Source of the DNA: Centroscyllium fabricii
Lineage: Eukaryota
Length of the DNA: 64,000 nucleotides
Reading direction: 5' to 3'
Assembly: GCA_051313645.2 (NCBI GenBank)
Contig: JBNRSN020000002.1
Span: 354,392,001-354,456,000, forward strand
Shown: piece after piece, positions 1 to 64,000 of the stretch
How positions within the stretch are numbered: position 1 is the first letter of the stretch
Layout of the letters: the number at the start of each line of letters is the position of its first letter
Made by a program: the position numbers and the translations under genes
The notes under the pieces: model-generated
Told to the model about the DNA's origin: nothing
The model's database searches: none
Seen by the model: only the letters and a program-made list of their open reading frames with translations

Positions 1-903
1 AGACGTCGCAGCGGACCGCCGTGGCTGTGGGCCCGTGTGCTACGGTGGCCAAGAGCAGGCCGGGGAGGTTGGTAGCGGGGTCGAGCAGATCGGGGTCGGT
101 TAGTTGGTCGGCCGCCATTTTGGTGTAGTCGACGGCCGTTTGAACGGAGTTGATGGTGGGGCGTGAGAGGCAGTCAGCGACCACGTTGTCGATGGTGGGG
201 CGTGAGAGGCAGTCAGCGACCACGTTGTCGCGGCCGGCGATGTGCTGGATGTCGGTAGTGAATTCCGACACAGCCGCGAGCTGGCGCTGTTGCCTGGCCG
301 ACCAGGGTTCAGAGATCTTAGCCATTGCAGACACAAGTGGCTTGTGATCTACGAAGGCTGTAAAGTGGCGGCTCTCTAGGAGGAAGCGGAAGTGGCGCAC
401 CGCGAGGTAGAGAGCGAGTAGCTCCCTATCGAAGGCGCTGTACTTGACCTCCGGGGGCCGGAGTTGTCGGCTGAAAAAGGCCAGGGGTTGCCAGGAGTCG
501 CCTGTCCACTGCTCAAAGACTGCTCCGACGGCGCGGTCGGAGGCGTCGGTGGTGAGGGCCACTCTGACGTTGGGCCTAGGGTGGCTGAGGAGCGTGGCGT
601 TGGCCAGGGCAGTTTTGGTTGCGGTGAAGGCGGTGGAGGCTTCGGCCGTCCACTCGACCGCAGCCTTGTTGGACTGCCCGCGGGTGGCGTGGTAGAGGGG
701 GGCCATGAGAGCGGCTGCTCCTGGGATGAAGCGGTTGTAGAAATTAACCATCCCGAGGAATTCCTGCAGCCCCTTGATGGAGTGCGGGCGGGGAAATTCC
801 TGGACCGCCTGCACCTTGGAGGGCAGGGGTATGGCCCCGGTCTGGGAGATGTGGTGGCCGAGGAAGTCGATCGTCTCGAGGCCGAATCGACACTTGGAGG
901 GGC

Positions 904-2283
904 TCAATATAAGGCCGTGCTCGGCCAGTCGGTTGAAGAGGGCCCTGAGATGGAGGAGGTGTTCCTGGGGGTAGGTGCTGGCCACGAGGATGTCGTCGAG
1001 ATAGACGAACGTGAACTGCAAGTCCCGTAGGACCGAGTCCATGAGGCGCTGGAAGGCCTGGGCATTCCGAAGGGCATTCGGAGAAATTCGAACAGGCCGA
1101 ATGGGGTGATGACGGCTGTCTTAGGGACATCTGCCGGGTGCACTGGTACCTGGTGGTAGCCCCGAACCAGGTCGATCTTGGAGAAGACCGTGCAGCCGGC
1201 TAACCTGGCTGAGAAATCTTGGATGTGGGGGACGGGGTACCTGTCTGGGGTGGTGGCGTTGTTGAGGCGGCGGTAGTCTCCGCAGGGGTGCCAGCCACCG
1301 CCGGGTTTGGGGGCAATGTGGAGGGGGGAGGCCCAGGGGCTGCTGGAGCGGCGGATTATGCCGAGTTGTTCCATGATGTGGAACTCGGCGCGCGCGATCT
1401 CCAGCTTGGCCGGGTCCAGCCTACGTGCGTGGGCATGGACTGGGGGGCCTGTGGTGGTGATGTGGTGCTCCACCCCGTGCTTGGCCTTGCGGGCTGTGAA
1501 GGTGGGGTTGGTTAGGGCTGGGAACTCCGCGAGCAGCATGGCGTACGTGTCGGAGTTCCGGGCTCGGCAGTGGGACGCTGCGTGGGTCTGGTGTGCCGGC
1601 CTTGTGGAGCATGGGATGGTCGACATGTTGTGGATGTCGACCAGGCGGCGTCGGGTGACGTCGACCAGTAGGCCGTGGGCGCACAGAAAGTCGGCCCCGA
1701 GTAGGGGTATTTTGACTTGTGCTGTGATGAAGTCCCACTTGTACGTGTGGCCTGCCAGCTTGATGGTAAGCTGGCGGGTGCCGAACGTAACTATCTCGGA
1801 GCCGTTTGCGGCTTCGAGTGGTGGGCCTTGGGTGCCTTGCTTGCTTTCTGCGGGGGAGGCTGGCACGATGCTGTGCTGCGCGCCTGTGTCGCAGAGGAAG
1901 CGGAGGCCTGAGCCACTGTCTGTGACGAAGAGCAGTGCTCCGGAGCGGCCTACGGACATGGTGGGGCTTGAGCTGGTTTGGGGTTTGAAGGTGCAGGGCT
2001 GGACGCAGCGCTGCGCTTTGGCTTCAAACCTGGTGTGGTAGTAGCACCAGCCTGGGCCCATGGTGCGTGGTTTTTTGTGGGTCCGCGCCGCTCTGGGTTG
2101 GGACCTGGGCCTGGGGTGCGCGTAGTACTGCTCCGGTGGAGCGGCAGTGGTTTGGCGCATGGCGGCTCGTGTGCGCTCGGCCCTCAGCAGCTTGTCGGCC
2201 TCCTGAGCCAGTTGCTTGTTGGAGTAGTGCTCCAGGACCGTCAGAGCCGGTCTGACGGAGGGGGGCAGTTTAAGGAGGTACAA
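904..2283 (-). pseudogene. pol: Gypsy gag C-terminus, aspartic protease and RT N-half; frameshift near 1060
   Basis: WCYYHTRF...CVQPC knuckle, DTGA protease and RT motifs; homology is lost in this frame after RMPFG. Confidence 0.9.
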
Positions 2284-2454
2284 GGCGCACTTAATGGTGG
2301 CCGGGTCGCAGTTAAGCGCTTCAAATTGGGCCCAGAGGTCGGATGGGTCTGCGTCCCCTAAGTCGGGGAGGTTGATGAGCTGGCAGTCGCGCTCAAATAT
2401 GGTGGGGGTAAATTTTTGTAGCAGTGCGGCCTTAAGCGTTTCATACCTGCCAGC

Positions 2455-2685
2455 CTATGATTCTTGCTGGATGGAGTCCCACATTCGGTCGATTGTGGGC
2501 TGCGAAAGGGCCGCGAAGAGCAGGCTGTAACGAACGTCCCCCTGCACGCCATAGATGCGGTAGGTGTTCTCCGTGTTGAGGAACCAGGCCGCTGGACGGA
2601 GTTCCCAGAACTCAGGTAGGTTTGGGATTTGGCCGAAGTGCTGGCCCCGTCTGTGGTGGCGTGCTGTTTCGATCCCTGCTGGCAT
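2455..2685 (-). pseudogene. gag: Gypsy gag N-terminus, interrupted by TAG
   Basis: LPEFWELRPAAWF...SQPTIDRMWDSIQQES*AGRYETL aligns with the gag starting at 63748. Confidence 0.8.
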
Positions 2686-2768
2686 GGTGGTTGCGATTCA
2701 ACTGAGGCAGCTTGGCCCTCAGTCCTGCAGCGACTGCTTCATTGTTCCCTTGGAATTCGTTCCAAGTA

Positions 2769-2780
2769 TCGAGGTCACCA
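2769..2780 (-). promoter_or_regulatory. Primer-binding site, tRNA-Trp type
   Basis: TGGTGACCTCGA 1 nt after the LTR; the tRNA-Trp PBS is TGGTGACCCCGACGTGAT. Confidence 0.8.
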
Positions 2781-2781
2781 C

Positions 2782-3060
2782 TGTAGAGGCATGCAGGGCC
2801 GAAGAACCACACTGGACACAGAAGATTCGGAAAGTTATAATTTATTGTTAACACTGCTAGGGCCAGGTGAAAAAGAGACTGAACCACTTGGAGCCCGGGT
2901 ATTTAAAGGTCCCGCGGTTGGTGACGTCACTGCCGGGTCTGCACCTGGCGACGTCATCACGCCGGAAGTCGCGGTGACGTCATCACGCCACCCGGCGGGC
3001 GAGGCCGTCTCGCAGCACTCCCGAGGCGGATTCGATGTTTCTGGTGGGCGTGTCGCCACA
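2782..3060 (-). repeat. 5' LTR (279 bp, TG...CA)
   Basis: Minus strand starts TGTGGCGACACGCCC and ends GCCTCTACA, followed by a PBS; clearly similar to the LTR at 63412-63656. Confidence 0.9.
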
Positions 3061-3549
3061 ATGGCTTATTTTCTACCTCATGTTCACTTTCCTGCACTAT
3101 CGCCATATCCCTTCATTTCAAAAAATCTAGCGATCTCTATCTTAAATGTACTCAACGATTCAGTCTTCACAGCCCTCTGGGGTAGAGAATTCCAAAGATT
3201 CATCACCCTCTGAATGAAGAAATTTCTCCTCATCTCAGTTGTAAATGGCCGACCCCTTATTCTGAGACTGTGACCCCTGGTTCTAGACTCTCCAGCCATG
3301 GGAAACATCCTCCCTGCACCTACCCTGTCAAGCCCTGTAATAATTTTGTATGTTTCAATGAGATCACCTTTCATTCTTCTAAACTCTAGAGAATATAGGT
3401 GCAGTCTACTCAATCTCTCCTCATAGGACAATCCCTCCATCCCAGGAACCAGTCTGGTGAACCTTTGTTGCACTCCCTCTGTTGCATGTATATCCTTCCT
3501 TAGGCAAGGAGACCAAAACTGTACACAGTACTCCAGGTGTGGTCTCACC

Positions 3550-3732
3550 TCCTGGAGGTGAGTTCAGCCTCCTGAACTCTAAAATTAAATCCTGCACACC
3601 TGAAAATGTACTTTATTGTATGCAATTTGCATGTAATTTATTTGCACTACTCTCGGGAGCATCGAGTCTTCGTCTCATTGTATTGTACTGGTACTCTGCA
3701 ATGACAATAAAACTTGAATTGAATTGAATTGA
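3550..3732 (+). mobile_element. 3' tail of a Rex1/Babar-type LINE
   Basis: Reverse complement of 47740-47910; ends AATAAAAC(TTGAA)n. Confidence 0.8.
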
Positions 3733-3879
3733 ACCAGGGCCCAATATAATTGCAGTAAGATGTCTTTTCTCGTTTACTCAAATTCTCTTGTCATAAAGCA
3801 AACATACCATTTGCTTTCTGAATTGCTTGCTGTACCTACATGTTAACTTTCAGTGATTCGTATACAAGGACACCCAGGT

Positions 3880-5468
3880 CATAGAGTCATAGAGTTATAC
3901 AGCACGGAAAGAGGCCTTTTGGCCCATCGTGTCCGCGCCGGCCATCAAACCCTTTCTATTCTAATCCCATTTTCCAGCACTTGGTCCGTAGCCTTGTATG
4001 TTATGGCACCTCAAGTGCTCATCCAAATGCCTCTTAAATGCTGTGAGGGTTCCTGACTCCACCACCCTTCCAGGCAGCGAGTTCCAGACTCCAACCACCC
4101 TCTGGGTGAAAAGGTTCCTCCTCAAATCCCCCCTAAACCTCCCGCCCCTTCTTGAAACTATGCCCCCTGGTTATTGAATCCTCTACTAAGGGAAAAAGTT
4201 CCTTTCTATCTACCCTATCTATGCCCCTCTTAATTTTGTACACCTCAATCAGGTCCCCCCCTCAGCCTTCTCTGCTCCAAGGAAAACAACCCCAGCCTGT
4301 CCAGTCTTTCTTCATAGCTGAAGCGCTCCAGCCCAGGTAACATTCTGGTGAATCTCCTCTGTACCCTCTCCAAAGCAATCACATCCTTCCTATAGTGTGG
4401 CGACCAGAACTGCACACAGTATTCCAACTGTGGCCTTACTAGCGCTTTGTACAGCTCCATCATAACCTCTCTGCTCTTATATTCTATGCCTTGGCTAATG
4501 AAGGCAAGTATCCCATATGCCTTTTTAACCACCTTATCCACCTGTCCTGCTGTCTTCATGGATCTACATACATGCACACCAAGGTCCCTCTGATCCTCTG
4601 TCTTTCCTAGGGTCTAACCATTCATTGTGTATTCCCTTGCGTTGTTAGTCCTCCCAAAATGCATCACCTCACACTTTTCATGATTAAAATCCATCTGCCA
4701 CTGTTCTGCCCATCTGACTAACCCATCTATATCGTCCTGCAGACTGAGGCTTCCCTCCTCGCTATTTACCACTCCACCAACTTTCGTGTCGTCTGCGAAC
4801 TTACTCTTCATAAGTTTTACGATCATATCTAAATCATTAATGTACACTACAAACAGCAAGGGACCCAGCACCGTTCCTGCGGTACCCCACTGGACACAGG
4901 CATCCAGTCACAAAAACAACCTTCTACCATCACCCTCTGCCTCCAGCCAGTTTTGGATCCAATGTGCCAAGGTGCCCTGGATCCCATGGGCTCTTACCTT
5001 CTTGACCAGTCTCCTATGTGGGACTTTATCAAAAGCTTTACTGAAATCCATGTATACCACATCCATTGCACTACCCTCATCCACACACCTAGTCACCCCC
5101 TTGAAAAATTCAATCAAATAGGTCAGACATGATCTTCCCTTGACAAAGCCATGCTGACCATTCTTGATTAATCCCTGCCTCTCCAAGTGGAGACTAATTC
5201 TGTCCCTCAGAATTTTTTCCAATAATTTCCCTACCACTGATGTTAGGCTCACTGGCCTATAGTTCCCTGGTTTATCCCTGCTACCCTTTTTGAATAATGG
5301 TACTATGTTAGCTGTTCTCCAGTCCTCCGGTAAATCTCCTGTGGCCAGAGAGGTTCTGAAATTTGTGTCAGAGCCCCCGCAATCTCCTCCTTTGCCTCAC
5401 ACAGCAGCCTGAGATACATCTCATCTGGGCCTGGCGATTTATCCACTTTTAAGCCTGCTAAAACCGCT
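3880..5468 (-). mobile_element. CR1-type LINE, 5'-truncated young copy
   Basis: Motifs SLTSVVGKLLE, DFSKAFDKVPH, KFADDTK and [13 protein letters not shown]; (CTCTATGA)n-like tail; near-identical to 52320-54265. Confidence 0.9.
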
Positions 5469-5812
5469 GGTCCCTCTGAACACCAACATTTTTCAATCGC
5501 TTACCATTAAAAAAACTCTGCTTTCCTGTTTTTCCTACCAAAGAGGATAACTTCACATTTCTCCACATTATATTCCATTTGCCAGGTTCTTGCCCACTCA
5601 CTTAACCTGTCTATATCCCCTTGAAGCGCCCTTGCATCCTCCTCAGAACTTACATTCCCACCCAGCTTTGTATCATCAGCAAACTTTTAACCCCTCCTAC
5701 CTTCCAACCTATCATAGACCTTCCCTTTTGTCATTTCAGCGGCCACACTAATAATAACTAAACGCGTAAACACCACAAGATGTAGAAGTGGAAGAAAACT
5801 AGCATGCTATTT

Positions 5813-6295
5813 TTAAAAATGTAAGAAGTCACACAACACCAGGTTCTGCTCGATGATTTTGCGTTGTCGTGTGTCTCGAAGGCCGCCTTGGAGAATGCTT
5901 ACCTGAAGATCGGAGGCTGAATGTCCTTGACTGCTGAAGTGTTCCCCGACTGGGAGGGAACACTCCTGCCTGGTGATTGTTGTGCGATGTCCGTTCATCC
6001 TAACCTCAAACAGACCATCGTTTGCAGCAAATTACCCAGCTTTCAGGAGAACAGCGATCATGACACCACACAACCCTGCCACGGTAACCTCTGCAAGACA
6101 TGCCAGATCGTCAACACAGTTACCATCATCACCCATGAGGACATCACCCACCAGGTGCATGGTATGTACTCATTTGACTCGGCCAACGTTGTCTACCTCA
6201 TACATTGCAGAAAAGGATGCCCCAAAGCATGGTACATTGGCGAGACCATGCAGACACTGTGACAACGGATGAATGGACACCGCACAACAATCGCT
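5813..6295. mobile_element. Penelope-like element fragment (GIY-YIG endonuclease) with internal inversion
   Basis: + strand PCHGNLCKTC...NVVYLIHCRKGCPKAWYIGET...RMNGHRTTI; the continuation MNGHRTTITRQECSLPVGEHF...IIEQ is on the - strand at 5813-5998 and joins the terminal-repeat end. Confidence 0.85.
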
Positions 6296-7911
6296 CACTC
6301 TTCTGGGGTCTGAGACACAAGGTTTTATTTTCCGTGCTTTATTCTTGGCCCAGTTTCCTCAACAAGTTCAAGCTGCCCTCACTGGCGGATTTCATCTGAA
6401 CGACCCCTTGCTGCCACGATGACCGTCGGAAGGGAAACTCCTCTTCATCACCAATTTGCTTTCTGGGCAGTGATTCCTCTGTGACACAGGCGCGCAGTGC
6501 AGTATTATCCCAGCTTCCACCCACGATAAACTGCGGCCACATTTAATTCTTTGTTGTGCCAACGCAGCAACAGACCAGCCCTCATCATGTCCTGCGCATC
6601 GCCCGCACTGGACGACTACTCTCGTCTTCTGGCAGATTTTCCTGGACTCAAGCAGCCAACTTTTTCGGTCACGTCGACTAACCATGGCGTTGAACACCAC
6701 AGCTCCCCCGGTGTATGCTCGTGCCCGGCGCCTGGATCCAGCCAAGATGGCCATGGCCAAGGCAGAGTTTGCAAAAAAGGAGAAATTGGGCATCGTTCGC
6801 CGCTCGAATAGTCTTTTCCTCTTCACATTGTCCCTAAGCCGGGCAGTAGCTGGCGACCCTGTGGCGATTACAGGAGGCGCAACGACGCTACCACACCTGA
6901 TCGCTACCCCATACTGCATAGCCAGGACTTCTCGGCACACCTGGCGGGAAAATTCATCTTCTCAAAAGTGGATCTGGTCCGGGGTTATCATCAAGTTCCC
7001 GTTCACCAGGCTGACAGCCAGAAGACCGCGGTCATCACCCCTTTTGGCCTTTTTGAATTCCTAAGAATGCCTTTCGGGCTGAAGAAGGCTGCGCAGGCTT
7101 TCCAACGGCTTATGGATTCGGTGCTTCGGGACCTCCCTTTTCTTTTCGTCTACCTCAACGACATCCTCATGGCCAGCACTGACAAAGCGGAGCACATCTC
7201 ACACTTGTGTTCTCTATTCCAGCGCCCGAGTCAGCACGGGCTCATTGTCAACCCCGCCAAATGCCAATTCGGACTGGCTCAGATCGATTTTCTCGGCCAT
7301 CGGATATCGGCCAATGGGGCAATTTCTCTCCCGGCCAATGTACAGGCAGTATCGGATTTTCCTCAGCCCACTTCGGTCAAAGCTCTTCAAGAGTTCCTGG
7401 GTATGGTTAATTTTTATCATCGTTTTGTACCGAAGGCTGCCCTCCTCGCGCACCCTCTCTACGAAGCCACCAGGGCAAGACGGGCAAACGGCCGCTATCA
7501 TGGACAGAAGCGATGTCCTCAGCATTCGACAAAACCAAACGGACACTGGCCAATGCCACGCTTTTGGCGCACCCCATTCCAGGCGCCACGGTCGCCCTCA
7601 CAACTGACGCCTCCGACTACGCCATTGGAGCGGTGCAGCAGCAGTGGGTAAACGGGGCTTGGTAACCACTAGCGTTCTTCAGTCGCCAATTGCGCAAGAA
7701 CGAGCGGGCATATAGCACATTTGACAGAGAGCTACTCGCTTAGTTTTTGGCAGTCAGACACTTCAGAATCTTGCTAGTAGGTTGACCTTTCACAGCATTC
7801 GTCGATCACAAACCACAAACTTTCGCCATGGCAAAAACTGCGGAACCTTGGTCTGCGCACCAGTAGCACCAGCTCAATTTCATCTCCACATTTACCACCG
7901 ACATCCGCCAC

Positions 7912-8874
7912 GTGGCCGGTAAGGAAAACATGGTGGCAGATTGCCTCTCACGACCCTCTCTTCACACCGTGCACCTGGGCATGGACTGCGCCAGTATGGC
8001 AAAGGACCAGGCATCTGATGCCGAAATCCAGTCCCTAAGATCGGCGGTTACTGGCCTCAGCCTGGCTGACATTCATTTCCAGGTGGCTGGTACAACTCTT
8101 CTTTGTGACGTGTCGGTTAAAGATCCTTGGCCGGTAGTTCCATCCTCCTGGCGTAGGCGAGTTTTTGATATCATCCATGGGCTTTCTCATTCAGGTATGC
8201 GGGCATGCCAGAAGCTAATGGCAGCGAAGTTCGTGTGGCCCAGTCTGCACAAGGACGTGAGAGACTGGACCAACACATGCGTGGTTTGCCAGAGGGCGAA
8301 AGTCCATCAACACACCAAAGCACCGCTGGAATTCTTCCCTGTGCCTGAGAGAAGGTTTGACCACATTCACGTGGACCTGGTTGGCCCACTCCCGCCATCG
8401 CGAGGCTACACACACCTCCTCACTATAGTCGACCGCACCACAAGGTGGCTGGAGGTAGTCCCTCTAACCTCCACCACCACGGCCGACGTGGCCAGGGAGT
8501 TTTTATCATCGTGGGTGGCCAGATTTGGAGTTCCTGCCGACATTTCGTCAGACAGAGGTCCTCAGTTTACTTCTCAGCTGTGGAACGCCATCGCGCATGG
8601 GCTAGGAGCAAAACTCCATAGAACCACAGCCTTTCACCCACAGGTGAACGGTCTTTGTGAGCGTTTTCACAGATCGTTGAAGGCCTCCTTGCGTGTCTGC
8701 CTGTTAGATACCTGCTGGATAGACAAGTTGCCCTGGGTTCTTCTGGGACTTCGTACTGCACCCAAGGAAGACCTCAACTCTTCTTCGGCCGAAATGGTTT
8801 GTGGGCAACCGCTCAGAGTCCCGGGCGAATTCCTTCCTCTCATCACAGAGCCGTGGTCCGTTTCAATACAATGA
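7912..8874 (+). pseudogene. Gypsy integrase (Zn finger plus DDE core)
   Basis: HGLSH...CVVC, HIHVDLVGP, ISSDRGPQFTS, ERFHRSLK; flanking frames carry stops and frameshifts. Confidence 0.9.
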
Positions 8875-9429
8875 TCACTGCACCAAGAGGCGACCAGGTG
8901 CTTTCGGCCGGTGCCCACGTCCCAGCATGGCCCTCAGCTCTCCCACATTCCAAAAGATCTTCGCCAGGTGGAATTCGTTTTTGTGTGCCGGGATGCGCAC
9001 AAAGATCATCTTCAGGCCCCTTACATGGGGCCCTTCCATGTCTTAGAGGCGGGAGACAAATCATTCATTCTGCATTCGGCGGAAAGCCGGACTACGTCTC
9101 GGTGGATCGTCTGAAGCCGGCTCACCTAGACCTCAGTTCTCCAGTCCAGCCAGATCTTCCTCCACGTCGCGGCAGACCTCCTGCAACACCCCTGTCGTCA
9201 ACCAGTCTGCCCGCCTGCCAATCGTCTTCTTCTTCGTCGTCACCCACAGGCCATCCTGCTAGTCTGACGTCAGACCAGCCGCCGGACTTGCCTGTTCTTC
9301 AACTTGCCAGCCTCCCAGACACTCCTCCTCGACCACTGTTCGAATACTGCAGCCGCTACAGCCGTTTGATCAAGCCACCTGAACGATTGACTTTTTCAGT
9401 TAAACAGGATTCTGGGGGGGGGGGGCACA

Positions 9430-9672
9430 TGTGGCATTTCCACATCGGGGAATAAATAACTGTACATAATAATTGCATGTAAAATCCCCTTTAACTTACA
9501 GGTTTCCCTCCCCTTTAAGAGAGATGGAAAACAGACCAGTTGGTGATGTCATCGCGCATTCCGCAGGCTTTTGTTGTTAGAATGTTTTTGGAGTTTGAAC
9601 TAAAAAGACCAGTTTTGCAGTTACTCCTCCGAGTTGGCTGATTTATTTGTTAGGAGATCACAGTCTCCTACA
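9430..9672 (+). repeat. 3' LTR of the second Gypsy element
   Basis: Begins TGTGG just after the G-run PPT and ends CCTACA. Confidence 0.7.
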
Positions 9673-9679
9673 ATACAAT

Positions 9680-10435
9680 GGGCCAATATTTCCGATCGCG
9701 CATATTGATTTGGAGCTCGGGTGCAAGCGCATCCGAGCTCCAAATTGCATGAAGCAGCCGTTTGCAGCTGCTTCATGACATTCCGAAGGCGGCCAGCGGG
9801 AGGGGGGGAGGGGACACAGCTGCTGTGATGATTATCGCACAAACCTGCGCACCATGCTTTCCACTTTTTTAAAAGATTTTCATCGGGGTAAGTACTGAAG
9901 ATTCTATGCTTGAAAATACCAGTCGTAAGCACCCGTTTTTAGCAGGTAAGTCTTTATTTTATTGATTTTAAGTGTTGTTCTTTCAGGTTTATAATTTTTG
10001 TTAACTTTAAAGACAGGTAAGTATTCTTTTAGGCCTGTTAAAGAGTGTAAAAAATGTTTCTAAATGTTTATTTTTTCTTTAAAATAGGTAATTTATGTTA
10101 GTTGGAGTACTGTTAAAAATGTGGTGTTTTTAAAATTTTATTTTTGAGTTTAGATGTGTTTTGGAAGATCTCTTTTCAAAAGTTACACAGATTTCTCCGT
10201 GTAAGTTTTGAATGGAGGATTGCTTCCATTGATTGGCTCCCTGCCGATCACGTGATCTCGTGGGAGATTTCGAACTAATTACGCCGTTCATTTGCACAAG
10301 CAGCTCACACAGAGCTCTGACAAGCTGCACAACTCGGAAAGTCACAGTGCAAAAATTCAAAACGGAAAAAGTGCTGGGTAAGTGCAAATAAGAGCACTGC
10401 ACTCGCACGAAGGCTCCAGGGCTAATTTCTGGCCC
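9680..10435. mobile_element. Harbinger/PIF-like non-autonomous element
   Basis: Termini GGGCCAATATTT / AATTTCTGGCCC, flanked by AAT on both sides (3-bp TSD). Confidence 0.55.
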
Positions 10436-10559
10436 AATATCAAAGTACTGCGGATTTGTCAGACTGTCCTGCTCAAAACTGGACAGATGGCAATAGTTGC
10501 TGTGTGCAGATTTAACTTCACAGTATTCCAATGATTATTTGTAACTTTGAATAGTTATG

Positions 10560-10800
10560 TCTTCATATTTTAATTTGCATTACCCTTTCTTCTTTTCTTT
10601 CCCAACTACATACACAAAGTTTTTTGGGGGGGCGAAAACAATCTGCACGTCTCAGAGTTCGAAAAAAACGACCTCAGCTGCATTGGTTTGGAAGCCACAG
10701 CACGCGGCAATTGAGGTCGCTGTGACGGCAGCGCGCTCCCTGCGGCGGGAGCGCGGGCTCGCTTCATCGCGCGAGCTCCTGACGTCACACTACGCGCCCG
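10560..10800 (+). promoter_or_regulatory. Putative CpG-rich housekeeping promoter (candidate NAF1 promoter)
   Basis: Non-repetitive CpG-dense stretch at ~10700-10900; CRE TGACGTCA 10780-10787, TCGCGCGA palindrome 10767-10774, ACTACA 10605-10610, octamer ATTTGCAT 10573-10580. Confidence 0.6.
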
Positions 10801-11002
10801 GAGCCCGAGCGCCAGGTGGAGGTTGAGGGAGCGTCGCCCGGGTCAGACACAGCCGGGCCTCTGAACAGAAACCTGCCCAGCTTCTCGGCCGTGTCCTGTT
10901 CCGTTTCATTTATATACTGAACAGCAAGAATAAGACTTCCGTGTTGGTCCTAAACTGTAAGGACATTGCTGTCGCCGTCGATTTGCTAGTACACAGACCG
11001 AG
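10790..11002 (+). other. NAF1: Putative non-coding first exon of NAF1 (start approximate)
   Basis: ATG-free, CpG-rich, contains ETS-like ACTTCCGT and ends at donor GAG|GTAATG. The downstream ATG exon has its own acceptor, so an upstream exon is required. Confidence 0.5.
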
Positions 11003-11199
11003 GTAATGGCTGGCAGCACATGGTGCTGTGGTTAGGCAACAAATACTCCACCATCGGCAGCGCGGCACAGACTGTTTAATTTCCAGATATTCCCTTTGAA
11101 TGACCGGAGTACCCTTCATCTTCACCCCAGTGCTACTCAGGCTCCTCTTTTCCTCCAACCTCACTAGTGAGGCACTCTAGCTCCTAACGGCAAAGCTAC

Positions 11200-11557
11200 T
11201 GTTTAAAGCAGCAGTACCCGTACCGATATAGATGGGCCTTTTTCAGTCGTAGGTTCATTTGAGAACCAGAGGACACAGATTGGCAGAAGAACCAAGGGCG
11301 ATATGAGAGAAACTTTTTTACATAGCGAGTGGTTAGGATCGAATGCACTGCCTGAAAGGGTGGTGGAGGCAGTTTCAATAGTGGCTTTCAAAATGGAATT
11401 GGATAAGTAACTTAAGGAAGTTTTTTTTGCAGGGCTGCAGGGAAAAGCATAGGGGAGTGGGACTAGTGCAGAGAGCCGGGACTAGTGCAGAGAGCCAGCA
11501 CAGGCTCGACGGGCTGAATGGCCTACTTCTGTGCTGTAACTATTCTATGATTCTATC
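11200..11557 (+). mobile_element. CR1 3' end fragment
   Basis: GGGCTGAATGGCCT...TATTCTATGATTCTAT tail. Confidence 0.7.
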
Positions 11558-11739
11558 GTTTGTAGAGAAAAAGAATGGGAAGTGTTGCGCAACATATATT
11601 TATTGTAGTGTTGCTCACAGTAAGTTGGATGATATGCTAGTTTATAAGTGCCATGTCATAACATGTAATGCAGAATGTATTTTGTTGCTCAGTTGAAGCT
11701 GTGTCCCATTACAGCTGTAAAGCTCAATTCAGTGATCAG

Positions 11740-12440
11740 ACTTTAATTGTCACTTGCGAACAAGGCCCTTGCCATCCATGAGCTTATCGTGGATGATTGC
11801 ATCGACATCATGCCCCTGACGGAAACTTGGTTGAAGGGTGATGACACCTAACCCTTAAATACAGCCCCCCCACCCCACCCCACCCCACCCCACAACCTGG
11901 CTATACCTGCCCCGCTCAGACTGCCATGATGGTGGTGTGGCTCTCATCACCCCCAAATCACACTTTGGTCTGTCCCCCTATTCCTCCGGCAGTTTTTCCT
12001 CCTTTGAGCTCCTCGCCTTATTCCACCCCTGGAATGCAAAGATAAATCCCGGCTCTCGGGCTCCAGGCGTGTCGGGCAGCTTAGTGTTCTTTGTTGCACG
12101 GTGCGTTCGAACCGTGAAAAAAGCATTTCACTGTCTAGATTGCACTTGTTGTATTTTAGTACATGTGACAAATAAAATTGAAATTGGAATTGAAATTCCA
12201 ATCGCTAACCGTCTTCTTAAACCCCTCTCCCTTGTCTCCTCCACCCTCCCCTCCGATAACAAGTGTGAGGAGCTCGGGGACTTATTGGCTTGAAAATTGA
12301 GACAATCTGTTCAGCTGCTTCTGCCACTTTCCTTCCTTCCCCTAGCCCACTGGGCCAAACTTTCTCAAAGGTTTGCCCCTGCCCTAGCCCTGAACTCACA
12401 TCTTACTCCAGTTTCTCTCCAATCTCCCCTCATCGCCTCT
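11740..12440 (+). mobile_element. L2-like LINE fragment with an inserted LINE 3' tail (~12035-12200)
   Basis: Endonuclease-like LTETWLKGDD and GGGVAL; the insert ends AATAAAA(TTGAAA)n. Confidence 0.55.
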
Positions 12441-12948
12441 CTAATCTAATAAGGAAATACCGAGCTAGCAATTATCATAACATTGAATTTGACATTGGGT
12501 TTGAGAGGGAGGAGAGTAATTTGCTAACTAAGGTAGACTTTGGAGGGATGAGGCAGGAATTGACCACAGTAGATTGGGCAGAACTGTTAACTGAGAAAAC
12601 TACAGATAAACAGTGGGAGGTATTCAAAGAAGTATTTGGCAGGATAAAAACCTGTAGATATCCTTAAAGGGCAAGAGCCCTATTGTGTAATTAAAAAACC
12701 TTGGTCAAAAAGAGAAGTGTGAGATAGTATAGAATAAAAAGAAAAGGCTTGTATGAATGCAAAGAACAGTAAAGATCCCGCAATCTGGGAGCATAGGTAC
12801 AGGAGTAGGCCGTTCAGCCCCTCAAATCCATTCCACCATTCAGTTAGATCATGGCTGATCTGTGTCTTAACTCCCATCTACCCAACTTGGTTCTGTAACC
12901 CTTAATATCTCTGCCCAACAAAAATCTATCAGTTTCAGTTTAGAAATA

Positions 12949-13403
12949 CAGGTTCAGCACCGTTAATCCGGCACCCTCGGGACCAGGCCGGTGCCGGACT
13001 ACTGAAAATGCCTAAGCACTGAAGGTTCGGGGAGCGCATGCGCAGAGCAGTCAAAATGGCCGCAGTGCGCGTGTAGAGCATTCAAAATGGCCGCTGCGCG
13101 TGCGTAGTACAGTACAAAGAGTGAGGGAATGGGATTCACGGTCATGGGACTCTCCGGTGCTGAAATAAATTGCCCGTCTACCTGGTGGTCCGGGAGGTAT
13201 GTAGATTCGCGGTCCTGGGAGACTCCAGTGCTGCCGGGGAGAGGCCCGTGCATCGCGGGGTGCTGCCGGGGAGAGGCCCGCCCATTGCGGGGTGCTGCCG
13301 GTTCGCACGCGTCCCTAGGATCACGTGGGCCGGCCAGCGGGATTCGTGCCGGACCACTGAAGGTGCCGGATTAACCGTTGCCGGATTAACAGTGCTCAAC
13401 CTG
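12949..13403. mobile_element. Tc1/mariner (Tigger-like) MITE, family A
   Basis: TA|CAGGTTCAGCACCGTTAATCCGGCA ... TGCCGGATTAACAGTGCTCAACCTG|TA; splits a minus-strand CR1 3' end. Confidence 0.85.
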
Positions 13404-13616
13404 TATTCAATTGGTCTAACCTCAACCGCTTCTTTGGGGCAACAGTTCCAGATTTCCACCACCCTTTGTGTGAAGAAGTACTTTCTGACGTTAACCCTGA
13501 ACGGCCTTGCTCTAATTAGAAGGCTATGCCCCCTTGTTCTGGACTCTTCCACCAGAGGAAATAGGTTCTCTCTCTCGCTACCCTATCAAATCCTCTATAA
13601 TCTTCTATACTCTAGG

Positions 13617-14512
13617 GACGGCACGGTGGCGTAGTGGTTAGCACTGCTGCCTCGCAATATGGAGCTCCTGGGTTAGAATCCTGCTTGGACCAGGACCCCT
13701 CTGCGTGAGGTTTGCATGTTCTCCCCATGTTCGTGTGGGTTTCCTCCGGGTACTCCGGTTTCCTCCCACCACCCAAAGACATGCAGGTTAGGTGAATTGG
13801 AGATACAGGTTGAGCACCGGAAATCCGGCACAGGCGGGACAAGGCCCGTGCCGGGAAAGTGAAAATCCCGAACCATTGAAGCTTCGGCGAGCGCATGCGC
13901 AGACCATTCAAAATGGCTGCCGCGAAAGGCCGGCGGTCATTTTGAGTGGTCTGCGCATGCGCTTATCGTTTGGGGAGGCCCGGCCCGCGATCGACTCGGA
14001 GAGACACGGGAAAGCCCGGCCCGCGATCGGCTCGGGGAGGCCCGCGATCGGCTCGGAGAGACTCGGGAAGGCCCGGCCCGCGATTGGCTCGGGAAGGCCC
14101 GGCCGACGATCAGCTCAGAGACCCCCGGTCCGGCCCGCGATCGGCTCGGAGACCCCGGCCCGGCCCGCGGATACCATTGTGAATGATCTGTGCATGCACT
14201 CACCATTCGGCGCATGCGCAGATCTTTAGCCGAAGCATCAATTGCGGCGGCCATTTTGCGCATGCGCAGGGCAGTCGGGGCAATTTATGACGGACAACTG
14301 AAGTTGCCGGCTTAATGGTTAACGGATTACCGGTGCTCAACCTGTACTGAAAATTGCCCATGAGTATGTGTGTGAGATGTAGTTCTTAGAGTTGGGGGTG
14401 TCGGGGGATATGGGGAGAGGGTAGGAGTGGGGTGCTGGGTTTGGATGAAAATGGCGGAGCAGGCTCGGAGGGCCGAATGGCCTACTGCTGCTCCTATCTT
14501 CTGTGTTTCTGT
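13617..14512 (+). mobile_element. tRNA-derived V-SINE (HE1-like) interrupted by a MITE
   Basis: A-box TGGCGTAGTGG, V core GGGTTTCCTCCGGGTACTCCGGTTTCCTCCCAC, CR1-like tail. Confidence 0.85.
13806..14344. mobile_element. Tigger-like MITE, family A
   Basis: TA|CAGGTTGAGCACCGG ... CCGGTGCTCAACCTG|TA; internal GGCCCGCGATCGGCTCGG repeats. Confidence 0.85.
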
Positions 14513-14690
14513 GAATACAAGCCTTGTTTATGCAACCTGTCCTCATAATTTAACCCGTTTAGCTTTGGTGAATCTGCATTGCACCCCCAAGGCCAATATT
14601 ATTAACAATCTAATGATGAGTACCTAGCTAACAATTATCTTAACATTGAATTCAATATTAGTTTTGAGAGGGACAAGGAAAATTTGCTAA

Positions 14691-15254
14691 AGGCCCTGTC
14701 ACACCTTGACGTTTTAGCTTGCGTATGCAAATTTGGCCGATACGCTGGTATACGTTGGACAAGTTATGGGTACGTTATGCATACGTTAAGAGCACGCTGG
14801 CATACGCTGGCCATAAGTTGTATAAGTCGTATAAGTCGTGATTTTTTGTGCATGCACAAAAAATCACGACGTATAAATGTTACGATTTATACGTTCCACA
14901 TACGCTGGACATACGTTGTAGGCACGTTAGGCGATCGTTAAACACACATTACCTTGCCCCTGTCATGCCCTGTCACACCTTGACGATTTAAAGCTAGCGT
15001 TTTCCAATTTTTTCTAAATTTATCTAAAACGTCGGCGATACGCTGCCGCGCGCTATGCATACGTTAGACTATCGTTGGGCATAAGTTGTGAACGCTAAGC
15101 ATTCGTTATTGATACGCTCTGTGTACGTTACTAATACGTTACGCATACGTTATGCATACGTCCAATACTCCAAAAATTGAACAAAGTGTCGAAAGTTCAG
15201 CGTTTTAGCCTCATTTGCATAGGCTGGCTAAAACGTCTAGGTGTGACAGGGCCT
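14691..15254. mobile_element. PIF/Harbinger-like MITE
   Basis: TIR AGGCCCTGTCACACCT(T/A)GACGTTTTAGC with TAA/TTA flanks; a paralogous empty site is at ~12516-12537. Confidence 0.85.
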
Positions 15255-15514
15255 TTACTAAGGTAGTGAAGTAGAAATTCCTGAGGTATCGTCCCCAGAA
15301 CTGAATGCAATACTCTAAATGAAGTCTAACCAGAGCTTTGTACAACTGTAACATAACTCCCACCCCTTTGTATTCCAGCACCTTCTACTGTGAAGACTGA
15401 TACAAAGTAAGTATTTATCCATTTCCTCATTTTCAATTGCAGTATCATCTGTGTCTGTCTTTAAGGGGCCCCATTACTCTTAGCCACCCTACTTTAATCG
15501 TTTTTAGTAGTTGG

Positions 15515-16160
15515 GTCAGCCTTGGTTTAGTGGTCATGATGTGGAGGTGCCGGTGTTGGACTGGGGTGGACAATTGTAAGAAGTCACACAACACCAGGTA
15601 TAGTCCAACAGGAAGGAGCAGCGCTCTGAAAGCTTGTGATTTCAAATAAAACTGTTGGACTATAACCTGGTGTTGTGTGACTTCTTACAATTGGTTTAGT
15701 GGTAGCAGTCTTGCCACTGAGCCAGAAGGTTGTGGGTTCAAGGACCACTCCAGAGACTTGAGTCTGTAGTCTAGGCTGACACTTTAGTGCTGTAGTAAGG
15801 GAGTGCTGCACTGTCTGAGGTGCTGTCTTTTGGTTGAGATGTTAAGCTGAGGGCTCTGTCTGCCCTCTTGGGCAGATGTTAAAAAAAAAAAAAAAAAATC
15901 CTGTGGCTCTATTCGAAGAAGAGCTGGGAAGTTCTCCTGATGCTATTGCCAATATTTATCGTTCGACCAACATCACAAAAACAGACTATATGCTAATTTT
16001 AACTCATGGCTGTTTATCGGATTTTGTTGTGCACAAATTGGCTGCCAACTTTTCCTACAGTTATAAAAGTGACTATATTTCAAATGCTTTATTGGTTGTG
16101 AAGCGCTTTGGGATGTCCTGAGTCACGAAAAGTACTATATAAATGCAAATTCTTTATTGG
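15515..16160 (+). mobile_element. SacSINE1/DeuSINE-like SINE
   Basis: tRNA-like head (GGTTCAAG), Deu-like core GTGCTGCACTGTC...GCACAAATTGGCTGCC, L2-like tail. Confidence 0.8.
15535..15690. mobile_element. 156-bp fold-back Penelope-like mini-element (family 1)
   Basis: 13-bp TSD TTGGTTTAGTGGT (15522-15534, 15691-15703); inverted arms around a 5'-truncated hammerhead GAAGGAGCAGCGCTCTGAAAGCTTGTGA. Confidence 0.8.
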
Positions 16161-16923
16161 TTTCAACGTTGTTTCTGCTGGGCATGGATCCAGTCCATAC
16201 AACTATTTGTAATCTCCAACATTGATTTCTTCACCTCGCTAGCTAAGTGCAGGTTGGAGGCTTGCACACGCGGGAAGCCTCCGACCCGAATTTCTGGGCC
16301 AATGTGTTTTCAGTAGGTTTTTAAAATTGTTGTTTCAAACCATTTGTGGAATGCCAATCTCACATTGTGGTGAATTATTCCTGGCACAAAGTATGTTATA
16401 GAGCAAGGATGTCAGAACTATGTTGGGTGAGCCACATGCAAGACCTGGCATTACAGCCCATGAAACACATCAGTTATATTTTACACTTATTTACTACTTT
16501 GTCCTATGGGCTTGGGATTTTGCAGATGTTTGTTCTGTTGCCTCGTTGACGGCTTAATTTTAAATCAGAACTCTTAGATCTGTTGGTATCAACAACTTTT
16601 GAGGTATATGCAAATCACAATAGTAGGGCACACATTCGCGTTTATTGTTTCTCCAAACGGTAAATTCTTAGTCTTAGCATTCATGGGGAGCCACGCAAAC
16701 GCCACCACCAGAGGAGAGGGTACATTGGAGTGAGCATTATCCTGGGGAACGATCGGACTTCTGCCAGCATTCAAGCTGCAGAGAGGGTTGAAAGCAGATT
16801 GGCATTCTACCCCTTTCCATGAACCCCCCCCCCCCCCCCCCAGGTACAGAATATTACGTGATGTGTGCGAATCTAAAGACAGAGAGGAAGCCAAGTTGTA
16901 GATAAGAACAATTTATTATATTA

Positions 16924-17276
16924 CAGGTACACAATCCTTTATCCGAAAACCTTGGGATCGGACGGTTCTCGGATTTAGGATATTTTCGTTTTTCGGAATG
17001 GTCGCATTAATATTTCTGCAGCGAACCTTGTGAATATTCACAAAAAGTGGGATAAATAAAGACTATAAGCAGTTTATAAATACTCTAGTAAAGTTTATTT
17101 GTAAAAATATCGGAGATCAGCGGTCCCGGGAGCATCGAGGCCGTCGGGTGCTGGAAGCATCGGGGCCTGCGTGGCCGGGAGCATCGTGGCCTGAGCGTCG
17201 GGTCATATTTTGCGCGCAACTCGGGTCATTTGTAATTTCAGTTTTTCGGAGCCGCGGATGAAGGAATGTGTACCTG
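16924..17276. mobile_element. Tigger-like MITE, family B
   Basis: TA|CAGGTACACAATCCTTTATCCG ... CGGATGAAGGAATGTGTACCTG|TA; an opposite-orientation relative is at 57191-57698. Confidence 0.85.
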
Positions 17277-17964
17277 TATTGATAAAAGCTAATTACATTA
17301 TTTTCTAACTGAGGTGCTTGTGCACTCCATTAATCTGGTTATTCAAGACCCAGTTTACAAAAAATTGTTGAAGTAAAATAAGTACTCAGTTTGGTCAATT
17401 AATGGCTGTAAACAAGATGCTCTCAGTGATCTGAAGATTGTTTATCCTGCAGACCTCTGATCTCCCTGAGTACCAGGTCACTGTCAACTACAGTAAATAG
17501 AAATAGCCTATTCCTTTGGTCCTTACATAGAAATTACATTATAACAACTATTTAACTCTTAACAGTCTGTGTTGGTGTTTATCCTCCACACAAGCAGCAG
17601 TCTGAATGTCTGGATGAAATAGTTTACATCAGGATTCAGTCCCTAAGGAAGTGGAACCAATATTACCGTGTCACTTCGAGTGAGTAACAGAGCCATATAC
17701 ACTAAGTTCCGAGGTTGGATCCCGAGTCAGTGCTAAGTTAGCTGATTTCAGCTAGGGTGCTACAATTGCCTTGAATGCCTGAGTTGGGAAGGAGAAAATT
17801 GGTCCGCATTACTGTTCCTGCTTGCCTTGCAGCACACCGGGTGGGGCAATATTAGACTCTGTTGTGATGCCCTCTTCCCAACGCTCAGATAGCCTGCTGA
17901 AATTCATATCAAGGCTTCCACTTGAATAGTGCCCACCTGGATAAGGTGTTAGCAGGTAACGAGT

Positions 17965-18295
17965 GGCCACAGCGCGGGAGTTTGCACATTCTCCCCGTGT
18001 CTGCGTGGGTTTCCTCCGGGTGCTCCGGTTTCCTCCCACAGTCCAAAGATGTGCGGGTTAGGTTGATTGGCCAGGATAAATTAACCCTTAGTGTTAGGGG
18101 GATTGAATATGTAGGGTTACGGGGATAGGGTGGGATGTGTGTCAGTGCAGGCTCGATAGGGATCGAGGGATATGGGGGGAGAAGGCAGGGGCGGGGTACT
18201 GGGTTTGGATGATCAGCCATGATCTCATTGAATGTCGGAGCAGGCTCGAAGGGCCGAATGGCCTACTCCTGCTCCTATCTTCTATGTTTCTATGA
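17965..18295 (+). mobile_element. V-SINE, 5'-truncated
   Basis: V core and CR1-like tail. Confidence 0.8.
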
Positions 18296-19273
18296 TTGTC
18301 ATGTGCTTCCCCACCCCTTGCAGTAAAAGCAATAGATACCGTAGCATGATTATATGGCAATAGCTTAAGCTTCAGATTAAGATGAGAGTCATAAAATCTT
18401 TACTTTTGTTTATATTGTCATCTGAACCCTGCGATGTTTGTTATTAACTTTCTTGAAAAAAATATTTAAGGTTTTTTACGGGGCTAAAAATAACTTTTTT
18501 TAAAGTATTTTTAAATTATAAATGAGTTGCAGAAAAATTATTTAAAATATTTAAAAACATTTTATGCTAAGGGTTTTCAGCGGGCAGAGGTTCTGCAGAA
18601 AGAGGAACTCTCGTCCTGCAGAAGTTCTTCAGAGCAGGCGTCTGATCTGTCAAGAGCATTCTTAACAGTTCAGAAGTGCCAGTTTTCAGTGCATGTGCTT
18701 CACTGTAGTGCATGTCTCACACCTGTAGGCATCGGACAACACAGGCCAATGACTTGGATGAAGGGACCGAGTGTAATATATCCAAGTTTGCTGACGATAC
18801 AAAGCTGGGTGGGAAAGTAAGCTGTGAGGAGGACAGAAGGAGACTGCAAAGGGATATAGGCAGGCTAAGTGAGTGGGCAATAAGGTGGCAGATGGAGGAT
18901 AATGTGAGGTTATTCACTTTGGTATGAAGAATAGGAAAACAATACCAGTTAAATGGTGCAAAACTATTAAATGTTGGTGTTCAGAGAGATTTAGGTGTCC
19001 TTGTACAAGAAACACAAAGTTGGCATGCAGGTACAGCAAACAATTAGGAAGGTAAATGGCATGTTGGCCTTTATTGCAAGGGGGTTGGAGTGCAAGAGTA
19101 AGGAAGTCTTACTATAATTCTACAGAGCTTTGGTGAGACCACACCTGGAGTACTGTGCATAGTTTTGGTCTCCTTATCTGAGGAAATATATACTTGCCTG
19201 GGAGGCGGTGCAACGAAGATTCGCTTAATTGATTTATGGAGTAGATTGAGCCTATACTCTTGAGTTTAGAAGA

Positions 19274-19541
19274 CATAATGTGGAGGTGCCGGTGTTGGAC
19301 TGGGGTGGACAAATGCAAGAAGTCACACAACACCAGATTTATAGTCCAACGGTTTTATTTTAAATCACAAGCTTTCGGAGCGATGCTCCTTCGTCAGGTG
19401 AACAGAGAGAGAGACTGACAAAGATCACACATCGGGGGAGGGGAGAAATCCGATCTCATACACATCTAACCCTAGAGCACACAAAGGCATATTAGCATAT
19501 TTTAACACCTCAGTCTGCGAACAATGAGGCACAGTTGCAAG
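19274..19541 (-). mobile_element. Penelope-like terminal repeat, solo copy (family 1)
   Basis: TSD GTTTAGAAGA on both sides; same sequence as the arms of 49856-50780. Confidence 0.8.
19365..19401 (-). ncRNA. Minimal type I hammerhead ribozyme motif
   Basis: Minus strand TCAC-CTGACGA-A-GGAGC-ATC-GCTCC-GAAA-GC-TT-GTGA: intact CUGANGA and GAAA cores, 5-bp stem II, palindromic AGCU stem III. Confidence 0.75.
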
Positions 19542-19804
19542 GGTTTAGAAGAATGAGAGGTGATCTCATTGAAATGTCAGATTCTGAGGGTAATTGACAG
19601 GATAGGTGCTGAGTGATTGTTTCCCCGGCTGGAAAGTCTAGATCTAGGGGGCATAGTCTCAGGATAAGGCGTCGGCCATTTAAGTCTGAGATGAGAAGCA
19701 ATTTCTTCACTCAAACGGTTGTGAATCTTTGGAACTCTGCCCCAAAGGGCCGTGGATTCTCAAGTCGTTGAGTATATTTCAAGGCTGAGATAGATAAATG
19801 TTTA

Positions 19805-21008
19805 CAGGGTGCTACAAATTTTTTTTTCACTTGCCCAGTCGGGCAAGTGGATTTCTAAAACACTTACCCGAACACAAATTTCACTTGCTCAAAATTTTTA
19901 AAGAAATAAATAAAGATTTAACATTTTTATTAAAATGCTTCAATATAAAGCCATAGATTGTGATTGTGCCTTTAGTTGCATTGGCCCGCTTTCTACCCCT
20001 CTCTCCCTAAAACCATTGGCCTCTCCATCCTATTCCACCTTCAAAAATCTTTTCAAAAGTCTATTTCCTCAAGCATTCACTCCATTCCTTCATTTGTCTC
20101 ATCCTTGCTCCACATTCAGTCACAATCACAGTCGATCGAATCCCCTATCACTATTGCCCTCCCACCCTCCTGCACAGTAGAACCACCCCCGGCGCCAGGA
20201 AGCCGTCCGCCGCCACCCCTCCACCCGCAAGTCACCCCCCCAACAGCATTAAAAATGGCACACCTGCCCAAGAGAGGGACAACCACAGGGTATCCCCACA
20301 CCACCCGCCTGCGCCCCCCACTCCGCCCGGTGGCCACCCATCGCCCTCTTGCCAATCTCTCTGCACTCTGGTCTTTTCAAACTGCTGTTTCTGCTCTGTT
20401 CCTGGTCTTTTTAAACTGCCGTTCCGCTCTATCTTCCTGGTGTTTTCAAACTGCCGTTCTGCTCTCTGTTCCTGGTGTTTTTAAACTGTCGTTCCGCTCT
20501 CTGTTCCTGGTCTTTTTAAACTGCCGTTCCGCTCTCTCTTCCTGGTGTTTTCAAACTGCCGTTCTGCTCTCTGTTCCTGGTGTTTTTAAACTGTCGTTCC
20601 GCTCTCTGTTCCGGGTGTTTTTAAACTGCCGTTCCGCTCTCTGTTCCTGGTGTTTTTAAACTGCCGTTCCGCTCTCTCTTCCTGGTGTTTTCAAACTGCC
20701 GTTCCGCTCTCTGTTTCTGGTCTTTTTAAACTGCTGTTCTGCTCTCTGTTCCTGGTCTTTTTAAACTGCCGTTCTGCTCTCTGTTCCTGATGTTTTTAAA
20801 CTGTCGTTCTGCTCTGTTCTCTTCTGCAACTCCTTCACGGCTCAGCTTCTCGAGCCGGACTTGGGCCGACGAGCCGCGAGGAACCCTAACCAAACCCCGT
20901 GGCCTTGATCATTTATGTGAAATACATCGCACTTGCCGAACTGGGCAAGTGCGATTTTCATTTGCTTGCCCTTTGGTGCATTTTGCAAGCGGTTTTTGTC
21001 CCGCCCTG
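19805..21008 (-). mobile_element. CAGGG-terminated hAT-like non-autonomous element
   Basis: Ends CAGGGTGCTACAAA and TTTTGTCCCGCCCTG; subterminal CTTGCCC repeats; reverse orientation to 37509-39159. Confidence 0.8.
20370..20820. repeat. 35-bp minisatellite, about 13 copies
   Basis: Unit TTTTTAAACTGCCGTTCCGCTCTCTGTTCCTGGTG. Confidence 0.95.
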
Positions 21009-21454
21009 GTTTGTACTCTAGGGAATTTGAGATATGGGGATCGGGGTGGGGGCTGTGTAAGTGGATTTGACTTCGAAGATCAGCTGTGATCTTATTGAAA
21101 GGTAGAGCAGGCTCGAGGGGCCGTATGGCCTACTCCTACTCCTAATACTTATGTTCTTATGTAAATCATTGAGACGTGCACACAGACATTGCTTCAATGA
21201 CCAGGGGTCTCCGATTGTGGCATTATTTTGGGCTTCACATGAGCAGTCTTGTCAATGTTTGTTTGAGTTTCACAGTCACCAGCTGGAATGCCTGTGAGTT
21301 AAGTTTTGTGCTGGCTAGGGCAGATTGAAGCTACCGCAAGTAAACTTCTGTTTAAAGCTTATGATAAGGAAGCAAGTTTGCTCATTTTAATTTTATGTAT
21401 CATTTTGAGAAATGTATGATTTGCTGTGTATACCATTTACATAAGACAAATGAA

Positions 21455-21785
21455 TGAATATAGCATCCTTATTGCAGTAAAACATCCCAAGGCGCTTCAC
21501 AGGAGTGTTATCAAACAAACTTTGACGCTGAGTCACATAAGGAGATATTAAGGCAGATAACCAAGAGGTGGTTTTAAGGAGCATCTTAAAGGAGGAGAGA
21601 GGTTTAAGAGAGGTTTTGAGTTTAGGGCCGAGATAACTGAAAGCATGGCTGCCAAAGGTGGAGTGATTAAAATAGGGGATGCTCGAGGTCAGAATTGGAG
21701 GAGAACAGAGACCATGGCGGGGTGGGGGGCGTGGTTCATTGTAGGGCTAGAGAAGGTTACAGCGATCGGGAGGGGCGAGGCCATA
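21455..21785 (-). mobile_element. L2-like 3' end
   Basis: AACATCCCAAGGCGCTTCACAGGAG...TTTAAGGAGCATCTTAAAGGAGG; related to ~31500-31750 and the tail at 41640-41790. Confidence 0.6.
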
Positions 21786-21911
21786 GATAGTAAATGAAAC
21801 CACTTGTCGCTTCAGAAGCTAAATTTCAGTCTGTTAAGAGTGTACAGTCAGTCCATTTCTCAGAAGAAAATCACATGGTACATTTCAGTAGTCAATCTGT
21901 AGGGTATGGGT

Positions 21912-22553
21912 ACTATAGCAAAATACTGCAGATGCTGGAAATCGGAAATAACAGAAAATGCTGGAAAAACTCTGCAGGCCAAGCAACATCCGTGGAGTCG
22001 ACGTTTCGGGTTAGGATCCTTTGTCAAGACTAAAGCCAGGAAATGAAACAGGCAGGAAGGCCGGGGGAGCTGGGAGGGAACAAAAGGGAAGAGAAAACAA
22101 AAGAGAAGAGAGAGCCAAAGAGAAAAGACATTAAGAGTTATTCAAAATGAGAGGAGATGCTGATGGGGCTGTGGACAGGAGACAGCTATAGATTAGGTGT
22201 GAAAAGCACTGGCAGAATGGGAGGTGGCTGCCAAAAGAGAGAGAGAGAGAAAAAAGCCAAATAAAAGGTGTGGATAAAAATAGGTAAATATATAATCGGG
22301 ACCGAAGTTATGATCTGAAATTGTTGAACTCGATATTGAGTCCGGAGGGCTGTAAAGTGCCTAATCGGAAGATGAGGTGTTGTTCTTTGAGTTTACGCTG
22401 AGCTTCCGAGGAACAATGTAGGAGGCCGAGAACAGAGAGATTCATTTCCTTGCTTTGGTCTTGACAAAGGGTCCTAACCTGAAACATCGACTCTATATTT
22501 CTCTCTCCACAGATGTTGCCTGACCTGCTGAGTTTTTCCAGCATTTTCTGTTA
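21912..22553. mobile_element. Fold-back Penelope-like element (family 2) with GIY-YIG C-terminal remnant
   Basis: 14-bp TSD TGTAGGGTATGGGT (21898-21911, 22554-22567); inverted ~90-bp repeats with degenerate hammerheads (21997-22030 -, 22458-22491 +); minus peptide RKLKEQHLIFRLGTLQPSGLN. Confidence 0.85.
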
Positions 22554-23794
22554 TGTAGGGTATGGGTTGTCTGCTTGATCCCTGGGTCTTTTTATCATTG
22601 AGCTAGATACTGCATAGAAGAAGGTGGTACACACTCGATCATAGAGGACACAGGATCTACTCACTGGAGTGGCTAGCGACACTGAACCCATCAAAATATC
22701 TAGTATAAAAATCCAAGCACATGACCCTTATATTTAAATGATGTGTATTTTAACTTCAGATATATCCATTTGTATTTACTATCAGTTTGGCTCAGTGGCA
22801 GCATTCTTGCCTCTAAATTAGAAGCACGTTGAATCAAGCCCGACTGTGGACATGATCACTTCAGTGCAGTACCGAGGAGCGCTGCATTGTCTTTTCAATG
22901 AATCTATAATAACTCTGGGATCGACACCCTGACCAGAATATTCCTCAAGGGCACCAGATGAATCCTTAACCCCTTCACCTTAATTCCTTATGAAGAAACC
23001 ACCTGGGGTTTACCATCCAATCTATCCCTAGGAGTAAATTATGCTTAAATTCGGATTGCCATGTTGTCTCGCATCAACTAGTTCACAGAATCTTGCAGCA
23101 CAGAAGCAGGCCATTCAGCCCATCACACCTGAGCCGGCTCTTTGAAAGAGCTATTCGATTAGTCCCACTCTTTATCCCCACAGCCCTGCAAATCTTTCCT
23201 TTCCAAGTATTTATCCAATTCCCCATGGAAAGTTATTATTGAATCAGCTTCTACCGCCCTTTCACGCAGCGCATTCCAGATCATAACAATTCACTGCAGG
23301 AAATAAATATCCCCTCCCCTCTGGTTCTTTTGCCAGTTATCTTAAATCTGTGAATCAGGGCTGGTCACCTGGCTTGATGGTGATGGAGGAATGATGGATA
23401 TGCCGGGCCATGTAATTACAGATTGTGGTAGCATACAATTTTACTGCTGCTGATGATGGCCCACAGCGCCTCATGGATACCAAGTTTTGATCTTTTTAAT
23501 CTGTTAATCTATCGCATTTAGTGCGGTGGTAACGCCACACAACATGATGGATGCTGTCCTCAGTGTGAAGACGAGACTTCATCTCCACAAGGACTGCTGT
23601 ATTCACCCCTACCAGTACTGTCATGGACAGAGATTCATCTGCGAAAGGTAGATTGGTGAGAACATAACAGAAATAGGAGCAGGAGGACGACCAATTGCTC
23701 CTCGAGCCTGTTTTGCCATTCAATAAAATCATGGCTGATCTTCGACCTTCACTCCACTTTCCTGCCTGATTACCCTATTTTTAAAATTTGTTCC

Positions 23795-25955
23795 TGAGAT
23801 TTGGGCGTCACTGGCAAGGCCAGCATTTATTGCCCATCCCTAGTTGCCCTTGAGAAGGTGGTGGTGAGCTGCCTTTTGAACCGCTGCAGTCCGTGTGGTG
23901 AAGGTACTCCCACAGTGCTGTTAGGGAGGGAGTTCCGGGATTTTGACCCAGCGACGATAAAGGATCGGCGATATATTTCCAAGTTGGGATGGTGTGTGAC
24001 TTGGAGGTGTTGGTGTTCCCATATGCCTGCTGCTCTTGTCCTTCTAGGTGGTAGAGGGCGTGGGTTTGTCAGGTGCTGTCAAAAAAGCCTTAGCGAGTTG
24101 CTGCAGTGCATCTTGTAGATGGTACACACTGCAGTGCTGGTGGTGGAGGGAGTGAATGTTGAAAGGAGGTGGATGGGGTGCCAATCAAGCGGGCTGCTTT
24201 GTCCTGGATGGTGTTGAGCTTCTTGTGGTGTTGGAGCTGCACTCATCCAGGCAAGTGGAGAGTATTCCATCACACTCCTGACTTGTGCCTTGTAGATGGT
24301 GAAAAGGCTTTGGGGAGTCAGGAGGTGAGACACTCGCCACAGAATACCTAGCCTCTGACCTGCTCTTGTAGCCACAGTATTTATATGGCTGGTCCAGTTA
24401 AGTTTCTGATCAATAGTGACCCCCAGGATGTGGATGTTGTTGGGGGTTTCAGTGATGGTAATGTCATTGAATGTCAAGGGGCGGTGGTTAGACTCTCGCT
24501 TGTTGGAGATAATCATTGCCTGGCACTTGTGTGGCGTGAATGTTACTCACCAACTATCAGCCCAAGCCTGAATGTCATCCAGGTCTTGCAGCAGTCGGGG
24601 ATGGACTGTTTAATTATCTGAGGAGTTGCGAATGGAACTGAACACTGTGCAATCATCAGCGAACATCCCCACTTCTGACCTTAGAGGGAAGGTCATTGAT
24701 CAAACAGCTGAAGATGGTTGGGCCTAGGACACAGCCCTGAGGAACTCCTGCTAGCGATGCCCTGGAGCTGAGATGATTGGCCTCCAACACCACAACTGTC
24801 TTTTGCGCTAGGTCTGACTCCAGCCAGTGGAGTGTCCTTCCCCGATTCCCATTGACTTCAATTTTATTAGGGCTCCTTGAGGCCACACTTAAGTCAAATG
24901 CTGCCTTGATGTCAAGGGCAGTCACTCTCTCCACACCTCTGGAATTCAGCTCTTTTGTCCATGTTTGGACCAAAGCTGTAACGAAGTCTGGAGCTGAGTG
25001 GTCCTGATGGAACCCAAACTGAGCATCAGTGAGCAGGTTATTGGTGAGTAAGTGCCGCTTGATAGCGCTGTCGACAACACCTTCCATCACTTTGCTGGTG
25101 ATTGAGAGTAAACTGATGGGGTGGATTGGATTTGTCCTGCTTTTAGTGGACAGAGTGTACCTGGGCAGTTTTCCACATTGTCGGGTAGATGCCAGTGCTG
25201 TAGCTGTACACGAACAGCTTGGCTAGAGGTGCGGCTAGTTCTGGAGCACAAACCTTCAGCATGGGATGTTGTCGGGGCCCACAGCCTTTGCTGTATCCAG
25301 TGCGCTCAGGCAGTTTATTTTTATTTGTTCATGGGATGTTGGTGTCATTGGCAAGGCCAGCATTTATTGCCCATCCCTAGTTACCTTTGAGAAGGCGGCG
25401 GTGAGCCGCTTTCTTGAACCGCTGCAGCCCGTGTGATGAAGGTACTCCCACAGTGCTATTGGGGAAAGAGTTCCAGGATTTTGACCCAGCGACGATGAAG
25501 GATCGGCGATATACTTCCAAGTCAGGATGATGTGTTACTTGGAGGTGGTTGTGTCCCATGCACCTGCAGCCCTTGTTCTTCCAGGTGGTAGAGGTCGCGG
25601 GGTTGGGAGGTGCTTCTGAAGAAGCCTTGGTGAGTTGCTGCAGTGCATCTTGTGGATGGTGCACACTGCAGCCACGGTACACTGTTGGCGGAGGGAGTGA
25701 ATGTTTAAGGTGGTGGATGGGGTGCTAATCAAACAGGCTGCTTGCTTTATCTTGGATGGTGTCGAGAGTGTTGTTGGAGCTGCACACCTCCAGGCAAGTG
25801 GAGGGTATTCCATCACACTCCTTGTGTCTTGTAGATGGTGGAAAGGCTTTGAGAAGTCAGGAGGTGAGACACTCGTCACAGAATACTTAGCCTCTGAGCT
25901 GCTCTTGTTGCCACAGTATTTCTGTGGCTGGTCCAGTTAAGCTTCTGGTCAATGG
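23795..25955 (-). mobile_element. Non-LTR retrotransposon fragments (CR1/L2 group), two adjacent 3' ends
   Basis: ALDIKAAFD, GVPQGCVLGPTIF and DQKLNWTSHI...YKAQVRSVMEYSPLAW; 23795-24420 is repeated at 25330-25955. Confidence 0.8.
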
Positions 25956-26327
25956 TAACCCGCCAGATATTAATTGCTGAATTTAAATTCCACGTTTACT
26001 TTCACTACTCTTCCTTTTTACATACTTGTAGCAGCTCTTACAATCTGTTTTCATATATCTTGCTAGCTTACTGTCATTCTTTTTTCTCCCTTTTTAACAA
26101 TTTTTGGGTCATCCTTTGCTGGTTTCTAAAACTCTCCCAATCCTCAAGCTTACTACTCTTCTTGGCAACATTATAAGCTTCTTTAATCTAACACTATCCT
26201 TAACCTCTCCAGTTAGCCATGGATGGATCACTTTTCCCGTGGAGATTTTATTTCTCAATGGAATATATATTGAGAATTATAAAATATTTATTTGAATGTT
26301 CACCAAGTATGTAAAAAGGAAGAGTAG

Positions 26328-26540
26328 TGACGTAATAAAACTCACTACACACTTGGTTTGAGCATAAAGCAAGGCTTTAATCAACTTGTTTCAAAACATG
26401 GAGGTCTAGTTAACAGTTACTAGTTCCTGTTTCAAAATGTCTCTGGGCAAGCTGGGCCCATACCCGAGTATTTATACTTCTTGGACGGCGCCACCAGCTG
26501 TCCGTCGAGTGTTACTTCATGGGTCATAAGATTTATGACA
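26328..26540 (-). mobile_element. Solo LTR (213 bp)
   Basis: TG...CA ends, 5-bp TSD AGTAG, TATAAATA and ATTAAA on the minus strand; interrupts a CR1 fragment. Confidence 0.8.
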
Positions 26541-27544
26541 AGTAGCGAAAGTAAATGTGGGTCCCTTAGAGGCTGAGATAGGAGAAATTACAATGGCGAA
26601 TAAGGAAATGGCAGAGATGTTTAACATATTTTGTATTTGTCTTCACAGTAGAAGACCTAGAAAAGGATGAGGTCCAGTGGGTTATTCCCTCGTGTTGGTT
26701 ATCTTGCCACATGCTGCAAGCCCAGTCAGGCAGCTATGTCCCTCAGGATTTGGCAGTGCAGTCAGTGGTGGTACTACCAAGTCAGTTGGTGATGGGCATT
26801 GAAGTCCCCCACCCAGAGTATATCTGTGCCGTTACTATCTTCTGTGCTTCCTCCAAGTGGTTCGCAACATGGAGGAGTACAAGATTCAGTTGCTGAGGGA
26901 GGGCGGGAGTAGTAATCAGCAAAAGGTTTTGTTGACCATGCTTGAGCCAAAGCCATGAGACTTCATGGGGTTCGGAGTCAATGTTGAGGAATTCCAGGGC
27001 TTCTCCCACCCGACAATACAACTGTCCCCCGCCTCTGATAGGTCTATGCTGCCAGTGGAACAGGACGTACCCAGGATGGTGATCGGCCCATCGTTCCTGT
27101 GCAGGCTATTTGAAAGAGTTCTCCAATTAGTCCCCCTCCCCTGCTCTTTCCCCATAGCCCTGAAATGTTTTCCTTTGTAATTATATAATTCAATTTCCTT
27201 ATGAAAGTTACTATTGAATCTGCTTCCACCACCCTTTCCAGTATTGCATTCCAGGTCATAACTTGATGCATAAAAATAAATTCTCTCCATATCTCCCCTG
27301 GTTCTTCAATTATCTTCAATCTGGGCCCTCTGATTATTGACCTCCCAGCTAGTGTAAACAGTTTCTTCCTATCTTCTCTTACCCAAACCCTGCATAATTT
27401 TGAACAGTTCTATTAAACTCCTCTTAACCTTCTCTGCTGCAAATAAAGAAAGAACTTGTATTTTTATATGCCTTTTACGACCTCAGGACGTCTAAGAACG
27501 CTTTACAGCCAATTAAGTACTTTTTGAAGTTTAACCACTGTTGT

Positions 27545-30500
27545 CATCATAGAATCATAGAATTGTTACAGCTCAGTAGGAGGCCATTCGGCCCGTCAAC
27601 CCTGTGCCAGCTCTCTGCAAGAGCATTTCAGCTAGTTTGAATCTGCCTCCGCCACCCTTTCAGGCAGTGCATTCTAGATCATAAGCACTCGCTGCGTAAA
27701 AAGTTTTCCCTCGAGTTGCCTTTGGATCTTCTGCCAATCACCTTGAATCTGTGTCCTCTGGTTCTCGACCCTTCTGCCAATGGGAACAGTTTCTCTCTAT
27801 CTACTCTGTCTTGACCTCATGATTATGAACACCTCTATCAAATCTCCTCTTAAACTTCTCAACCCCAGCCTCTCCAGTCTATCCACGTAACTGAAGTCCC
27901 TCATCCCTGGAACCGTTCTTGTTCATCTTTTTTGCACCCTCTCTAAAGCCTTCACAACCTTCCTAAAGTGCGGTGCACAAAATTGGACACACTACTCCAG
28001 TTGAGGCTGGGCCAGTGTTTTATGAAGGTTCATCATAACTCTCTTGCTTTTGTACTCTATGCCTCTGTTTATAAAGACCAGGATCCCATATGCTTTTTTA
28101 ACTGCCTTCTCAACCTGTCCTGCCACCTTCAACGATTTGTGCACACATACCGCCAGGTCTCTGTTCCTGCACCCCCTTTAGAATTGTACTCTTTTGTTTG
28201 TATTGCCTCTCCTTGTTCTTCCTACCAAAATGTATCACTTTTCTGTGTTAAACTTCATCTGCCACGTGTCCGCCCATTGCACCAGCCTGTCTATGACTTC
28301 TTGCAGTCTTATCACTATCCTCCTCACTGTTCACTATATTTCCAAGTTTTGTGTCATCCACAAATTTTGAAACTGTGCCCTATACACCCAAGTCTAAGTC
28401 ATGAATAAATATCAAGAAAAGCAGTGGTCCTAGTACCGACCCCTGGGGAACACCACTGTATGCCTTCCTCCAGTCCGAAAAACAACCGTTCACCACGACT
28501 CTCTGTTTCCTGTCACTTAGCCAAATTCGTATCCATGCTGCCACTGTCCCTTTTATTCCATCGGCTTAAACTTTGCTGGCAAGTCTATTATGTGGCACTT
28601 TACCAAATGCCTTTTGGAAATCCATGTACACCATGTCAACTGCATTAACCCGCTCTATTATCTCATCAAAAAATTCAGTCAAGTTAGTTAAACACGATTT
28701 GCCTTTAAGAAATCCGTGCTGGCTTTCCTTAATTAATCCACACTTGTCCAACTGACTGTTAATGTTGTCCTTGATTATTGTTTCTAAAAGATTTCCCACC
28801 ACCGCGGTTATGTGACTGGCCTGTAGTTGCTGGGTTTATCCTTGCACCCTTTTTTGAACAAGGGTGTAACATTTGCAATTCTCCAGTCCTCTGGCACCAC
28901 CCCTGCAACTAACGAAGATTGGAAGATTATGGTCAGGCCCTCCACAATTTCCACCTTTACTTCCCTCAGCATCCTAGGATGCATCCCACCTGGTCCTGGT
29001 GACTTATCTACTTTAAGTACAGCCAGCCTTTCTAGTACCTCCTCTTCATCAAATTTTATCCCATCCAGTATCTCAATTACTTCCTCTTTCACTATGACTT
29101 TGGCAGCATCTTCTTCCTTGGTGAAGACAGATGCAATGTATTCGTTTAGTACCTCAACCATGCCCTCTGCCCCCATGTGTAGGTCTCCATTTTGGTCTCT
29201 AATCGGCCACACCCCTCCTTACTAACTGTTTACTATTTAAGTGCCATGTGCCTGTAGAAGACTTTTGGATTCCTTTTTATGTTTGCTGCCAGTCTATTCT
29301 CATACTCCCTCTTTACCCTCTTATTTCCTTTTTCATTTCCCCTCTGAACTTTCTAATGAAGAGAACAATCACAGCTTCTCCAGTCTCACCACATAACTGA
29401 AGTGTCTCCTTCCTGGTACCATTCTAGTAAATCTCTTCTGCACCTTCTTCAAGGCTGTGACATCCTTTCTAAAGTGTGGTGCCCAGAATTGGACACACTA
29501 GTCCAGCTAAGGCCTAACCTGTGATTTAAAGAAGTTTAGCGCACTTCCTTCCTATTGTACTCTCTGCCATTCTTTATAAAGCCAAGGATCCCATCTGTTT
29601 TTTTTAACCGCCATATCTACTTACCCTGCCACCAACAATGTGTATATAAACCCCCAGATCTCTCTGTTCCTGCCTCCTCTTTAACATTGTACCGTTTAGT
29701 TTATATTGCCTTTTCTCATTCTTCATTCCAAATTGCACCACTTCACAGTCCTCTGCATTAAATTTTATCTGCTATGTGCCTGCCCATTTCACCAGTCTAT
29801 GTCCTGCTGAAGTTTGTTGCTATTCTCACTGTGTACAGGTTGAGCATCGGTAATCCAGTAACCGAAAAGCCGGCAGCTTCAGTCGTCCGGCATAAATTGC
29901 CCCGACTGTCCTGCGCATGCGCAAAATGGCCACCGTGATCGATGCTTCAGCGAATGATCTGCGCATGCGCCGATCATTCAAAACGGCCGCCGGAGGCTGG
30001 ACTGACCTTTGCTTCCTCATTCGTGCGTTGCCGAACGGTAAGGATCTGTCGCTCACTCCGGCCTCACTCCCTCAGTGCTGCCCAGGACCGTGCTCTACTA
30101 ACTTGTTAGTGCTGTGCTGGGCCTGCAGCCTGGGCCTCAATTTATGGTTGTGTGCCGGAATGGGGTGGGGGGAGAGTCCCATCCTGTCTGCCTGGTGAGC
30201 CGAGCCGAGGGATCGTTGCACGGCGGGTTCTGGGCGGCTGCAGCTACACTGCAGGTGATCAAAACTTCCAGTGGCCATTTCCAATGTTGTGCGCATGCGC
30301 GTGGCCATTTTGAATGGTGCGCGCGCACTGGCCGGCTTCATTCTACCGTTTTTTTTGCTCTACCGGCGCGGGCCTAGTCCCGCCCGTGCCGGTATAACGG
30401 TGCGCAACCTGCACAACTTTTCAGAGTTTCATGTCATCTGCCAACTTTGTAATTATGCCCTGCATACCCAAGTCCAGGTCATTTTTATATCTATATATTA

Positions 30501-30560
30501 AAAAGAGCAGCGGTCCCAACGCCAACCTCTGGGGGACACCACTGTAAACGTTCCTCTAGT
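27545..30560 (-). mobile_element. CR1 fragments (two copies, the second split by a MITE)
   Basis: DKSPGPGGMHPR...WRIANVTPLFKKG, QHGFLKGKSCLTNL and DFQKAF; tail at 27545. Confidence 0.85.
29836..30411. mobile_element. Tigger-like MITE, family A
   Basis: TA|CAGGTTGAGCATCG ... CGGTGCGCAACCTG|CA. Confidence 0.8.
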
Positions 30561-30561
30561 T

Positions 30562-30906
30562 CAGTGTTCCCCAACTGCCGGTGCCGGTCCGCGGGACAGT
30601 TTTACCGGTCCGCGGAAGGTTCTGAGAATTCGCGCATGCGCAGATCAATTGCCGACGGGCCGCGGCAGGGTCTGTGAATCGGCGCATGCGCAGATCAATT
30701 GCCGACGGGCCACGGCAGGGTCTGTGAATCGGCGCAAGCGCCGATCAGTCGCCGACGGAAGACTAGGCACAGACGGAAGAAAGCACCCCCGCCGGTCAGT
30801 CTAAAAAAACTCCGGCAGCACCCCCCCCCCCTGGTCAGTCTAAAAATCTCCGCCAGCACCCCCCCTCCCCCCCTTCCCGATCAGTCCAAAAATCTCCCCC
30901 AGCACC
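30562..30906. mobile_element. hAT/Charlie-like left end, truncated
   Basis: CAGTGTTCCCCAAC...GGTCCGCGG terminus; internal tandem duplication at ~30632-30745. Confidence 0.55.
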
Positions 30907-31025
30907 CCGTCGACCTGAAACGTCAACTCTGCTCCTCTCTCCATCGATGCTGCCGGGCCTGCTGAGTTTCCCCAGCGTTTTCTGCTGTTATTTCAGATTT
31001 CCAGCATCTGCAGTATTTTGCTATC
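30907..31025 (+). mobile_element. Penelope-like family 2 terminal repeat fragment (3' half of hammerhead)
   Basis: GTCGACCTGAAACGTCAACTCTG...CAGCATCTGCAGTATTTTGCTA. Confidence 0.7.
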
Positions 31026-31387
31026 GTTTTACTGTAAGCCTCCTTTTTCTGTTTCATTTTAATGTCTATCTTTAGTTATCCAGGGAGCTCCAGCTTTGGA
31101 TGCCCTTCCTCCCCCCCCCCCCCCCCCCCCCCCCCCCCATGGGAATGTATCCAGTCTGTACCCAAAATATCTCTTCTTTGAAGGCCTCCCAATGCTCATT
31201 TTCTGTTCTATCTGCTAATGTTTGTTTCCAATCCATCAGTTCAGATTATACTAGCGTTTACACTATCGACCTCCTACCAAGATCCGCAAAAGTGAATGAA
31301 TTGGCCCTTTCTTGTCAATTATCAAAGTCATGAACTAACAATTATTTATTAACCATACAATTATAGTTAGCAGCACTTAAACTTTGA

Positions 31388-32312
31388 GGCCTGGAGTTTC
31401 CGCCCAGGTAACAGCTTAATCTGGGCAGTATCAAATCAAATAGCGCAAAAGATCTCTGAATTTTAAGTGTCTGTGATTTGCGAGAATCCGCAATCTTTTA
31501 CTACAACAACAACTACTTGTGTTTTCATAGCGCCTTTAAAGGTAGTAAAATGCCTCAAGGTGCTACACAGGAGCGATTATCAAACAAAATTTGACACTGA
31601 GCCATATGCGATATTGGGACAGGTGATCAAAAGCTTGGTCAGAGGGAGGTTTTAAGGAGCATCTTAAAGGAGGAAAGAAGTGATGGAAGGGTTTATGGAG
31701 AGAATTTCAAAGTTTAGGGCCTAGGCAGATGAAGGCACGGTGACCAATGGTGATTTAGGCTAGTTCAACAGTCCCTTTGCCCGAAGCAGTCTCCTTCCAC
31801 AAAACTGGCCACACCCCCAAGTTGGAAAGGCGAGTTTCCGCCAATTGCGCTCATTCAGGGAGGGTCGTTACATTACGCCCAGATTCTCGAGCCACAGGCA
31901 GCCAGGGTCACATGGAATTCAGTGTTAATCATCTGACCAGCAGTCAACTGAAGCGACTTCTGCACTGCTGCTGCAGTGATTTGTTTAAAAAGTAATACCA
32001 AGAGCATTAACTCAGTCAATTGATCTGCCCTTCTGCCACATAAATATCAATGAATTAATTAGACCAGTGATCAGCAGTCAGTTGAAGCCACTAACCAAAT
32101 CTGCCCTGCTCTGCTACAGAAATCATCAAATGACTAATTTCCTGGCTATCCCACTCCTAACGTTGCTTAATTGCACTGATTCATGGGAGATTTTACATTT
32201 GGGCTTATGCCAATGTGTTTGCACGGAAATCTAGATGGATCTTCACCTTGGTAAAACGAGCGCAGTGTCGGACGCAAGTTGCTGATTGCGCCCCTAGCGG
32301 AATCGCCAGGCT
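31388..32312. mobile_element. Harbinger-like element with a nested L2 tail
   Basis: TGA|GGCCTGGAGTTTCCGC ... GCGGAATCGCCAGGCT|TGA. Confidence 0.45.
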
Positions 32313-32485
32313 TGAGTATGCAAATAATTAGATAGGGTTAATTAACAAATTAAATAACAGTTTACAAAGGCAGTTTGGTTATGTTACAGTAGTTCAGCAT
32401 TAACTGCTTGTTGATTCTAAGTTTATAGTTGAGATCAGTGTCTGAGATTGATATAAGGTGGTGAAATTAATTAGGTCTAGACTTC

Positions 32486-35400
32486 TTTGATCCCTGACAA
32501 GCAAAATGCGGCGACGGGCAAGCAGAAGAAAATCTCATTTGCCCGACCAGACAAGCGATGTGCGGACATGACCCGAGTTGCCGGGTCCGGAAATAGCGCT
32601 GAGGGTGTGCGTGCGCAGCCAGGCGGCGAGCGCCGATGGAGAGGCTACAGGGTGCGACAAAACCACGAGGCCACGGGAACGGGTGGTTGGATCCCGCCCT
32701 GGAGGTGGCTGCGGATGGGCCGGGCCGCGCTTCAGCCAATGGGTTTGGAACTCTGCCCCGCCCGAGCTTGGCCATTCACAGCCCAGCAGTTTTCTCTCGC
32801 TCCTGTGGTTTTGAAGCGCTGCACCCTGCCCGTGCTCGGCCAATCATAGCTCGCTCCGGCTGGCCGCCCCCTCTCCGCTCGGCGCCACAGCAGCTTGATC
32901 CGAGCAGGAAAGAGAGGGCGCTAGTAAAATACTGCAGATGCTGGCAATCAGAAATAACAACAGAAAATGCTGGAGAAACTCAGCAGGCCAAGCAGCATCG
33001 ATGAAGAGAAATATAGAGTTGATAGAAAAATATAGAAGCCCCGCTTCGTTCGTTCCCCCCCCCCCCCCCCCCCCCCCAACCAACACCTCATTAAAAGGGG
33101 AAAACCACAAAGGCTGCAAAAAAGAAAGAACTGAGAAAAAGATGAACAGATGGTGAGTGAAGGGAATAACAACAGAAAACACAGGAGAAACTCAGCAGGC
33201 CAGGCAGCATCGGTGGAGAGAGGAACAGAGTTGACGTTTCAGGTTGATGACCTTTTTTCAAATTTTTCTTATTGGTGAATGAAGGGACTGGGATGAGGTG
33301 ACAGCGAGCTTCCTCTCGGACACTCACACCCAGAGACTCGATACAGGGACACGGCCACCCAGAGACCGAATCCAGGGACCCTGACACCCAGAGACCGAAT
33401 CCAGGGACCCTGACTCCCAGAGACCGAATCCAGGGACATGGCCACCCAGACACCGAATCCAGGGACCCTGACACCCAGAGACCGAATCCAGGGACCCTGA
33501 CACCCAGAGACCGAATCCAGGGACCCTGACACCCAGAGACCGAATCCAGGGACCCAGAGACCGAATCCAGGGACCCTGACACCCAGAGACCGAATCCAGG
33601 GACCCTGACACCCAGAGACCGAATCCAGGGACCCTGACACCCAGAGACCGAATCCAGGGACCCTGACACCCAGAGACCGAATCCGGGGACCCTGACACCC
33701 GGAGACCGAATCCGGGGACCCTGACACCCGGAGACCGAATCCGGGGACCCTGACACCCGGAGACCGAATCCGGGGACCCTGACACCCGGAGACCGAATCC
33801 GGGGACCCTGACACCCGGAGACCGAATCCGGGGACCCTGACACCCGGAGACCGAATCCGGGGACCCTGACACCCGGAGACCGAATCCGGGGACCCTGACA
33901 CCCGGAGACCGAATCCGGGGACCCTGACACCCGGAGACCGAATCCGGGGACCCTGACACCCGGAGACCGAATCCGGGGACACTGCCAACCGGAGACCGAA
34001 TCCGGGGACACTGCCAACCGGAGACCGAATCCGGGGACACTGCCACCCGGAGACCGAATCCGGGGACACTGCCACCCGGAGACCGAATCCGGGGACACTG
34101 CCACCCGGAGACCGAATCCGGGGACACTGCCACCCGGAGACCGAATCCGGGGACACTGCCACCCGGAGACCGAATCCGGGGACACGGCCACCCGGAGACC
34201 GAATCCGGGGACACGGCCACCCGGAGACCGAATCCGGGGACACGGCCACCCGGAGACCGAATCCGGGGACACGGCCACCCGGAGACCGAATCCGGGGACA
34301 CGGCCACCCGGAGACCGAATCCGGGGACACGGCCACCCGGAGACCGAATCCGGGGACACGGCCACCCGGAGACCGAATCCGGGGACACGGCCACCCGGAG
34401 ACCGAATCCGGGGACACGGCCACCCGGAGACCGAATCCGGGGACACGGCCACCCGGAGACCGAATCCGGGGACACGGCCACCCGGAGACCGAATCCGGGG
34501 ACACGGCCACCCGGAGACCGAATCCGGGGACACGGCCACCCGGAGACCGAATCCGGGGACACGGCCACCCGGAGACCGAATCCGGGGACACGGCCACCCG
34601 GAGACCGAATCCGGGGACACGGCCACCCGGAGACCGAATCCGGGGACACGGCCACCCGGAGACCGAATCCGGGGACACGGCCACCCGGAGACCGAATCCG
34701 GGGACACGGCCACCCGGAGACCGAATCCGGGGACACGGCCACCCGGAGACCGAATCCGGGGACACGGCCACCCGGAGACCGAATCCGGGGACACGGCCAC
34801 CCGGAGACCGAATCCGGGGACACGGCCACCCGGAGACCGAATCCGGGGACACGGCCACCCGGAGACCGAATCCGGGGACACGGCCACCCGGAGACCGAAT
34901 CCGGGGACACGGCCACCCGGAGACCGAATGAATCCGGGGACACGGCCACCCAGAGAGAGACCGAATCCGGGGACCCTGGCACCCAGAGAGAGACCGAATC
35001 CAGGGACCCTGGCACCCAGAGAGAGACCGAATCCAGGGACCCTGGCACCCAGAGAGAGACCGAATCCAGGGACCCTGGCACCCAGAGAGAGACCGAATCC
35101 AGGGACCCTGGCACCCAGAGAGAGACCGAATCCAGGGACCCTGGCACCCAGAGAGAGACCGAATCCAGGGACCCTGGCACCCAGAGAGAGACCGAATCCA
35201 GGGACCCTGGCACCCAGAGAGAGACCGAATCCAGGGACCCTGGCACCCAGAGAGAGACCGAATCCAGGGACCCTGGCACCCAGAGAGAGACCGAATCCAG
35301 GGACCCTGGCACCCAGAGAGAGACCGAATCCAGGGACCCTGGCACCCAGAGAGAGACCGAATCCAGGGACCCTGGCACCCAGAGACCGAATCCTGGGGCT

Positions 35401-35749
35401 GCCCAGGACGCAACAGAACCGCTTGCCCGCTCGATGATCGAGGCCACGGTAATGGGTGGGTGGATCCCGCCCTGGAGATTTGCCAGGAGGGCCGGGCAGC
35501 GCCGCGGGGATTGGAGGAGATGGCGTGTCAATCAGGGGACGGGGCAGCAGTCGGGTTAGGCGGAGCGGGCTGGTGGCGCGCAGCAAGAGTGGGTCGGTGC
35601 CGTCAACCCACTGAGGGGGAGAGAAAAAACCGGAGCGGCTGCTGGACGAAGAAAGGCGGGGAGAGAGAGTGACGGTGCCCGCGGCCTGTGTTCGGGCAAG
35701 TGTTTTAGAAATCCGGGCAAGTGAAAAATCTTTTTTTTGTAGCACCCTG
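32486..35749 (+). mobile_element. CAGGG hAT-like element carrying a 2-kb minisatellite and Penelope family 2 fragments (32925-33255)
   Basis: Shares internal sequence and the right end TTTTGTAGCACCCTG with 37509-39159; left end eroded. Confidence 0.75.
33325..35395. repeat. GC-rich 29-bp/33-bp minisatellite array, roughly 65-70 units
   Basis: Core GAGACCGAATCC(A/G)GGGAC; 29-bp GGAGACCGAATCCGGGGACACGGCCACCC blocks, then 33-bp GAGAGAGACCGAATCCAGGGACCCTGGCACCCA blocks. Confidence 0.97.
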
Positions 35750-35932
35750 AATCTGAGCGATGTGTGAGGAGAATTTGAACTTTTGCTGTCAGTCACCATG
35801 TAGGTACCAAATCATTGTTCAGGTATCAGCATTACCTAGACATGCTAGGTACCTCGTTTACGCCCTAGCTTCTCTAGTGTCTGCTCACGAAGGGTCTCAC
35901 AGAGGTCCAGATAAGCCAGGACAACTTTATCG

Positions 35933-36127
35933 ATAGCAAAATACTGCGGATGCTGGAAATACGAAATAACAGAAAACGCTGGAGAAACCCAGCAGGCCAG
36001 GCAAAATCGGTGGAGAGAGAAACAGAGTTAACGTTTCAGGTCGACCTGAAATGTTAACTCTGTTTCTCTCCCTACCAATGCTGCCTGGCTTGCTGAGCTA
36101 CTCCAGCGTTTTCTGTTGCTTTTCAGG
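35933..36127. mobile_element. Palindromic Penelope-like family 2 mini-element
   Basis: Inverted arms centred on GTCGAC (36040-36045): AGTTAACGTTTCAGGTCGACCTGAAATGTTAACT. Confidence 0.8.
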
Positions 36128-36709
36128 ACTTTATGTTCCCCTTAACAAGTTATCTCCAGGCCTGCAGTCTTGATGGCTTGTCTTCTATCCCTGGCAATGA
36201 ATGCTTTGTTTGTATAAGCAGTCATGGTTCTAATCCTATCCTTTCCCAGCATTCAGTCTGACCCGATGAATCTATTTTGAGGACACATCTAAGGCAATTT
36301 TTAGAACATGTCTCCTACAGAACGTTAAATTGAGGCCCTGTCTGCCCATTCAGGCGGTGTAAAAGATCCTACGGCACTATTTGCACAAGAGGAGGAGGGA
36401 GTTTTTCAGGCGCCCTGACCAAATCTCAACCACCATCCCAGAAGCTGACTATTTGTTCTTTCATTCATTTGCCGTATTCAAATTGGCTGTATTGATTGTT
36501 TATATAATAGTGGTAACTTGGCTGGTCCTTAGGACATGATAATACAATAGAAGTGTAAGTTATTTATGCAGACAATGTGCTTGCTGATATGGTGCGTTTT
36601 CTTGAGCTTCTGAGAAAAATATATTTCATTTTGATTGATGTTATCACTCTAAATACAATCGTCTCACTAATGTCAATTTTTCAAAAGCTATAACTGCTCG
36701 CCTTGTAGA

Positions 36710-37160
36710 AAAGAAGCCATTTATATAGCGCCTTTCACGACCACCGGACATCCCAAAGCGCTTTACAGCCAATGAAATACTTTTATTTTTGAGGTGCAGT
36801 CACTGTTGTAATGTGGGAATCGCGGCAGCCAATTTGCACACAACAAGCTCCCACAAACAGCAATGTGATAATGACCAGATAATCTGTTTTAGAAGTTGCT
36901 TGAGGGATAAATATTTGTTGGAACACCAACGATAACTCCCCTGCTCTCCTTCAAAATAGTGTCATAGAATCTTTTACGTCCACCTGAGAGGGCAGACGGG
37001 GCCGTGGTTTAACGTCTCTTCCGAAAGACGGCACATCCAACAGCACTGCACTGGAGTGTTAGCCTAGATTTTTGTGCTCCAGTCTGTGGAGTGGAACTTG
37101 AACCCACAATCTTCTGACTCGGGCGACAGTGCTACCCACTGAGCCACGGCTGACACTGTG
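36710..37160 (-). mobile_element. SacSINE1/DeuSINE-like SINE, near full length
   Basis: Reverse complement of the family at 15515-16160. Confidence 0.85.
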
Positions 37161-37508
37161 TCAAGAAAGGAACTGTTCTGATCGAAGATTTTAAGTGGGA
37201 AATTAAGTCTACTTATAGTTTAAACATCAGTGTTGCATGGCAAACTAAAACATGTCTTAAGTTCCAGATTTTCATGAGAAATATTTATTTTCAAATACTG
37301 TGCAATTTTGATGTGTCTTGAATGAAATATATTGCCTTCAATGTCAAAGGTCACGGCAATCAGTTCTTTCTTTTGAGGTGCAGTGAGTTTCTATTGGTGG
37401 AGTTGAATAATTATTCATTTATTGAGCCACATACTCACTGAATATTTTGAGAGATAATTTAGTATTGCATCAATTCTTTTTACCATAATGCTTTTAACCA
37501 TACACATC

Positions 37509-39159
37509 CAGGGCGCGACAAAACCGCTTGCCCGGGGCAAGTAAAATGCGCCGCCGGGCAAGTAAATCAAAATCTTCCTTGCCCGACCGGGCAAGTGATC
37601 GAGGCCATGGGAATGGGTAGGTGGATCCCGCCCTGGAGGCGGGTGCGGATTGGCGAGGGGCCGGGTGCGGATTGGCGAGGGGCCGGGTGCGGATTGGCGA
37701 GGGGCCGGGTGCGGATTGGCGAGGGGCCGGGTGCGGATTGGCGAGGGGCCGGGTGCGGATTGGCGAGGGGCCGGGTGCGGATTGGCGAGGGGCCGGGTGC
37801 GGATTGGCTGATGGGTTTTCAAATCTGCCCCGCCCAAGCTCGGCCAATCACAGCCTGGCAGTTTTCTCACGCTCCGCCCTGCGTCCCGCCCCCTGCCCGT
37901 GCTCGGCCAATCATAGCTCGCTCCGGCCACCCGCCGCAACACCGCAGCGTCTCGCAGCAGTTCGAACCAGCAGTGAAGTGAGGCCAGCGTTTCCCTGGAT
38001 TCGGTCCCTCTTTCACGTCACTGCATCCGCAGCAGAGGGGAACCTTGGCAGGGGGACGGGGGCTGGGCAGCATTGGGGGCAGTGGCTCGGCGAGCCCGGC
38101 AGCATCGGGGGGGGGGGGGGCGGGTGACTCGGCGGTCCCGGCAGCATCGGCGGGGGGGCGACTCGACCGGCCGGGCAGCATCGGCGGGAGAGAGGTGTGG
38201 AGTCGGCGTTGCGGGTTTGGACCCTTTGAGAGGAGCTGGTATTCCTGCTCCAGGCAGCTGGGAGTGTCCGAGCGCTGGGTTCAATCCCTTTGTGAGGTTC
38301 AGGGACACTGACACCCAGAGACCGAATCCAGGGACACTGGCACCCAGAGACCGAATCCAGGGACGCTGAGACCCAGAGACCGAATCCAGGGACGCTGACC
38401 CCCGGAGACCGAATCCAGGGACGCTGACCCCCGGAGACCGAATCCAGGGACGCTGACCCCCAGAGACCGAATCCAGGGACGCTGACCCCCGGAGACCGAA
38501 TCCAGGGACGCTGACCCCCAGAGACCGAATCCAGGGACACTGACCCCCAGAGACCGAATCCAGGGACGCTGACCCCCAGAGACCGAATCCAGGGACAGTC
38601 CAGGGCACGACAAAACCACTCGATGATTGAGGCCACGGGCACAGGTGGGTGGAACCCGCCCTGGAGGCGGGTGCGGAATGGCTGGCGGGGCCGGGTGGCG
38701 CGGCGGGGATTGGAGGAGGCGGCGTGTCAATCGAGACAGGGCAGCAGTCGGGTTAGGTGGAGCGTGCTGGTGGCGCGCGGCAAGCGTGGGTCGGTGCCGT
38801 TGACCCGCTGAGGGCGAGAGAAAAAACCGGAGTGGCTGCTGGATGAAGGTAGGCGGGGAGAGAGAGTGAGGGAGCCCGCAGTCTGCGGAGGCTTTACAAA
38901 GTTTGGTAAATGAGGAAAAAATGTCCAGAGTAGAGAGAGAGAGAGAGAGACCCTGGCAGAGAGGGGTAGAAACTGGGCCAATGCAACTAAAGGCACAATC
39001 ACAATCTCTGGCTTTATATTGAAGCATATTAATAAAAATGTAAAATCTTTATTTAGTTCTTTAAAACTTTAGGGCAAGTGAAATTTGTGTTCGGGAAGTG
39101 TTTTAGAAATCCACTTGCCCGACTGGGCAAATGAAAAACTTTTTTTTTGTAGCACCCTG
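37509..39159 (+). mobile_element. Complete CAGGG hAT-like non-autonomous element with 6-bp TSD
   Basis: CACATC|CAGGGCGCGACAAAA ... TTTTGTAGCACCCTG|CACATC; contains 22-bp (~37640-37808) and 29-bp (~38300-38597) arrays. Confidence 0.9.
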
Positions 39160-39446
39160 CACATCCAAATAATTGAGAGCTTGTGGTTGGTGTATAAATC
39201 CCCCTTTCTACCCTTGTATAATTAAGCTTTGGGATATTTATAGCGCAGTCTGCAAGACTGCATTTAATTTTTCTGTGAGCAATATAAGGTAGTAAAGCTT
39301 GTGGCTATTTGAAATTATGTTTGCGATTCCAAAGATAATGACTTTGTATAGCTTAATTTAAAACTTCTTGTAAATAATGCTGTGTCACACCTGTTTGCAT
39401 TTGTAATCCTTTTCTTTGTTTTTTAAGGTTTGATTTTTGAGGAATT

Positions 39447-40075
39447 ATGACAGATCAAAGCGGAGATAAAGATATTCAACTCTGTCTACAGACAGATACA
39501 GCTGAGAATGGAATGGTCTCTGAGGGCAGTTTACTGATGATACAAGGCAATAATAACTTGGCTGCCAAACAACATGAGCTGCCAGCAGCAGAAATTTCCT
39601 ATCAAGTGTGTAAAAGTGAATCCCTGATGGCAGCCTCTGAAGTTGGTGTGATAAAGCAGACAGATTCTCAAGTTCAGCATGAACTTGGTGTTCATTCGCC
39701 ACAGTGTACTGCAAATGAAATTAATGGTAATGTAATGTCTTATGTAACTCCGGAAACACCCGTCGCAAAAGGTAATTTTGATGCTGCTAAACCAGGCGAA
39801 GTCAACACCTCTGAGAAATGTGATCTTACATTAGTCAGTGCACCCTCGGTCACTGATAATCAGGAGATGGAGGTGTCTGTCTCTGCTCAACTGGAGACTT
39901 TATCATTTGAAAAGTCACAATTGATGTGCCAGAACCCAAACATCGCACCAGGCCAACAGTTAGGCCAGAGTAGCGACTTTCCGCAGGTTGATGTTGCATT
40001 ACAAACTGGTACAGCTGAGGAGGAAGACAGTGAAGATGAAGAAAGCTCTTCATCTGAAGATTCTTCATCAAACAG
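39447..40075 (+). CDS. NAF1: First coding exon of H/ACA ribonucleoprotein complex non-core subunit NAF1 (exon 39428-40075, phase-2 donor)
   Basis: Acceptor TTTCTTTGTTTTTTAAG| at 39427, 209 open codons, donor AG|GTGAG at 40075. MEVSVSAQLETLSF resembles the human NAF1 start and is followed by an acidic/Ser tract (EEEDSEDEESSSSEDSSS). The Gar1-like domain is not in the window. Confidence 0.78.
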
Positions 40076-40267
40076 GTGAGCATTCAGTGAAAGGAGCTGT
40101 TATAACTAAAATTTGTGATAATTGATTGCCAGTGGATATGACACTAGAATATTCAGTTTATTTCAGTGACAAAGTTGACATAACATATCTGTGATAGCCA
40201 AAGATAGATTATAACTTTTCTTTGCTAATTAACTATCAATTTCTACAAAATCCCAATTAAAAGAATA

Positions 40268-40943
40268 CAGGTTGTGCACCGAAAATCCGTGTCCCGAAAA
40301 GCCGGCAGCTTCAGTCTGCCGGCACAAATTGCCCCGACTGCACTGCGCATGCGCAAGATGGCAGCCGCCATCGAGGCTTCAGCGAATGATCTGCGCATGC
40401 ACTCGCCATCCGGCGAGCGCATGCGCAGATCATTCAAAACGGCTGCCGGGTGTTTTTAATGATCTGCGCATGTGTCGCCGGATGGCTAGCGCATGCGCAG
40501 ATAATTCAATACGGCCGCCGGTTATTTTCTCGACAGCTGAGCCCCGTGACTGAGGCGGACAGTCACCAGGCAACAGCTGTCAGCCTGAGTCCGGCTCGGC
40601 GGCAGCAGCAACCCCAAAGGCGATGGAGAGGGAAGGCGGACCTACTGGGCCCGACCCGCGCCCGCACAACCCTCCTTCCCCCCCCTGCAAGACCGGCCTT
40701 TCACTGCTGCCCGACAGCCCTAAAAGGCAAACTGAACGCCACACAAGCCTGAGCCCCTCAAAAAACTTTGCGCCGGCCATTATTGGATGATCTGCGCATG
40801 CGTGCGCCAGCAATTCCCAATGTTGTGCGCATGCGCGCGGCCATTTTGAATGGTGCGCAGTGTCCAACTTCGTTCTCCCGTTTTCTTCAGTTTCCCGGCA
40901 CGGGCCTGGTCCCGCCCGTGGCGGATTAATGGTGCACAACCTG
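40268..40943. mobile_element. Tigger-like MITE, family A
   Basis: TA|CAGGTTGTGCACC ... GGTGCACAACCTG|TA; many GCGCATGCGC motifs. Confidence 0.88.
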
Positions 40944-41099
40944 TACTCCAGAGTGAAGCCCTCCAATGATTTTTCTTTCATATTCAGGTAAAGGTACTCC
41001 CACCCCCCCAAGTTGATTTTAAAAAACTTAAAAGAAGTTGCATTTATGTAGTGCCTTTTACAAACTCAGGATGCCCAAATTGCTTTACAACCAACTCAT

Positions 41100-41795
41100 T
41101 GGTGTCACATTTGACTCTCAAATGAGCTTCCGAACACACATCCACAACATAACAAAGACCGCCTACTTCCACCTCCGTATCATTGCCCCGTCTCTGCCCT
41201 TGCCTTGCCTCATCCGCTGCTCAAACCCTCATCTATGCCTTTGTTACCTCTAGACTTAACTATTCCAGCGCACTCCTGGCTGGCCTCCCACAGTTCACCC
41301 TATGTAAACTCGGCTGCCCATGTCCTAACTCGCACCAAGTCCTGTTCACCCATCACCCTTGTGCTCTCGCTGACCTACATTGGCTCCTGGTTAAGCAGCG
41401 CTTCGTTTTCAAAACTTTCATTTTTGTTTTCAAATTCCTCCATGGCCTCGCCCCTCCCTGTCTCTGTAATCTTCTTCAACCCCACAACACCCCGAGATAT
41501 CTGCGCTCCTCTAATCCTGCCCTCTTGAGCGTCCCTGATTATAATCGCTCAACCTTTGGTGGCTGTGCTTTCTGTTGCCTGGGCCCTAAGCTCTGGAATT
41601 CCCTGACTAAACCTCCCCGCCTCTCTTTCCTCATTTAGACCCTCCTTAAAACCTCTCTCTATGACCAAGCTTTTGGTCACCTGTCCTAATTTAACAATAT
41701 GTGTCAAATTTGTTTTTGTCTTAAAATACTCCTGTGCAGCACCTTGGGACGTTTTACTATGTTAAAGGTGCTATATAAATACTAGTTGTTGCTGT
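41100..41795 (+). mobile_element. L2 LINE 3' end
   Basis: LIYAFVTSRLNYSSALLAGLP, LHWL and GPKLWNSL; tail GGTGCTATATAAATAC...GTTGTTG. Confidence 0.85.
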
Positions 41796-42279
41796 TACTT
41801 TTGAAGTGTAGTCACTGATATTTTGTAGGGAAATGTGGCAGGCAATTTGTGCACAGCAATGTTTCACAAATAGGAATGAGATAAATAATCAGATAATGTT
41901 TGTGATTTTCGTTGAGTGATAAATATAGGACTGGAAAGGATAGTCAAGTGGGGTGTATAATGGGCGGCTAATCCGCTCCTGTCTGTTTTGCGTGCCTCCG
42001 CCTCTTCCCCCCCCCCCCCCCAATCCCAGCGAAGCTGAACATTCCAACAAGTGTCAAGATCAGGATGAGGAAATGTCGAGAGGCGTTACTGTTTGTGAAT
42101 GATAGGACCACTCCAACAAGAACAACTTGCATTTATTTATATAGCTCCTTTTTAATGTGTACAAAATGTTCCAAAACACGACGGAGAAGTGTAATCCAAA
42201 AATGGACCCCCAGCCAAAGAATGAGCTATTTGGAAGGGTGACCAAACGTTTGGTAAGAGAGGTAGGTAGTACGGAGGGG

Positions 42280-42965
42280 TCATAGAATCATAGAAAGTTA
42301 CAACACGAAAGGAGGCCATTTCGGCCCATCGTGTCCGCACAGGCCAACAAAGAGCTATCCAGCTTAATCACACTTCCCAGCTCTTGGTCCGTAGCCCTGC
42401 AGGTTAGAGCATCCCAAGTGCACACATCCGAGTACAGGTACTTTATAAAACGTGGCTAGGGTTCCTGCCTCTACCACCCTTTCAGGGAGTGAGCTTTAGA
42501 TCCCCACAACCCTCTGGGTAAAGAGATTTCCCCTCAAATCCCCTCTAAACCTTCCATCAATTATTTTAAATCTGTGCCCCCTGGTTTGTGACCCCTCTGC
42601 TAAGGGAAATAGGTCCTTTCTATCCACTTTATCTATAACCCCCATAATTTTAGACACCTCAATAAGATCTCCCCTCAGCCTCCTCTGTTCCAAGAAAATA
42701 GACCCAGTCTTTCCACATAACTAAGATTCTCTACTCCCGGCAACATCCTTGTAAATCTCCTCTGTACCCTCTCTCGTGCAATCACATCTTTCCTGTAATG
42801 TGGTGACCAGAACTGCACGCAGTACTCTACCTGAGGCTGAACTAGTGTTTTATGCAGTTGAAGCATAACAGCCCCTGCTCTTGTATTATATGCCACGGCT
42901 AATAAAGGCAAGCATTTTGTATGCCGCCTTAACCACCTTATCTACCTGGCCTGCTACCTTCAGGA
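42280..42965 (-). mobile_element. CR1 3' end
   Basis: QPQVEYCVQFWSPHYRKD and RRLRGDLIEV. Confidence 0.85.
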
Positions 42966-45359
42966 AAGCAGGAAGGAAACGAAAGAAGGATGTGGTGAGA
43001 CAGAAGAGTTCATTGAGGGAATTTGAGTGTGGGGCCCAGGCTGAAGGGAGAGAACGTGCACAAGTGGCCAGACTCATAAGAACAGGGAGATTGGGAGATA
43101 TGGTGGGGTATCACTAACATCACTAGCATAGATGTAGAAGCTGACCGCATGTCTTCAGATGTTAAGGGGCAGCATGTAGATGAGGAAGAGGAGAGGGCCA
43201 AGGATACATCCTTGGCGCACTGGGGTGGTAAGAGAAGCCATTACTGGATCTATTCTGGCTATGATTGGCTAGGTAAGCGTGGAACCAAGCATGGGCAATC
43301 TCACTGAGCTGGATAACGGTTGGAGGAGCATGGAGTGATCAACCTTGCTAAAAGCTGCACAGAAGATGAGGCTTGATGATGAATAATAGATACAATGTAC
43401 TTGCGACCTGCAGGGTAGACAGCAAGTATGCTAACCATTGACAAAATATTGGGTCCACGTGAGCTTGATTGCCAACCTAGTGTGCAAAGAGATGAAAAAG
43501 ACATTGTCAACTGCCCTCTGCAGACGGGATGTCCATTGCTATCTTAGGTTTTGCACCACTTCTGCTCATATCGATCTTAGTATTTGACAGAGTGAAATAT
43601 CCTTACGGAGACGGCACCTCAAGGGAACTTGATAAAATAGATCACGCTCCTTCTTTCGAGTCGGACTTCCAATTTAATAACAGATGGCTTAACATTCCCA
43701 AATTTCAATCTCACCAGAGGCACCCATCAGGAATATGCCCTGTTCTCTCCCCCCCCCTCTTTGTTTTCCCCAGAGAGCCACATGCGCTGGAAATTTGTAA
43801 CAGGCCAAATTGTCGTGGGCTCACAGCAGCCGGCTCTGGCACAGGATTTTATTATATGCAGACACTGCTCTCCTCTACACCTCTGATTTATCTTAATCCG
43901 AAAAATCACAGGACTTCACATCATTGAATGAAGTTTGTCAGTATAAGTGGACCTTTTCATTTTGGTAGTGTCCGCTCTTTAAGAGAAGGCATTTGTATGA
44001 ATCCCAGTGGGATCAAGCTTGCCTAGTCCATAATTTCCACTGACCCTTTCACGTTATCCCATTGGAATTGAACTAGCCCAATTCCACAGTGTCACTTGCC
44101 TGCTTATAAATGGATCCCTTCAAATAACCCTGCTTTGGAGAATCTGTGCTCTCAGTATGAACTTCCAACCCAGATTGTTGAAATGTTCCAGATCAGGATT
44201 CCTCAGACTGTCTTTATTGACTTAATAAACAGATCTATAGATTCTTCTGGAAGGCTAGGAAATGCAGCATTGGCACCGAAAGGCTTTGGTCTCCAACAGC
44301 GAGTATTCACTGCCCTGCCTCCATGGGGATATAGTGCGCACTCCCTTTTGGAAAAACTCTTACTGTGAGGATTTCTCAGCAGTTTTGTTTGGAGACTTTT
44401 AAACATGGTGTTAGGTTTTGATATATGCCAGCTTTAAAAAATAATCCTCCTGTAATAAAGTAGAGGCAAATTAAGTTTCCTGTACACACATCACATCTTG
44501 GTCCATCTGCACATGTGGCGCCTCATGGTCATAGCAGAAAGTTGGGGAGACTGTTTGAGAAGTCCTAATCTTGCATGCCCAAAGACCCAGCCCCACTGGT
44601 AAAAGGTGCGGCGTGACATCAAATATGTCATCAAGCACACAATTGAACTTGACCCAGCACACCATCTCTTGTGCTGCCCATTAGTTCCACCTGGAGCTGA
44701 GCTTGAGTAGCCTCCGATCCGTAGCTAGTTAACTGGGCTCGGAGAATCTTGCTACCATCCCAATGTGGGTTGTAGCAACTGTGGGAAAATAGTTTAGTCT
44801 GAGAAGATCACTTGCTCACTGAGGCCGAGTCAGGAACATTTTTATTGATACACCACACCACACACTCGCTCTGGGTAAAGTATACTGAACACTATCCGTA
44901 TAATATGGCACCTTACTATAACCAGACAGCAATTGCAGTCAATCAAATGAAAAGCAATGCTTGAACAGCCAGCAGTGCCAGAATCAGTTTTTTGCTTGCT
45001 GCTGTCTCTGCTGCGACAAACACCCTACAAATAAAACAGTTGATAATCTGTTGAGGAATGCATTATTCCAAGAAATCAACAAAATGAAGACCTTTCTTCA
45101 ATCATGTGAATTAACTGAAATTGAATCTAGTCTTCCATCTGCTGCTGTTCCACCTCAATGAAACAGCGTGTGCTCTGCTCCTGTCAGTGCATCAGTGCAC
45201 TCAAAAACGTCTGAGCAAAGACTTGAATAAGCATGCAAGCAGAGACTGTAGCTAAATAATGATAGATCAGGTAAACAAATGGGATTTCTGACTGAGCTGT
45301 GTACAAAGCCCAGCAGAAGTTGGAAACTCGCCCAAAAACAATCCAGTGCAAAGTTTATA

Positions 45360-46030
45360 AGAATATAAGAGGTAGGAGCAGGAGTAGGCCATACGGCCCC
45401 TCGTGCCTGCTCCGCCACTCAATAGGATCATGGCTGATCCGAACTTAGATTCACGTCCACTTCCCTGCCCGTTCCCCGTAACCCCTTATTCCCTTATCAG
45501 CTAAGAAACTGTCGATCTCCGTTTTGAATTTATTTAATGTTGCAGCTTCCACAGCTCTCTGAGGCAGTAAATTCCACAGACTCACCACCCTCTGAGTGAA
45601 GAAGTTTCTCCTCCTCTCAGTTTTGAAAGGGCAGCCCCTTATTCTCAGATTATGCCCCCTAGTTCTAGTCTCACCCATCAGAGGAAACATCCTCACCGCA
45701 TCCACCCGATCAAGCTCCCTTCACAATCTTATATGTCTCGATTAGATCGCCTCTCACTCTTCTGAATTCCAATGAGTAGAGGCCCAACCTACTCAACCTT
45801 TCCTCATAAGTCATCTCCGGAATCAATCTGAACTGCCTCGAGAGCAAGTATATCTTTCCTTAAATATGGAAACCAAAACTGTACGCAGTACTCCAGGTGT
45901 GGCCTCCCCAATACCCTGTATAACTGCAGCAAGACTTCCCTGCTTTTATACTCCACCCCCTTGCAATAAAAGCCAAGATTCCATTGGCCTTCCTGATTAC
46001 CTGCTGTACCTGCATACTAACCTTCTGTCT
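45360..46030 (-). mobile_element. CR1 3' end
   Basis: TRGHNLRI...RNFFTQRVVSLWN. Confidence 0.85.
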
Positions 46031-47259
46031 AACCAATGCTTTTAATTTTTCTTTTCCCTCTCTCCAAGTCTTTGCTACCCCTTATCCTCCTACTTCTTAA
46101 GTTTTCTGACTCCTTACTAGTGTATTGCTTCATGAATATTGGCTGCTCCTTGTACACAATAGCTGTTGTTCATGTGTGAGCCTCAAATCTGAATGATGGC
46201 AGGCTATTTGACTGCAAGGCTATCACCGTAGTGTCTGATTCTCTCCACCCTTGCAGCAGGGGGTCACTGCATAGTGCTCTGGAGCAGAACCCATTACCAC
46301 TTTGTCTCACTTTAATGTAAGGATTCCGAGACCATTGTGACTCCCCTATTGCTGGCACAGATCAGATCTACAGATTACAGTCTGAAGCTTGGACTCTTCT
46401 ACTCTGCATAGCTCAGCTACTGACTGGGCAAACTTCCTGAGCTATCAGGAGGACTGCAACATTATATTCTTGATTTTTCAGAATTGCCTATTCATACTAG
46501 GGTATAATTCCCTGTCTATACGAAGTGTAAAGATTGCTGGTACAGGTGACGAACCTTGACCTGGATCATAATCACTAGGAGTGAAATAAATATCGTAGAC
46601 AGCAAAACCATTTTTAAAAATTATATGAATAAACAACCCCAGTGTGACCCCACCCAGTCCTTCCTGGTCTGAGCTTCCATTCCACTGAATCCCAATCCCC
46701 AGCTTCTCTCTCTGAGTGTTGCAGCAGCTCTTTGACATCACTCCTGATAACCACATCAATAGTGGGGGCCATCTTGCTATCTACCCTTTGCTTTATTTTT
46801 AAAAAGTGTAAAGAGATGGATTACATCAGTGTGAAAGCCATCCAGAGAGATTGGCAAACCAAGAAAGTAGACTGTGGGGAATGTAGACTTGCAGAAAGAG
46901 TGAGAAAAAGTCTGGGACACAAATAGATGCAGAGACCACAATGAGAAAAAGAATTGAAGAGGGAAAGCAGAGGCACAGTTACAGGAAAAGACTACAAAGT
47001 TATGTCTACAATTGTCTAAAACTGCCATCACTAGGAGTTCTGCACTCTTACTGTTGGATAAGAAAATGTATGATTCCCTCTGAATACCGAACCTGTTTAC
47101 AGTATGCCAGTTGTCCATTGCAGGTACTTCAATCAGTTGTTTGTCAGATGCAATAATTAAATATTGATTTTTGACTATTACCCAAGGCACAAATAAGCTT
47201 TTCCAGGCCCTCTACAATAAGTGGCAGTAGTTGATTCTGGTACATCAGTGTGAAAGCCA

Positions 47260-47503
47260 ATGTGCGGGTTAGGTTGATTGGCCATGATAAATTGACCCTT
47301 AATGTTAGGGGGATTGAATATGTGGGATTACGGGGATAGGGTGGGATGTGTCGATGTAGGCTCGATAGGGATATGGGGAGAGGGTAGGGGCGGGGTACTG
47401 GGTTTGGATGATCAGCCATGATCTCATTGAATGGCGGAGCAGGCTCGAAGGGCCGAATGGCCTGCTCCTGCTGCTAGTTTCTATGTTTCTATGTTTCTAT
47501 GTT
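47260..47503 (+). mobile_element. V-SINE 3' half
   Basis: Matches 18050-18295; (TTTCTATG)n tail. Confidence 0.8.
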
Positions 47504-47737
47504 TAAAATTTATAGTTCAGTTTTAGTCGATACTATGCATTACAGAAAACAATGCTAGTTATATAAAATAAGAATTATTTTGATGGTTTGGGTTAGAAAT
47601 TGGATAAATCAATTGAAGATTGTGTTGACTGTATTGGTAAAGGGTATGTATTATACAGTCTTGTTACAGTACGGTGCTTTGGAATGGCTCTGGATTAAAC
47701 TCGAAGGTTGCTATTGAATTGTACAGAAAATGGATAC

Positions 47738-48810
47738 ATTCAATTCAATTCAAGTTTTATTGTCATTGCAGAGTACTAGTACATTACAACGAGACGAAGA
47801 CTTGACGCTCCCGAGAGTAGTGCAAATAAATTACATGCAAATTGCATACAGTAAAGTACATTTTCAGGTGTGCAGGTACCGGAGTTTATTTTTTAGAGTT
47901 CAGGAGGCTGACAGCCATGGGGAAGAAGCTGTTCTTAAATCTAGTCGTGCGGGTGCGAATTGATCTGTAGCGTCTCCCGGGGCAGGGGGCGAACAGACTG
48001 TGGCTGGGGTGTGTGGGGTCTTTAATAATGTTCAGAGACCTCCGTAGGCAGCGTTTGAGGTAGATGCTTTCAATTGACGGTAGCTGGGTACCGGTGATTC
48101 GTTGGGCAGTTTTGACTACCCGCTGCAGGGCCTTCCGGTCCGAGATGGTGCAATTTCCATACCAGACTGTGATGCAGCTTGTCAGTATGCTTTCGATTGT
48201 GCAGCGGTAGAAGTTGGAGAGGATGCCGGATGACAGCCTGGATTTTTTCAGCTTCCTTAGGAAGTACAGGCGCTGTTGGGCCTTCTTAACCAGAGAGGAG
48301 GTGTTTAGTGACCAGGAGAGATCTTCCGAGATGTGGACCCCGAGGAACTTGAAGCTGGACACCCTTTCCACCTCAGCCCCTTGGATGAAGATGGGGGTGT
48401 GTCTTCTGCTTTCAGTCCTCCGGAAGGCCACTATGATCTCCTTAGTTTTCTTGGTGTTCAGTGCCAGGTTGTTGTCGGCACACCATCCCACAAGGCGCTG
48501 GATCTCATCCCTGTAGGCTGACTCATTGTTGTTGGTGATCTGGCCAACCACCGTGGTGTCGTCCGCAAACTTGATCGTGTTGGAGCCATGGACAGCCGCA
48601 CAGTCGTGAGTGAAGAGGGAGTAGAGGAGGGGGCTCAGCACACAGCCTTGTGGGGCCCCCGTGTTCAGGGTAAGTGGGGGGAGGTGAGGTTGCCTAACTT
48701 CACAGACTGTGGTCTGTTGGTGAGGAAGTCCAGGGTCCAGTTGCAGAGGGAGGTGTTCAGGCCGAGGGTGAGGAGTTTGGTAGACAATTTGCTGGGGACG
48801 ATGGTGTTGT
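47738..48810 (-). mobile_element. Rex1/Babar-type LINE, 5'-truncated
   Basis: NTGAPQGCVLSPLLYSLFTHDC, KFADDTTVVG, KKAQQRLYFLRKL and FYRCTIESILT; (TTGAA)n tail. Confidence 0.9.
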
Positions 48811-49943
48811 ATAGAATTGTACCTGTGAGAAAATGTAAGGGCTGATGGTAGAGGCGTGTAATGAAGTTTCCCTGCGCCATTCATTCCATTAATTAAGTAA
48901 AACATTTCAGGATTGCATTTCCATGTGCTTAATCTGACAGTTGCTGTGTAAAATCTGCCTATCTGATTGAAGCTCAGATTTGTTAACCAGATAGTTGAAA
49001 TCTATACGTTTGATTTTTTAACTGGGGGTGGGGGGTGGGGGAAAGCTACCTGCTTAAACTGAGTAATATATAAATACACATATCTTTGAATGTTTCTGAT
49101 TGCTCGCCTGTTGTGCAACACATGCAAAGTACTTTGTGCTTGTGTAACCTTGAGAAATATTCAGGTCTCCAGAAGCACTGGGGCTGTAACTGAGTTATGC
49201 CAGGAGGATGAATGTACTGGAGGCAGCAAGCTTCTCCGTATAGTTTAACGGCTCATACCAGCTGCTCACTGGTGGGCTTCAGGTTTCTGTACGGAGATGA
49301 GAAAAATATTACGTGGCTCTTGATCTTTTGTTTCCTTGCAAGAAATTGAATTGTGATATTTTTCATTTGATTGATGCAAAGGAAAGCATGTTCTTTCAAT
49401 TCTATATTTTGCAGATAAATCATTTGAACAGAATCTATTGTAGTAAACGAGAGGTGGGGAGTGACAAGTCTTGCTCAATCTTGATCGTGCACTGACCAGA
49501 TGAAAAAATATTGCACATTCTGTATTTATGATTCATATTTACGATTCATTTTAGATTGTTAACTGCTGCTGATGTATTGTTTGAGCAGTACATACATACT
49601 TGAAAATTTAATTTGACAATGTTTCTTCATTCACTGTGCTTCAATCTGTGATTGCAGTTATCACTAATGGTGCTGAACACTTATTACTTGAGATAGTAGT
49701 AATGGAAAGCTGCCAGGGATTTTTCCATTTATTATTGATTCCACGAGGTATCTTGCCTTGTGCCCACTGGCATTTCCTCACCTCATATTTAGGTCTGTTG
49801 CAGACTAAATGATGGAGATTGATTGCCATGAATAGTAAATAACTCCATTGTTGTATGATGTGGAGGTGCTGGTGTTGGACTGGGGTGGACAAATGCAAGA
49901 AGTCACACAACACCAGGTTATAGTCCAACAGTTTTATTTTAAA

Positions 49944-49981
49944 TCTCAAGCTTTCGGAGCGTCTGCCCCTTCGTCAGGTGA
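49944..49981 (-). ncRNA. Minimal hammerhead motif with a stem I mismatch
   Basis: Minus strand TCACCTGACGAAGGGGCAGACGCTCCGAAAGCTTGAGA. Confidence 0.6.
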
Positions 49982-50685
49982 AAGAGAAGCTGACTTAAAG
50001 AACGCACATATGGGAGGAAGAGAGAAATCTGATCTCTCCCACATCTCACCTTAACAGAGATAGACAGAGCACACAAAGGCGTATTAACATATTTTAGCAT
50101 ATCCGTCTGAGATCAATGAGGCACAGTCACAAGGGGTCAAATGCTGCAAAACACACAGAATGATTAAAAAAAAAGGAATTTCCTTACAAGACAAAGATGT
50201 CTCTGGTCTGGATGACTACGTCAGGCAGGGTCACTGGCAGGAGTGTTCCCTCCCGGTCGGGGAACATTTCAGCAGTGAAGAACATTCAGCCTCCGATCTT
50301 CGGGTAAGCATTCTCCAAGGCGGCCTTCGAGACACATGACAACGCAAAATCGTCGAGCAGAGGCTGATAGCCAAATTCCGCACCCATGAGGACGGTCTCA
50401 ACCGTGATATTGGCTTCATGTCACGCTACATGTGACCCTGCCTGACGTAGAGTCATCCAGACCAAAGACACCTTTGTCTTGTAAGGAAATTCCTTTAAAA
50501 AAAAAAAAATCATTGTGTTTTGCAGCATTTGACCCCTTGTGACTGTGCCTCATTGATCTCAGACTGATATGTTAAAATATGTTAATACGCCTTTGTGTGC
50601 TCTGTCTATCTCTGTTAAGGTGAGATGTGGGAGATCAGATTTCTCTCTTCCTCCCATATGTGCGTTCTTTAAGTCAGCTTCTCTT

Positions 50686-50723
50686 TCACCTGACGAAGGG
50701 GCAGACGCTCCGAAAGCTTGTGA
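50686..50723 (+). ncRNA. Minimal type I hammerhead ribozyme motif
   Basis: TCAC-CTGACGA-A-GGGGC-AGAC-GCTCC-GAAA-GC-TT-GTGA. Confidence 0.75.
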
Positions 50724-50864
50724 TTTAAAATAAAACTGTTGGACTATAACCTGGTGTTGTGTGACTTCTTGCATTTGTCCATTATTGTACTATGCGACTT
50801 CCAGGATGGTAGAAGGTGAACTAGGTCTAGTTTCATCTTGCAAGGCCTATGCAGGAGGACTTGG

Positions 50865-51192
50865 AAACACAGAAGATGGGAGCAGGAGTAGGCCATTCAG
50901 CCCTTTGAGCCTGCTCCGCCATTTTGATGAGATCATGGCTGATCATCCAAACCCAGCAATCCCCCGACACCCCCAACTCTAAGAACTATCTCTCGCACAT
51001 CTTTTTTAGTATCTTCAATTTACCTAACCTGCATGTCTTTGGGTGGTGGGAGGAAACCGGAGTACCGGAGGAAACCCACACGAACGCGGGGAGAACATGC
51101 AAACTCCAGGCAGAGGTGTCCCGGGCCAAGCAGGATTCGAACCCAGGAGCTCCTTATTGCGAGGCAACAGTGCTAACCACTGCCAGCGTGTC
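50865..51192 (-). mobile_element. V-SINE, same subfamily as 13617-14512
   Basis: Reverse complement of the V core and tRNA head. Confidence 0.8.
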
Positions 51193-52319
51193 GTAAAAAC
51201 AACAATGGTAAGGCCACATTTATTGCCCATCTCCAATTGCCCTAAACAGATGCTGGTTGGCCTTAAAAGTTTTCTATATTCATGTGATGAAATTGCTGTG
51301 CGATATTCGCATATGAATGATTTAATCCATTTTGTTTTAATGAAAGTGTATGCTGATATTACAATTGCCACTATCTGAGAATCATAGAATCTTACAGCAC
51401 AGAATGAGGCCATTAAAAATATATAGTTATTCATTCTGGGATTTTAGGATCACCAGCAATGCCAGAATTTACTACCCATCTGTAATTACCTGTGAGAAAG
51501 TGGTGGTGAGCCACTCTCTTGCAGTCCGTCTGATGAATGTACACCCAAAGTGCTGTTATGTCGAGAGTTCCAGGAATTTGACGCAGTGGTGATGAGGGAA
51601 TGTGTCCAAGTCAGGATGGTGTGTGACTTGGAGGGAACTCTGAGGTCATGGTGTTACCAAGCGCCTGCTGTCCTTGTCCTAGGCGGTAGATGTTGTGGGT
51701 TTGGGAGGAGCTGTCGAAAAAACCTTGGTTGGTTGCTGCAGGGCATCCTGTAGATAATATGCACTGCAGTCACAGTGGTGAAGGGAGTGGCCCTGATTGA
51801 ACCCAAACTGAGCATCAATTCATGAGTAAGTGCTGATTGATAGCACTATTGATGACTTCCTTCACTGTTCATGTTTGAGAGTAGGCTGATGAACGGTATT
51901 GGCCAGGTTGGATTTGTAAGGCTTTTCGGGCAGGACGTACCTGTGCATTTTTCCACATTGTTGGGTAGATGCCGGTGGTGAAGGGATGTTTTAGGTGGTG
52001 GATGAGGTGCCAATCAAGCGGACTGCTTTGTCCTGGATGGTGTTGAGCTTCTTGACTGTTGCAGTTGCACCCATCCAGGCAAGTGGAGAGTGTTCCATCA
52101 TGCTCTTGTATATGGTGGAGAGGCTTTCGGAAGTTGGGAGGTGAGCCACTTGCTGCAAAATACCCAGTCTCTGACCTGCTCTAGTAGCCAGGGCATTTAT
52201 GCAGCTGTCCAGTTAAATTTCTGGTCAATGATGACCCCCAGGATGTTTATGGTTGTCGATTTGGCTATGGCAATGCCATTGATGGTCACTGGAGGGTGGT
52301 CAGACTCACTCTTAGAAGA

Positions 52320-54265
52320 TAGAGTAATACAGCACGGAAAGAGGCCCTTCGGCCCATTGTGTCTGCGCCGGCCATCAAACCCTTTCTATTCTAATCCCAT
52401 TTTCCAGCACTTGGTCTGTAGCCTTGTATATTATGGCATCTCAAGTGCTCATCCAAATGCCTCTTAAATGTTGTGAGGGTTCCTGCCTCCACCACCCTTC
52501 CAGGCAGCGAGTTCCAGACTCCAACCACCTTCTGGGTGAAAAGGTTCTTCCTCCAAATCCCCCCTAAACATAGAAACATAGAAACTAGGGAGCAGGAGTA
52601 GGCCCTTCGAGCCTGCTCCGCCATTCAATGAGATCATGGCTGATCATCCAAACCCAGTATCCTGCCCCTGCCCTCTCCCCATATCCCTATCGAGCCTGCA
52701 TCGCCACACATCCCACCCTATCCCCGTAACCCCACATATTCAATTCCCCTAACACTAAGGGTCAATTTATCCTGGCCAATCAACCTAACCCGCACATCTT
52801 TGGACTGTGGGAGGAAACCGGAGCACCCGGAGGAAACCCACGCAGACACGGGGAGAATGTGCAAACTCCACACAGATAGTACCCGAGGCTGGATTTGAAC
52901 CCGGGTCTCCAGTGCTGTGAGACAGCAGTGCTAACCACTGAGCCACCGTGCCGCTGAGCCAACCTCCCGCCCCTTACCTTGAAACTAAGCCCCCTGGTTA
53001 TTGAACCCTCGACTAAAGGGAAAAAGTTCCTTTCTATCTACCCTATCTATGCCCCATATAATTTTGTACACCTCAATCAGGTCCCCCCTCAGTCTTCTCT
53101 GCTCTAAGGAAAACAACCCCAGCCTGTCCAGTCTTTCTTCATAGCTGAAGCGCTCCAGCCCAGGTAACATTCTGGTGAATCTCTTCTGCACCCTCTCCAA
53201 AGCAATCACATCCTATAGTGGGGCGACCAGAACTGCACACAGTATTCCAGCTGTGGCCTTACTAGCGCTTCGTACAGCTCCATCATAACCTCCCTGCTCT
53301 TATATTCTATACCTCGGCTAATGAAGGCAAGTATCCCATATGCCTTTTTAACCACCTTATCGACCTGTCCTGCTGCCTTCAGGGATCTATGTACATGCAC
53401 ACCAAGGTCCCTCTGATCCTCTGTCTTTTCTAGGGTCTAACCATTAATTGTGTATTCCCTTGCGTTGTTAGTCCTCCCAAAATGCATCACCTCACACTTT
53501 TCATGATTAAATTCCATCTGCCACTGTTCTGCCCATCTGACCAACCCATCTATATCGTCCTGCAGATTGAGGCTTCCCTCCTCGCTATTTACCATACCAC
53601 CAATATTCGTGTCGTCTGTGAACTTACTAATCATACCTTTTACGTTCATATCTAAATCATTAATGTAGACTACAAACAGCAAGGGACCCAGCACCGATCC
53701 CTGCGGTACCCCACTGGACACAGCCTTCCAGTCACAAAAACAACCTTCGACCATCATCCTCTGCCTGCTGTCACTCAGCCAGTTTTGGATCCAACGTGCC
53801 AAGGTGCCCTGGATCCCATGGGCTCTTACCTTCTTGACCAGTCTCCTATGTGGGACTTTATCAAAAGCCTTCCTGAAATCCTTGTATACCACATCCATTG
53901 CACTACCCTCATCCACACACCTAGTCACCCCCTTGAAAAATTCAGTCAAATTGGTCAGACATGATCTTCCCTTGACAAAGCCATGCTGACTATCCTTGAT
54001 TAATCCTTGCCTCTCCAAGTGGAGACTAATTCTGTAACTCAGAATTTTTTCCAATAATTTCCCTACCACTGATGTTAGGCTCACTGGCCTATAGTTCCCC
54101 GGTTTATCCCTGCTACCCTTTTTGAATAATGGTACTATGTTAGCTGTTCTCCAGTCCTCCGGTACATCCCCTGTGGCTAGAGAGGTTCTGAAAATTTGTG
54201 TCAGAGCCCCTACGATCTCTTCCTTTGCCTCACAGCAGCCTGGGATACACCTCGTCCGAGCCTGG
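52320..54265 (-). mobile_element. CR1 young copy with a V-SINE inserted at ~52568-52960
   Basis: ORF 53437-54285 RT motifs; near-identical to 3880-5468, which lacks the SINE. Confidence 0.9.
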
Positions 54266-54269
54266 GGAT

Positions 54270-55995
54270 TTATTGAGATGGTCATTATCTGTCACCTGTG
54301 TGGTGCAAATGTCACTTGTAACTTAGAGCCTGGATGTTGTCCAGGTCTTGCTGCATGTGGGGCAGGACTGCTTCATTATCTGAGTAATTGTGAATGGGAC
54401 GGCACACTGAAATCATCAGCGAACAGCCCCATTTCTGAATTTACGATGGAGGAAAGGTCACTGACGATGCAGCTGAAGATGGTTCTGGTCTAGTACGCTG
54501 CCCTGAGGGCTGCGATGATTGGTTTCCCAACAACCACTACCATCCTTCTTTGTGCTAGGCATGACTCCAGCCAGTGCAGAGTTTTCCACCTGATCCCATT
54601 GACTTCAATTATCCTAGAGCTCCTTGGTACCAGACTCAGTCAAATGTTGCCTTGATGTCAAGGGCAGTCACTCTCCCCTCACCTCTGGAATTCAGCTCCT
54701 TTGTCCATGTTTGGACCAAGCCTGTAATGAGGTCTGGTGTCGAGTGGCCCTGGCAGAACCCAAACTGAGCATCAATTCATGAGTAAGTGCTGATTGATAG
54801 CACTATTGACGACTCCTTTCACTGCTCCTGTTTGAGAGTAGACTGATAGAACGGTAATTGGCCAGGTTGGATTTGTAAGGTTTTTGGGGCCAGGATGTAC
54901 CTGGGCATTTTCCCACATTATCGGGTAGATGCCCATGTTGTAGCTGTACTGGGACAGCTTGCTAGAGTCACAGCTAGTTCTGGAGCACAAGTCTTCATCA
55001 GTACAGCCAAGCTATTATCGGGTCCTGTATAGTGTAGTGTTTGATATGTCCAGTGCGCTCAGCCACTTCTTGATATTGTGTTGAGTGAATCGAATTTGCT
55101 GAAGATTGGCATCTGTGATGGTGAGGACTTAAGGAGTACGATCATCCACTCAGCACTTCTGGCTGAAGATGATTACGAACACTTCAGCCTTGTCCTTTGT
55201 ACTCATGCTGGGTTGTACCATCATTGAGGGTGTGGATGTTTATTGAGCCTCCTCCTCCCGTTTGTTGCTTAATTGCCCACCACCATTCGCAACTAGATGT
55301 GGAAGCAATGCAGAGCCTTGATATATTGTGCGACCGCTTAGCTCTATCTACAGCATGCTGCTTCTGCTGTTTAGAGTCCATGTAATTCAGTGCTGTAGTT
55401 TCACCAGGTTGTCACCTCATTTTCAGCTGCTCTTAGTGCTGCTCCCAGCTTGCTCTTCTTTGCTTCTCATTGGACCAGGGTTGGTTGGCATGATGGTGAG
55501 GGAAATGCTGGGCTATGAGATTACAGATTGTGTAATACAGTTCTGCTGCTGCTGCTGACGACCCACAACACCTCATGGATACCCAGTTTTGAGCTGCTGC
55601 ATCTGTTCTTAACCTATCCCACTTATCATGATGGTAGTGCCCCACAACACGATGGAGGGTGTCCTTATTGTGGAGCTGGGACTTGGCCTCCACAAGAACT
55701 GTCCGGTGGTCACTCCTATCAATACTGTTATGGAGAGGTGCATCTGCATCAGGCAGATTGGTGACGATGAAGTCAAGTAGGTTATGTTATTGTGTTTGTG
55801 TTTTCATCACCTGCCGTAAGCCTAGTCTGGTAGGTATGTCCTTCTGGACTCTGCCAGCTCGGTCAGTGGTGGTAGTACCAAGCTTCTCTTGCCAATGTAC
55901 GTTGAAATCTCCCACCCAGAGTGTATTCTGTGCCCCTGCTACCCTCAGTGCTGCTTCTTCTAAGTGGTGTTCAACATGGAGGAGTACTGATTCAT
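54270..55995 (-). mobile_element. Degenerate non-LTR element, same family as 23795-25955
   Basis: LWVGDFNVH endonuclease motif and shared nucleotide blocks; further pieces at 51440-52310 and 26665-27080. Confidence 0.75.
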
Positions 55996-56681
55996 CTTTA
56001 GAGATGATAGAGAGGGGAAAAGGGTAGGTAGAGTAGCTGTACTTATTGGGGATAACATAATGGCAGTAGAAAAAAGTGTTGCAGCTATCAGCAAGATAAA
56101 AATAGAATCCATGTGGATAGTGATAATCAAAAGGATTAGTCACACTAATAGGGGTAGTCTACAGACCACTTAATAGTGGAAGGCAGGTGGAAGTAAAATA
56201 TGCAGACAAATTAAGGCAATCAATTAACAACGTAGAATAATAATCATGGGCGATTTCAACTATCCAGATATTAATTGGTCAGAAGACGTAGGTAAAGGGG
56301 AAAAGGGAATGGAGTTCCTAAAATGTCTACAGGACTCCTTTCTAACCCAATATGTATAAAGCCCAACAAGGGAGGATTCGCTATTGGATCCAGTAATGGG
56401 GAATGAACCAGAGCAGATAAGAGAAGTAAAAGGGGAACATCAAGGCAATAATGACCATAATATACGCTTTAAGATAATAATTGAGAAGGACCTAAGCATG
56501 ACCAAGACCAGGGTAATTGATTGGAGAAAAGCTGATTTTGAGGGGTTGAAAATAGAACTTGGCAAAATAAAATGGACAACAGCATTGGCAAACAATGATG
56601 TAGAACAGCAATGGGAAACATTTAAAACGATGTTCAACAGAGTCCAGGAAAAAATATTGTGCTAATAAACAAGAACAAGCT

Positions 56682-56988
56682 ACGGTGGCATAGTGGTTAG
56701 CACTGTTGCCTCACAGCGCTAGAGACCCGGGTTCAAATCCGGCCTCGGGTACTATCTGTGTGGAGTTTGCACAATCTCCCCGTGTCTGCGTGGGTTTCCT
56801 CCGGGTGCTCCGGTTTCCTCCCACAGTCCAAAAATGTGCGGGTTAGGTTGATTGGCCAGGATAAATTGACACTTAGTGTTAGGGGGATTAAATATGTGGG
56901 GTTACGGTGATAGGGTGGGATATGTGTCGGTGCAGGCTCGAAGGGCCGAAATGGCCTCAATCTGCACTGTAGGGATTCTATGATTCTA
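56682..56988 (+). mobile_element. V-SINE, near full length
   Basis: A-box TGGCATAGTGG, B-box GGTTCAAATCC, V core, tail. Confidence 0.85.
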
Positions 56989-57190
56989 AACACTAATGAG
57001 ACACCATGGATGAGTAAAGCCGTAAGGGAAACATTGAGGGTAAGGAAAGAGGCATACATTAAGTACATGGATAGCAGGGGAGCGCATGATATGGGAGAAT
57101 ATGAAGGGATTAGGAGTGAAGCCAAAAAAACGATTCGGAAGGTAAGGAGGAACTATGAAATTAAATCATCAAGGAACATAAAACAAAATA

Positions 57191-57698
57191 CAGGTACACA
57201 ATCCTTTATCCGCTACTCCGAAAGCCGAAAACCTCCAAAAAACGAAATTACAAATGACCTGAATTGCGCACAAAATATGACCCGGCGCTCAGGCCACGAT
57301 GGCCTCGATGCTCTCGGCGCCCGGCCGCGCAGGCCCCGATGCGCCCGCCCACGCAGGCCCCGATGCACCCGACGGCCTGACGCCCCTGACGCTCCCGGCA
57401 CCTGTCGGCCCCGATGCAGCTGACGGCCCCGAAGCTACCGGCACCCGACGCTCCCTCCACCCGACAGCCCCGCGCTCCAAACACCCGACGGCCCCGATGC
57501 ACCCGACGCACCGATATTTTTACAAATAAACTTTACTAGAGTATTTATAAACTGCTTATAGTCTTTATTTATCCCACTTTTTGTGAATATTCACAACGTT
57601 CATGCAGAGATATTAATGTTAATGCGACCATTCCCAAAACCGAAAATATCCGATAACTGTCCGCTCCCAAGGTTTTCGGATAAATGATTGTGTACCTG
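57191..57698. mobile_element. Tigger-like MITE, family B
   Basis: TA|CAGGTACACAATCCTTTATCCG ... CGGATAAATGATTGTGTACCTG|TA. Confidence 0.88.
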
Positions 57699-58707
57699 TA
57701 GTAAAATATTTTACAGGCACATAATTTTTTTTTTAAAAGGTAGGTCGGGATGGGAATAGGGCCACTAAGGGGTGGAGAGGATAATACCACAGGCAGCAAC
57801 AGAGAGATGGTGGAGATATTAAATCATTACTTTGCTTCAGTATTTACCAGGGAGATAGAACAGGTGGAGATAGCATCGGAATATGAGATTAGTAATAAGT
57901 TAACTACATTTAAAATAAAACGAGATGTACTGAATAAACTAATGAAACTCAGGATAAAACCCTTACATCCACGCATTTTAAAAGAAGCAAGGGAAGAAAT
58001 AGCAGAGGCATTATTACACATAGTAATTCATTAGAAAAAGGTGCAGTGCCAGAGGACTGGTGGATCGCTAATGTAATACCTATAATTAAGAAGGGGGATA
58101 GAATCTGTTCAGGGAATTATAGGCCAGTCAGCTTAACATCAGTGGTAGGAAAAATAATGGAATTCATACTAAGGGAGAAAGTGGAAGAACATCCAGAAAA
58201 CAAACATATAATAAATAGCATGGATTTGAAAAGGGAACATCTTGCTTGACCAACCTAATTGAATTTTTTGAAGAGGTAACAGAGAGAGTAGACAAGGGTA
58301 ATGCAGTAGATGTCATTTATCTAGAGTTTCAAAAGGCCTTCGATAAGTTACCACATAATAGACTAATGAATAAAGTCAGGGAATGCGTGGTCGGGACAAG
58401 CAGCAGAATGGATAGTTAGCTGGTTTCAAGACAAAGCAGAGAGTAGGGGTAAAGGGTAGCTATTCAGTGGCAGAAGGTGGGAAGTGGTGTTCCACAAGGA
58501 TCAGTGCTGGGACCACTGTTCACAATTTATATTAATGATTTAGACTTTGAATCAGAAGCACAATTTCTAAATTTGTGGATGACACCAAATTGGGGGGCGA
58601 TAGCCAATAAGGAGGAGGACTGCAACAAGTTACAAGAATACATTGATAAACTTGCAGAATGGGCATATTATTGCCAAATGAAATTCAACACAGATGAATA
58701 TGAGCTA

Positions 58708-59389
58708 CAGGTACACAATCCTTTATCCAAAAACCTCGGGACTGGGTGGTCTTCGGTTTTCGGATAATTTCGGTTTTCGGATGGTCTAATTCCAATGGCA
58801 AAGGAAATTGGACCGAGTGTAAAACAGGCTACCGATTCGCTATCACCTGTTTCGCAATAATGCTCAATATAAATTCCTCCCCATAATACTCCAAACAGCG
58901 CTTTAAACTTAAATAATCTGGATTTAAAATGGCTTTTTTTTCCACCCAGAAGAGATTTGTCTGGAAGGAGTTGACATCTGCCAGCCATTTTGTTCGTAAT
59001 TGTTGGGGACAAGGAGGAGATAATGACAGCTAACCAACACACAGATGGATAATTACAATTATTTTTAATGGATTGCCGTGTTGGCAGCCCGGTGCGGAAC
59101 GGCGCTCTGTGCATTGCCGTGTTGGCGGCCCAGTGCGCAGGTGTGTAATGGCGCTCTGCGCAGGCGCATTGCCGTCCTCAGAAATGGAAGAGACTCCCCT
59201 GGGAGACGGTAGGAGATTGTGGGCTTGGGGAGGAATTGTACCCGCAGGTGGGCTGGAAACCCAGTTTTGGCCTCAGGCCCCAATTAGATTTAGGTTTGTG
59301 CTCCAAAACGGGTCATGTGACGCTCCGAAAAAACTTGGTTTTCGGAGCTTTTCGGTTTTTAGAGTTGCGGATAAAGGATTGTGTACCTG
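58708..59389. mobile_element. Tigger-like MITE with family B ends and a different interior
   Basis: TA|CAGGTACACAATCCTTTATCC ... GGATAAAGGATTGTGTACCTG|TA. Confidence 0.88.
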
Positions 59390-59839
59390 TATTACATTTT
59401 GTAAGAAAACTAAGGAGGCCACATATTACTTGGAAAATCAGAATCTAAATGGGGAAGAGGAGCAAAGGGTTCTAGGAGTACAAATGCACACATCACGAAA
59501 AGCATCGACACAGGTTTACAAGGCCATTTAAAAAAAAAAAGCAAACCAATAACTAGGGTTTATTTCTAGAGGGGTAGAATTGAAAAGTAGTGAAGTTATA
59601 CTAAACTTGTATCGAACCTTGCTTAGCCCACACTTGGAGCACTGTGTACAATTTTGGTCGCCATATAAAAAGGTTATAGAGGCACTGGCGAGGGTGCAGA
59701 GAAGATTAGCAAGGATGATACCAGAAATGCGAGGGTACACCTATCAGGAAAGGATAAACAGGCTGGGTATCTTTTCTCTTGAAACGAGAAGGCTAGGGGT
59801 GACCTAATAGAGGTCTTTTAAAATCATGAAAGGTTTTAA

Positions 59840-61350
59840 GAACATAAGAAATAGGGGCAGGAGTAGGTCATTCGGCCCCTCGAGACTGCTCCACCATTCA
59901 GTAAGATCATGGCTGAACTTCGACGTCAAATCTACTTTCCTGCACTATCCCTTGATTCCCTTAATATCCAAAAATGTATCGATCTCTGTCTTGAGTATAC
60001 TCAATGACTGAGCCTGCACAGCCCTCTGGGGTAGAGAATTCTAAAGAATCACCACCCTCTGAGTGAAGAAATTTCTCCTCATCTCAGTCCTAAATGGCTG
60101 ACCCCTGGTTCTAGACTCCCCAGCCATGGGAAACATCCTCTCTGCATCTACCCTGTCAAGCCCTGTAAAAATGTTGTATGTTTCAATGAGATCACCTCTC
60201 ATTCTTCTAAACTCCTTGAGAATATATGCCTAGTCTACTCAATCTCTCCTCATAGGACAATCCCCCATTCCAGGAATTAGTCTGGTGAACCTTCGTTCCA
60301 CTCCCTCCATGGCAAGTATATCCTTCCTTAGGTAAGGAGACCAAAACTCTACACAATACTCCAGGTGTGGTCTCACCAGGGCCCAATATAATTGCAGTGA
60401 GATGCATTTGCTCTTCTACTCAAATCCTCTTGTAATAAAGGGCAACATACTATTTGCTTTCCTAATTGCTTTCTGTACCTGCATGTTAACTTTCATGTGA
60501 TTCATGTACAGGTTGAAGTTGGTTAATCCGGCAGGGTTGGGACCAGCACCCTGCCGGATTGTTGAAAACACCAAATTATTGAAGCCACGGCGACACATGC
60601 GCAGAGCATTCAAAATGGCCACCGCAAAATTTTCAGTGCTCTGCGCATGCGCTCACACCGGTACCTGGCAGTTGATTTTCGGCCCCAGGGTCGGGTGGAA
60701 CTCGCACTCGATTCTGCTGCGGATCAGGAGCGGGCTGCACGGCTCCAGCGGGCCTGAGGCCGAATGCGTGGCTCATGTGACGCCACCGCACGCCAGCTTC
60801 GGAACGCGGTGACGTCAGCACGCAGCCATCGATTCTGCTGCGGATCAGGGAGCGGCCTGCACGGCTGCAGCGGGCCTGAGGCCCAATGCGTGGCTCAAGC
60901 CCGGCTCCCGTGACGCCACTGCACGCCAGCTTCGGAACGCGGTGACGTCAGCACGCAGCCAGGCAGGAGCCTCCGGCAGCAATGGGCACCGAGCATTGCC
61001 TGTATCGCATCCTGCGAAAGGCGGCTGGCACAACAGCTTATCGCTGGGCCTGGGATTCACCATTGGCATCGGGGTGGTCACTAAGCCGGGATCCAGTGAG
61101 TATATGTCAGGTGGAAGGGAAGCCCAGCCCCGACGGTGGCCATTTTGAATTGTCTGCGCATGCGCCGGGCAGTCGGGAAAATCTGTGCCGAACGACTGAA
61201 GCTGCTGGTTTTTCGAGTGCCGGATTAATGAACTTTAACCTGCACAAGGACACCCAGGTCCCTTTGAACACCAACATCCCTATCTCTCCCTATTTAAAAT
61301 ACCTGTATTCTGCTTTTCTAGTTTTCCTACCAAAGTGGGTACCTTCACAT
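59840..61350 (-). mobile_element. CR1 3' end split by a MITE
   Basis: Same subfamily as 3075-5690. Confidence 0.8.
60509..61242. mobile_element. Tigger-like MITE related to family A, with an internal tandem duplication
   Basis: TA|CAGGTTGAAGTTGGTTAATCCGGCA ... TGCCGGATTAATGAACTTTAACCTG|CA; ~60708-60828 is repeated at ~60829-60960. Confidence 0.8.
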
Positions 61351-61864
61351 TTCTCAATAGAATATATATTCGTTGAGAATTTTGGGATATTTCTTTAAAT
61401 GTTGGCCACTGCTTATCTACCGTCATACCTTTTTATCTAATTTCCCAATCTACTTCAGCCAACTCACCCCTCAAACCTATGTAGTTGGCTGTATTTAAGT
61501 TGAAGACTCTAGTATAGTATTAAAGTATGTCACTCTCAAACTCGATGTGAAATTCTATCATTATGATCACTCCTCCCCAGAAGATCCTTTACTATGAGAT
61601 TATTAATTAACCCTGCCTCATTACACAATACTCTAAAATAATCTGTTCCCTGGTTGGTTCCATGATGTATTATTCTGGGAAACTCTTTCAAATTTGATAG
61701 AGTAGATACAGAGAGAGTGTTTCCACTTGCGGGGAAGAGCAAATGTACAGGCCATCAATATAAGATAGTTACCAAACAATAGGGAATTCAGAATAAACTT
61801 CTTTACTCAGAGTCTTGATAATCTGTAACTCGCTACCACAGGGACTGGTGAAGCGAATAGTATA

Positions 61865-62728
61865 CATGGCGTGAACAAAAAACCACTTGCCTGGGACAAG
61901 CAAAATGCGCTGACTGGCAAGTAAAACAAAATCAGACTTGCCCGACCCGGGCAAGTGCGGTGGATCCCGCCCTGGAGGCGGGTGAGGTTTGGCCGGGGGG
62001 CAGGCGCGTGGCGGGGATTGGAGGAGGCGGCGTGTCAATCGGGACGGGGCAGCAATCCAGTTAGGTGGAGCGGGCTGGTGGTAACAACAGAAAGTGCTGA
62101 GGGGGGGTGGGGGGCTCGGCGGGCTGGGCAGCATCGAGGGTGGGGGGGCTCGACGGGCCGGGCAGCATCGGGGGGGGGGGGGGGGTGTTGCTCAGCGGGT
62201 CGCGCGCCGTGGGGGGGAAGGGAGGGTGCTCGGCAGACCAGGCTCCATGGGATATGGGGGGGGGGGGGGGCTCCGTGGGCCGGGCAGCATCGGGGGAGAG
62301 AGGTGTGAAGTCGACGTCTCGGGTTGGGACCCTTTGAGAGGCGCTGCGATTCCTGCTCCTCCAGGCAGCTGGGAGTGTCCGAGCGCCGAGTTCAATCCCT
62401 TTGTGAGGTTCGGGGACACTGACCACCCAGAGACTGAATCCAGGGACACTGACACCCAGACACCGAATCCAGGGATACTGACTCCCCGAGACCGAATCCA
62501 GGGACACTGACTGACTCGCAGAGACCGAATCCAGGGATGCTGACACAGAGAGACCGAATCCAGGGACAGTCCAGGGCACGACAAAACCACTTGCCCGCTC
62601 GAGGCCACGGGCACGGGTGGGTGGATCCCACCCTGGAGGTGGGTGCGAATGGCTGGCGGGGCCGGCGGCGTGGCGGTGATTGGAGGAGGCAGCGTGTCCA
62701 TCGGGATGGGACAGCAGTTGGGTTAGGT
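61865..62728 (+). mobile_element. CAGGG hAT-like element, left part, with a short 29-bp array
   Basis: Colinear with 37509-38760; about 6 units at 62410-62570. Confidence 0.8.
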
Positions 62729-63411
62729 CAGTGGTCCCCAACCTTTTTGGCTCCGCGGCCCATTTTGAGGTTCGCAATTTTTTCGTGGGGGGGTGCTGGC
62801 GGGGGGTCGTGTTCGGGCGGTCAGGCAGCATGACGGGGCGTGGTGCTGTTCCAGCTCCAGCCTACTGAAATACAATCTCTTCACTCTCATTGAAGAGGTT
62901 CGGGTTCCAATAAGCAGCATGACCCTTCTCTCAAAATGCTTTTTACCAGTATTTGGCACAAAGGAAAAACTAAAGTTTAGTGTTTCCTTTGTGCCAAACG
63001 CTGGCAAAAAGCATTTTGAGAGAAGGGTCATGCCGCCCACCGGAACCCGAACCTCCCCAATGAGAGCGAAGAGACTGCACCCCAGCAGGCTGGAGCTGGA
63101 ACAGCACCGTGCCCCGTCATGCCGCCTGACCGCCCGAACCCGACCACCCCCGTCAGCCCCCCTCCTCACCGCCCACGTCACGACGTAAGCGGTGAAAAAA
63201 AGGCGCTCGAGGCGCAGACGCAAGCCTTACGTCTGTGCCTCAAATGCCCTCTCACCGCTTACGTCGTGACGTCACGACGTAAGCGGTGAAAAAAAAAGGC
63301 GTTCGAGGCACAGACGCAAGCCCTACGTCTGTGCCTCGTTAAACGGCTTCCGTCTGTGCATCATTAAATGAGGCACAGACGGAAACAAGCGGTCCAGCCA
63401 AAATACAGCGT
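62729..63411. mobile_element. hAT/Charlie-like MITE left part with a long internal palindrome
   Basis: CAGTGGTCCCCAACCTTTTT terminus; 170-bp inverted arms at 62805-63145. Confidence 0.7.
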
Positions 63412-64000
63412 TGTGGCGGCACGCCCACGGGGACATCGAATCCGCCACGGGAACTCCGCGGAGCAAAGCCCCGCTCATCCGGGTGACGCGACGACGTCAC
63501 CACGTTGGCCGACGCGATGACGTCACCAACCGCGGGACTGTTTAAATACGCTTGTTGCGAGTGGTTCACTCTCTTTCTTGTTTTGTCGAGTATATTAAAG
63601 CTGTGTTTTCTCTAGCTCTGGCTCACGTGTGGTTCCTAGGCCCTGCCGGCGCTACAGTGGTGACCCCGAATTGGAACGACTTCCAAAGACGAAAAGCTGC
63701 CGCAGGATCTGGGACCACCAGCCAAAGAACTTTTTAAATAAGAAAACATGGTAAACCCAAGGAACCAAGCTCCACGAACGCAAGGACTTGGCCAGAACGT
63801 CGGACGTGGACTAACTCTACCCGAGTTCTGGGAGCAACGGCCAGCGGCCTGGTTTATGTGCATCGAGACCAGCTGCCGCACACATGGCATCCAGGGGGAC
63901 GACCGATACGACCTGGTCTTCTCAGCCCTACCGCAGTCGACGATCGATCGGATGTGGTCAAAAATACAGCGTGTGCCCACCGCAGGCAGGTATGAATCCC
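63412..64000 (+). mobile_element. Ty3/Gypsy element 5' end: LTR 63412-63656, tRNA-Trp PBS 63658-63669, gag from 63748
   Basis: TGTGGCGGC...GCTACA then TGGTGACCCCGA; open frame MVNPRNQ...LPEFWEQRPAAWF...STIDRMWSKIQRVPTAGRYES runs to the window end. Confidence 0.93.

Follow-up and report, generated by a model that had tools for sequence, protein, structure and literature searches.

Two inverted copies of one sequence lie head to head at position 49856 of the window (the whole 64-kb stretch of DNA that was analyzed), and each copy carries a hammerhead ribozyme motif. Is this fold-back a small ribozyme-bearing element that is mobilized as a unit, or is it an ordinary insertion of a Penelope-like element (PLE)? 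We conclude that it is an ordinary insertion: two truncated PLE copies lie head to head, and this arrangement is already well described. More specifically, we propose, with a probability of about 0.88, that a shark PLE of the Neptune type inserted here as a one-off event and was dead on arrival, with two truncated cDNAs joined in the inverted structure that is typical of the family. The insertion is most likely dead. The locus is a single example of a common type of insertion product, and its small value is mechanistic. (Papers are cited below for the passages that bear on each point, and negative statements about a paper apply to those passages.)

Anatomy of the fold-back and identity of its family

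The features of the insertion, other than the ribozyme motifs, are:

49844-49855 (+): left copy of the target-site duplication (TSD), 12 bp, with a boundary that is uncertain by 1-2 nt; 11 of 12 positions match 50778-50789
49856-49889 (-): PLE tail, a 3' extension of ~34 bp that is also found at 15535 and 19274 and is absent at the ends at 50777, 15690, and 5817
49886-50234 (-): left arm, a 5'-truncated copy of the 3' repeat (pLTR); 331 of 352 alignment columns match 50432-50781
50235 (no strand): inversion junction, a base that matches neither continuation; the 31-mer around it is unique in the window
50235-50435 (+): ORF-remnant spacer; 57 of 65 amino acids match residues 579-643 of P0008 (alignment and tblastn)
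50432-50781 (+): right arm, the 3' repeat (pLTR) of a longer 5'-truncated copy, with its tail-less end at 50777
50729-50734 (+): AATAAA, 10 nt downstream of a predicted cleavage site and followed by a GU-rich stretch (a consensus match only)
50778-50789 (+): right copy of the TSD, 11 of 12 positions matching the left copy

Both the near-perfect inverted arms of ~350 bp and the TSD that had been reported in a preliminary description of this DNA were recovered. Besides the 331 matches, the alignment of the arms has 16 mismatches and 5 gap columns (blastn of arm against arm: 94.0%, E = 6e-153). Eleven of the mismatches are within a T/A tract (50498-50513), and the other five are scattered substitutions. 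One arm has a T-tract where the other has an A-tract (50497-50513 vs. 50156-50171), which looks like a micro-inversion with slippage, or else a homopolymer sequencing error. The score of the TSD was equalled by 3 of 2,000 random position pairs if tandem arrays were excluded, and in 13 of 300 trials of a wider search that kept the arrays. The final 4 nt of the right-arm match (50778-50781) double as the first 4 nt of the TSD. The tail, which the preliminary description lacked, is on the left arm only and has no counterpart on the right arm.

The junction at 50234/50235 is not palindromic. From the sequence, base 50235 could be a single extra or changed base, or part of an imperfect 4-nt microhomology. 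If we searched the 64-kb window for the junction 31-mer and allowed up to 7 mismatches, the only occurrence was the junction itself. The 5' end of the left arm (50234, which corresponds to 50432 in the right arm) is one base before the stop codon of the ORF, at the boundary between the ORF and the 3' repeat. This could be chance, or it could be a preferred stop.

The arms are separated by a spacer of 197 bp (50235-50431), which is in frame with the beginning of the right arm. The translation of 50238-50432 is the last 65 amino acids of an ORF with reverse transcriptase (RT) and GIY-YIG endonuclease parts, with one in-frame TGA at 50337-50339. This peptide is 88% identical to the C-terminus of P0008, a protein from Heptranchias that has an RVT_1 domain, a DKG motif, a Cx4CxxC linker, and a CCHH endonuclease motif. 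A protein that matches the spacer carries a precomputed assignment to PF01541 (GIY-YIG). The spacer had been described as a GIY-YIG remnant of ~200 bp, and it is indeed the C-terminal part of the endonuclease, but the GIY and YIG motifs themselves are outside it. Pfam found no families in any of the three ORF remnants that we searched.

More of the ORF is preserved in a related copy at 5817-6295. A search with its translation gave 48 proteins out of 50 candidates, and the named ones are from sharks. The genera with homologs are Heptranchias, Scyliorhinus, Mustelus, and Chiloscyllium. Judging from these homologs, the host is very likely an elasmobranch. A Cx4CxxC linker, as well as two cysteines between GIY- and YIG-like motifs, are present both in this copy (6002-6295) and in P0008. 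A single ORF with an RT plus a GIY-YIG endonuclease at its C-terminus is thus shown for the family, of which the copy at 49856 retains just the last 65 codons. Using the PLE clade definitions of PMC8557442, we assign the family by motif to the endonuclease-containing (EN+) PLEs of the Neptune type. The Cx4CxxC linker also occurs in Nematis; among vertebrates, only Neptune and Poseidon elements are reported (bioRxiv 10.64898/2026.07.22.740005). The earlier identification of the locus as Penelope-like is borne out by the RT-bearing shark homologs of the spacer and of the copy at 5817.

The layout is also familiar from PLEs. An inverted 5'-truncated copy beside the 5' end, with a tail of 30-40 bp at one end, is the typical arrangement (PMC8557442), and the same layout is given in a curation guide (PMC8969392). 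The one-sided tail of 30-40 bp is also described in PMC11167929, and PMC3846280 describes inverted pLTRs that have TSDs of 9-10 bp and a tail of 31 bp. The origin of the inverted repeats of PLEs is described as undefined (PMC8557442). Neptune elements (PMC8557442) share with 49856 and its family an ORF with a C-terminal GIY-YIG domain, the DKG, Cx4CxxC, and CCHH motifs, 5' truncation, an adjacent inverted copy, a one-sided tail, and variable TSDs; the copy at 49856 differs in retaining just 65 codons of the ORF. Pen2a_Av and Pen2_Av from Adineta vaga likewise have head-to-head pLTRs, a 31-bp tail on one of them, and TSDs of 9-10 bp; they differ in having longer ORF bodies and palindromic junctions, whereas 49856 has arms of ~350 bp and a non-palindromic junction (PMC3846280).

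We also note a few features of the 3' repeat. The AATAAA at 50729-50734 is possibly a polyadenylation signal. It and the GU-rich stretch (50729-50770) have the predicted cleavage site on one side and the two fixed outer ends on the other. Should this poly(A) signal be functional, these insertions could be templated by read-through RNA only. In this family, each of the three tails ends at an ATG or just before one. We rejected an intron within the pLTR as a weak candidate: a donor-like site at 50620 and acceptors at 50673 or 50677 would span only 54-58 nt.

Related copies and how the insertion formed

The window contains four loci of this family (49856, 19274, 15535, and 5817). Besides 49856, these are:

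19274-19542 (-): a lone 5'-truncated arm with the tail, an intact hammerhead core, and a 10-bp TSD, without an inverted partner
15535-15690 (no strand): a small fold-back of 77 + 79 bp with the tail on the left arm, a 13-bp TSD, and another junction
5817-6295 (no strand): a rearranged copy with a tail-less end, whose ORF pieces, among them the Cx4CxxC linker and the GIY-YIG core, run in both orientations

The right arm of 15535 begins inside the hammerhead and lacks the CUGAnGA box. At 5817-6295, the sequence skips from a tail-less end of 29 bp to part of the ORF on the same strand and then to an inverted piece from further upstream in the ORF. We did not find a TSD at 5817-6295; at the other three loci, the TSDs are 12 bp (49856), 13 bp (15535), and 10 bp (19274).

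The outer ends of these copies are fixed and the inner ends are not. The outer ends of the tails agree within 1-2 nt (3 of 3), and the tail-less outer ends agree within 3 nt (3 of 3). The six 5' (inner) ends, in right-arm coordinates, are at 50235, 50432, 50534, 50695, 50736, and 50748. Junctions that differ from copy to copy had been named beforehand as the mark of ordinary one-off inversions during insertion, and within the window the junctions do differ at all four loci of the family.

The two arms at 49856 probably had the same source. In a comparison with the copy at 19274, the two arms agree with each other against it at 31 positions, three changes are found in the left arm only, and none are found in the right arm only (across 230 ungapped columns). 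This points to a single donor for both arms, although gene conversion would look alike.

We think that the locus was probably, if far from certainly, formed by two primings. This view comes from the anatomy of the locus and from published in vitro work. The element's endonuclease would make a staggered cut of 12 bp. The 3' end of the top strand would then prime cDNA synthesis on the element's RNA, at the downstream of its two start sites (the tail site), and synthesis would halt after ~380 nt. The 3' end of the bottom strand would prime at the upstream, tail-less site, with 4 nt of complementarity between target and template, and this cDNA would extend into the ORF and halt after ~545 nt. Both cDNAs, truncated as they are, would be joined head to head and then repaired. 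Because the arms are head to head with their 3' ends outward, the left cDNA corresponds to the top strand and the right cDNA to the bottom strand. The hammerheads would be passengers of the insertion: they are 60-130 nt from the cDNA start sites, so any arm that is longer than this distance carries one.

The in vitro work was done with PAc, a Poseidon element from Anolis. In that system, both target strands are cut and extended, and reverse transcription starts at two sites that bound the tail (PMC11167929). Cleavage by the hammerhead is not required in vitro, and the Anolis ribozyme is assisted by protein (PMC11167929). PAc resembles 49856 in having a tail between two fixed ends downstream of the hammerhead; it differs in belonging to another clade and in having an ORF that starts inside the hammerhead, and no target-template homology is reported for it (PMC11167929). 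A point against our explanation is that Frangieh et al. describe RT initiation sites without homology to the cut DNA (PMC11167929), whereas at 49856, the TSD's first 4 nt match the next 4 nt of the template at the tail-less end, and 3 nt match at 15691, so there is target-template complementarity of 3-4 nt at both of the tail-less ends that have a TSD.

A simple snap-back of one cDNA would not give this structure, because the tail is on the left only and the spacer is contiguous with the right arm only, so neither arm contains the other. A more elaborate form of self-priming is possible but rather unlikely. One cDNA or antisense template would prime itself and give a perfect palindrome, the tail would arise by endonuclease resolution, and the spacer would arise by a later, asymmetric central deletion. 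Self-priming has been put forward for palindromic PLE junctions (PMC3846280), and the tail has been ascribed to EN-mediated resolution (PMC8557442). The common donor of the two arms is consistent with this, as is the spacer-less palindrome in stem II at 35933, which belongs to another PLE family (see below). Long palindromes can undergo central deletion. However, at 49856, two extra events would be needed (loss of the tail from one arm and a deletion of 197 bp from the other), and there is no palindrome at the junction. Also, the tail-less ends are at one fixed site, as predicted by the finding of two start sites. Genome-wide counts of insertions with a tail on one arm, extra sequence on the other arm, and 3-4 nt of complementarity would discriminate two-strand priming from self-priming.

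The hammerhead motifs and whether they matter

We searched both strands of the 64-kb window with our own descriptor for hammerheads and compared the results to 100 dinucleotide shuffles. This identified three hammerheads (C3 at 50690 on the + strand, and at 49977 and 19397 on the - strand), while the shuffled sequences had an average of 0.01. We count all three cores in the window as intact or near-intact. The two at the fold-back are:

49944-49981 (-): minimal type I hammerhead, left copy, with C3 at 49977 and predicted cleavage after U17 at 49948
50686-50723 (+): minimal type I hammerhead, right copy, with all elements of the descriptor intact and U17 at 50719

A scan of the whole window with Rfam (E ≤ 5) gave 15 matches, none of which are hammerheads, probably due to the loop-less stem III.

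The right-arm hammerhead has a stem I of 4 bp, a stem II of 5 bp, and the palindromic AGCU. An extra A follows A9, ahead of G10.1, and one of the pairs in stem II is G.U. In the left-arm hammerhead, the second pair of stem I is replaced by an A.A mismatch. This mismatch is derived, as the right arm and the copy at 19274 agree on the pairing base. So the features of minimal PLE hammerheads (CUGAnGA, GAAA, the UH site, the stems, the extra nucleotide, and the 15.2-16.2 palindrome) are complete on the right and are complete but for one mismatch on the left. The claim that there are paired minimal hammerheads stands in that each arm has a core, with the reservation that stem I is mismatched on the left. 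That claim's other part, that these are PLE-type minimal type I hammerheads of the kind thought to act as dimers, agrees with the description in PMC4209133. As in that description, 49856 has the extra nucleotide after A9, the G10.1-C11.1 pair, the 15.2-16.2 palindrome, a 4-bp stem I, and a loop-less stem III; it differs in that stem II is 5 bp instead of the 7-8 bp in Schistosoma and in that the cores are 713 bp apart (from C3 to C3) instead of 100-700 bp (PMC4209133). Cervera and De la Peña (2014) reported such pairs of minimal hammerheads on opposite strands and traced dispersed motifs to truncated PLEs, with no mention of shark families (PMC4209133). Single minimal hammerheads did not cleave, and dimers cleaved weakly (PMC4209133).

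What would happen to these motifs in RNA? The preliminary description was correct that a transcript of either strand has one sense ribozyme and its antisense, as the two cores are on opposite strands. It also held that cleavage competes with formation of the hairpin, and our predictions argue against this. Because the arms are head to head, the antisense arm is made first in read-through RNA from either flank. By the time the growing + strand RNA reaches position 50700, 253 nucleotides of the right arm are already paired with the left arm. Of the hammerhead's 38 nucleotides, 37 are base-paired to the left arm in the read-through RNA, and the probability of both stem I and stem II is 0.0. With nearest-neighbor energies, which leave out tertiary contacts and proteins, the full-length folds of the two strands are at -684 and -689 kcal/mol, and the sense/antisense duplex of the 43-nt motif is at -81.7 kcal/mol. 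The double-hammerhead form is predicted to be at -21.5 kcal/mol for the right motif, vs. a cofold minimum of -25.8 kcal/mol, and at -11.1 kcal/mol for the left motif, vs. a cofold minimum of -21.7 kcal/mol. In this model, the ribozymes should be buried in a duplex of ~350 bp in read-through RNA, and we would not expect cleavage. We infer that the locus is immobile and that it does not cleave in vivo. The in-frame stop codon in the spacer and the derived mismatch in stem I would fit with decay.

The insertion might be inert itself and have some effect through its RNA: a read-through hairpin of ~350 bp could be diced or edited and help to silence its own family. The predicted hairpin (-684 kcal/mol) speaks for this, and antisense small RNAs from PLE copies are described in a rotifer and in Drosophila (PMC3846280). 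We doubt this explanation, as no host gene was identified around 49856 (in a list of ORFs only).

The preliminary description suggested that 49856, together with 15535, 19274, 21912, and 35933, is part of a population of small, non-coding, ribozyme-bearing elements that resemble retrozymes. Such a fold-back would be re-mobilized by PLE proteins, and its cleavage would be regulated by competition with the hairpin. The right hammerhead core is intact, and pLTR sequences alone suffice for mobilization in trans in a rotifer (PMC3846280). Retrozymes stem from the pLTRs of PLEs and occur in a chondrichthyan (bioRxiv 10.64898/2026.07.22.740005). Nevertheless, we consider this very improbable for 49856, and the population as described is not supported. 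Of the four companions, 19274 has an intact core and the other three do not. Also, 19274 consists of one arm only, the CUGAnGA box is missing from 15535 (see above), and 21912 and 35933 are from another family.

The organization of the locus is also unlike that of retrozymes. Non-LTR retrozymes are defined by tandem hammerheads on the same strand (PMC7229834; bioRxiv 10.64898/2026.07.22.740005). At 49856, there are no head-to-tail units with same-strand hammerheads; each strand has one core, and there is no overlapping tandem array. As each strand has a single sense ribozyme, neither a monomer nor a circle would be released. 49856 does share with non-LTR retrozymes that it is derived from a pLTR, is short, bears hammerheads, and is in an animal, but retrozymes are head-to-tail units with a same-strand ribozyme in each and a circular RNA, whereas 49856 has two head-to-head arms and an ORF remnant (PMC7229834; bioRxiv 10.64898/2026.07.22.740005). 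Retrozymes have a canonical type I hammerhead with loop-loop contacts and no ORF remnant (PMC7229834); at 49856, the motif is of the minimal PLE form, and 65 codons of coding sequence are still present. A retrozyme unit would also recur with fixed boundaries at many loci, but the junctions are unique at all four loci of the family in the window, and the antisense arm, being made first, leaves stems I and II with a probability of 0.0. Minimal hammerheads are inactive as monomers and have low activity as dimers (PMC4209133), and 8 of 9 predicted dimers from Xenopus failed to cleave (bioRxiv 10.64898/2026.07.22.740005). Finally, the locus has no sequence downstream of the tail, the position of the protein-binding region in the Anolis element (PMC11167929).

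A similar proposal, which we consider just as improbable, is that this exact fold-back unit is re-mobilized as a whole by Neptune proteins and has given rise to a family of non-autonomous elements with head-to-head arms and hammerheads, and that outward transcription from internal promoters frees the ribozymes to act as dimers in trans. Transcripts from internal starts do escape the hairpin, but the probability of stem II is then only 0.0-0.24 (for the three starts tested), and a dimer would still require a second RNA. We compared the 57-amino-acid frame that spans the junction to annotated proteins, which is a weak test, and none of the 14 matches (13 + 1) cross the junction. (Thirteen of them cover 56-58% of the frame, on the ORF side; the other covers 75%, and its extra part is ordinary ORF sequence.) In the open-licence PMC and bioRxiv literature, we found no report of a re-mobilized fold-back PLE family or of this shark family.

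The idea that the locus is a DNA-transposon derivative (a MITE or fold-back with terminal inverted repeats) or an assembly artifact is almost certainly wrong: it has long terminal inverted repeats and a TSD, and inverted repeats can upset assemblies (PMC8557442), but the ends are asymmetric (the tail), TSD lengths vary from 7 to 14 bp, the content is homologous to the 3' end of a PLE, and the arms differ at scattered sites within a common flanking TSD.

We return to our preferred reading, an ordinary insertion of two truncated cDNAs. For surveys of hammerheads, it implies that opposite-strand pairs within head-to-head arms are a mark of truncated PLE insertions, and that retrozyme counts should leave them out.

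A second PLE family and other features of the window

The window also contains a second family of shark PLEs (21912-22553, 35931-36127, 30909-31027, 32919-33023, and 33164-33261) with the same layout of a tail plus an inversion, and the end of its ORF can be read in the sequence. The loci at 21912 and 35933 had been grouped with 49856, but there is no blastn match between the two families, so we rejected them as members. Their TSDs are 14 and 7 bp, and the range of TSD lengths given above (7-14 bp) is across five loci of the two families. In the descriptor scan, no copy of the second family had an intact hammerhead core.

The 5' ends of the second family's copies may cluster at the hammerhead. 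At 35933, both arms end at the same base in stem II, which gives the spacer-less palindrome. The copy at 30909 starts in loop II, and the copy at 32919 starts ~2 nt before the predicted cleavage site.

Three fragments of the second family (33164-33261, 38161-38228, and 62283-62336) adjoin one 29-bp tandem array (at 33327, 38300, and 62413), so the copies at 33164, 38161, and 62283 are probably not independent. This suggests that the fragments and the array form a larger composite repeat, which is possibly a non-autonomous derivative of a PLE.

Across both families, seven copies have a tail, and six of them (15535, 19274, 21912, 32919, 35933, and 49856) carry it on a minus-strand arm; the exception is 31027. 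This could be chance, or it could be an orientation bias within a transcription unit.

Rfam gave a weak match to drz-agam-2-2, an HDV-like ribozyme, at 48907-49072 on the minus strand (17.6 bits vs. a gathering threshold of 38; E = 2.9). It is near the 5' side of an open frame of 371 codons (47886-49001, minus strand), and it is probably a chance match. Another feature, at 62788-63162, is a near-perfect palindrome of 187 bp (84%, with a 1-nt spacer) that is unrelated to the PLE families and that gives a spurious match to a miRNA family.
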